A stretch of DNA of 64,000 bases, from positions 236,995,198 to 237,059,197 of the forward strand of contig NC_133622.1 in assembly GCF_048593235.1 (NCBI RefSeq), given 5' to 3'. Below the pieces are notes generated by a model that made no database searches, was not told where the DNA came from, and saw only the letters and a program-made list of their open reading frames with translations. Position numbers and translations under genes: made by a program. Numbering within the stretch: the first letter of the stretch is position 1; every line of letters begins with the position of its first letter. The stretch comes from Sminthopsis crassicaudata (lineage: Eukaryota). Below, piece by piece: positions 1 to 64,000 of the stretch.

Positions 1-800
1 TTGGCTTATGAAATTTTAACTCCTAGTGACTGGAAATCTATAACAAGGGTATGCTTAGAACCTGAACAAAACTTGTTGTGGCTCTCTGAATATAGTGAGC
101 TCTGTAGGATACAAGTCCAATGAAAAAGTCAAAATGGAGTTAATGCTCAAGTCATATGTGACCAACTAACTGGTGTAGGTTAGTATGAGACATTTCAGTA
201 CACATTAATTATCCTATAGCAGCATATGAGCAAATTGCTGCTATCAAAGCATGGGGTTTTATCCCAGGTCAACAGGACAAAGGAGAGGCCTTCATGAAAC
301 TAGCACAAGGGCCAAATGAACCCTTTGCTGATTTTGTGGGATGTTTACAGACAGCGTTCATGCAAACTATTGGTGAAAATGTAGCAACAGAAATTCTGAT
401 AAGGCAATTTGCTAAAGAAAATGCTAATAAAGTTTGTAAAAAAATTATACTAGGACTATACAAGGATGCTCCTTTAGAGGAGATCATAAGATGCTGTGCC
501 ACAGTGGGCAAAGATACCTTTTATAGACAGCCTATGATGCAGACTTCTCAAGCTCTGAACATGGAAATACAGGGTCCCTTTCTGCAAGGGATTTCCAGAG
601 AGACTCGTCAATGCTTTCAATGTGGCAAAGTAGGGCACCTGAAAACTCAATGTTGGTATAGAAACAGAGTTAGAAAACAGGGTGGGAGAACAAGACCCAA
701 TACCCCATGACCAAAATGCAACAGAGGTTTTCATTGGGCATCAGAAAGTAGACTGATTCAGGGAAATGGGATGAGGGGCCCAGCCCCACGGCCCAAAATA
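1..800 (+). pseudogene. gag: ERV gag remnant (capsid and nucleocapsid)
   Basis: Major homology region QGPNEPFADFVGCL. Zinc knuckle CFQCGKVGHLKTQC and a second knuckle (*)PKCNRGFHWASES. In-frame stops (e.g. TGA at 121). Slippery-site-like GGGAAAT at 761-767. Confidence 0.9.
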
Positions 801-1500
801 AAAAAAAATTGGGGAATGATGGCAGCCAATGCTATACCCAAAGCTTTTAGAAGTTCAATACCCAGAAATGACCAATCAGGCAGGAGGCAATCTGATGGGA
901 GAAAAGGATTACAATTAGGGGGAATAGAATTGTATACAGCTGGGACAACTGAGATAACCCTTGGGGAGGTGAAATCTGTTCCTCTCCAGCCTATGGATCC
1001 CTTGCCTCTAGGCCCAGTAGGCTTGACCATTTCACCTCCTGATAGTACTTACAAAACAGTGTTCATCCATACACTGATGTGTAGGAGAAATAGTAGCATC
1101 AGGTTTACAGATAGACTCCTAATAGGCAATCTGGTTATAGTTGGCCAGATTCTGACTCCAGCAAAATCCATGAATATACTAGACAGCAGCTGTGACAGCT
1201 GACTGTCCTATGGTCACTAACTATATAAATGGCATACCATTAGAAGGATTGGTAGGCACAGGTGCAGATCATACAGTCATTAGAGGTGTCAACTGGCCCA
1301 GTCACTGGCCAAAGATTAAAGCAGACATCTTTATGTCTGATGTAGGAGGAACAATAGCAGCTGAAGTTAGTGCTCTCCTTTAAGATGGACATTTGAAGTC
1401 GAAACAGGGGTTTTACTCCTTTTATAGTTGAAAAAATCCCCATCAATCTGTTGGGGAAGAGACATTTTACAACAATTAGGATTATAAATGAGTACTTCCA
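760..1500 (+). pseudogene. pro: ERV pro remnant: degenerate dUTPase-like domain plus aspartic protease
   Basis: GIELYTAGTTEITLGEVKSVPLQPMDPLPLGPVG is dUTPase-like. GLVGTGADHTVI is the protease active site with D changed to G. INLLGRDILQQLG is the protease C-terminus. TTTTTTA at 1501-1507 is a likely pro-pol frameshift site. Confidence 0.85.
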
Positions 1501-3612
1501 TTTTTTAGTTAGGGCAATTGTTGAAGGCCTGCCAACACCAATCATCCAATGGAAAACTGATACACCAGTGTGGATAGAACAGTGGCCCTTAGCTAGCAAT
1601 AAAATTCAGGCCTTATTAGATAAAGTGCAAGAGCAACTTGACCAAGGACACTTACAACTTTCTCTAAGTCCTTGGAATTACCCTGTATTTGTTGTCAGAA
1701 AGAAACTGGAAAATGGAGGATGTTGACTGATTTAAGAAAGGTAAATGAACAGATGGAAACTATGTGAACTCTTTAGCCTGGACTTCCATCTCCTACTCAA
1801 TTGCTCAGAGAATGGCCTCTTTGGGTTATTAAGGATTGTTTCTATTCTATTCCTCTAGATAAGGAGGATATGAAAAGATTTGCCTTTTCAGGGCCCAGCA
1901 TTAACTTAGCTGAGTCTTATAAAAGATATGAATGGACAGTTTTGCTACAGGGAATGAAAAACAGCTCTACTATGTGCCAAATGTATGTTGCTGCTACTCT
2001 TACTCCAGTAAGAAAACCATTTCCAAAAGTAATGTTATTACATTACATGGATGATATATTGGGATGTGCACCTGCAGAAGAAATGTAAGAATTATGTCTG
2101 CAAAAGACCATGGAAACACTAAGGAATTATAAATTGCACATAGCTCCAGAAAAAATTCAAAGACATGCTCCTTTTCAATATTTAGAATATGAAGTACACC
2201 CTAAGGTGTTTACAGTACAAAAACTCTCCTTAAGAACAGAGAAGCTAAATACCTTAAATAACTTTCAGAAATTGATAGGAGATATCCAATGGATGTGTCC
2301 AGTGTTAGGCTTGACTACCTATCAATTGCAATCATTATATGACATTTTAAGGGGAGACACTGCTTTAAACTTACCATGCCAGCTTAGAAAAGAAGCTTAA
2401 GAGTCTTTGAGAGAAGTTGAATTGGCTTTATCCAATTGGTTGAAAGAGTCACTCAGAAACCCTTGTGTAGCAAAAACTGATATTACCAAGAGGCACCCAC
2501 ATTAGTCCTTCATCAAGGAGACATTGTGATAGAGTGGGTGAACCTCCCAGCACAACCAGAACAAAGTCTTATTCCTTACCCAGTGCTTGTGGCTAGAATT
2601 TTATTAAAGGCCATTAAGTGAGCAGTACAATTATCTGGGTACATGTACAATTATCTGGGTACAGTACAATGATCTGACAAGATATACACATTTTATACTA
2701 ATGCACAAGTTAATGTGTGCTGTGAAACCATCCTAAAGTGGCAAATTTTATTAGCCATGGCTCCAAATTTTACACAGGGGTCTCCATTAAAGATAACCAG
2801 ACTGTTATATAATTGGTGATGGATTCTTGAAGATAATGTTTCTAAAGTTCCTCTTAAAGGACTTAACTATCTTTACAGATGCATCCAAACATAATATTTG
2901 CGCTGTATACTCTTGTTACTTAACTATAAAGAGAGTAGTCAGAACTCCTTTTCAGTCCACTCAGCAGAATGAATTGTATGCAATCATTCTAGCTTTTACT
3001 TATTATCCAGGAGATATAAATATAATATCTGATTCGGCCTATTCAGTAGGTGTGGTACAAAGAATTGCCACAGCCCAAATAAAATTTGTAGCCTCTAATA
3101 TATATCAGCTCTTTAAGGAACTTCAAGAGCAAGTGAGAAAGCATCCAGGTAAGATTTATACCTTGCATGTCCACTCTCATAGTGGACTTCCAGTCCTATT
3201 TTTAATGATAATTCAAAGGCAGATAGCCTTCTAACTATGTTGGCCAATATTCCTTTATTTCAGGATTCCCAAGAATCTCATTCTAAATATCATCAGACTG
3301 CTTGAGCTTCATGTTTACAATTTGGGATAACAAGAGAGGAAGCTAAGCCTGTACAGCTTGCCTTCCTTTCCACACTCCTATGCTACCTCCAGGGAAGAAT
3401 TCTCATTGTTCGAGACCCAATGAAATTTGGCAAATAGATGTGACCCATTATAAATCTTTTTGTCATCTGTCTTTTATCCACGTTGTGTTAGTCACCTTTT
3501 CAGGATTCACTTTTTCAATACAAGCAGCAAAAGAGACAGCCCGAGTGGTCACTGAATTCCTTATACAAGCATTTGCAATTATGGGTGTGCCCCAAACAAT
3601 AAAAACAGATAA
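1490..3612 (+). pseudogene. pol: ERV pol remnant (RT, RNase H, N-terminal half of integrase)
   Basis: [36 protein letters not shown]...STQQNEL...ISDSAY (RNase H), WQIDVTH and IKTDN (integrase). Multiple stops and frameshifts. Confidence 0.93.
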
Positions 3613-3707
3613 TTTACCAAGGACTTGTACTTATCCTAACTCTGTCTCTTCCTAAGGGCTCTAGGGAGCTAGTCCGGACTTAACATATAATGTCTTCTAT
3701 TATTTTA

Positions 3708-4052
3708 TGTAAAGGGCTAGAACTGAGCAATGCACTTGGATAATGAAGCAAGTGAGACTAATTGCCAATTGGACAGTTCCCTATTAACTTGTTTGAAGGT
3801 TAACCCTCCCCAGCTGTTCTGTGCTCACTTGATTGGTGGGACAAAGAGGGGGAAGTGACATGTGTTGGAGGAGTAGGAGGAGGAAGAGGAATTGAGACTC
3901 AGAAGCTGAGTCAGTCTCTCTGGACGTTTGAGGGAGGAAGGTGTGTGTGAGGTTGCTAGGCCTAAGCCCCTGACCTTGACCGTAAAAGATCAAGAATAAA
4001 GACATTTAGTGATCCTGACTCCAGCTGATTTCTGGGAAGACAGTTCCAGTAT
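3708..4052 (+). mobile_element. LTR (family A) with downstream tRNA-Lys-like primer binding site
   Basis: Starts TGTAAAGGG. AATAAA at 3995-4000. Followed by TGGCACCAATGTGGGG (4055-4070), which resembles a CpG-decayed tRNA-Lys1,2 PBS (TGGCGCCCAACGTGGGGC). Confidence 0.75.
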
Positions 4053-4077
4053 TTTGGCACCAATGTGGGGTGCCATT

Positions 4078-4635
4078 TGTAACATGCCCTCCTGGCAGTT
4101 ACAATTACTAGTCTACCCTATGCCAACAGAGTACCTTTGAGCACTGACCTTTGCAGTGTCAACTCTACCTGGCTTGCCTCCTCTGAGGCCTTTAAAGGTC
4201 TCTGGCCACAATTTCTTGAATCTATAGTTTAATAACTGGTAGTGTGCTCAAGAACAGCCACGTGTAATCTTAAAGGCCTTTATTATACCTACTCACATAA
4301 TGGCCTGACTTGCCAGCTCCCTAGTGAACACCTGGTCTGAAGGGCCATGTGTTCACTACCAGACTTCTTACCTCTCTTGGCTATCCATCAGCTTGGCCTG
4401 GCCACACAGGTTAGGAAGCCAGATTAAAGAGAGCGACTGCTGTCTGCAGTGGCCTCATAAAGGGCCTGTGAGATCACACACACAGCCAACCAGAGAGAGA
4501 GCCGTCACCCATTATGAAGCTATCTCAATATGGCCAACATCCCACCCACAGGGCAATCTTATATCCACAGAGAATACTTCTGGACCCCTCAAATCTCCTG
4601 TTTCACTATGTCCACCCATTTAAAGGGCCCTTACA
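4078..4635 (-). mobile_element. Second LTR (family B) in the opposite orientation, preceded by a polypurine tract
   Basis: The minus strand reads TGTAAGGGCCC...GTTACA, with AATAAA at 4284-4279. A PPT-like AAAACAAGAGAAGGGAAT lies at 4653-4636. Confidence 0.65.
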
Positions 4636-4673
4636 ATTCCCTTCTCTTGTTTTGCAGGAACCGCATCCTTACA

Positions 4674-4830
4674 ATTTTATATGATTTCTTGAAATGAAAA
4701 TTTATTGTTACATATTTTAAATCACCTTTGATATTGTGCTAGGCACATGAAATTGTTGTGTGTTTTTTCTTTTTTTCTGGATGTCTATATTTTTATTATT
4801 TTTATTTAATTTTAAATAAATATTTAAAAA
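4674..4830 (+). mobile_element. 3' end of the old L1/HAL1-like element into which the ERV inserted
   Basis: Homologous to the uninterrupted 3' ends at ~30020-30178, 41800-41952 and 53310-53460. It ends in an A-rich AAATAAATATTTAAAAA. Confidence 0.6.
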
Positions 4831-5039
4831 GGAGCAGGGGGAAATATCTTCTCAGGTTTCTGATTTGTGAATAGTCTTGGTGATTATTTCATAAAACTTT
4901 TTTCAATTGTTTAGATACTATACTTTTTATTTACAAATTTATGTCATGTTGCACTCCTGGTTCTACTTACTTTACTTTCCAATAACTTCACCTATGTCTT
5001 CCCATTTTTCTGTGCATTTATTCTATTCATGACTTTTTT

Positions 5040-5320
5040 ACATTATAGTAATCTGCATAATATTTAAATATCCCATTTATTTTGTTTAATACGTATTCCA
5101 TATTTACTTCATTACATTTACATGCCATGCTTTTAAAAAGACCTTTTCAAGTAGATGGGAACTGACTTTGTTTCCATTCTTTGCTTCAATCAGAAATATT
5201 GTTATAAATATTCTGATGTATGTCAGGCTTCTTTGAACATTGGTCTCATTGGGGTATATGCCTAAGAGTAGGGTATTCAATTTTATATGGGAAGGGGTAG
5301 TATTATTTTTCATTTGTCCC
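5040..5320 (-). mobile_element. Old L1 ORF2 C-terminal fragment. Homologs at ~20035-20230, 30330-30660, 42130-42440 and 53610-53940.
   Basis: The minus-strand translation LLLGIYPNE...IFITIFLIEAKN matches the L1 ORF2 C-terminal pattern LLGIYPKE...IFIAALFVVAKN. Confidence 0.75.
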
Positions 5321-5602
5321 TTTCTTTATAATCTTTCACTTTATGCAAGGAGAATTGGAGTTATGGGATTATGGTTATTATATTTATATGTTTTATGACA
5401 AACTCGATTTTTTGTTTTGGTAAGAATTTTACCTCTTTCCATTGTTGTGAATCATCAATTCTCCTCTTATCCTGCTGTATTATGATGATGTGAGCTTTGA
5501 CATTTAGGTTACTTATCCATTTTGAGCAAATTTTGTGACATAGTTTGATTGTTAATCTTACCCTAATTTATGCCCATTTTTTTCCCCTTTCCCTAACATT
5601 TC

Positions 5603-6535
5603 TCAACTGGAGCGTCCTTTCTGAGAGGAGTTCTTTAAACATAAGAGAGAAGGAAAAGACCTGGGCTTCTGAGTGTCAGTGGTGATCAGCACAATAGGGC
5701 TGATTATTGGATAAAACATGGAAAGTGAAACTGTGAAATCTAATGCCCAGTGTTTGATTTCTGCTGCAGAAGCTATGTAAATAACAAAAGGAGAACTGAC
5801 TGAATTAAAGCAAACAAATGTGACCACCAGCATCAGGACCGCTTTGGTGGCTCTAGTCTCAGGGGATGCTCTGAGAGAGGAGTTGATGCTGTGAATGTGT
5901 TGGACCCTCTTGATGTGTCTGTGCAAGATAAATACCATATATCCACTTGAGCCAACCATGAGACCCACAAACAGAATATGAATAACTGACTGACAAATTA
6001 AAATTTTTATAATATTCATGGCTTGCAAATCAAAAGAAATATGTCCAATCCTCCACCTTTCATTACTTCTGTTTCTTGGACTACTATAATTCATAGGTGC
6101 AGCAATATCAAGAAGGAGATTGAAAATCCAGCTGAGCATACAGCAGGAAGGAATACACTTTTGGGTTCTAGTTTTAAGTTGTGCCCACTTAAGACTGCTG
6201 GGGCTGATAGTGATGGCCTGGACGACACTCAGGAGGCAAGTGCTGCAAAGAGAAAGCCCCCGGGTCACTCTCATGACATAAAGTAAGATTTTACCCAGTA
6301 TTTCATCTTGGAAAGATAACCATTTCCAATTGGTTGTAATTGTAGAGAAGCCCCTACAAAGAATCATTAAGACATGGGCAAAGGCCATATTTATGATGAT
6401 CAGGCTGATGAGTCTTTTCCTGTGGGCAGTGATGAACTTGTGAATGTGTAGATAAAGAAGGGACATGTTCCCCAGAACTCCAAAGAAAAACATGGTCAAG
6501 TAGACAATGACCAAGCTATCTTTATGAGAGCCCAT
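5603..6535 (-). CDS. Vomeronasal type-1 receptor (V1R), copy 1. 310 aa from the preferred Met; the ORF extends upstream to 6604 (333 aa).
   Basis: Seven hydrophobic segments. V1R motifs GVLGNMSLL, RVTRGLSLCSTCLLSVVQAITISP, LHRHIKRVQHIHS and SPETRATKAVLMLV. ECL2 sequons NYS and NRS. Open frame ending in TGA. Confidence 0.95.
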   Translation of the reverse strand: MGSHKDSLVIVYLTMFFFGVLGNMSLLYLHIHKFITAHRKRLISLIIINMAFAHVLMILCRGFSTITTNWKWLSFQDEILGKILLYVMRVTRGLSLCSTCLLSVVQAITISPSSLKWAQLKTRTQKCIPSCCMLSWIFNLLLDIAAPMNYSSPRNRSNERWRIGHISFDLQAMNIIKILICQSVIHILFVGLMVGSSGYMVFILHRHIKRVQHIHSINSSLRASPETRATKAVLMLVVTFVCFNSVSSPFVIYIASAAEIKHWALDFTVSLSMFYPIISPIVLITTDTQKPRSFPSLLCLKNSSQKGRSS

Positions 6536-6582
6536 TCCTTGAGGGATTCCTTGGAGAACTTTGCTGTCAGCTCCAAAGTGAC

Positions 6583-6615
6583 CTGGGGAGAAATGAAGGA
6601 GCATGTGACTTTTCC
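6583..6615 (-). promoter_or_regulatory. 3' splice acceptor of the V1R coding exon. Homologs at 21534, 31924, 43702 and 55205.
   Basis: The minus strand reads ...CATGCTCCTTCATTTCTCCCCAG|GTCAC, a polypyrimidine tract plus CAG. The exon starts at 6582, 47 nt before an ATG in good context (GGAATGG). Confidence 0.65.
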
Positions 6616-6687
6616 AGTATGAGGAATTCCCAATTCTACAACCTACACCGAAATGCTAGTGGAGTGTTCAAATTCAGGCCCTTAAAT

Positions 6688-6728
6688 GGTGTGTGAGTGT
6701 GTGTGTGTGTGTGTGTGTCTGTGTCTGT
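6688..6728. repeat. (TG)n microsatellite in the V1R upstream intron
   Basis: Direct reading of the sequence. Homologous, variable tracts at 22146-22192, 32608-32678, 44385-44480 and 55888-55983. Confidence 0.9.
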
Positions 6729-7702
6729 TCTAGATGGATGCACTCAGGTAGGAATTAAAGATTCCCTTGGAGAGAGAGTTGGGCAAGATTACTTAAATGT
6801 CTATCTGTATCTCCCCTCTAAACATTCTACAATGCTTTCCACAAGTCATGTGAAAATACCCATTTTCTATACTTAATGGATATGTTATATATATGTAGTT
6901 CAAGATATTTAAAATATGTACAGATAATGAAAGGAGTTAGCACTGAGGAATTTCATAATCCTCATTTTTATCTGAACTGATAAAAGAATTTATCATTTTC
7001 ATACAATCTTTTTCACACACAGATACACACAAAGCATGGTTAAGAATACATTAAATTCAACAGTTTAAACCTACAAAATCACTAGTTTTGGGGGAAAGGA
7101 GAGGAAGGCACAAATAGGAAGGCAGAGTTTGAGAGAGTTTTGTAAATGAAATAGTTTATTTTAGGAAGCAGGGGACTCTTACAGCTGGATTGAAAGAAAG
7201 AAAAGAAAGACTGAAACAATATGATTAGTGGTGATGGGGCAGTGAAGCAGAAAAGATTGTATCATTCATATTTTGTTGTTGTTCGCCTAAGTGTTCTTTA
7301 ACTCCTTCTTTGTAAAGAGGAAAATAAGAGCAAAAACTCCGAAAAAACCTAAGAGGTACAACATAGCAGGATGAAGGGAAATACAATATTTACAATCATT
7401 AGAAGGAAAAGAAATGGAACATACCACCCACTGAATGGTAGAGCACAGAAGAAGATACTGCAAAGCTGATTTCCACAATAAGCTTGAAAAAATTATTTTG
7501 TTACATAAAGATTCATGTGGAGGTAAAATCAATCATACTTCAAATAAACTTTAAAAAGCATGCTTTTAGAGAAAGCAATGGTAAAAAATCAACATGATAG
7601 AAGGATATAAGCATGGGAAAACATGTTCAATGGTGACAATGAAAAATCTCTTGAAAACATGTCATATTAAATATATATGATATGCATTATATATATTCTT
7701 AC

Positions 7703-7823
7703 CTGCATAAACATTTAATAGGACCCCAAATCAGTACATATATATGTATATATATGTATATATATGTACACATATATAAATAGAATATACATCAAAATAT
7801 ATATAAGTAGATGTTTTTGCTTT
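7703..7823 (-). other. Candidate non-coding 5' exon of V1R-1
   Basis: On the minus strand, a CTAAC branch point, pyrimidine tract and CCTAG| acceptor lie at 7824-7855, and a CAG|GTAAGA donor lies at 7703/7702. Homologs at 23205-23292, 33627-33699, 45432-45544 and 56935-57003. Confidence 0.4.
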
Positions 7824-8274
7824 CTAGGTTTGGAAAGGGGATGGCATCTGTTAGGTAGAGGTATTTGGTCACTCTAAATCCAATCCCCAGTTATGAGATT
7901 TTGGGTAAGGTAGTTATTTTTTTATAGGAAACCCCAAGATGTTGGTCAATGACTGATTTGAATCAGGAGAGGGACTTTCTGCACTCAGAGCTTCCTGATC
8001 CCCTGAAATCACAGGCTTAGATGAACAAAACTAGGAATTCAACACCCCTTATTTCTGTCAACCAAATGACTAGAAGTGTGGTCTCTATGCTCTGAATTTC
8101 AACATGTGGGAATTACTCCAGCTGCCATGTGTTTGTTACACTCCTGTTATCAAAGTATGATTTTTTTGGGCAGACTTCTATATGTTCCATTTTTCCAGAT
8201 GACTTCCCTAGAGGAAATGCAATGGTGGGAATGTTGGACTTGGTTTCAGGAAGCTCTGAGTTCACATGTAGCTC

Positions 8275-9005
8275 CTGAGACTTAGTGGTGTGACCCGCAG
8301 AACATCAGCTAACCTCTGCCTTTCTAGCTTTCACGATTTATAAAATGAGTACAATAATAGCACTATGCTTTGAAGACCAAATGAGAACATCTATAAAGTA
8401 CATAGCACAGTGCCTGGCATAAAGTTGACATTTAATAAATACTTCCTACTCTGCTTTTCTTCCTTGAAAAGTTGTGCTACTCAAGTGGGTTAAGAATTGG
8501 AAAAAATATCCTGTCCTGCATTATCTACCTCTAGGGATGCTGTTTGGATCAAGTGAGATAGCCTATGCTTTGTAAACCTTAAAGTGCTCTAAAAATGTTG
8601 TTTATGATCATTCCTCTGATTATTGATGTCTCCTAGGCCATCTGACCTTGTTTCTTGCTCTCAACTTTAGCTCTTGGCATACTGAGATTGCTGAAAAAGG
8701 AAATGACACAAAAGAAAAATGAACTCCCATTACTAAGGTAAGATTAGGTGTCACTGCATATTTGGGCAAGTAAGTGGTATGGTGATTAAGGGATTAGTTC
8801 TGGAGGCAGGAAGACAAATTCTATTATTTCCTCAGACAAAGAATAGCTTTTTAACCCTGTAAAAGTAACTTAAATAAGATCATCTTTAGTTTTCTCATCC
8901 ATAAAATGGGAATATGACCCAAAATATTCTGACTATCAAATGAGATGATAGTGAACACATAGTAATAAAGTCTTTCCCATGGTGCTTGGGATATAGTTGA
9001 CATCC
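8275..9005 (+). mobile_element. Cluster of old MIR/L2-type fragments. Homologs at ~23450-24080, 34165-34960, 46005-46800 and 57465-58270.
   Basis: MIR-like strings: TGCTTTGTAAACCTTAAAGTGCTCTA, GGAGGCAGGAAGAC...CCCTG...AAGTAACTTAA...TTTTCTCATCCATAAAATGGG, and AGCACAGTGCCTGGCA. Confidence 0.6.
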
Positions 9006-9049
9006 CCTTAGTCCTCCCTGCCTTCATTTTTCTTACTTCCTCCCTCCCT

Positions 9050-9368
9050 NNNNNNNNNNNNNNNNNNNNNNNNNNNNNNNNNNNNNNNNNNNNNNNNNNN
9101 NNNNNNNNNNNNNNNNNNNNNNNNNNNNNNNNNNNNNNNNNNNNNNNNNNNNNNNNNNNNNNNNNNNNNNNNNNNNNNNNNNNNNNNNNNNNNNNNNNNN
9201 NNNNNNNNNNNNNNNNNNNNNNNNNNNNNNNNNNNNNNNNNNNNNNNNNNNNNNNNNNNNNNNNNNNNNNNNNNNNNNNNNNNNNNNNNNNNNNNNNNNN
9301 NNNNNNNNNNNNNNNNNNNNNNNNNNNNNNNNNNNNNNNNNNNNNNNNNNNNNNNNNNNNNNNNNNNN
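9050..9368. other. N run (gap or masked sequence), 319 nt
   Basis: Ns directly follow a CT-rich tract. Confidence 1.
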
Positions 9369-11014
9369 CCTTTCTCCATTGAAAGATTATATTATTCAAA
9401 TGTCTTTAATATTAGAAAAATAATGGTATCCTATGTAACTACTTAATCTTCAAACACATTGAAATAAAAGAGAACAATCCTTGTTTTCTTCTTCAAATAA
9501 AGATGTGGTTATTCTATTATTTTTTCACAAGTTTTTCATCTACAAGCTTTCTAAATTTTTATATGAACTTAGCCAACTTAGCCACTTCAGTGACTACTCT
9601 TATAACCTCTGCCTATGAAAGATTAATCAGACCTTAGGGAAATAAAATGATCACTTTGATACATAGTTTTCTGCCTCTAGATGCTCCCTCCTCTGAACAG
9701 GGGGATTTTGGAGATGTGCTGAGTTGCATAGGATCAATCTTTGTGCTGCCCAAGGAAATGGATGAAGAAATGAAATAAAACATAGCACAACCCCCAAACT
9801 CTAGCCTTTACGCCATCAGGGTTTAGATCTGTCCTTTTTAAACAATGAGGAAATTAAGGCTCAGGATATGAAAGTGAATGAAAAACTTTTGATTCTGGGT
9901 GCTCCTACCTCAAATGGAGTGCCCTTCCCATTAAATCAGCAAGCTTTTACTGCCCCTGCTTGCACAGACAAGGAAGCAAATAGAGACCATGATTTTTCCT
10001 CTTTATCAAGAGAAATTTGTAGAATATAATTAGAAAGATGTTTGTTTTTCTGAATACTCTTAAATGGCTGGGACCTAGAGAGAGAACTGGAAGGGTGAAA
10101 AAGAGAAACTTATGGAGGAGGTATCAATGCAGTTTCTAGGCAATCCACAGCAAACTCTTGAGATATGCCTGTTACACTGACACTGAGAGGATGCTGTGAA
10201 AGAAACAAGGTATCCCATTGCCAGACATGAACTCTCTATCTCTTTTCTCTTCCCTCCCAAAATATAAAGTATACGCTGTATCCTATTGTGTGAAGATAGT
10301 GATGAAGAGTGAGCTGAAGATTAACTAAAGGAATGGAGAATAGAAGGTGGCAGTCCTGTTTCCAAAACCTAAGCCAGAATAGCCTAGAATAGTCAAAATG
10401 TCCTTCCTTTATCCCCCCCCCAAATCATTATTCCTAGTCATCTTTTCTTCCTCATTGCAGAACTGAGAGAGCCTGTTCCCTGGCTCCTACAAGGGATTCT
10501 TGCCTATCCCTGTGTCTGAGGCTAAGGCCTTCCATATCACTCACCAGACTGTTCTTTGCTGCCGGGGCCTGGGGTAGAATTACAGAAGTCTGTGCATATG
10601 TGTGTATGTGTGGGGCCTATCTGGGGCTGGAGTTATAGGGAGAGTAGAGTCTGAGCTCATTTCCCCTAAGATTTACAATTATTATGTCATGTGTTGCAAG
10701 AGGAACACTTGACAGAAGAGGGAACTTGAGGGGTGTCTGAATTAGGAACAGAATTTTTCCTCATGTGAAAATTATTGTCAACAATTTTTATTGATTAATG
10801 AGACTCTCTAAAGGAATATTTGTGAGTAACCAAAAAAAGATTTTCCTCTGCCTGTTGAGAGGAGAATTAAAAGTTTCATTTTTTCTCATAGTCATTGCAA
10901 GGATTTGCTGCTAAGTGTCTATCAAACTGTGAGCTCAGAAAAATGTACTCTGGCCTCACTTTTACATTTGATCTACATCTTCATCCTTTATCATTTTCCT
11001 AAGTCTTCTTGTCC

Positions 11015-11215
11015 TTCCATCATACCCAACTCTTTGTGACCCTGTGGATCATATTGTTCATGTCATTTTCTTGGCAAAAGAGAGGGAGGATTGCCTTTTT
11101 CTTCTCTAGTGAATTAAGGCAAACACAGGTTATGGGACTCACACAATAAGTATTATACCCCAGATTTATCTTTTTGGCTTCCTGGCCCAGAACTCTATCC
11201 ACTGAAACACGTCTT
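11015..11215 (-). mobile_element. MAR1/MIR-like CORE-SINE with an RTE-derived tail. Homologs at ~25240-25445, 36985-37190, 48790-48995 and 60220-60425.
   Basis: AACTCTTTGTGACCC...TTTCTTGGCAAAAG...TAAGGCAAACACAGGTTA...GGCCCAGAACTCTATCCACTG is the reverse complement of a marsupial CORE-SINE. Confidence 0.7.
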
Positions 11216-12004
11216 GTCTAAATCTTGACAAAACAACAAAATGGAAACTCAAACCTTGTTTTGCAGAATTTTCCAATTTCTGAGATGTGAACAATCGCCT
11301 TGAAAGGTTAAGAATTAGCTATTCTGAGCAAGTTTGAGCTAGCTGCAACAAACTTCTCCTAAGAAAGAGTGAGGCTGGAGTGCTTGTGATATGATGAATG
11401 CAGAGCCTTTACTTGTATTCCTGGGCCCCTGCTGAGCTCTTTTGTAGAAATCACTGAATATTGTTTGTGCAAAGGCCAATTGGGAGTCCCATTTTGTGTA
11501 TTTAAGACGAATTCCCTTCCTGTGGCAAAAAGATTGGGGATGATAACTTAAACTTTTCTCTTTTCCAGTGTGTGGGATTGAAACAATGATGGTGATGGAT
11601 ATGAGTTTGTAACTTCCATATTATGACAGGTTTCCTTCCTATCATGCATGCCCAGGGACGACTCCCCAGCCTTGAATGCCATATACTATGAGGTTTCAAC
11701 CATGTAATGGCTCTTTGAGATGACATGATTCCTCCATTCACAACATGGATCAAGCTATCTTTATCTCCTTCTGCCTCCTTTGGCCCTTTTGTTTTGCTGA
11801 GATATTAGATGTTTAACCTGATGTCATCTCTGAAAGAATTCAGGCTTAGCCAGTCTCCAACCCAAGTATAGGCACTGTATTGAGTTGTAGACACTCTGTG
11901 GACGGTCCAAGCTCCCTGAGGGAATTAGTCCAGCAACTCAAGCAAGGGTTTTTAGAGAGTAAATGATGGTTATTAGATCACAAGATATGTAAAATTCGAG
12001 GCTG

Positions 12005-12230
12005 AGCTTTCCTTATAAACCCTTTTCAGCTTTCCTTCTTTATAGCCAAAGCATGGTTCAGCACCCTCTTTTCAGTTTTCAGGATTTATAACCTCAGCAT
12101 CATCTTCAATTTCCTTCCCCCCATTTCCAATCAATTATCATTTGACAGGAATAAGAAGTACCATTTAACCTCCACCTCCATAACACTTCTTTTTTAATTT
12201 TATTTTTTATTAATTTTATAATTATAACTT
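12005..12230 (-). repeat. Inverted duplicate of 13330-13556
   Basis: A base-by-base reverse-complement match over ~226 nt, with about five substitutions seen by eye. Confidence 0.92.
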
Positions 12231-12399
12231 GGAGAGGTCTTTAGCCTTGCTGGAACTGTACCTGTGATTATCCAGAATCATACAGAAAAACTTACTTGGA
12301 GGGTATTAATATATGGCAGTTTTTGATATAGTAAAATAAATGAATTGAAGGGAGAAAGATAGAGACAGGACCTGCCTAAATGAGCTCCCATCCCTCACC

Positions 12400-12680
12400 T
12401 TGTACAAAGGAGAAAGTAACAGAGGTGGTTAGGGGGTCATAATATCTAATTGATCTGAGAAGATGGATTGACGACTTTAGAAACTAAATGAAGGACTTGA
12501 TATTATATTCTGAAAGGAAGAGGAAGCAACTGGCCTTGAGTCAGTAATATAGTCACATGGTTATATCAGCACTTTAGGAAAATTACTTGAGCAGCTCTAT
12601 GTAGGAAGGACTGTAGGTCTGAGAGATGAGGCAGAGGGATCATTTAGGAGATTATTGTAAAGGTCTAGGCAAGAGTTGAT
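12400..12680 (+). mobile_element. Old L2-like fragment, continuing ~13390-13620. Homologs at ~27200-27800, 38950-39560, 50530-51050 and 62180-62780.
   Basis: L2-like purine-rich strings such as GGAAGGACTG...GATGAGGCAG...ATTGTAAAGGTCTAGGCAAGAG. Family assigned by eye. Confidence 0.4.
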
Positions 12681-12753
12681 AAGTGCCTAAATTAATGTGG
12701 TTATGAATACCATTTAGTTTTTGACCAAAGAGTTTGATGTAAGAAGTGTTATG

Positions 12754-13369
12754 CAAAACTAATGCAAACAAGATTAGAAGGGAAGTAACAAACTGGGAAA
12801 ACATTTTTATAGTTAAAAGTTCTGATTTCCAAAATATATAGAGAACTGACTCTAATTTATAAGAAGTCAAGCCATTCTCCAATAGATAAATGGTTAAAGG
12901 ATATGAACAGACAATTTTTAGAAGATGAAATTGAAACTATTTCCACTCATATGAAAGAATTTTCCAAATCACTGTTGATGAGAGAAATGCAAATTAAGAC
13001 AACTCTGAGACACCACTAAACACCTCTCAGATTGGCTTAGATGACAGGAAAAAATAATGATGAATGTTGGAGGGGATGTGGGAAAACTGGGACACTGATG
13101 CATTGTTGGTGGAGTTGTGAAAGAATCCTACCATTGTGGAGAGCATTCTGGAATTATGCCCCAAAAGTTATCAAACTGTGCATACCCTTTGATCTAGCAG
13201 TGCTACAACTGGGCTTATATCCCAAAGAAATACTAAAGAAAGGAAAGGGACCTGTATGTGCCAAAATGTTTGTGGCAGTCCTTTTTGTAGTGGCTAGAAA
13301 TTTTTCCCATGCATATGTACTGTCAAAAAAAGTTATAATTATAAAATTAATAAAAAATAAAATTAAAAA
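12754..13369 (+). mobile_element. 5'-truncated, internally deleted L1 insertion with a 13-bp TSD (unit 1 only)
   Basis: ORF2 C-terminal peptide CWRGCGKTGTLMHCWW...LGLYPKE, then an A-rich tail. TSD AAGAAGTGTTATG at 12741-12753 and 13370-13382. A single copy of the site sits at ~27545, 39303, 50803 and 62529. Confidence 0.92.
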
Positions 13370-13769
13370 AAGAAGTGTTATGGAGGTGGAGGTTAAATGG
13401 TACTTCTTATTCCTGTCAAATGATAATTGATTGGAAATGGGGGGAAGGAAATTGAAGATTATGCTGAGGTTATAAATCCTGAAAACTGAAAGGAGGGTGC
13501 TGAACCATACTTTGGCTATAAAGAGGGAAAGCTGAAAAGGGTTTACAAGGAAAGCTAGTGATTTAAATTTTAGACAAAATGAATTTGTGATGTCTCCAGG
13601 ACACACAGTTTGAAATGTACAATGGATAGTTTTTGATTCAGGTCTAAACTACTCCTGAGAAATAATTTTTTTTGTTTATTTAGTACCAAGTCATTTGATA
13701 ATTATAGGTTTATAATGTGATTTGAATTCTATTTATTTTTCTTTCCTAATACTTTTTATCAATATCAAG

Positions 13770-14045
13770 AAGAAAAACCCCAACCATAAAATCTTATTCT
13801 AGAAATGGGAGACTGGGATTCATCTTCAGAGAACTACAGTGAAGTAAAAAAAGACCTCTTATATTCCAAAGTGCAACATTAAATGGCTCCCCATCCAGAA
13901 AGACTTTATAAAAGAATTCAAAAATGACTTTAAAAATCAAATGAGCGTAATTGAGGGAAACCACAAAAAAAAGAAAAGAAAACCATGTACGAACAATAAA
14001 AAAATTTTGACAAAAAAACCAACTAGAAAAGGAGATGGAGAAACT
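13770..14045 (+). mobile_element. 5' part of the L1/HAL1-like ORF1 element, truncated at the ERV gag junction
   Basis: Colinear with 27925-28208 up to GGAGATGGAGAAACT, then the sequence switches abruptly to gag. Confidence 0.75.
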
Positions 14046-15540
14046 ACATTATAATGGTTACATTAGAATGCATATCCCCTTGGTTCTTCAAGGAAGAAAA
14101 AATACAGGCAGATATTTGGAAACTAGTAGGAGATCAATTATGTAAATACTACAATGATAAAGGCCCTGATTCAATTTCTAAGGAAACATTCTATATGTAC
14201 AGCATAATACAATTGGCCTTAAAGAATCCCACAAGTTCTAGAAAAAAGAAAAGTTTTACAAACAGCCAGATGAGTAAGTGTGAGGAAAAAGAGGAAGACA
14301 AAGGAGAGATTAATGGCAATGTCACCAGAGGGCATGAGGACTTAATTTTACTTGAATGGCATGGTGATTCTTACTCTCACAGCCCAGCTTCAACTCTCTC
14401 TACACCAGAGCAGCTCCTTGAGCCTCCCCCATCAACTTCACCTTCCTGAGTGGAGGGAGGAGGAACAGTGGGAGGGATAGTGATATTGCCACCTCCTCCC
14501 CCTCCCCCCCCCAGCAATCATCCCCTCCTATGACTAGCTTGCAAAAGGCACAACTTAAAGCCACAGAAGAAGGGCAGAATACAGCTGATTTGAGAATAGA
14601 AATGTATCCTGTGATTCAACAGCTTAACTCTTCAGGTCAAGAAAGTAGAAGATGCACCCCTTTTAATCTAGAAATTGTCAAAGACATGAAAGAGGCTTGC
14701 AATCTTTATGGGGATATATCATCTTATGTTAAGAAGTCATTACAGAATTTGGCTTATGAAATTTTAACCCTTAGTGAATGGAAATATATAACAAGGACAT
14801 ACCTAGAACCTGGACAAAACTTGTTGTGGCCTTCAGAGTATAATGAGCTCTGTAGGATACAAGTCCAATGAAAAAGTCAAAGTGGAGTTAATACTCCACT
14901 CACCTGTGACCAACCAACAGGTGTAGGTTCTTATGCAGAAAGTTCAGCATAGATTAATTACCCAATAGCAGCATATGAGCTAGTTGCTTCTGCAGCTATT
15001 AAAGCATTGGGTTTTATCCCAGGTCAATAGGAAAAAGGAGAAGCCTTCACGAAAATAGCACAAGGGCCAAATAAACCCTTTGCTGGTTTTGTGGGATGTT
15101 TGCAGACAACTGTCATAAACTATTGGTGAAAATGCAGCAAGAGAAATTACGATAAGGCAACTTGCTAAAAAATGCTAATGATGTTTGTAAAAGAATTATA
15201 CTAGGACTATACAAGGATGCTCCTTTAGAGGAGATCATAAGATGCTGGGCCACAGTGGGCACAAATACCTTTTATATCAGACTATAATGCAGACTTCCTA
15301 AGATCTGAAAATGGGAAGACAGGGCCCCTTTTGGCAAGGGACTTCCAGAGAGACTGGTCAATGCTTTTAATGTGGTAAAGTAGAGCATCTTAAATCTCAA
15401 TATTTGCATAGAGGCAGAATGAGAAAACAGAGTTGAAGAACAAGACCAAAACCCCATGTCTAAAATGTAACAGGGCTTCCATTGGGCATTAGAATGTAGA
15501 CTGATTCAGGGAAATGGGATGAGGGGACCAGCCCCAGGGC
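14046..15540 (+). pseudogene. gag: ERV gag remnant (matrix to nucleocapsid)
   Basis: Matrix-like LECISPWF...IWKLVGDQL. Polyproline stretch at ~14488-14512. MYPVIQQ and YTPF-like capsid start. MHR QGPNKPFAGFVGCL. Two eroded zinc knuckles. GGGAAAT at 15509-15515. Confidence 0.9.
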
Positions 15541-16260
15541 CCAAGGCAAAAAACACTTGGGGCATGATGGCAGCCGATGCTACACCTAGAGAGCCTTTAG
15601 AAGTTCAATACCCAGACATGGCCCATCAGCCAGGAAGCAACGTGATAGGAGAAAGGGAATACAATTGGGGAGAATAGAGTTTTATTTAGCTGGGGCAACT
15701 GAGATACCCCCTGGAGAGGTGAAACTTGTTCCTCTCCAACCTAGGGATCCCTTGCCTCCAGGCACAGTAGGCTTGACCATTTCACCTCCTGAGAGTACTT
15801 ACAAAACAGTGTTCATCCTTACACTGATGTGTAGGAAAAGTAGTAGCATTAGGTTTACTGATACAGACTATCAATGGGCAATCTGGTGATAGTCGCCCAG
15901 ATTCTTACTCCAAGAAACAGAATCCAGGAATATACTGGACTGCAGCAGTTAAAGCTGACCATCCTATGCTCACTATTTATATAAATAGAATACCATTAGA
16001 AGGATTGGTAGACACTCATGAAGATCGTACAGTCATTAGAGGTGCCAACTGTCCCAGTCACTGGCCAAAGTTTAAGGGAGACACTTACATGTCTGACATA
16101 GTGGAGGATCAATAGCAGCTGAAGTTAGTGCTCTCCTTTGACATGGAAATTTGAAGGTGAAACAGTAGCTTTTACTCCTTTTATAGTTGAAAAAATTCCC
16201 ATCAATCTGTGGGGAAGAGACATTTTACAACAATTAGGATTACAAAAGGGTACTTCCGTT
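15500..16260 (+). pseudogene. pro: ERV pro remnant (degenerate dUTPase-like domain plus protease)
   Basis: RIEFYLAGATEIPPGEVKLVPLQPRDPLPPGTVG, GLVDT and INLWGRDILQQLG. Confidence 0.85.
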
Positions 16261-18906
16261 TTTTAGGCAGAGCTGCTATTGAAGGCCTGCCAACACTTTC
16301 ATCTGTTCTTATTCAATGGAAAACTGATACACCAGTATGGATAGAACAGTGGCCCTTAGCCAAAGGTAAAATTCAGTCCTTATTACATATAGTCTAGAAG
16401 CAACTTGGACACTTACAACCTTCTCTAATTCCTTGGAATTCCCCAGTATTTGTTGTAAGAAAAAAAATCTGGAAAATGGAGGATGTTGACTGATTTAAGA
16501 AAGGTAAATGAACAGATGGAAACTATGAGAACTTTTCAGCCTGGACTTCCATCTTCTACTCAATTGCCTAGAGAATGGCCTCTTTGGGTAATAAACATTA
16601 AGGATTGTTTCTATTTTATTCCTCTAGATAAGGAGGATATGAAAAGATTTGCCTTTTCAGGGCCCAGCATTAACTTAGCTGAGCCTTATAAAAGATATGA
16701 ATGGACAGTTTTGCCACAGGGAATGAAAAACAGCCCTACTATGTGCCAAATGTATGTTGCTACCACTCTTACTCCAGTAAGAAAAGCATTTCCAAAAGTA
16801 ATGTTATTACATTACATGGATGATATATTGGGATGTGCACCTGCGGAAGAAATGTAAGAATTATGTCTATAAACAACCCTAGAAACACTAAGGAATTATA
16901 AATTGCACTAGCTCCAGAAAAAATTCAAAGACATGCTCCTTTTCAATATTTAGGGTATGAAATATACCCTAAGGTACTTGCAGTACAAAAACTCTCCTTA
17001 AGAACAGAGAAGCTAAACACCTTAAATAACTTTCAGAAATTGATAGGAGATATCCAATAGATGTGTCCAGTGTTAGGCTTGACTACCTATCAATTGCAAC
17101 TATAATGTGACATTTTAAGAAGAGACTGTGCTTTAAATTCACCACGCTAGCTTACAAAAAAAGCTCAAGAGGCTTTGAGAGAAGTTAAACTGGCTTTATC
17201 CAATGTGGTTGAAAGAGTCACTCAAAAACCTTTATAAATATCAGTTTTTGCTACACAAGAGGCACCCACAGCAGTCCTTCATCAAGGAGACAGTGTGATA
17301 GAATGGGTGGAACCTCCCAGCACAACCAGAACAAAGTCTTATTCCTTATCCAGTGCTTGTGGCTAGAATTTTATTAAAGGCCACTAAGTGAGCAGTACAA
17401 TTATCTGATAAGATCTGACAAGATATACACTTTTTATACTAATGCACAAATTAATGTGTGCTGTGAAACCATCCTAGTATGGCAAATTTTATTAGCCATG
17501 GCTCCAAATTTTACACAGGGGTCTCCATTAAAGATAACCAGACTGTTACATAATTGGCAATGGATTCCTGAAGAAAATTTTTCTAAAGTTCCTCTTAAAG
17601 GACTAACTATCTTTACAGATGCATCCAAACATAATATTTGCACTGTATACACTCGTGACTTAACTATAAAGAAAGTAGTCAGAGCTCCTTTTCAGTCCAC
17701 TCAGCAGAATGAATTGTATGCAATCATTCTAGCTCTTACTTATTATCCAGGAGATATAAATATAATATCTGATTCAGCCTATTCAGTAGGTGTGGTACAA
17801 AGAATTGCCACAGCCCAAATAAAATTTGTAGCCTCCAATATATATCAGCTCTTTACAGAACTTCAAGAGCAAGTGAGAAAACATCCAGGTAAGATTTATA
17901 TCTTGCATGTCCACTTCTCATAGTGGACTTCCAGTCCTATTTTTAATGATAATTCAAAGGCAGATAGCCTTCTAATCATATTGGCCAACACTCCTTTATT
18001 TCAAGAAGCTCAAGAATCTCATTCTAAATGTCATCAGGCTGTCCAAGCTTTACGTTTATAATTTGGAATAACAAGAGAGGAAGCTAGGAGCATAGTAAAA
18101 GCCTGTCCAGCTTGCCTTCCTTTCCACGCTCCTATGCTCCCTCTAGGGAAGAACCCTTGTGGTTTGAGACCTAATAAAATCTGGCAAATGAATGTGACCC
18201 ATTATAAATCTTTTGGTCATCTGTCCTTTATCCATGTTGTGGTAGACACTTTTTCAGGATTCACTTTTTCAATATCAGCAGCAAAAGAAACAGCCTGAGT
18301 GGTCACTGAATTGTTATATAAGCATTTGCAATTATGGATGTGCCACAAGCAATAAAAATAGACAATGGACCTGGATATACTTCTAAACATTTTGCACTCT
18401 TTTTTGAACAGTATAAGATTTTACATAGCTCTGGCATACCCTTTATTCCTTAAGGACAGGCAATAATAGAAAGGAGAAACAGAGACCTCAAGATGCTCCT
18501 TCAAAAACAAAAGAAAGGGGGAACCACAGGTAACCCTAGAGAACTTCCAAATCTAGCCCTTTATACTATTAACTTCTTGATCTTTGACAAAGATGTATTG
18601 GCTCTGGCAGACAGGTTTTATAATCCAGCAGAAGGGCATTGTCCAGGGCGAGCAGGTCCACTATCTTTAGATAATAACCAGGTGATGTGGAGAGATCCAG
18701 AAAGTGGTGAATGGAAGGGACCAGATAGGTTAACTGCTTGGGGGAGAGGATTTGCTTTTATTTCTACATATGGAGAAGGAATCAGATGGAGGCCAATAAG
18801 CTATATTTGCCTTGTCCATCAGAGAGAGATGGAGCAGACTCTTGAAACGAAGGAGAAGACCCAAAAAACATTGGGTGATACCATCGCTTATTGTGCCCAC
18901 CACTGA
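16240..18906 (+). pseudogene. pol: ERV pol remnant (RT, RNase H, integrase)
   Basis: LPQGMKNSPT, HYMDD, IFTDAS, the integrase zinc motif SHSKCH...KACPAC, DNGP, QAIIERRN, and C-terminal WRDPESGEWKGPD...WGRGFA. Stops and frameshifts present. Confidence 0.95.
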
Positions 18907-18939
18907 AAGAGCATGACAGTTATGCAATTGACACATGGA

Positions 18940-19130
18940 CATCAAAATTTTTTGGACTTCAAAACCCTCAGGAATCATTGGATTCTCTGACATAAAAAGA
19001 CTGTTGCAGGATTTCAAAAACTTTCAAGGATCATTGGATTCCCTGACATATGAATAATGGATAATAGATTGGTTTTGTACTATCTCTTGGCTGCTGAAGG
19101 AAGTGTATATGTGTTTGTTGTTTACATACC
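18940..19130 (+). pseudogene. env: Env TM remnant with an immunosuppressive-domain motif
   Basis: Translates to ...LLQDFKNFQGSLDSL/ /MDNRLVLYYLLAAEGSVYV, matching the gamma-type TM pattern SLDSLAEVVLQNRRGLDLLxAEGGxC. Confidence 0.7.
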
Positions 19131-19419
19131 CTCCTTCTAGGACTTCTGGAAATCTTTTACTACACCATGTTGATTCATAATATTTGCTATAGCACTGCTT
19201 GCATGTACAAGTCATGTTTGTTACACCACATCGAGTCTGCACTGACTGTGGGGAGACTCATCACTAATAGCCTGTGCATTATTGCTATGTGCTTGTGTAA
19301 TACGTCCCATGCTGATGGGTTTGTGCATGCTTGTTTCTAATAAGACCCTTCAGCCCAGAAATCCGCTAACAATATCTGTTTTGACTCCCTACTTCCTTTT
19401 TGTGTTTTTCATCTCTCTT

Positions 19420-19608
19420 ACTGAGATGTCAGGTAGAGCGTACTTTCACCTCCCTTCTTGAGAAGTCAGGGGGGCATGATCACCTCCTTTTTAGAGCTTT
19501 CACCACCCTTTCTGAGAAGTCAGTAAGGCGTAATCACCTCCAAGAACTTTTACTTATCCTGACTCTGGCTGTTCCTAAGGCCTCCAGGGAGCTATTCTGG
19601 ACTTAACA
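19420..19608 (+). mobile_element. 3' LTR of ERV copy 2 (5' boundary uncertain)
   Basis: Ends in CA. The last ~70 nt match 3615-3685. Imperfect direct repeats TTTCACC...TGAGAAGTCAG lie at ~19444 and ~19498. Confidence 0.65.
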
Positions 19609-20553
19609 TATATTGTGTTCTATTATGGTATATGATTTCTTGAAATGAAAATTTATTGTTACATATTTTGAATCCCCTTTGATATTCTGCTAGGCATATG
19701 AAATTGTTGTGTGTTTTTTCTTCTTTCTGGATGTCTTTTTTATTGTTTTATATTTAACTTTAAATAAATATTTAAAAAGGAGCAAGGGGAAATATCTTCT
19801 TGGGTTTCTGCTTTGTGAATAATCTTGATGATTATTTCATATAACTTTTTGCAAGTGTTTAGATACTATTCTTTTTATTTACAAATTTATGGTTATTTTG
19901 CACTCCTGGTTCTACTTACTTTACTTTCCATAATCTTACCTATGTCTTCCCATTTTTCTGTGCATTTATTATATTCATGACTTTTTACATTCTAGTAATC
20001 TGTATAATATTTAAATATTCCACATTTAATTCATTACATTTACATGCCATGCTTTTTAAAAGACCTTTTCAAGTAGATGAGAACTGACTTTGTTTTAATT
20101 CTTTGCTTCAATCAGAAATATTGTTATAAATATTCTGATGTATGTCGCACTTTTTTGAACTTTTATCTCATATTATCTCATATATCTTATATGCTTAAGA
20201 GGAGGGTGTCCAATTTTATATGGGAAGGGGCAGCATTTTTTTTTATTTGTGCCTTTCTTCATAAACTTTCACTTTATGCAAGGAGAATTGGAGTTATGGG
20301 ATTATTGTTACATGATTATTGTTTTTATATTTTTATATGTTTTATGACAAACTCGATTTTTTTGTTTTGGTAAGTATTTTACCTCTTTCCATTGTTGGGG
20401 ATCATCAGTTCTCCTATTATCCTCCTGTATTTTGATGATGTGAGTCTTTACATTTAGATTACTTACCCATTTTGAGCTAATTTTGTGATATAGTTTGAGT
20501 TGTTAATCTTACCCTAATTTATGCCCAATTTTTTTCCCTTTCCCTAACATTTT

Positions 20554-21486
20554 TCAACTGGAGGGTCTTTTCTGAGAGGAGTTCTTTAAACATAAGACAG
20601 AAGCAAAAGACCTGGGCTTCTGAGTGTCAGTGGTGATCAGGACAAAAGGACTAATTATTGGATAAAACATAGTAAGTGCAACTGTGAAATCTAATGCCCA
20701 GTGTCTGATTTCTGTTGCAGAAGCTATATAAATAACAAAAGGAGAACTTACTGAATTAAAGCAAAGAAATGTGACCACCAGCATCAGGACTGCTTTCGTG
20801 ACTCTAGTCTCAGGGGATGCTCTGCGGGAGGAGTTGATGCTGTGAATGTGTTGGACTCTCTTGATGTGTCTGTGCAAAATAAATACCATATATCCACTTG
20901 AGCCAACCATGAGACCTACAAACAGAGCATGAACAACTGACTCAAAAATTAGAATTTTTATAATATTCATGGCTTGTAAGTCAAAAGAAATATGTCCAAT
21001 CCTCCACCTTTCATTACTTCTGTTTCTTGGGCTACTATAATTCATAGGTGCAGCAATATCAAGAAGAAGATTGAAAAACCAACTGAGCATACAGCAGGAA
21101 GGAATACACTTTTGGGTTCTAGTTTTAACTTGTGACCACTTAAGGCTGCTGGGGCTGATAGTGATGGCCTGGACAACACTCAGGAGGCAGGTGCTGCAAA
21201 GAGAAAGGCCCCGGGTCACTCTCATGACATAAATTAAGATTTTACCCATTGTTTCATCTAGAGAAGATATCCATTTCCATTTGGTTATTATTGTAGAGAA
21301 GCCCCTGCAAAGAATCATTAAGACATGGGCAAAGGCCATATTTATGATGATCAGGCTGATGAGTCTTTTCCTGTGAGCAGTGATGAACTTGTGAATGTGT
21401 AGATAAAGAAGGAACATGTTGCCCAGAACTCCAAAGAAAAGCATGGTCAAGTAGATAATGACCAAGCTATCTCTATGAAAGCTCAT
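20554..21486 (-). CDS. V1R copy 2. 310 aa from the preferred Met; the ORF extends upstream to 21555.
   Basis: Open 7TM frame with the same V1R motifs. Shares clade residues with copy 1 (CRGFST, YVMRVTRG, LHRHIKRV, WALDF). Confidence 0.95.
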   Translation of the reverse strand: MSFHRDSLVIIYLTMLFFGVLGNMFLLYLHIHKFITAHRKRLISLIIINMAFAHVLMILCRGFSTIITKWKWISSLDETMGKILIYVMRVTRGLSLCSTCLLSVVQAITISPSSLKWSQVKTRTQKCIPSCCMLSWFFNLLLDIAAPMNYSSPRNRSNERWRIGHISFDLQAMNIIKILIFESVVHALFVGLMVGSSGYMVFILHRHIKRVQHIHSINSSRRASPETRVTKAVLMLVVTFLCFNSVSSPFVIYIASATEIRHWALDFTVALTMFYPIISPFVLITTDTQKPRSFASVLCLKNSSQKRPSS

Positions 21487-22143
21487 TCCTTGGGAGATTC
21501 CTTGGAGAATTTTGCTGTCAGCTCCAAAGTGACCTGGGGAGAAACATAGGAGCATGTGACTTTTCCAATATGAGGAATTCCCAATTCTACAACCTATTCA
21601 GCTTCTCTTTGAAGAGTGGTAAACCTTCCCAGATAATAATGCCATTCTAGTGTTCAGGAGACACGTATTTAATGTATCAATTCCAAATATTTATTATTAA
21701 GTATATATCTTAGAAATGAAACACTTCCAATCTGTTTCCATACCATATTTCTCTTCTTAGGATATGGTTATCACCTTTTTATAACCAGGATTTTGGACAA
21801 ACCTGGGATCTTTGGCTGTCACAAGTAAGTTTTGTTTTATCTTTCCAGGGTCCATGTTTCCAAACTATTTCTATTCCTTTGCTTCTTTTGCTTCCCCTTT
21901 GTGAAACCTGCCATTTTTTTGTTCTTTCATTAGAATGTAAGATCAAAGAGGGCAGAGATTTTTATCCTTATTACTATTACTTAGCACACTTTCTGCAGCA
22001 CATGTGATAAAGCTATTTTGATGGTGTTTTATATAATTAGAATTTGATGAGAATGAGTAAACTCTGCAGGTGTCAGCTCTCACTCTTAAAGGGTTAGTGA
22101 CCAGAAATGCTGGTGAATTGTTAAAATACAGGCCCTTAAAGGG

Positions 22144-22188
<45 letters not shown>

Positions 22189-25100
22189 TGTGTTCTAGAT
22201 GGATGCCCTCAGGTAGGACTTAAAGATTCCCTTGGAGAGAGAGTTGGGCAAGATCACTTAAAAGTCTATCTGTATCTCCCCTCTAAACATGGGGATTCCA
22301 CAATACTTTCCACAAGTCGTGAAAATATCCATTTTCTATATTTAATGTATCCATTGTATTTGAGTAATGCAAGATATTTAAAATATGTAGAAATAATGAA
22401 AGGAGTTAGCACTGAGGCATTTGATAAGCCTTGTTTTTATCTGAACTGGATAAAATAATTTTTCATTTTCATACAATCTTTTTCACACACACATACACAC
22501 AAAACATGTTTAGGAATACTTTAAACTCAACAGTTTAAAGCTACAAAATCGGTAGTTTTTGGGGAAAGGAGAGGGAGGCACAAACAGGAGGGCAGATGTT
22601 TGAGAGAGTTTTGTAAAAGAAATAGTTTATTTTAGGAAGCGGGGGACTCTTACAGATGGATTGAAAGAAAAAAAAAGAAAGAATGAAACAATGTGATCAG
22701 TATTGATAGGGCAGTGAAGCAGAAAAAAATTCTATCACTCATAATTCGTTGTTGTTCGTCTAAGTGAAAAGGAAAGTAAGAGCAAAAAAAAAAAGCAAAC
22801 TAATAGGTACAACACAGCAGAATGAAGGGAAATACAAAATTTACAATTATTAGTAGGAAAATAGATGGAACATACCACCCTCCGAATGGTAGAGCACAGT
22901 AGAACATACTGCAAAGCTGATTTCCAAGAAAAGTTACTTGAAAAAATTACTTTTGCTGCATAAAGATTCGTGTGGAGGTAAAATCAATGATGCTTTATGT
23001 AAACTTTAAAAAGCATATATTTAGAGAAATCAATGGTAAAAAATAAACATGATAGAAGGAGATAAGCAGGGAAAAACATTATAATCAATGGTGACAATGA
23101 AAAATCTTTAAAAAATGTATATCATATTAATTAAATTTATAAGATATGCATATATATATATATATATGCATTATATAAGATATGCAAGATATATATATTC
23201 TTACCTGTATAAACATTTAATATGGAAACACAATATATATATATATATATGTATTATTTTTACAAATATGTATAAGTAGATGTTTTTGCTTTCTAAGTTT
23301 GGAAAGGGGATGCCATCTGTTAGACAGAGGATGCTCTGGGTATTAGGTCACTCTAAGTCCAAGCCCAGCTATGAGACTCTGGGTACGACAGTTGTTTATT
23401 TTCTAGGAAACCCCAAGATGTTGGTGAATGACTGATTTGAATCAGTGGCTGGCACAAAGTTGACATTGAATAAATGCTTCCTTTTCTGCTTTCTTCCTTG
23501 AAAAGTTGTGCTACTCAAGTGGGTTAAGAATTGGAAAAAATATCCTGTCCTGCATTATCTACCTCTAGGGTTGCTGTGAGGATCAAGTGATATATCCTCT
23601 GTAAATCTTAAAGTGCTCTATAAATGTTGTTTATGATCATTCCTCTGATTATGTATCCTAGGCCATCTGACCTTGTTTCTTGCTCTCAACTTTAGCTCTT
23701 TGCATACTGAGATTGCTGAAAAAGGCAATGACACAAAAGAAAAATGAACACCCATTATTAAGGGAAGATTAGGTGTCACTGCATAATGGGGCAACTATGT
23801 GGTACAGTGGTTAAACGACAAATTCAAATCTATCCTCAGACAAACATGCAAAAAGTAATTTAAACCTTACAGATGGATTGAAAGAAAAAAAGAAAGAATG
23901 AAATAATGTGATCAGTGTTGATAGGGCAGAGAAGCCCTGCTAAAGTAACTTAAATAAGATCTTTTTCAGTTTTCTTATCTGTAAAATGGGAATATGATCC
24001 AAAATATGCTGAATATCAAATTAGATGATAGTGAAAACATAGTAATAAAGTCTTTCCCACAGTGCCTGGCATATAGTTGACATTCCCTTAGCCCTCCCTG
24101 CCTTCGTTTTTCTTCCTTTCTTCCTCCCTTCCCTCCCATTAAGTCAGCAAGCTTTTACTGCCATTGCCTGGACAGACAAGGAGGCAGAGAAACTGTGATT
24201 TTTCCTCTTTATCAAGAGAAATTTGTAGAATATAAGAAGAAAGATGTTTGTTTTCTGAATACTATCAAATAGCTGGAAGCCAGGGAGAGAAATGGAAGGG
24301 AAGAGAGAAAAAGAAAATATATGGAGGAGGTATCAATATAGTTTCTAGGCAATCCATAGCAAACTCTTGAGATATGCCTGTTACACTGACACTGAGAGGA
24401 TGCTGTGAAAGAAACAGGGTACCCCATTGCCAGACATGAACTCTCTATCTCTTTTCTCTCCCCTCCCAAAATATAAAGTCTATGCTGTATCCTATTGTGT
24501 GAAGATAGTGATGAAGAGTGAGCTGAAGATTAACTAAAGGAATGGAGAACAAAAGCTGGCAGCCTTGTTTCCAAAACCCAAGCCAGAATAGCCTAGAATA
24601 GTCCAAATGTCCTTCCTGTGTTTCCCCCCAAAAAATCATTATTCCTAGTCATCTTTTCTTCCTCATTGCAGATCTGAGAGAGCTGTTCCCTGGCTCCTAG
24701 AAGAGATTCTTGCCTATCCCTGTGTCTGAGGCTAAGGCCTTCCATATCACTCACCAGACTGTTCTCTGCTGCCAGGGCCTGGGATAGAATTGTAGAAGTC
24801 TGTGCATGTGTGTGTGTGTCTGTGTATATGTATGTGTGGGGCATATCTGGGGCTGGAGTTATAGGGAGAGCAGAGTCTGAGCTCATTTCCCCTAAGATCT
24901 ATAATTATGATGTCATGTGCTGCAAGAGGAACACTTGACAGAAGAGGGAACTTGAGGGGTGTCTGAATTAGGAACAGAATTTTTCCTCATGTGAAAAATT
25001 ATTGTCAACAATTTTTATTGATTAATGAGACTCTCCAAAGGAATATTTGTGAGTAACCAAAAAGACATTTTCCTCTGCCTGTTGAGAGGAGAATTAAAAG

Positions 25101-27919
25101 TTTCATTTTTTTCTCATGGTCATTGCAAGAATTTGCTGCTAAATGTCCTTCAAACAGTGATCTCAGAAAAATATACTCTGGGCTCACTTTTACATTTGAT
25201 CTACAGTTTCACCCTTTATCATTTTCCTAAGTCTTCTTGTCCTTCCATCATACCCAACTCTCTGTGACCCTGTGGATCATATTGTTCATGTGATTTTCTT
25301 GGCAAAAGAGAGGGAGGATCGCCTTTTCCTTCTCTAGGAATTAAGGCAAGCTCAGGTTATGGGACTCATACAATAAGTGTCATACCCCAGATTTATCTTT
25401 TTGACTTCCTGGCCCAGAACTCTATCCACTGAAACACATGTCTTGTCTAAATGTAGAGAAAAAAAAAACAAAGTGAAAACTCAAACTTTGTTTTGCAGAA
25501 TTTGCCAATTTCTGAGATGTGAACAATCACCTTGAAAGGTTAAGAATTTGCTATTCTGAGCAAGTTTGAGCTAGCTGCAACAAACTTCTCCTAAGAAAGA
25601 GGGAGACTGGGGTGCTTGTGATATGATGAATGCAGAGGCCTTTACTTGTATTCCTGGGCCCCTGGTGAGCTCTTTTGTAGAAATCACTGAAAGGGCCCAT
25701 TGAGTTCCTTTGGAGTCCCATTTTGTGTATCTAAGATGAATTCCCTTCTTGTGGCTAAAAGATTGGGGAAGATAACTTAAAATTCTCTCTTTGATAGTGT
25801 GTTGGATTGAAACAATGATGGGGATGGATTATGACCTGAATATGAGTGTGTAACTTCCATATCATGGCAGGTTTCCTTCCTATCATGTATGCCCAGGGAC
25901 GACTCCCCAGCCCTTGAATACCATATAATATGAGGCATCAACCATGTAATAGCTCTTTGAGATGACATGATTCCTCCATTCACAACATGGATCAAGCTAT
26001 CTTTATCTCCTTCTGCCTCCTCTGGCCCATTTGTTTTGTTGAGATATCAGATGCATATCCTGATGTCATCTCTGAAAGAATTCAGGTTCAGCCAGTCTCC
26101 AACCCAAGGAAAGGCACTGTATTGAGTTATAGACACTCAGTGGGTGGTCCAAGCTTCCTGAGGTTATCACTCCAGTAACTCAAGGTCAGGGTTTTTAGAG
26201 AGTAAATAATGCTGATTAGATCACAAGATATGCACATTTTGAGATTTTAGCAGGAGTTTGCCAACTTGGAGAGGTCCTTAGCCTTCATGGAGCTGTACCT
26301 GTCATTATCCAAAATGCATATAGAAAAACTTATTTGCGGTGTATTAATATATGGCAGTGATATTATAAGTAGTGTAGGCTCACCCAGAGACAATAAAGAA
26401 AGGGAACACCAAGTAATGTGGGTACAGAATATGCTGATTTGCTCATTATTGTCGTGAGACCCACACTTAATAATTTTTGTAGGCTTTAGGATTGGGGACA
26501 GGTATGGGCTTTGATTGGTTGGGGAAACAATCAGAATCCCATCAGTTTGAAGTATTCTCCTATCTCAGTTCATTTACATAACATGGATGATGGATGTACC
26601 ATGAGCCCATGAATGATCAAGATTTTTTGTGTTTAATTTCCTTCTTAAATTGTAGTAATCCACTTTATAATTTGTCTTTGATATCTGACTGTGTTTCTGG
26701 GTTTTGTATTAAGGAATTGCATTACTTCTCATTCCTGAGACTGATTTATTCTACTACCGTATTTGAACCAGAATGCAAAACTAAATCACTTTTTGGTATT
26801 TATAAAAACAGATATGTAGGTTGCAAATTGGGGGGACAGTTTAGAAAAAGTTGGGACTGAATGTGCTGACCTACAGAATAAAGAGTTCCAAATGAACCCT
26901 TTAGGGGCTAATGAATAAGGAATTCAACTGAATCGATGGGTTGTAATTTCCTTTTCATGGATTCTTGGATAAACCAAAATGCCAATTCCTTTCCCAACTT
27001 TCCTTCCCTGTATGTCTTGTAAGAATTTTTCTGTATTCTGATTTTTCCTCTAACATAAATGAGATATACGGCATATAAATTAGGGTAGGGAGCCTGATTA
27101 TTAGGAATTTCTTAACTGGGGGCTCTAAGCTTTTATGTTTGTATTAATAATACATGATGTGATATAAATGCTATAAAATGGTTGAGTCACCTTGCGCAAA
27201 GGAAACATTATTAGAGACGGTTGGGGGGGGGTCATAACAGCTAACTGATCTGAGAAGATCGATTAGTACCAGCTTTATGACTTTAGGTACTAAACAGAAG
27301 ACTTGATATTAAATTTTGAAGGCAAGAGTAAGCAATTGGCCTTGAATCAGTAGGAGTCACATGGTCATATCAACACATTAGGAAAATTACTTGAGCAGCT
27401 CCACATAGAAAGGACTGGAGGTCTCAGACATGAGGCAGAGGGATCATTAGGAGGCTATTGTAAAAGTCTAGGCAATAAGTGATAAGTGCCTAAATTAATG
27501 TGGTTATGAGTACCAGTTAGTTTTTGAGCCAAAGAGTTTCATGTAAGAAGTGTTATGGAGGTTAAATGGTACTTCTCATTCCTGTCAATGACAACAGATT
27601 GGAAATGAGTGGAAGGAAACTGAGGATGTGGCTGAGGTTATAAATCCTGAAAACTGAAATGAGGGTCCTGAACCATGCTTTGGTTATAAAGAGGGAAAGC
27701 TGAAAAAAAATTTGTAAGGAAAGCTAATGATTTAAGCTTTAGACAAAATGAGTTTCAGATGTCTCCAGGACACACAGTTTGAAATGTACAATGGATAGCT
27801 TTTGATTCAGGTCTAACTACTCCTAAGAAGTATTTTTTTGTTTATTTAGTGCCAAATCATTTGATAATTCTAGGTTTACAATATGATTTGAATTCTATTT
27901 ACTTTTCTTTCCTAATTCT

Positions 27920-30178
27920 TTTTATCAATATCAAGAAGAAAAACCCCAACCACAGAATCTTACTCTTGAAATGGGAGACTGGGATTCATTGTCAGAGAAC
28001 TATTGTGAAATAAAAAAAGGCCTCTTCTACTCCAAAATGTAACATTAAAAGTCTCCCCATCCAGAAAGACTTTATAAAAGATTTCAAAAATGACTTTAAA
28101 AATCAAATGAGAGTAATTGAGGGAAAACCTACAAAAAATAAAAACAAGAAAACCATCTCAGAACAATAAGAAACTTTTGACAAAAAGTCAACCAAGTAGA
28201 AGAGGAGATGCAGAAACTCAAAGAAGAAAATACATCTTTGAATGTTTGAATGGGGCAACAGAAAGCCAGTGAAGCAATAGGAGACCAACAAATAGCAAAA
28301 CAAAATAGAGAATGAAAAAGTAGAAGAGAATGTCAAACATCTATTAAGAAAAACAACATATTAGGAAAACAGATCAAAAAGACAAACCATAAGCACAATT
28401 GGACTAGGCAAAATGTGATATCAATGCCTAAACTCTTACAAACTATCCTTGACACAATAATGAAAGAAATAAAGAAATTTTTTCCTGAAGTGATACAACA
28501 ATAGGGGACAATGTAAATAGAAAAAACTCACTGATTACTATCTTAAAGAAATTTTACTAGCAATAACATAGGAATATCCTAAATTTTGAACTCGCCAGAA
28601 CAAAAAGAAAGTTTATAAGAAATAAGCGAAAAAAATCCCAATTCCAATATGCTTTAGTTACAATTAGAATTGTTTAGGATTTATCAGCAACATAATAAAA
28701 GAATTAAAGTCCTAGAATATTGCATGTTGTTAATCAAAAGAACTAGGCGCGTGACCAAAAATATCATATCTAGAAAAATGAACCATAATGTTGAACAGAA
28801 AAATGGACATTCAGTGAATTTTTTAAATTATAAAGATTTTGTCTCAATTAAACCTGAACTCAATACAAAATTTGACACAGAAGAGTCAGTATCAAAAACT
28901 AATATCAAGGGAGTCAACATGTAAAAATGGAAGACATATGTCTAAAGTTGCCTTCAAGAATTGGGTGGTTCAAAAGAAAGCTTGAGAGCCGAGTAGGATA
29001 TGACTCAAAAAAACCACAAAATGGTTTAGATAAAGGTTATAAATAGTAATTGTGCTATCTAAATGAGGGGCAGAAGAAGAAATGATATGAAAACATCAGA
29101 TGGGGGAGGAATGCTGGTGGTTGTGAAAACTTACTCATATCACAAATGTATTCAAAAGGGAGCAGTATATACTTACATCCATCTATACCTGTATACACAC
29201 ACACACTCACACAAACACACATATAATATACATATTTTCAATATATGTATGTGTATCTATATGTATATATGCCCCCCACAATTAAGTATATACTATTATC
29301 AAATATATAGGGGGCAGGGAATAGGAATTGGAGGGTATATAGACTTATGGCAGTGAGACAAGGTGTGTAGATTGAGGGAAGAAGGATTAAGAGGGAAGGA
29401 AAGTGTAGCCTAGGTTAAGGTGGGATTCAGAAGAGTATTTCAATTAGAGGGAGTGGAGTGAAGAGGGTGGAAAAAGTGGTGGAGAAGGTAAGGGAGAGAT
29501 CTATGGATGAAGGGAAGTTAAATAAAAACAACGCAATTTAAGGAGGAGAACTAAAGTAGAACGGTTAGCAGGGACAGGAAATTAGAGATATACAGAAACA
29601 CAATAACAAAACTCAGGAGTTGAATTTGTTAGGGGGAAAAAAGGAGTGCTTTTAATCATTGACCTCAAACAAAGTCAAACTTAAAGATTCCATCAAGTGA
29701 GAAATCAACATTATAGGTCAACCACGATAATATTGTTTTAGATGCATGTTTACATGTATATAAATGTGCATTTATATATATGTGTATGCATATAGATAGG
29801 AAATGTGTATATAGATATATGTATCTGGATGTGGGTGTGAAAATATATATATATATATATATATAATATAATTATATCTATGCTTAACGATAGCCTGGTT
29901 GGTGTGGGGTGGGGCAGGATGAAAGATGAGTAAAGAATAAAGAAAAATATTGCATAACAAAGCAGAAAACAACATCCTACAAAGAAGTAAAGAATTGATG
30001 GTGTGTCATAAATATAGTGTCTTCTATTATATATGATTTCTTGAAATGAAAATTTATTGTTGCATATTTTGAATCTTCTGATATTCTGGTAGGCACATGA
30101 AAATGTGTTTTTTTCTTTTTCTGGATGTCTATATTTTTTATTATTTTATATTTAACTTTAAATAAATACTTAAAAAGG
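27920..30178 (+). mobile_element. Old ORF1-only L1-derived (HAL1-like) element
   Basis: Decayed ORF1 motifs (KEFKNDFKNQMR...; KPELNTKFD), then a long purine-rich non-coding region and an L1-like A-rich 3' end. No ORF2 motifs were recognised. Confidence 0.65.
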
Positions 30179-30943
30179 AGCAGGGGGAAATAACTTGGGT
30201 TTCTGTCATATGAATAGCCTTGGTGATTATTATTTCATATAACTTTTTTCCAGTGTTAGGATACTAGTTTTTTATTTACATATTTAAGGTCACTTTGATT
30301 CCTGGTTCTACTTACTTTCCATAATTCCACCTATGTCTTTCCATTTTTCTGTGCATTTATTATATTCATGACTTTTTCCATTATCATAATCTGCATAATA
30401 TTTAAATATTCCATTTATTTTGTTTAATATGTATTCCATATTTACTTCATTACATTTACATGCCATGCTTTTTTTAAAAAAAACCTTTTCAAGTAGATGG
30501 GAACTGACTTTGTTTCCATTCTTTGCTTCAATCAGAAATATTGTTATAAATAATCTGAAGTATGTCAGGCTTTTTTGAACATTGGTCTCATTGGGGTATA
30601 TGCCTAAGAGTAGAGTATCCAATTTTATATGGGAAGGGGCAGTATTATTTTTCATTTGTCCCTTTCTTTATAATCTTTCACTTTATGCAAGGAGAATTGG
30701 AGTAATGGGATTATGGTTATTATATTTATACGTTTTATGACAAACTCGATTTTTTGTTTTGGTAAGAATTTTACCTCTTTCCATTGTTGTGAATCATCAA
30801 TTCTCCTCTTATCCTGCTGTATTATGATGATGTGGGTCTTTCCATTCAGGCTACTTATACATTTTGAGCAAATTTTGTGATATGGTTTGAGTTGTTAATC
30901 TTACCCTAATTTATGATGAATATTTTCCTTTTCCCTAACATTT

Positions 30944-31876
30944 TTAACTGGAGAGTCCTTCTTGAGAAGAGTTCTTTAAACATAAGAGAGAAGCAAAAGA
31001 CCTGGGCTTCTGAGTGTCAGTGGTGATCAGCACAAAAGGGCTGATTATTGGATAAAACATGGAAAGTGCAACTGTGAAACGTAATGCCCAGTGGCTGGTT
31101 TCTGCTGCAGAAGCTATGTAAATAACAAAAGGAGAACTGACTGAATTAAAGCAAAGAAATGTGGCCACCAGCATCAGGATGGCTTTGGTGGCTCTAGTCT
31201 CAGGGGATTCTCTGAGGGAGGAGTTGATGCTGTGAATATGTTGGACTCTCTGGTTGTGTGTGTGCAAGATAAATACCATATAGCCACTTGAGCCAACCAT
31301 GAGACCTACAAACAGAGTATCAACAATTGACTCACAAATTAAAATTTTTATAATATTCATGGCTTGCAAGTCAAGAGAAATATGTCCAATCCTCCACCTT
31401 TCATTACTTCTGTTTCTTGGACTACTATAATTCATAGGTGCAGCAATATCAAGAAGAAGATTGAAAATCCAGCTGAGCATACAGCAGGAAGGAATACACT
31501 TTTGGGTTCTAGTTTTAAGTTGTGCCCACTTAAGGCTGCTGGGGCTGATAGTGATGGCCTGGAAGACACTCAGGAGGCAGGTGCTGCAAAGAGAAAGGCC
31601 TCGGGTCACTCTTATGAGATAAGTTAAGATTTTACCCATTGTTTCATCTAGGAAAGATATCCATCCCCAGTTGGTTATTATTGTAGAGAAGGCCCTGAAA
31701 AGAATCATTAAGACATGGGCAAAGGCCATATTTATGATGATCAGGCTGATGAGTCTTTTCCTGTGAGCAGTGATGAACTTGTGAATGTGTAGATAAAGAA
31801 GGGACATGTTGCCCAGAACTCCAAAGAAAAGCATGGTCAAGTAGACAATGGCCAAACTATGTCTTTGAGAGCTCAT
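30944..31876 (-). CDS. V1R copy 3. 310 aa from the preferred Met; the ORF extends upstream to 31945.
   Basis: Open 7TM frame with V1R motifs and a TAA stop. Clade residues FRAFST, LHTHNQRV and ETSHWAL are shared with copies 4 and 5. Confidence 0.95.
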   Translation of the reverse strand: MSSQRHSLAIVYLTMLFFGVLGNMSLLYLHIHKFITAHRKRLISLIIINMAFAHVLMILFRAFSTIITNWGWISFLDETMGKILTYLIRVTRGLSLCSTCLLSVFQAITISPSSLKWAQLKTRTQKCIPSCCMLSWIFNLLLDIAAPMNYSSPRNRSNERWRIGHISLDLQAMNIIKILICESIVDTLFVGLMVGSSGYMVFILHTHNQRVQHIHSINSSLRESPETRATKAILMLVATFLCFNSVSSPFVIYIASAAETSHWALRFTVALSMFYPIISPFVLITTDTQKPRSFASLLCLKNSSQEGLSS

Positions 31877-32607
31877 TCCTTGAGGGATTCCTAGGAGCAC
31901 TTTGCTGTCAGCTCCAAAGTGACCTGGGGAGAAACATAGGAGCATGTGACTTTTCCAATGTGAGGAATTCCCAATTCTACGATGTACTCAGCTTCTCTTT
32001 GAAGAGTGATAAACCTTCCCAGATAATAGTGCCATTGTAGTGTTCAGGAGACATGTATTCAATGTATCAATTCACATATATTTACTGTTCATTAACTATA
32101 CATCTTACAATAAAATACTTCCCGTCTGTTTGCAAACCATATTTCTCCTCTTAGGACATGATTATCATATTCTATTATATTATATATTTCATATTGTATT
32201 ATATATTATATATATTATATTATATATTTTATCATTTTTATAACCAGGATTTTGGACAGACCTGGGATCTTCAGCTGTCACAGCTAAGCAGTTCTCTGAT
32301 GTTTCCAGCGTCCATGTTTCCAAGCTACTGCTTTTCCTTTGCTTCATGTGCTTCCCCTTTGTGAAATCTTTTTTTTATTCTTTCATTAGGATGTAAGATC
32401 CAAGAGGGCAGAGACTTTCTTGGATACTTTTACCCTTATTACTATTACTTAGCACACTTTCCATATGTGTTAAAGTTATTTTAATGGTGTGTTGTGTCAC
32501 TAGAATTTGATGAGAATGAGTAAACTCTGCAAGTGTCCAGCCTCTCACTCTTAAAGGGTTAGTGACCAGAAATGCTGGTGAATTGTTAAAATACAGGCCC
32601 TTAAAGG

Positions 32608-32646
<39 letters not shown>

Positions 32647-35001
32647 CGTGTGTGTGTGTATGTTTGTGTGTGTGTGTGTTCTAGATGGATGCCCTCAGGT
32701 TGGACTTAAAGATTCCTTTGGAGAGAGAGTTGGGCAAGATTACTTAAAAGTCTATCTGTATCTCCCCCCTAAACATGGGGATTCCACAATGCTTACCAGA
32801 AGTTATTTGAAAATACCCATTTTCTATAGTTAATGGATATATTATATATGAGTAATGCAAGATATTAAAAATATATAGAAATATTGAAAGGAGTTAGCAC
32901 TGAGGCATTGGATAAGCCTTATTTTTATCTGAACTGGATAAAAGACTTTAACATTTTCATACAACTTTTTTCATACACACATACACACAAAGCACGGCTA
33001 GGAATACTTTAACAGTGTAAACCTACAAAATCGGTAGTTTTGGGGAAAGGAGAGGGAGGCACAAACAGGAGGGCAGATGTATGAGCGAGTTTTGTAAATG
33101 AAATAGTTTATTTTAGGAAGCAGGGGATTCTTACAGATAGATTGAAAGAAAAAAAGGAAGAATGAAATAATGTGATCAGTGTTGATAAGGCAGTGAAGCA
33201 GAAAAAATTGTATTATTCATGATTTGTTGTTGTACATCTAAGTAAAGAGGAAAATAAGAGCAAAAAAAAACCCTAGGCGGTAAAACAGCGGGATGAAGGA
33301 AAATACAAAATTTACAATCATTCTTAGGAAAATAGATGAAACATGCCACGCACCGAATGGTAGAGCGCAGTAGAACACACTGCAAAGTTGATTTCCACAA
33401 TAAGTTACTTGAAAAAATGCCTTTTGTTTCATAAAGATTCATGTGGAGGTTAAATCCATCATACTTCAAATAAACTTTAAAAAGCATGCTTTTAGAGAAA
33501 GTAATGGCAAAAAATAAACATGATAGAAGGAGATAAGCATGGGAAAACATGTTCAATGGTGACAATGAAAAATCTCTTAAAAACATGTCATATTAAATAT
33601 ATATGATATGCATTATATATTCTTACCTGCACTCCACAATCAGTATATATATATATATACATGTAATATATTACAAATATGTATAAGTAGATGTTTTTTC
33701 TAGGTTTGGAAAGGGGATGCCATCTCTTAGACAGAGGATGCTCTGGGTATTGGGTCACTCTAAGTCCAAGCCCCAGCTATGAGTCTCTGGGTACAGCAGT
33801 TGTTTTTTTTCTAGGAAATCCCATGGTGTTGGTGAATGATTGGAATCAGGAGAGGGTCTATCTGTACTCAGAGCTTTCTGATCCCATGAAATCACAGGTT
33901 TAGATGAACAAAACTAGGAATTAAACATGCCTTATTTCTGTCAACCAAATGACTAGAAGTGTGGTCTCTATGCTCTGAATTTCAGCATGTGGGAATTACT
34001 CCAGCTGCCGTGTGTTTGTTACATTCCTATTATCAAAGTATGATTTTTTTGGGGAAATACTTCTATATGTTCCATTTTTCCAGATGACTTCCCTAGAGGA
34101 AATGCAATGGTGGGAATGTTGGACTTGATTTCAGGAAGCTCTGAGTTCACGTGTAGCTCCTGAGAATTAGTTGTGTGACCCGCAGAACATCAGCTAACTT
34201 CTGCCTTTCCAGCTTTCATGATTTATAAAATGAACAAAATAATAGCACTATGCTTTGAAGACCAAATGAAGACATCTATAAAGTACATAGCACAGTGCGT
34301 GGCACAAAGTTGACATTGAATAAATACTTCCTTCATTACTTTCTTCTTTGAAAAGTTGTGCTACTCAAGTGGGTTAAGAATTGGAAAAAATATCCTGTCC
34401 TGCATTATCGAACTCTAGGGTTGCTGTGAGGATTAAGTAACATAGCATTTGCTTTGTAAACATTAAAGTGCTCTATAAATGTTGTTTATAATCATATCTC
34501 TGATTATTTATGTATCCTAGGACATTCGACCTTGTTTCTTGCTCTCAACTTTAGCTCTTTGCATACTGAGATTGCTGAAAAAGGCAATGACACAAAAGAA
34601 AAATGAACTCCCATTATTGAGGGAAGATTATGTGCCAGTGTATATTGGGGCAACTATGTGGCACACTGGTTAAGGGAGTAGTTCTGGAGGCAGGAAGACA
34701 AATTCAAATCTATCCTCACACAAACCTGCAAAAAGTAACTTAAACCTTAAATCTTACAGATGGATTGAAAGATAAAAAGAAAGAATGAAATAATGTGATC
34801 AGTGTTGACAGGACAGAGAAGCCCTGCAAAATTAACTTAAATAAGATGTTTTTCAGTTTTCTCAACCGTAAAATGGGAATATGCTGAATATCAAATGAGA
34901 TGAGAGTGAACACATAGTAATAAAGTCTTTCCCATAGTACTTGGCATATAGTTGACATTCCCTTAGTCCTACCTGCCTTTGTTTTTCTTCTTCCTTCCTC
35001 C

Positions 35002-35296
35002 NNNNNNNNNNNNNNNNNNNNNNNNNNNNNNNNNNNNNNNNNNNNNNNNNNNNNNNNNNNNNNNNNNNNNNNNNNNNNNNNNNNNNNNNNNNNNNNNNNN
35101 NNNNNNNNNNNNNNNNNNNNNNNNNNNNNNNNNNNNNNNNNNNNNNNNNNNNNNNNNNNNNNNNNNNNNNNNNNNNNNNNNNNNNNNNNNNNNNNNNNNN
35201 NNNNNNNNNNNNNNNNNNNNNNNNNNNNNNNNNNNNNNNNNNNNNNNNNNNNNNNNNNNNNNNNNNNNNNNNNNNNNNNNNNNNNNNNNNNNNNNN
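35002..35296. other. N run, 295 nt
   Basis: Same position within the unit as 9050-9368. Confidence 1.
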
Positions 35297-38200
35297 TCTC
35301 CTTTGAAAGATTGTATTATTCAAATGTCTTTAATATTAGAAAAATAACGGTGCGCTATGTAACTACTTAATCTTCAAACACATTGAAACAAAAGAGAAAA
35401 AATCTTTGTTTTGTTTTTCAACAAAGATGTGGTTATTCCATTAATTTTTCCACAATTTTTTTTTTATCTAGAAGCTTTTTAAATTTTTATATGAACATAG
35501 CCAACTTAGTCTAATTCAGTGCATACTTTTATAGCTTTTTTCTATGAACAATTGATCAGACCTTAGGGAAATAAAAAGATCATTTTGATACATAGTTTTC
35601 TGCCCCTAGAAGCTCCCTCCTCTGAACAGGGAGAATTTTGGAGGTGTGCTGAGTTGCATAGGATCAATCTTTTTGTGGCCATGGAAATGGAGGAAGAAGG
35701 GAAATAAAACATAGCACAACCCCCAAACCCTAACCTTTGCTCCATCAGGGACAGATCTGTATTTGGCACCTAAGTTAGTTTTTTTTAACAATGAGGAAAT
35801 TAAGGCTCAGGATATAAAAGTGAATGAAAAACTCTTGATCCAAGATACTGCTACTCCAAATGGAACGCCCTTCCCATTAAATCAGCAAGCTTTTACTGCC
35901 ACTGCTTGGACAGACAAGGAGGCAGATAGAGACCATGATTTTTCCTCTTTATCAAGAGAAACTTGTAGAATATAAGAAGAAACATGTTTTTTTTTCTGAA
36001 TACTATCAAATATCTGGAAGCCAGGGAGAGAAATGGAAAGGCAGAGAGAAAAAGCAAACATATGGAGGAGGTATTAATAAAATTTCTAAACAATCCACAG
36101 CAAACTCTTGAGATATGCCTGTTACACTGACACTGAGAGGATGTTGTGAAAGAAACAGGGTACCCCATTGCCAGACATGAGTTCTCCATCTCTTTTGTCT
36201 CCCCTCCCAAAATATAAAGTATGTGCCTGTATCCTATTGTGTGAAGATAGTGATGAAGAGTGAGCTGAAGATTAACTAAAGGAATGGAGAACAAAAGCTG
36301 GCAGTCTTGTTTCCAAAACCCAAGCCAGAATAGCCTAGAATAGTCCAAATGTCCTTCCTGTATACCCCCACTTCCAAAAAATAATCATTATTCCTAGTCA
36401 TCTTTTTTTCCTCATTGCAGAACTGAGAGAGCCTGTTCCCTGGCTCCTGGAAGGGATTCTTGCCTATCCCTGTGTCTGAGGCTATGGCCTTCCAAATCAC
36501 TCACCAGACTGTTCTCTGCTGCCAGGGCCTGGGCTAGTATTGCAGAAGTCTGTGCATGTGTGTGTGTCTGTGTATATGTATGTGTGGGGCCTATCTGGGG
36601 CTGGAGTTATAGGGAGAGCAGAGTCTGAGCTCATTTCCCCTAAGAGCTATAATTATGATGCCATGTGCTGCAAGAGAAACACTTGACAGAAGAGGGAACT
36701 TGAGGGGTGTCTGAATTAGGAACAGAATTTTTCCTCATGTGAAAATTATTGTCAACAATTTTTATTGATTAATGAGACTCTCCAAAGGAATATTTGTGAG
36801 TAACCAAAAAGAGATTTTCCTCTGCCTGTTAAGAGAAGTAAAAGTTTAACTTTTTCTCATGGTCATTGCAAGGATTTGCTGCTAAATGTCTATCAAACAG
36901 TGATCACAGAAAAATGTACTCTGGGCTCACTTTTACATTTGATCTACATCTTCATCCTTTATCATTTTCCTAAGTCTTCTTGTCCTTCCATCATACCCAA
37001 GTCTTTGTGACCCTGTGGATCATATTGTTCATGTGATTTTCTTGGCAAAAGAGAGGGAGGATCGCCTTTTTCTTCTCTAGTGAATTAAGGCAAACTCAGG
37101 TTATGGGACTCACACAATAAGTGTCATACCCCAGATTTATCTTTTTGATTTCCTGGACCAGAACTCTATCAACTGAAACATATGTCATGTCTAAATGTAG
37201 AGAAAACAACAAAATGAAAATTCAAACCTTGGTTTGCAGAATTTGCCAATTTATGAGATGTGAACAATGGCCTTGAAAGGTTAAGAATTAGCTGTTCTGA
37301 GAAGTTTGAGCCAGCTGCAACAAGCTTCTCGTAAGAAAGCGTAAGACTGGGGTGCTTGTGATATGATGAATGCAGAGCCTTTACTTGTATTCCTGGGCCC
37401 CTGGTGAGCTCTTTTGTAGAAATCACTGAATGTTGTTCATACAAGCACCAATTGAGTTCCTTTGGAGTCCCATTTTGTGTATCTAAGATGAATTCCCTTC
37501 TTATGGCTAAAAGATTGGGGAAGATAACTTAAAATTGTCTCTTTGATAGTGTGTTGGATTGAAATAATGATGGGGATGGATTATGACCTGAATATGAGTG
37601 TGTAACTTCCATATCATGGCAGGTTTCCTTCCTATCATGTATGCCCAGCGACGACTCCCCAGCCTTGAATGCCATATACTGTGAGGCATCAACCATGTAA
37701 TGACTCTTTGAGATGACATGATTCCTCCATTCACAACATGGAAAAAGCTATCTTTATCTCCTTCTGCCTCCTCTGGCCCATTTGTTTTGTTGAGATATCA
37801 GATGCATATCCTGATGTCATCTCTGAAAGAATTCAGGTTCAGCCAGTTGCCAACCCAAGGAAAGGCACTGTATTGTGCTATAGACACTCAGTGGGAGGTC
37901 CAAGCTCCCTGAGGGAATCAGTCCTGAAACTCAAGGCCAAGGTTTTTAGAGAGTAAATGATGGTTATTAGATCACAAGATATGCACATTTTGAGGTTTTA
38001 GCAGGAGTTTGCCAACTTGGGGAGGTCCTTAGGCCTTGCTGGAACTGTACCTGTGATTATCCAGAATGCATGCAGAAAAACTTACTTGGGGGATATTAAT
38101 ATATGGCAGTGATATTATTAGTAGTGTAGGCTCACCCAGAGACAATAAAGAAGGGGAACACCAAGTAATGTGGGTACAGAATATGCTGGTTTGCTCATTA

Positions 38201-39679
38201 TTGTCGTGAGACCCACACTTAATAATTTTTGTAGGCTTTAGGATTGGGGACAGGTATGGGCTTCGATTGGTTGGGGAAACAATCAGAATCCCATCAGTTT
38301 GAAGTATTCTCCTATCTCAGTTCATTTACCCATCATGGATGATGGATGTACCATGAGCCCATGAATGATCAAGATTTTTTGTGTTTAACTTCCTTCTTAA
38401 ATTACAGTAAAGCACTTAATAATTTGTCTTTGAAATCTGACTGTGTTTCTGGGTTTTGTATTAAGGAATTGCATTACTTCTCATTCCTGAGACTGATTTA
38501 TACTATTACAATATTTGAACCAGAATGCAAATTTGAATCACTTTTTGGTATTTATAAAAACTGATAGGTAGGTTGCAAATTGGGATAAAGTTGAGAAAAA
38601 ATTGGGACTGAATGTTCTGACCTACATCAGAGAAGACAGAGGTCCAAATGAACCCTTTAGGGGCTAATGGATAAGGAATTCATCTGAATTGATGGGTTGT
38701 AATTGCCTTTTCATGGATTCTCAGATAAATCAAAATGTCAATTGCTTTCCCAACTTTCCTTTCCTGTATATCTTGTAAGAATTTTTCTGTATTCTGATTT
38801 TTCCTCTAACATAAGTGAGATATAGAGCATATAAATTAGGGCAGAGAGCCTTATTATTAGGAATTTCTTAACTGGGGGCTCTAAGATTTTATGGTTATAT
38901 TAATAATACAAGATGTGACATAAATGCTATAAAATAGTAGAGTTACTTTGTGCAAAGGAAAATGTATCAGAGATGGTTGGGGGGGGTCATAATATCTAAT
39001 TGATCTGAGAAAATCAATTGATACCTGCTTTTTCACTTTAGAGACTAAACAGAGGACTTGATATTAAATTCTGAAGGCAAGAGGAAGCAATTGGCCTTGA
39101 ATCAGTAGAAGTCACATTGCCATATCAGAACCTCTGGAAAATCACGTAAGCAGCTTTGCATAGGAAGGACTGGAGATATCAGAGATGAGGCATAGGCATC
39201 ATTAGGAGACTATTTTAAAGGTCTAGGCAATAAGTGATAAATGCCTGAATTAATGTGGTTTTGAGTACCAGTTAGTTTTTGTCAGCCAAAGAGTTTGATG
39301 TAAGAAGTGTCATGGAGGTGAAATGGTACTTCTCATTCCTGTCAAATGACATTTGATTGGAAATGAGGGGAAGGAAACTCAGGATGTGGCTGAGGTTATA
39401 AATCCTGAAAACTGAAAGGAGGGTGCTGAACCATGCTTTGGTTATAAAGAGGAAAAGCTGAAAAGGGTTTGTAAGGAAAGCTAATGTTTGAAATTTTAGA
39501 AAAAATGAGTTTCAGATGTCTTCGGGATGCACAGTGTGAAATGTACAATGGATAGTTTTTGATTCAGGTCTAAACTACTCCTGAGAAGTATTTTTTTTTG
39601 TTTATTTAGTACAAAGTCATTTGATAATTACAGGTTTATAATCTGATTGAATTCTTTTCTTTCTTAATACTTTTTTAAA

Positions 39680-41952
39680 TCAATCTCAAGAAGAAAAGCT
39701 CCAACCATTGAATCTTACTCTAGAAATGGGATACTGAGATTCATTGTAAGAGAACAATTGTGAAATAAAAAAGGTCTCTTGTATTCTAAAGTGTAACATT
39801 AAATGGCTCCCCATTCAGAAAGATTTTATAAAAGAATTCAAAAATGACTTCAAAAATCAAATGAAAGCAATTAAGGGAAAAGCTACAAAAAATAAAAACA
39901 AGAAAACCATCTCAGAACAATAAGAAAATTTTGACAAAAAGTCAACCAAGTAGAAGAGGAGATGGAGAAACTTAAAAAAGAAAATAAAGCTTTGAATGTT
40001 TGAATGGAGCAACAGAAAGTCAGTGAAGCAATAGGAGACTAAGAAATAGCGAAACAAAATATAGAGAATGAAAAACTAGAAGAGAATGTCAAACATCTAT
40101 TAAGAAAAACAACAAAGCAGTAAAACAGATCAATAAAACAAACCATAAGAATAATTGTACTACCCAAAATGTGATATCAATTCCTAAACTCTTACAAACT
40201 ATCCTTGACACAATAATGGAAGAAATAAAGCAACTTTTCCTGAAGTGGTACGACAATAGGGGACAATGTAAATAGAAAAAACTCACTGATTACTACCTTA
40301 AAGAAATTTTACAAGCAATAACATAGGAATATTATTCCTAAATTTTGAATCCACCAGAACAAAAAGTAAGTTTTATAAGAAATAAGTGAAAAAAAATCCC
40401 AATTCCAATATGCATTAGTTACAATTAGAATTGTTTAGGATTTATCAGCAAGTATAATAAAAGTATGAAAGTCCTGGAATATCGCATGTTGTTAATCAAA
40501 AGAACTAGGCCTGTGACCAAAAATATCCTATCTAGAAAAATGACCCATAATGTTGAACAGAAAAATGGACATTCATTGTCTTTTTTAGGTTATAAAATTT
40601 TGTCTCAACTAAACCTGAACTCAATACAAAATTTGACACGGAAAAGTCAGTATCAAAAATAATATCAAGGGAGGCAACATGTAAAAATGTAAGACATACA
40701 CCTAAAGTTGTCTTCAGGATTTGGGTAGTTCAAAAGAAAGCTTGAGACCCGCCTATAATTTGACTCAAAAAAAAAAAAAAAACAAAAAACAAAAAACAAA
40801 ACTGTTTATGATAAGGTTAAAAATAGTAAATGTGCTATCTAAATGAGGGGCAGAAGTAGAAATGTTATGAAATCATTAAATCTGGGAGGAAGGCTGGTGG
40901 TTGTGAAAACTTAATCACATCACAAATGGATTCAAAGGGAGCAGTATATATTTACATCCATCTATATCTGTACATATCTATCTATCTATCTATCTATCTA
41001 ATACATATATTTTCAATATATGTATGTGTATCTACATGTGTATATACCCCCCACAATGAAGTATATACTATTATCAAAATCTATAAAATATATAGGGGGG
41101 AAGGGAATAGGTATAGGAGGGTATATAGATTTATGGCAGTGAAATAAGGTGTATAGATTGAGGGGAAAGGGATTAAGAGGCAAGGAAAGTGTAGTCTAGG
41201 TTAAGATGAGATTCAGAAGAATATTTCGATTAGTGGGAGTGGGGTGAAGAGGGTAGAAAAAGTAGGGGAGAAGGTAAGGGAGAGATCTATGGATGAAGGG
41301 AAGTTAAATAAAAACAGGGCAAGTTAAGGAGGAGAACTAAAGTAGAAAGGTTAGCAGGGACAGGAAATTAGAGATATACAGAAACACAATAACAAAACTC
41401 AGGAGTTGAATTTGTTAGGGGAAAAAAGGAGTGCTTTTAATCATTGACCTCAAACAAAGTCAAACTTAAAGATTCCATCTAGTGAGAAATCAACATTATA
41501 GGTCAACCACGATAATATTGTTTTATATACATGTTTACATGTATATAAATGTGCATATATATATGTGTATGCATATAGATAGGACATGTGTATATAGATA
41601 TATGTATCTGGATGTGGGTGTGAAAAAAAAATATATATAATATAATTATATCTATGCTTAACGATAGCCTGGTTGGTGTGGGTTGGGGCAGGATGAAAGA
41701 TGAGTAAAGAATAAAGAAAAATATTGCATAACAAAGCAGAAAACAACATCCTACAAAGAAGTAAAGAATTGATGGAGAGTCATAAATATAATGTTTTCCA
41801 TTATATATGGTTTCTTGAAATGAAAATTTATCGTTACATATTTTGAATCCTCTGATATTCTACTAGGCACATGCAAATGTGTTTTTTTCTTTTTCTGGAT
41901 GTCTATATTTTTTATTATTTTATATTTAACTTTAAATAAATATTTAAAAAAG
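39680..41952 (+). mobile_element. HAL1-like element, paralogous copy
   Basis: Colinear with 27920-30178. Empty ERV site at ~41785. Confidence 0.65.
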
Positions 41953-42721
41953 GAGCAGGGGAAAATAACTTGGGTTTCTGCCATATGAATAGCCTTGGTG
42001 ATTATCATTTCATATAACTTTTTTCAAGTGTTTGGATACTATTTTTTATTTACATATTTATGGTCACTTTGACTCCTGGTTCTTCTTACTTTACTTTCCA
42101 TAACTTCACCTATGTCTTCCCATTTTTCACTGCATTAATTATATTCATGACTTTTCCATTATCATAATCTGCATAATATTTAAATATTCCATTTATTTTG
42201 TTTAATATGTATTCCATATTTACTTCATTACATTTACATGCTATGGTTTTTAAAAAAACACCTTTTCAAGTAGCTGGGAACTGACTTTGTTTCCATTCTT
42301 TGCTTCAATCAGAAATATTGTTATAAATAATCTGAAGTATGTCAGGCTTTTTTGAACATTGGTCTCATTGGGGTATATGCCTAAGAGTAGAGTATCCAAT
42401 TTTATATGGGAAGGGGCAGTATTATTTTTCATTTGTCCCTTTCTTTATAATCTTTCACTTTATGCAAGGAGAATTGGAGTTATGGGATTATGGTTATTAT
42501 ATTTATATGTTTTATGACAAACTCGATTTTTTGTTTTGGTAAGAATTTTACCTCTTTCCATTGTTGTGAATCATCAATTCTCCTCTTATCCTGCTGTATT
42601 ATGATGATGTGGGTCTTTCCATTCAGGCTACTTATCCATTTTGAGCAAATTTTGTGATATGGTTTGAGTTGTTAATCTTACCCTAATTTATGCTGAATTT
42701 TTTCCTTTTCCCTAACATTTC

Positions 42722-43654
42722 TCAACTGGAGAGTCCTTCTTGAGAAGAGTTCTTTAAACATAAGAGAGAAGCAAAAGACCTGGACTTCTGAGTGTCAGTG
42801 GTGATCAGCACAATAGGGCTGATTATTGGATAAAACATGGAAAGTGCAACTGTGAAACGTAATGCCCAGTGGCTGGTTTCTGCTGCAGAAGCTATGTAAA
42901 TAACAAAAGGAGAACTGACTGAATTAAAGCAAAGAAATGTGGCCACCAGCATCAGGATGGCTTTGGTGGCTCTAGTCTCAGGGGATGCTCTGAGGGAGGA
43001 GTTGATGCTGTGAATGTGTTGGACTCTCTGGTTGTGTGTGTGCAAGATAAATACCATATAGCCACTCGAACCAACCATGAGACCCACAAACAGAGCATGA
43101 ATAACTGACTGACAAATTAAAATTTTTATAATACTCATGGCTTGCAAGTCAAGAGAAATATGTCCAATCCTCCACCTTTCATTACTTCTGTTTCTTGGAC
43201 TACTATAATTCATAGGTGCAGCAATATCAAGAAGAAGATTGAAAATCCAGCTGAGCATACAGCAGGAAGGAATACACTTTTGGGTTCTAGTTTTAAGTTG
43301 TGCCCACTTAAGGCTGCTGGGGCTGATAGTGATGGCCTGGACGACACTCAGGAGGCAGGTGCTGCAAAGAGAAAGGCTCCGGGTCACTCTTATGAGATAA
43401 GTTAAGATTTTACCCATTGTTTCATCTAGGAAAGATATCCATCCCCAGTTGGTTATTATTGTAGAGAAGGCCCTGAAAAGAATCATTAAGACATGGGCAA
43501 AGGCCATATTTATGATGATCAGGCTGATGAGTCTTTTCCTGTGAGCAGTGATGAACTTGTGAACGTGTAGATAAAGAAGGGACATGTTGCCCAGAACTCC
43601 AAAGAAAAGCATGGTCAAGTAGACAATGGCCAAACTATGTCTTTGAGAGCTCAT
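42722..43654 (-). CDS. V1R copy 4. 310 aa from the preferred Met; the ORF extends upstream to 43723.
   Basis: Open 7TM frame with V1R motifs. Confidence 0.95.
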   Translation of the reverse strand: MSSQRHSLAIVYLTMLFFGVLGNMSLLYLHVHKFITAHRKRLISLIIINMAFAHVLMILFRAFSTIITNWGWISFLDETMGKILTYLIRVTRSLSLCSTCLLSVVQAITISPSSLKWAQLKTRTQKCIPSCCMLSWIFNLLLDIAAPMNYSSPRNRSNERWRIGHISLDLQAMSIIKILICQSVIHALFVGLMVGSSGYMVFILHTHNQRVQHIHSINSSLRASPETRATKAILMLVATFLCFNSVSSPFVIYIASAAETSHWALRFTVALSMFYPIISPIVLITTDTQKSRSFASLLCLKNSSQEGLSS

Positions 43655-44388
43655 TCCTTGAGGGATTCCTAGGAGCACTTTGCTGTCAGCTCCAAAGTGA
43701 CCTGGGGAGAAACATAGATGCATGTGACTTTTCCAATGTGAGGAATTCCCAATTCTACGATGTACTCAGCTTCTCTTTGAGCAGTGATAAACCTTCCCAG
43801 ATAATAGTGCCATTGTAGTGTTCAGGAGACATATATTCAATGTATCAATTCACATATATTTACTGTTCATTAACTATACATCTTACAATAAAATACTTCC
43901 CGTCTGTTTGCAAACCATATTTCTCCTCTTAGGACATGATTATCATATTCTATTATATTATATATTTCATATTGTATTATATATTATATATATTATATTA
44001 TATATTTTATCATTTTTATAACCAGGATTTTGGACAGACCTGGGATCTTCAGCTGTCACAGCTAAGCAGTTCTCTGATGTTTCCAGCGTCCATGTTTCCA
44101 AGCTACTGCTTTTCCTTTGCTTCATGTGCTTCCCCTTTGTGAAATCTTTTTTTTATTCTTTCATTAGAATGTAAGATCCAAGAGGGCAGAGACTTTCTTG
44201 GATACTTTTACCCTTATTACTATTACTTAGCACACTTTCCATATGTGTTAAAGTTATTTTAATGGTGTGTTGTGTAACTAGAATTTGATGAGAATGAGTA
44301 AACTCTGCAGGTGTCAGCTCTCACTCTTAAAGGGTTAGTGACCAGAAATGCTGGTGAAGTGTTAAAATACAGGCCCTTAAATAGTGTA

Positions 44389-44419
<31 letters not shown>

Positions 44420-45447
44420 TTATGTGTGTGCGTGTGTGTGCGTGTGTTTGTGTGTGTGTGCATGTGTGTCTATGTGTGTGTTCTAGATGGATGCCCTCAG
44501 GTAGGAATTAAAGGTTCCCTTGGAGAGAGAGTTGGGCAAGATTACTTAAATGTTTATCGTTATCTTCCCTCTAAACATGGGGATTCTACAATGCTTACCA
44601 GAAGTTATGTGAAAATACCCATTTTCTATAGTTAATGGATATATTATATATAAGTAATGCAAGATATTAAAAATATATAGAAATATTGAAAGGAGTTAGC
44701 ACTGAGGCATTGGATAAGCCTTATTTTTATCTGAACTGGATAAAAGAATATAACATTTTCATACAACTTTTTTCATACACACATACACACAAAGCACGGC
44801 TAGGAATACTTTAACAGTGTAAACCTACAAAATCGGTAGTTTTGGGGAAAGGAGAGGGAGGCACAAACAGGAGGGCAGATGTATGAGCGAGTTTTGTAAA
44901 TGAAATAGTTTATTTTAGGAAGCAGGGGACTCTTACAGATGGATTGAAAGAAAAGAAGGAAGAATGAAATAATGTGATCAGTGTTGATAAGGCAGTGAAG
45001 CAGAAAAAATTGTATTATTCATAATTTGTTGTTGTTCATCTAAGTAAAGAGGAAAATAAGAGCAAAAAAAAAAACCTAGGCGGTAAAACACAGCAGGATG
45101 AAGGAAAATACAAAATTTACAATCATTCTTAGGAAAATAGATGAAACATGCCACGCACCGAATGGTAGAGCACAGTAGAACATACTGCAAAGTTGATTTC
45201 CACAATAAGTTACTTGAAAAAATGCCTTTTGTTTCATAAAGATTCATGTGGAGGTTAAATCCATCATACTTCAAATAAACTTTAAAAAGCATGCTTTTAG
45301 AGAAAGCAATGGCAAAAAATAAACATGATAGAAGGAGATAAGCATGGGAAAACATGTTCAATGGTGACAATGAAAAATCTCTTAAAAACATGTCATATTA
45401 AATATATATGATATGCATTATATATTCTTACCTGCACTCCACAATCA

Positions 45448-45510
<63 letters not shown>

Positions 45511-46812
45511 ATATATTACAAATATGTATAAGTAGATGTTTTTTCTAGGTTTGGAAAGGGGATGCCATCTCTTAGACAGAGGATGCTCTGGGTATTGGGT
45601 CACTCTAAGTCCAAGCCCCAGCTATGAGTCTCTGGGTACAGCAGTTGTTTTTTTTCTAGGAAATCCCATGGTGTTGGTGAATGATTGGAATCAGGAGAGG
45701 GTCTTTCTATACTCAGAGCTTTCTGATCCCATGAAATCACAGGTTTAGATGAACAAAACTAGGAATTAAACATGCCTTATTTCTGTCAACCAAATGAATA
45801 GAAGTGTGGTCTCTATGCTCTGAATTTCAGCATGTGGGAATTACTCCAGCTGCCGTGTGTTTGTTACATTCCTATTATCAAAGTATGATTTTTTTGGGGA
45901 AATACTTCTATATGTTCCATTTTTCCAGATGACTTCCCTAGAGGAAATGCAATGGTGGGAATGTTGGACTTGATTTCAGGAAGCTCTGAGTTCACGTGTA
46001 GCTCCTGAGAATTAGTTGTGTGACCCGCAGAACATCAGCTAACTTCTGCCTGTCCAGCTTTCATGATTTATAAAATGAATAAAATAATAGCACTATGTTT
46101 TGAAGACCAAATGAAGACATCTATAAAGTACTTATCACAGTGCGTGGCACAAAGTTGACATTGAATAAATACTTCCTTCATTACTTTCTTCCTTGAAAAG
46201 TTGTGCTACTCAAGTGGGTTAAGAATTGGAAAAAATATCCTGTCCTGCATTATCTACCTCTAGGGTTGCTGTGAGGATTAAGTAACATAGCATATGCTTT
46301 GTAAACCTTAAAGTGCTCTATAAATGTTATTTATGATCATATCTCTGATTATTTATGTATCCTAGGACATTCGACATTGTTTCTTGCTCTCAACTTTAGC
46401 TCTTTGCATACTGAGATTGCTGAAAAAGGCAATGACACAAAAGAAAAATGAACTCCCATTATTGAGGGAAGATTATGTGCCAGTGTATATTGGGGCAACT
46501 ATGTGGCACACTGGTTAAGGGAGTAGTTCTGGAGGCAGGAAGACAAATTCAAATCTATCCTCACACAAACCTGCAAAAAGTAACTTAAACCTTAAATCTT
46601 ACAGATGGATTGAAAGATAAAAAGAAAGAATGAAATAATGTGATCAGTGTTGACAGGACAGAGAAGCGCTGCAAAATTAACTTAAATAAGATGTTTTTCA
46701 GTTTTCTCATCCGTAAAATGGGAATATGCTGAATATAAAATGAGATGAGAGTGAACACATAGTAATAAAGTCTTTCCCATAGTACTTGGCATATAGTTGA
46801 CATTCCCTTAGT

Positions 46813-47101
46813 NNNNNNNNNNNNNNNNNNNNNNNNNNNNNNNNNNNNNNNNNNNNNNNNNNNNNNNNNNNNNNNNNNNNNNNNNNNNNNNNNNNNNNNN
46901 NNNNNNNNNNNNNNNNNNNNNNNNNNNNNNNNNNNNNNNNNNNNNNNNNNNNNNNNNNNNNNNNNNNNNNNNNNNNNNNNNNNNNNNNNNNNNNNNNNNN
47001 NNNNNNNNNNNNNNNNNNNNNNNNNNNNNNNNNNNNNNNNNNNNNNNNNNNNNNNNNNNNNNNNNNNNNNNNNNNNNNNNNNNNNNNNNNNNNNNNNNNN
47101 N
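46813..47101. other. N run, 289 nt
   Basis: Homologous position within the unit. Confidence 1.
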
Positions 47102-61500: not shown

Positions 61501-62899
61501 ATTGGTTGGGGAAACAATCAGAATCCCATCAGTTTGAAGTATTCTCCTATCTCAGTTCATTTACACAACATGGATGATGGATGTACCATGAGCCCATGAA
61601 TGATCAAGATTTTTTGTGTTTAACTTCCTTCTTAAATTGTAGTAATCCACTTTATAATTTGTCTTTGAAATCTGACTGTGTTTCTGGGTTTTGTATTAAG
61701 GAATTGCATTACTTCTCATTCCTGAGACTGATTTATTCTACTACCGTTTTTGAACCAGAATGTAAAACTAAATCACTTTTTGGTATTTATAAAAACAGAT
61801 TTGTAGGTTGCAAATTGGGGGAACAGTTTAGAAAAAGTTGGGACTGAATGTGCTGACCTACAGAATAAAGAGTTCCAAATGAACCCTTTAGGAGCTAATG
61901 AATAAGATATTCAACTGAATTGATGGGTTGTAATTGCCTTTTCATGGATTCTCAGATAAATCAAAATGTCAATTCCTTTCCCAACTTTCCTTCCCTGTAT
62001 GTCTTGTAAGAATTTTTCTGTATTCTGATTTTTCCTCTAACATAAGTGAGATATATAGCATATAAATTAGGGCAGAGAGCCTGATTATTAGGAATTTCTT
62101 AACCGGGGGCTCTAAGATTTTATAGTTATATTAATAATACATGATGTGATATAAATGCTATAAAATAGTAGAGTTACTTTGTGCAAAGGAGAAAGTATCA
62201 GAGATGGTTGGGGGGGTCATAATATGTAATTGATATGAGAAGATCCATTAATACCTGCTTTATGATTTTAGAGACTAAATAGAGGACTTGATATTAAATT
62301 CTGAAGGCAAGTGGAAGCAATTGGCCTTGAATCAGTAGGAGTCACATGGTCATATCAACACTTTAGGAAAATTACTTGAGCAGCTCTATATAGGAAGGAC
62401 TGGAGGTCTCAGACATGAGGCAGAGGGATCATTAGGAAGCTATTGTAAAGGTCTAGGAAATAAGTGATAAGTGCCTAAATTAATGTAGTTATGAGTACCA
62501 GTTAGTTTTGAGCCAAAGAGTTTGATGTAAGAAGTGTTATGGAGGTGAAATGGTACTTTTCATTCCTATCAAATGACAACTGATTAGAAATGAGGGGAAG
62601 GAAACTCAGGATGTGGCTGAGGTTATAAATCCTGAAAACTGAAAGGAGGGTGCTGAACCATGCTTTGGTTATAAAGAGGAAAAGCTGAAAAGGGTTTGTA
62701 AGGAAAGCTGATGATTTAAGTTTTAGAAAAAATGAGTTTCAGATGTCTCCAGGACACACAGTTTGAAATGTACAATGGATAGTTTTTGATTCAGGTCTAA
62801 ACTACTCCTAACAAGTATTTTTTGTTTATTTAGTGCCAAATCATTTAATAATTATAGGTTCTATTTACTTTTCTTTCCTAATTTTTTTTTTTATCAATT

Positions 62900-64000
62900 T
62901 CACCCAACCACAGAATCTTACTCTAGAAATGCGAGACTGGGATTCATTGTCAGAGAACTATTGTGAAGTAAAAAAGGCCTCTTGTATTCTAAAGTGTAAC
63001 ATTAAATGACTTCCCATCCAGAAAGACTTTATAAAAGAATTAAAAAATGACTTTAAAAATCAAAAGAGAGTAATTGAGGAAAAACTTACAAAAAATAAAA
63101 CAAAAAATCATCTAGGAAAAACAAGAAAAATTTGAAAAAATATCAACCAAGTCTAGAAGAGGAGATGCAGAAACTCAAAGAAGAAAATTTATCTTTGAAT
63201 GTTTGAATGGAGCAACAGAAAGCCAGTGAAGCAATAGGAGACCAACAAATAGCAAAACAAAATATAGAGAATGAAAATATAGAAGAGAATGTCAAATATG
63301 TATTAAGAAAAACAAATCAGGAAAACAGATCAAAAAGACAAACCATAAGCATAATTGGACTACCTGAAATGTGATATCAATGCCAAAACTCTTTCAAAGT
63401 ACCCTTGACACAATAATGGAAGAAATAAAGGAACTTTTCCTGTAGTGATACAACAATAGGGGACAATGCAAATAGAAAAAAACCCACTGATTATTACCTC
63501 AAAGAAATTTTACAAGCAATGACATAGGAATATTATTCCTAAATTTCAAAACCAGCAGAACAAAAAGAAAGTTGTATAAGAAATAATTTTAAAAATCCAA
63601 ATTCCAATATGCTTTAGTTACAATTAAAATTGTTTAGGATTTATCAGTAACTATAATAAAAGAATGAAAGTCCTAGAATATCGCATGTTGTTAATCAAAA
63701 GAACTAGGCCCGTGACCAAAACTACCATATCTAAAAAAATGAACCATAATATTGAACAGAAAAATGGACATTCAGTGAATTTTTTAGGTTATAAAGATTT
63801 TGTCTCAACTAAACCTGAGCTCAATACAAAATTTGACACAGAAGAGTCAGTATCAAAAACTAATATCAAGGGAGGCAACATGTAAAAATGTAAGACATAT
63901 GTCTAAAATTGTCTTCAGAAATTGGGTAGTTCAAAAGAAAGCTTGAGAGCTGAGTAGGATTTTTCTCAAAAAAAACAAAAGTGTTTAGGAAAAGGTTACA
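62900..64000 (+). mobile_element. HAL1-like element, 5' part (runs off the window)
   Basis: Colinear with 27920-29030, including KPELNTKFDTEES. Confidence 0.65.

What the first reader, a model, noticed from the sequence alone, without database searches (positions are those of the whole stretch)
6030..6300. All five V1Rs appear to lack both cysteines of the TM3-ECL2 disulfide
V1Rs typically have GCK at the top of TM3 (Cys eight residues before the R of RVxRG) and a YC motif in ECL2, thought to form a disulfide. Here the TM3 position is Gly (LGK or MGK; codon GGT at 6293-6295 in copy 1). The ECL2 position reads GHIS instead of GYCS (ATT at 6038-6040), and ECL2 has no Cys at all. The paired loss is fixed in all five open paralogs, and ECL2 (NYSSP[R/K]NRSNERWRIGHIS) is almost invariant and Arg/Trp-rich with two sequons. 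This suggests a functional disulfide-less V1R subfamily with an unusual extracellular lid, resembling the related TAS2Rs, which lack this bridge.
Basis: partly seen in the sequence, partly recalled or inferred. Interest (0 to 1): 0.7.

Follow-up and report, generated by a model that had tools for sequence, protein, structure and literature searches.

The report
Marsupial pheromone receptors lacking the disulfide
Five intact tandem vomeronasal type-1 receptor genes of a dunnart lack both cysteines of the bond that normally ties extracellular loop 2 to helix 3, a trait inherited from an old, marsupial-wide receptor clade that has remained under purifying selection.

Summary
All five V1R ORFs have Gly (GGT) at the TM3-top site and Ile (ATT) at the ECL2 site. 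Eutherian, platypus and many marsupial V1Rs have Cys at both sites. The five proteins have no extracellular cysteine at all.

The loss is not specific to this locus. It marks one nested, marsupial-only clade of about 90 sampled sequences. That clade includes American opossums and every Australasian order sampled, so the loss predates crown marsupials. In trees it appears as a single event.

The loss is not general either. A second marsupial V1R family is 115/118 Cys/Cys, and 75 of 89 diverse representatives are Cys/Cys.

Orthologues from devil to opossum give dN/dS of 0.30-0.66, with p as low as 1e-11, so these are constrained genes.

Two sister subclades each carry a private cysteine pair at shifted ECL1/TM3 and ECL2 positions, which look like relocated bridges. 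The window's subclade and the basal 'IGFSA' lineage carry no such pair. The window's subclade instead conserves an ERW-R-IGH loop motif.

Expression could not be tested, and the AlphaFold model of ECL2 has low confidence.

No paper found describes this loss. The scan noted the same trait earlier on a window 51 kb upstream in this genome.

The parts
5603..6535 (-). V1R copy 1. This is the 310-aa form starting at the Met conserved in orthologues. The mechanical ORF runs on to 6604.
   Evidence: ORF. Pfam V1R 202 bits. The upstream in-frame ATG is absent or blocked by stops in devil, wombat, possum, monito and opossum.
20554..21486 (-). V1R copy 2 (310 aa). Gly codon at 21244-21246, Ile codon at 20989-20991.
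30944..31876 (-). V1R copy 3 (310 aa). Gly codon at 31634-31636, Ile codon at 31379-31381.
42722..43654 (-). V1R copy 4 (310 aa). Gly codon at 43412-43414, Ile codon at 43157-43159.
54183..55157 (-). V1R copy 5 (324 aa). A 2-bp deletion near 54264-54270 replaces the last 13 residues of the cytoplasmic tail with a different 27-residue tail. Gly codon at 54915-54917, Ile codon at 54660-54662.
   Evidence: The protein is identical to P0003, the window's own protein.
6293..6295 (-). GGT, Gly104 of copy 1 (mechanical-ORF numbering), at the TM3-top site. Canonical V1Rs have Cys here.
6038..6040 (-). ATT, Ile189 of copy 1, at the ECL2 site. Canonical V1Rs have Cys here, in the G-Y-C-S motif.
6035..6091 (-). 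ECL2 motif, residues 172-190. It has two N-glycosylation sequons (N172-x-S, N178-x-S), the ERW-R-IGH core, and no Cys.
   Evidence: Across 42 clade members: N178 in 42/42, S180 in 40/42, E182 in 39/42, W184 in 41/42, G187 in 41/42, S190 in 42/42.

Best explanation
These are five recently duplicated, functional vomeronasal type-1 receptor genes of the fat-tailed dunnart (Sminthopsis crassicaudata). They sit in tandem units of roughly 10-15 kb, about 11.5 kb for copies 3-5.

They belong to a marsupial-specific V1R clade. Its common ancestor lived before opossums and Australasian marsupials split, and it lost both cysteines of the canonical TM3-ECL2 disulfide in what appears to be a single event.

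The window's subclade carries no extracellular cysteine, so it works with no extracellular disulfide at all.

Inferred, not shown: ECL2 is held over the pocket non-covalently. The candidates for this are the clade-invariant Trp184 with its Arg/His neighbours, a small Gly at the old TM3 Cys site, and two N-glycans. This would give a lid that is not covalently tethered, as in TAS2Rs.

Two sister subclades appear to have restored a covalent tether with new cysteine pairs at shifted positions.
For: Identity and family
- Pfam V1R at about 200 bits against TAS2R at about 45-49 bits.
- The AF2 model is a 7TM fold. Its best PDB match is TAS2R4, followed by class A GPCRs.

Species
- Copy 5 is identical to P0003, which lies on the 258-Mb contig that also carries proteins named Sminthopsis crassicaudata.

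Homology of the two sites
-. The review PMC12294341 lists a Cys between TM2 and TM3 and a Cys between TM4 and TM5 among V1R-conserved residues.

Single old loss
- The marsupial clade has support 100.
- The nested Cys-less clade has SH-aLRT 87 with the two trait columns removed, and 96/97 in a careful 46-row tree.
- Every Cys-less subclade holds both opossum and Australasian members.
- Minimum changes on the tree are 2 for the ECL2 Cys and 3 for the TM3 Cys.
- The only member with a TM3 Cys (P0123) is nested among Ser/Lys relatives, which points to a reversion.

Not a general trait
- 115/118 Cys/Cys in another marsupial V1R family.
- 75/89 Cys/Cys among diverse representatives.

Constraint
- dN/dS is 0.25-0.68 among the paralogs.
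- dN/dS is 0.30-0.66 among orthologues of five other species, with Fisher p as low as 1e-11.
- The CDS is 93% identical between copy 1 and the other copies, against 82-89% for the flanks.

No extracellular Cys in the clade, and private pairs in sister clades
- The pair at positions 101+175 is in 7/7 members of one sister clade. The pair at 97+184 is in 19/19 of another. Both are at 0% elsewhere.

Loop conservation
- ECL2 residues 178-191 are relatively better conserved in Cys-less clades (ratio to the rest of the protein 1.07-1.13) than in Cys/Cys clades (0.72-0.97).
Against: - Expression in the vomeronasal organ was not shown.
- The non-covalent lid is inference. AF2 gives ECL2 a pLDDT of about 41 with no secondary structure, so contacts between Trp184, Gly104 and Ile189 could not be examined.
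- The paralog dN/dS values (0.55-0.68 for several pairs) show only moderate constraint, and are only weakly significant for recent pairs (p = 0.03-0.07).
- With essentially one loss event, the perfect co-occurrence of the two losses carries no phylogenetically independent statistical weight.
Confidence: 0.8

Rival explanations
1. The genes are young, decaying duplicates. The loss of the cysteines is part of neutral degeneration, and the ORFs are open only because they duplicated recently.
For: The paralogs are 93-98% identical, so open frames alone prove little. Copy 5 already has a 2-bp deletion that alters its tail. Some paralog dN/dS values reach 0.6-0.68.
Against: The same Gly/Ile state and intact 309-328-aa ORFs persist in devil, wombat, possum, monito del monte and opossum. 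Their dN/dS is 0.30-0.46 with p from 1e-5 to 1e-11. The ECL2 core is nearly invariant in 42 clade members. The CDS is more conserved than its flanks.
Confidence: 0.05
2. The disulfide is not lost but moved. The window proteins would use another cysteine pair to tether ECL2, and the apparent loss would come from looking only at the canonical columns.
For: Exactly this seems to have happened in two sister subclades, with private pairs at positions 101+175 and 97+184. PMC4132921 describes a shifted EC1 Cys in Latimeria T2Rs.
Against: The five window proteins, and 41 of 45 members of their subclade, have no Cys in the N-terminus, ECL1, ECL2 or ECL3. The four exceptions each have a single unpaired Cys. 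The remaining cysteines lie inside TM2-TM6 or in the C-terminal tail.
Confidence: 0.03
3. The receptors are functional, but ECL2 is truly untethered and flexible like a TAS2R loop. This would widen pocket access and ligand range. No ordered non-covalent lid would replace the bridge.
For: With nearly the same alignment, AF2 gives the Cys-less protein an unstructured ECL2 at pLDDT about 41. A Cys/Cys wombat relative gets pLDDT about 68 with beta bridges. PMC11641376 links the missing bridge in T2Rs to a flexible, broad pocket.
Against: A flexible loop free of structural duty should evolve fast. Instead, ECL2 residues 178-191 are better conserved relative to the rest of the protein in Cys-less clades than in Cys/Cys clades, and Trp184 is in 41/42 members. 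pLDDT is not a measure of flexibility.
Confidence: 0.3

Closest known systems
Canonical mammalian V1Rs (eutherian VN1R1-4-like, platypus ornAnaV1R, marsupial Cys/Cys subfamilies)
   Same: Pfam V1R match. Single-exon gene of about 310 aa. The conserved TM3 segment, the conserved TM5-ICL3 His-rich motif, the ECL2 sequon and the tandem-cluster organisation are all present.
   Different: Both conserved extracellular cysteines are replaced (Gly104, Ile189). ECL2 carries an ERW-R-IGH core in place of the K-D-x-G-Y-C-S type.
TAS2R bitter taste receptors
   Same: They are the sister family of V1Rs: secondary Pfam hit and best structural match TAS2R4. The T2R family lacks the TM3-ECL2 disulfide (PMC11641376).
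   Different: The window proteins score about 200 bits on V1R against about 45-49 bits on TAS2R. They nest inside mammalian V1Rs in trees. Here the loss is secondary within a family that otherwise keeps the bridge.
Latimeria T2Rs with a shifted EC1 cysteine (PMC4132921)
   Same: This is a precedent in the V1R/T2R superfamily for losing the conserved EC1 Cys and compensating with a Cys at another position. It resembles the private pairs of the two sister subclades.
   Different: There only one partner moved and the EC2 Cys stayed. Here both canonical Cys were lost, and in the window's subclade nothing replaced them.
Class A GPCRs without the TM3-ECL2 bridge (lipid receptors such as S1P1, LPA1 and CB1; MC4R). 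This comparison rests on general knowledge and was not tested here.
   Same: They are functional rhodopsin-like receptors that lack the canonical bridge. CB1, CB2 and an S1P receptor appear among the structural matches.
   Different: They are unrelated subfamilies. Several of them use other intra-loop disulfides, whereas the window proteins have no extracellular Cys.

Membership tests
V1R (vomeronasal type-1 receptor, Pfam PF03402) | Sequence match to the family profile above the curated threshold | tested here: met
   197-213 bits against a cutoff of 25 for all five copies. The nearest database proteins are named vomeronasal type-1 receptors.
V1R (vomeronasal type-1 receptor, Pfam PF03402) | Seven-transmembrane GPCR fold, about 300-310 aa, uninterrupted coding exon | tested here: met
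   AF2 predicts seven helices plus helix 8, pTM 0.76. PDB matches are all GPCRs. Each ORF is single and uninterrupted.
V1R (vomeronasal type-1 receptor, Pfam PF03402) | Conserved Cys between TM2 and TM3 and conserved Cys between TM4 and TM5 (listed as V1R-conserved residues in PMC12294341) | tested here: not met
   Gly and Ile occupy these columns in all five copies. This departs from a conserved feature but does not argue against membership, because the proteins nest within V1Rs in trees.
V1R (vomeronasal type-1 receptor, Pfam PF03402) | Phylogenetic placement inside mammalian V1Rs | tested here: met
   The proteins nest in a marsupial clade that groups with the eutherian VN1R-like clade, with platypus V1Rs outside when these are used as the outgroup.
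V1R (vomeronasal type-1 receptor, Pfam PF03402) | Expression in vomeronasal sensory neurons | not testable with these tools
TAS2R (Pfam PF05296) | Best profile match is to TAS2R, with placement among T2Rs | tested here: not met
   TAS2R scores 43-49 bits, far below the V1R score of about 200 bits. All near homologues are V1Rs.

The most novel reading that the evidence does not exclude
After one ancestral loss of the canonical TM3-ECL2 disulfide in a marsupial V1R lineage, the descendants took three routes. Two subfamilies independently re-created a covalent tether with new cysteine pairs at shifted ECL1/TM3 and ECL2 positions (97+184 and 101+175). The window's subfamily put an invariant Trp at position 184, the position that became Cys in one of those sisters, and built a non-covalent lid. 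The basal 'IGFSA' lineage also stayed without a pair. Together they would form a natural series showing that the most conserved extracellular feature of rhodopsin-like GPCRs can be deleted, moved or replaced.
Probability: 0.45. Interest if true: 0.65.

Novelty: new variant of a known kind. Interest (0 to 1): 0.5.

Why it matters
The TM3-ECL2 disulfide is one of the most conserved features of rhodopsin-like GPCRs, and it shapes the lid over the ligand pocket. Here a whole receptor clade has worked without it since before the opossum-Australasian split. Its sister clades carry candidate relocated bridges, and its close relatives keep the original one.

This offers a matched natural set for asking what the bridge contributes to folding, surface trafficking and ligand range in chemosensory receptors. 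V1Rs are notoriously hard to express and to match with ligands. The finding also gives marsupial V1R annotation a simple sequence marker for this clade. The five genes themselves are otherwise ordinary tandem V1R duplicates.

Tried and rejected
2. PDB sequence search found only marginal class A hits and no solved V1R.
3. AF2 could not show the geometry of the two sites. ECL2 has low confidence, and coordinates are not exposed.
4. A phylogenetically corrected test of coupling between the two losses has no power, with only 3 independent contrasts.
5. ECL2 invariance among the five paralogs as evidence of constraint was rejected (p = 0.09).
6. The 333-aa mechanical ORF start was rejected. The upstream ATG is not conserved in other species.
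7. Grus 2005 and Young 2010 are not held in the paper library. Whether they mention the cysteines is therefore unknown.

Full report
**What is in the window.** The minus strand carries exactly five long ORFs: 5603-6604, 20554-21555, 30944-31945, 42722-43723 and 54183-55226. A local tblastn finds no further V1R pieces.
- All five match Pfam V1R at 197-213 bits. Each also has a much weaker TAS2R match of 43-49 bits.
- They lie in tandem duplication units. Copies 3, 4 and 5 sit in 11.5-kb units that are 96-98% identical. Copies 1 and 2 are older: their CDS is about 93% identical to the others, and the flanks are 82-89% identical.
- Copy 5 is identical to P0003, which the search tool marks as the window's own protein. 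P0003 lies on a 258-Mb contig that also carries proteins named Sminthopsis crassicaudata. The genome is therefore the fat-tailed dunnart.
- The first 23 codons of each mechanical ORF are probably not translated. In devil, wombat, possum, monito del monte and opossum the upstream ATG is missing or blocked by stops. The conserved start is Met24, giving 310 aa.

**The observation.**
All five copies have the same two codons.
- In a MAFFT alignment of the five proteins with 120 database relatives, Gly104 and Ile189 fall in two columns that are Cys in every eutherian and platypus sequence. Over all 125 rows the states are 51 Cys/Cys, 74 neither, and none mixed.
- Marsupial Cys/Cys relatives have an ECL2 of the same length, so the G-H-I-S to G-Y-C-S correspondence is direct.
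- A profile built only from eutherian and platypus sequences again aligns Gly104 to the Cys column, and shows no Cys in the window's ECL2.
- A review lists a Cys between TM2 and TM3 and a Cys between TM4 and TM5 among the V1R-conserved residues (PMC12294341).
- The window proteins have no Cys in the N-terminus or in any extracellular loop.

**How widespread the loss is.** It is neither private to this locus nor general.
- With the two trait columns removed, the tree recovers a marsupial-only clade of 88 rows (SH-aLRT 100). Three basal subclades keep both Cys (12 rows). A nested clade of 76 rows (SH-aLRT 87) has lost them.
- A careful 46-row tree supports the Cys-less clade at 96/97 and the marsupial clade at 100/99. 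The trait columns were not removed in that tree.
- Each Cys-less subclade contains Monodelphis or Gracilinanus together with Australasian species. The loss and the later diversification therefore predate the crown-marsupial split.
- The minimum number of changes on the tree is 2 for the ECL2 Cys and 3 for the TM3 Cys.
- The one clade member with a TM3 Cys (P0123, sugar glider) is nested among relatives with Ser or Lys at that site, which points to a reversion.
- Outside this clade the pair is the rule. A second marsupial V1R family, sampled with P0100, is 115 Cys/Cys, 3 with only the TM3 Cys, and 0 double losses.
- Of 89 near-full-length representatives of 50%-identity clusters, 75 are Cys/Cys. 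Only two lack both, and one of these belongs to the marsupial clade.

**Function.**
- Orthologue DNA was fetched for devil, wombat, brushtail possum, monito del monte and opossum. All have intact ORFs with GGT at the TM3 site and ATT at the ECL2 site (GTT in opossum).
- Pairwise Nei-Gojobori dN/dS is 0.30-0.66. Fisher p values reach 1e-11 for the deeper pairs.
- Among the five paralogs dN/dS is 0.25-0.68.
- The clade is therefore under purifying selection, and neutral decay is rejected at the clade level.
- Expression could not be examined.

**The loop.**
- Among the five paralogs, one variable site in the 19-residue motif is not significant (p = 0.09).
- Across 42 members of the subclade, the core is strongly conserved: N178 42/42, S180 40/42, E182 39/42, W184 41/42, G187 41/42, S190 42/42.
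- Relative to the rest of the protein, residues 178-191 are better conserved in the three large Cys-less subclades (ratios 1.07-1.13) than in marsupial Cys/Cys (0.97), platypus (0.94) or eutherian (0.72) groups.
- AF2 gives the window protein mean pLDDT 77.7, with ECL2 at about 41 and unstructured.
- With nearly the same alignment, a wombat Cys/Cys relative gets pLDDT 88.1, with ECL2 at about 68 and beta bridges.
- This hints at a less defined loop, but it is not a measurement.

**Relocated pairs in sister subclades.** A census of Cys columns by clade gave an unexpected result.
- The 'VS' subclade has Cys in 7/7 members at positions 101 and 175.
- The 'IR' subclade has Cys in 19/19 members at positions 97 and 184. 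Two further members found later show the same pair.
- Both pairs are at 0% in every other group.
- Each pair joins the ECL1/TM3-top region to ECL2, so they are candidate relocated bridges.
- Position 184 is the invariant Trp of the window's subclade.
- A shifted EC1 Cys has been described in Latimeria T2Rs (PMC4132921).
- The window's subclade and the basal 'IGFSA' lineage (13 members) have no such pair.

**Comparison and novelty.**
- The proteins are V1Rs by profile, fold and phylogeny. They depart from the family in one conserved feature.
- They resemble TAS2Rs in lacking the bridge (PMC11641376). TAS2R4 is the best structural match. They are not TAS2Rs.
- Searches of the paper library for V1R with disulfide, cysteine, marsupial or opossum found no description of this loss. 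Two key V1R repertoire papers are not held.
The present work was done independently of it. It adds the relocated pairs, the second-family survey and the control model.

**Limits.**
- There are no coordinates for distance checks and no expression data.
- Nei-Gojobori estimates were used rather than codon models.
- The database searches list at most 120-150 best hits, so this is not a complete census.
After none of their DNA letters were sent to a search tool.
- The N runs at 9050-9368, 35002-35296, 46813-47101 and 58274-58530 were left untouched.

Noticed in passing
relatives P0042-P0046, P0048, P0051 (positions 101 and 175 in copy-1 numbering); P0055-P0080 'IR' group, P0121, P0400, P0402 (positions 97 and 184): Two sister subclades of the Cys-less clade each carry a private, fully conserved cysteine pair that links the ECL1/TM3-top region to ECL2. 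These are candidate relocated disulfides. Position 184 is the invariant Trp in the window's subclade.
   Followed up: partly
window 54264-54270 (copy 5): A 2-bp deletion near codon 297 of the 310-aa form shifts the frame. The last 13 residues are replaced by a different 27-residue cytoplasmic tail. The rest of the gene is intact.
   Followed up: partly
window 6536-6604 and the equivalent 69 bases upstream of Met24 in the other four copies: All five copies share an in-frame upstream ATG that adds 23 codons. It is absent or interrupted by stops in five other marsupials. It is probably 5' UTR rather than coding sequence.
   Followed up: yes
P0123 (Petaurus), relative of the basal 'IGFSA' lineage: This is the only member of the Cys-less clade with a Cys at the TM3 site and no ECL2 partner. 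It is nested among Ser/Lys relatives, so it looks like a single-base reversion that leaves an unpaired extracellular Cys.
   Followed up: partly
marsupial Cys/Cys subclades (P0049-P0054, P0056, P0060-P0062, P0071, P0072, P0078): The Cys/Cys members of this marsupial cluster among the listed hits come only from diprotodonts, Dromiciops and the bilby. None comes from dasyurids or opossums. In the dunnart the cluster may hold only Cys-less or relocated-pair genes. Only the top 120 hits were seen.
   Followed up: no
window 9050-9368, 35002-35296, 46813-47101, 58274-58530: N runs of about 260-320 bases recur at matching positions in four repeat units (downstream of copies 1, 3, 4 and 5).
   Followed up: no
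P0204 (unnamed representative, groups with eutherian squirrel and meerkat V1Rs): This is a lone sequence outside marsupials that lacks both Cys. It sits on a long branch. It may be a sporadic second loss or a decayed gene model.
   Followed up: no
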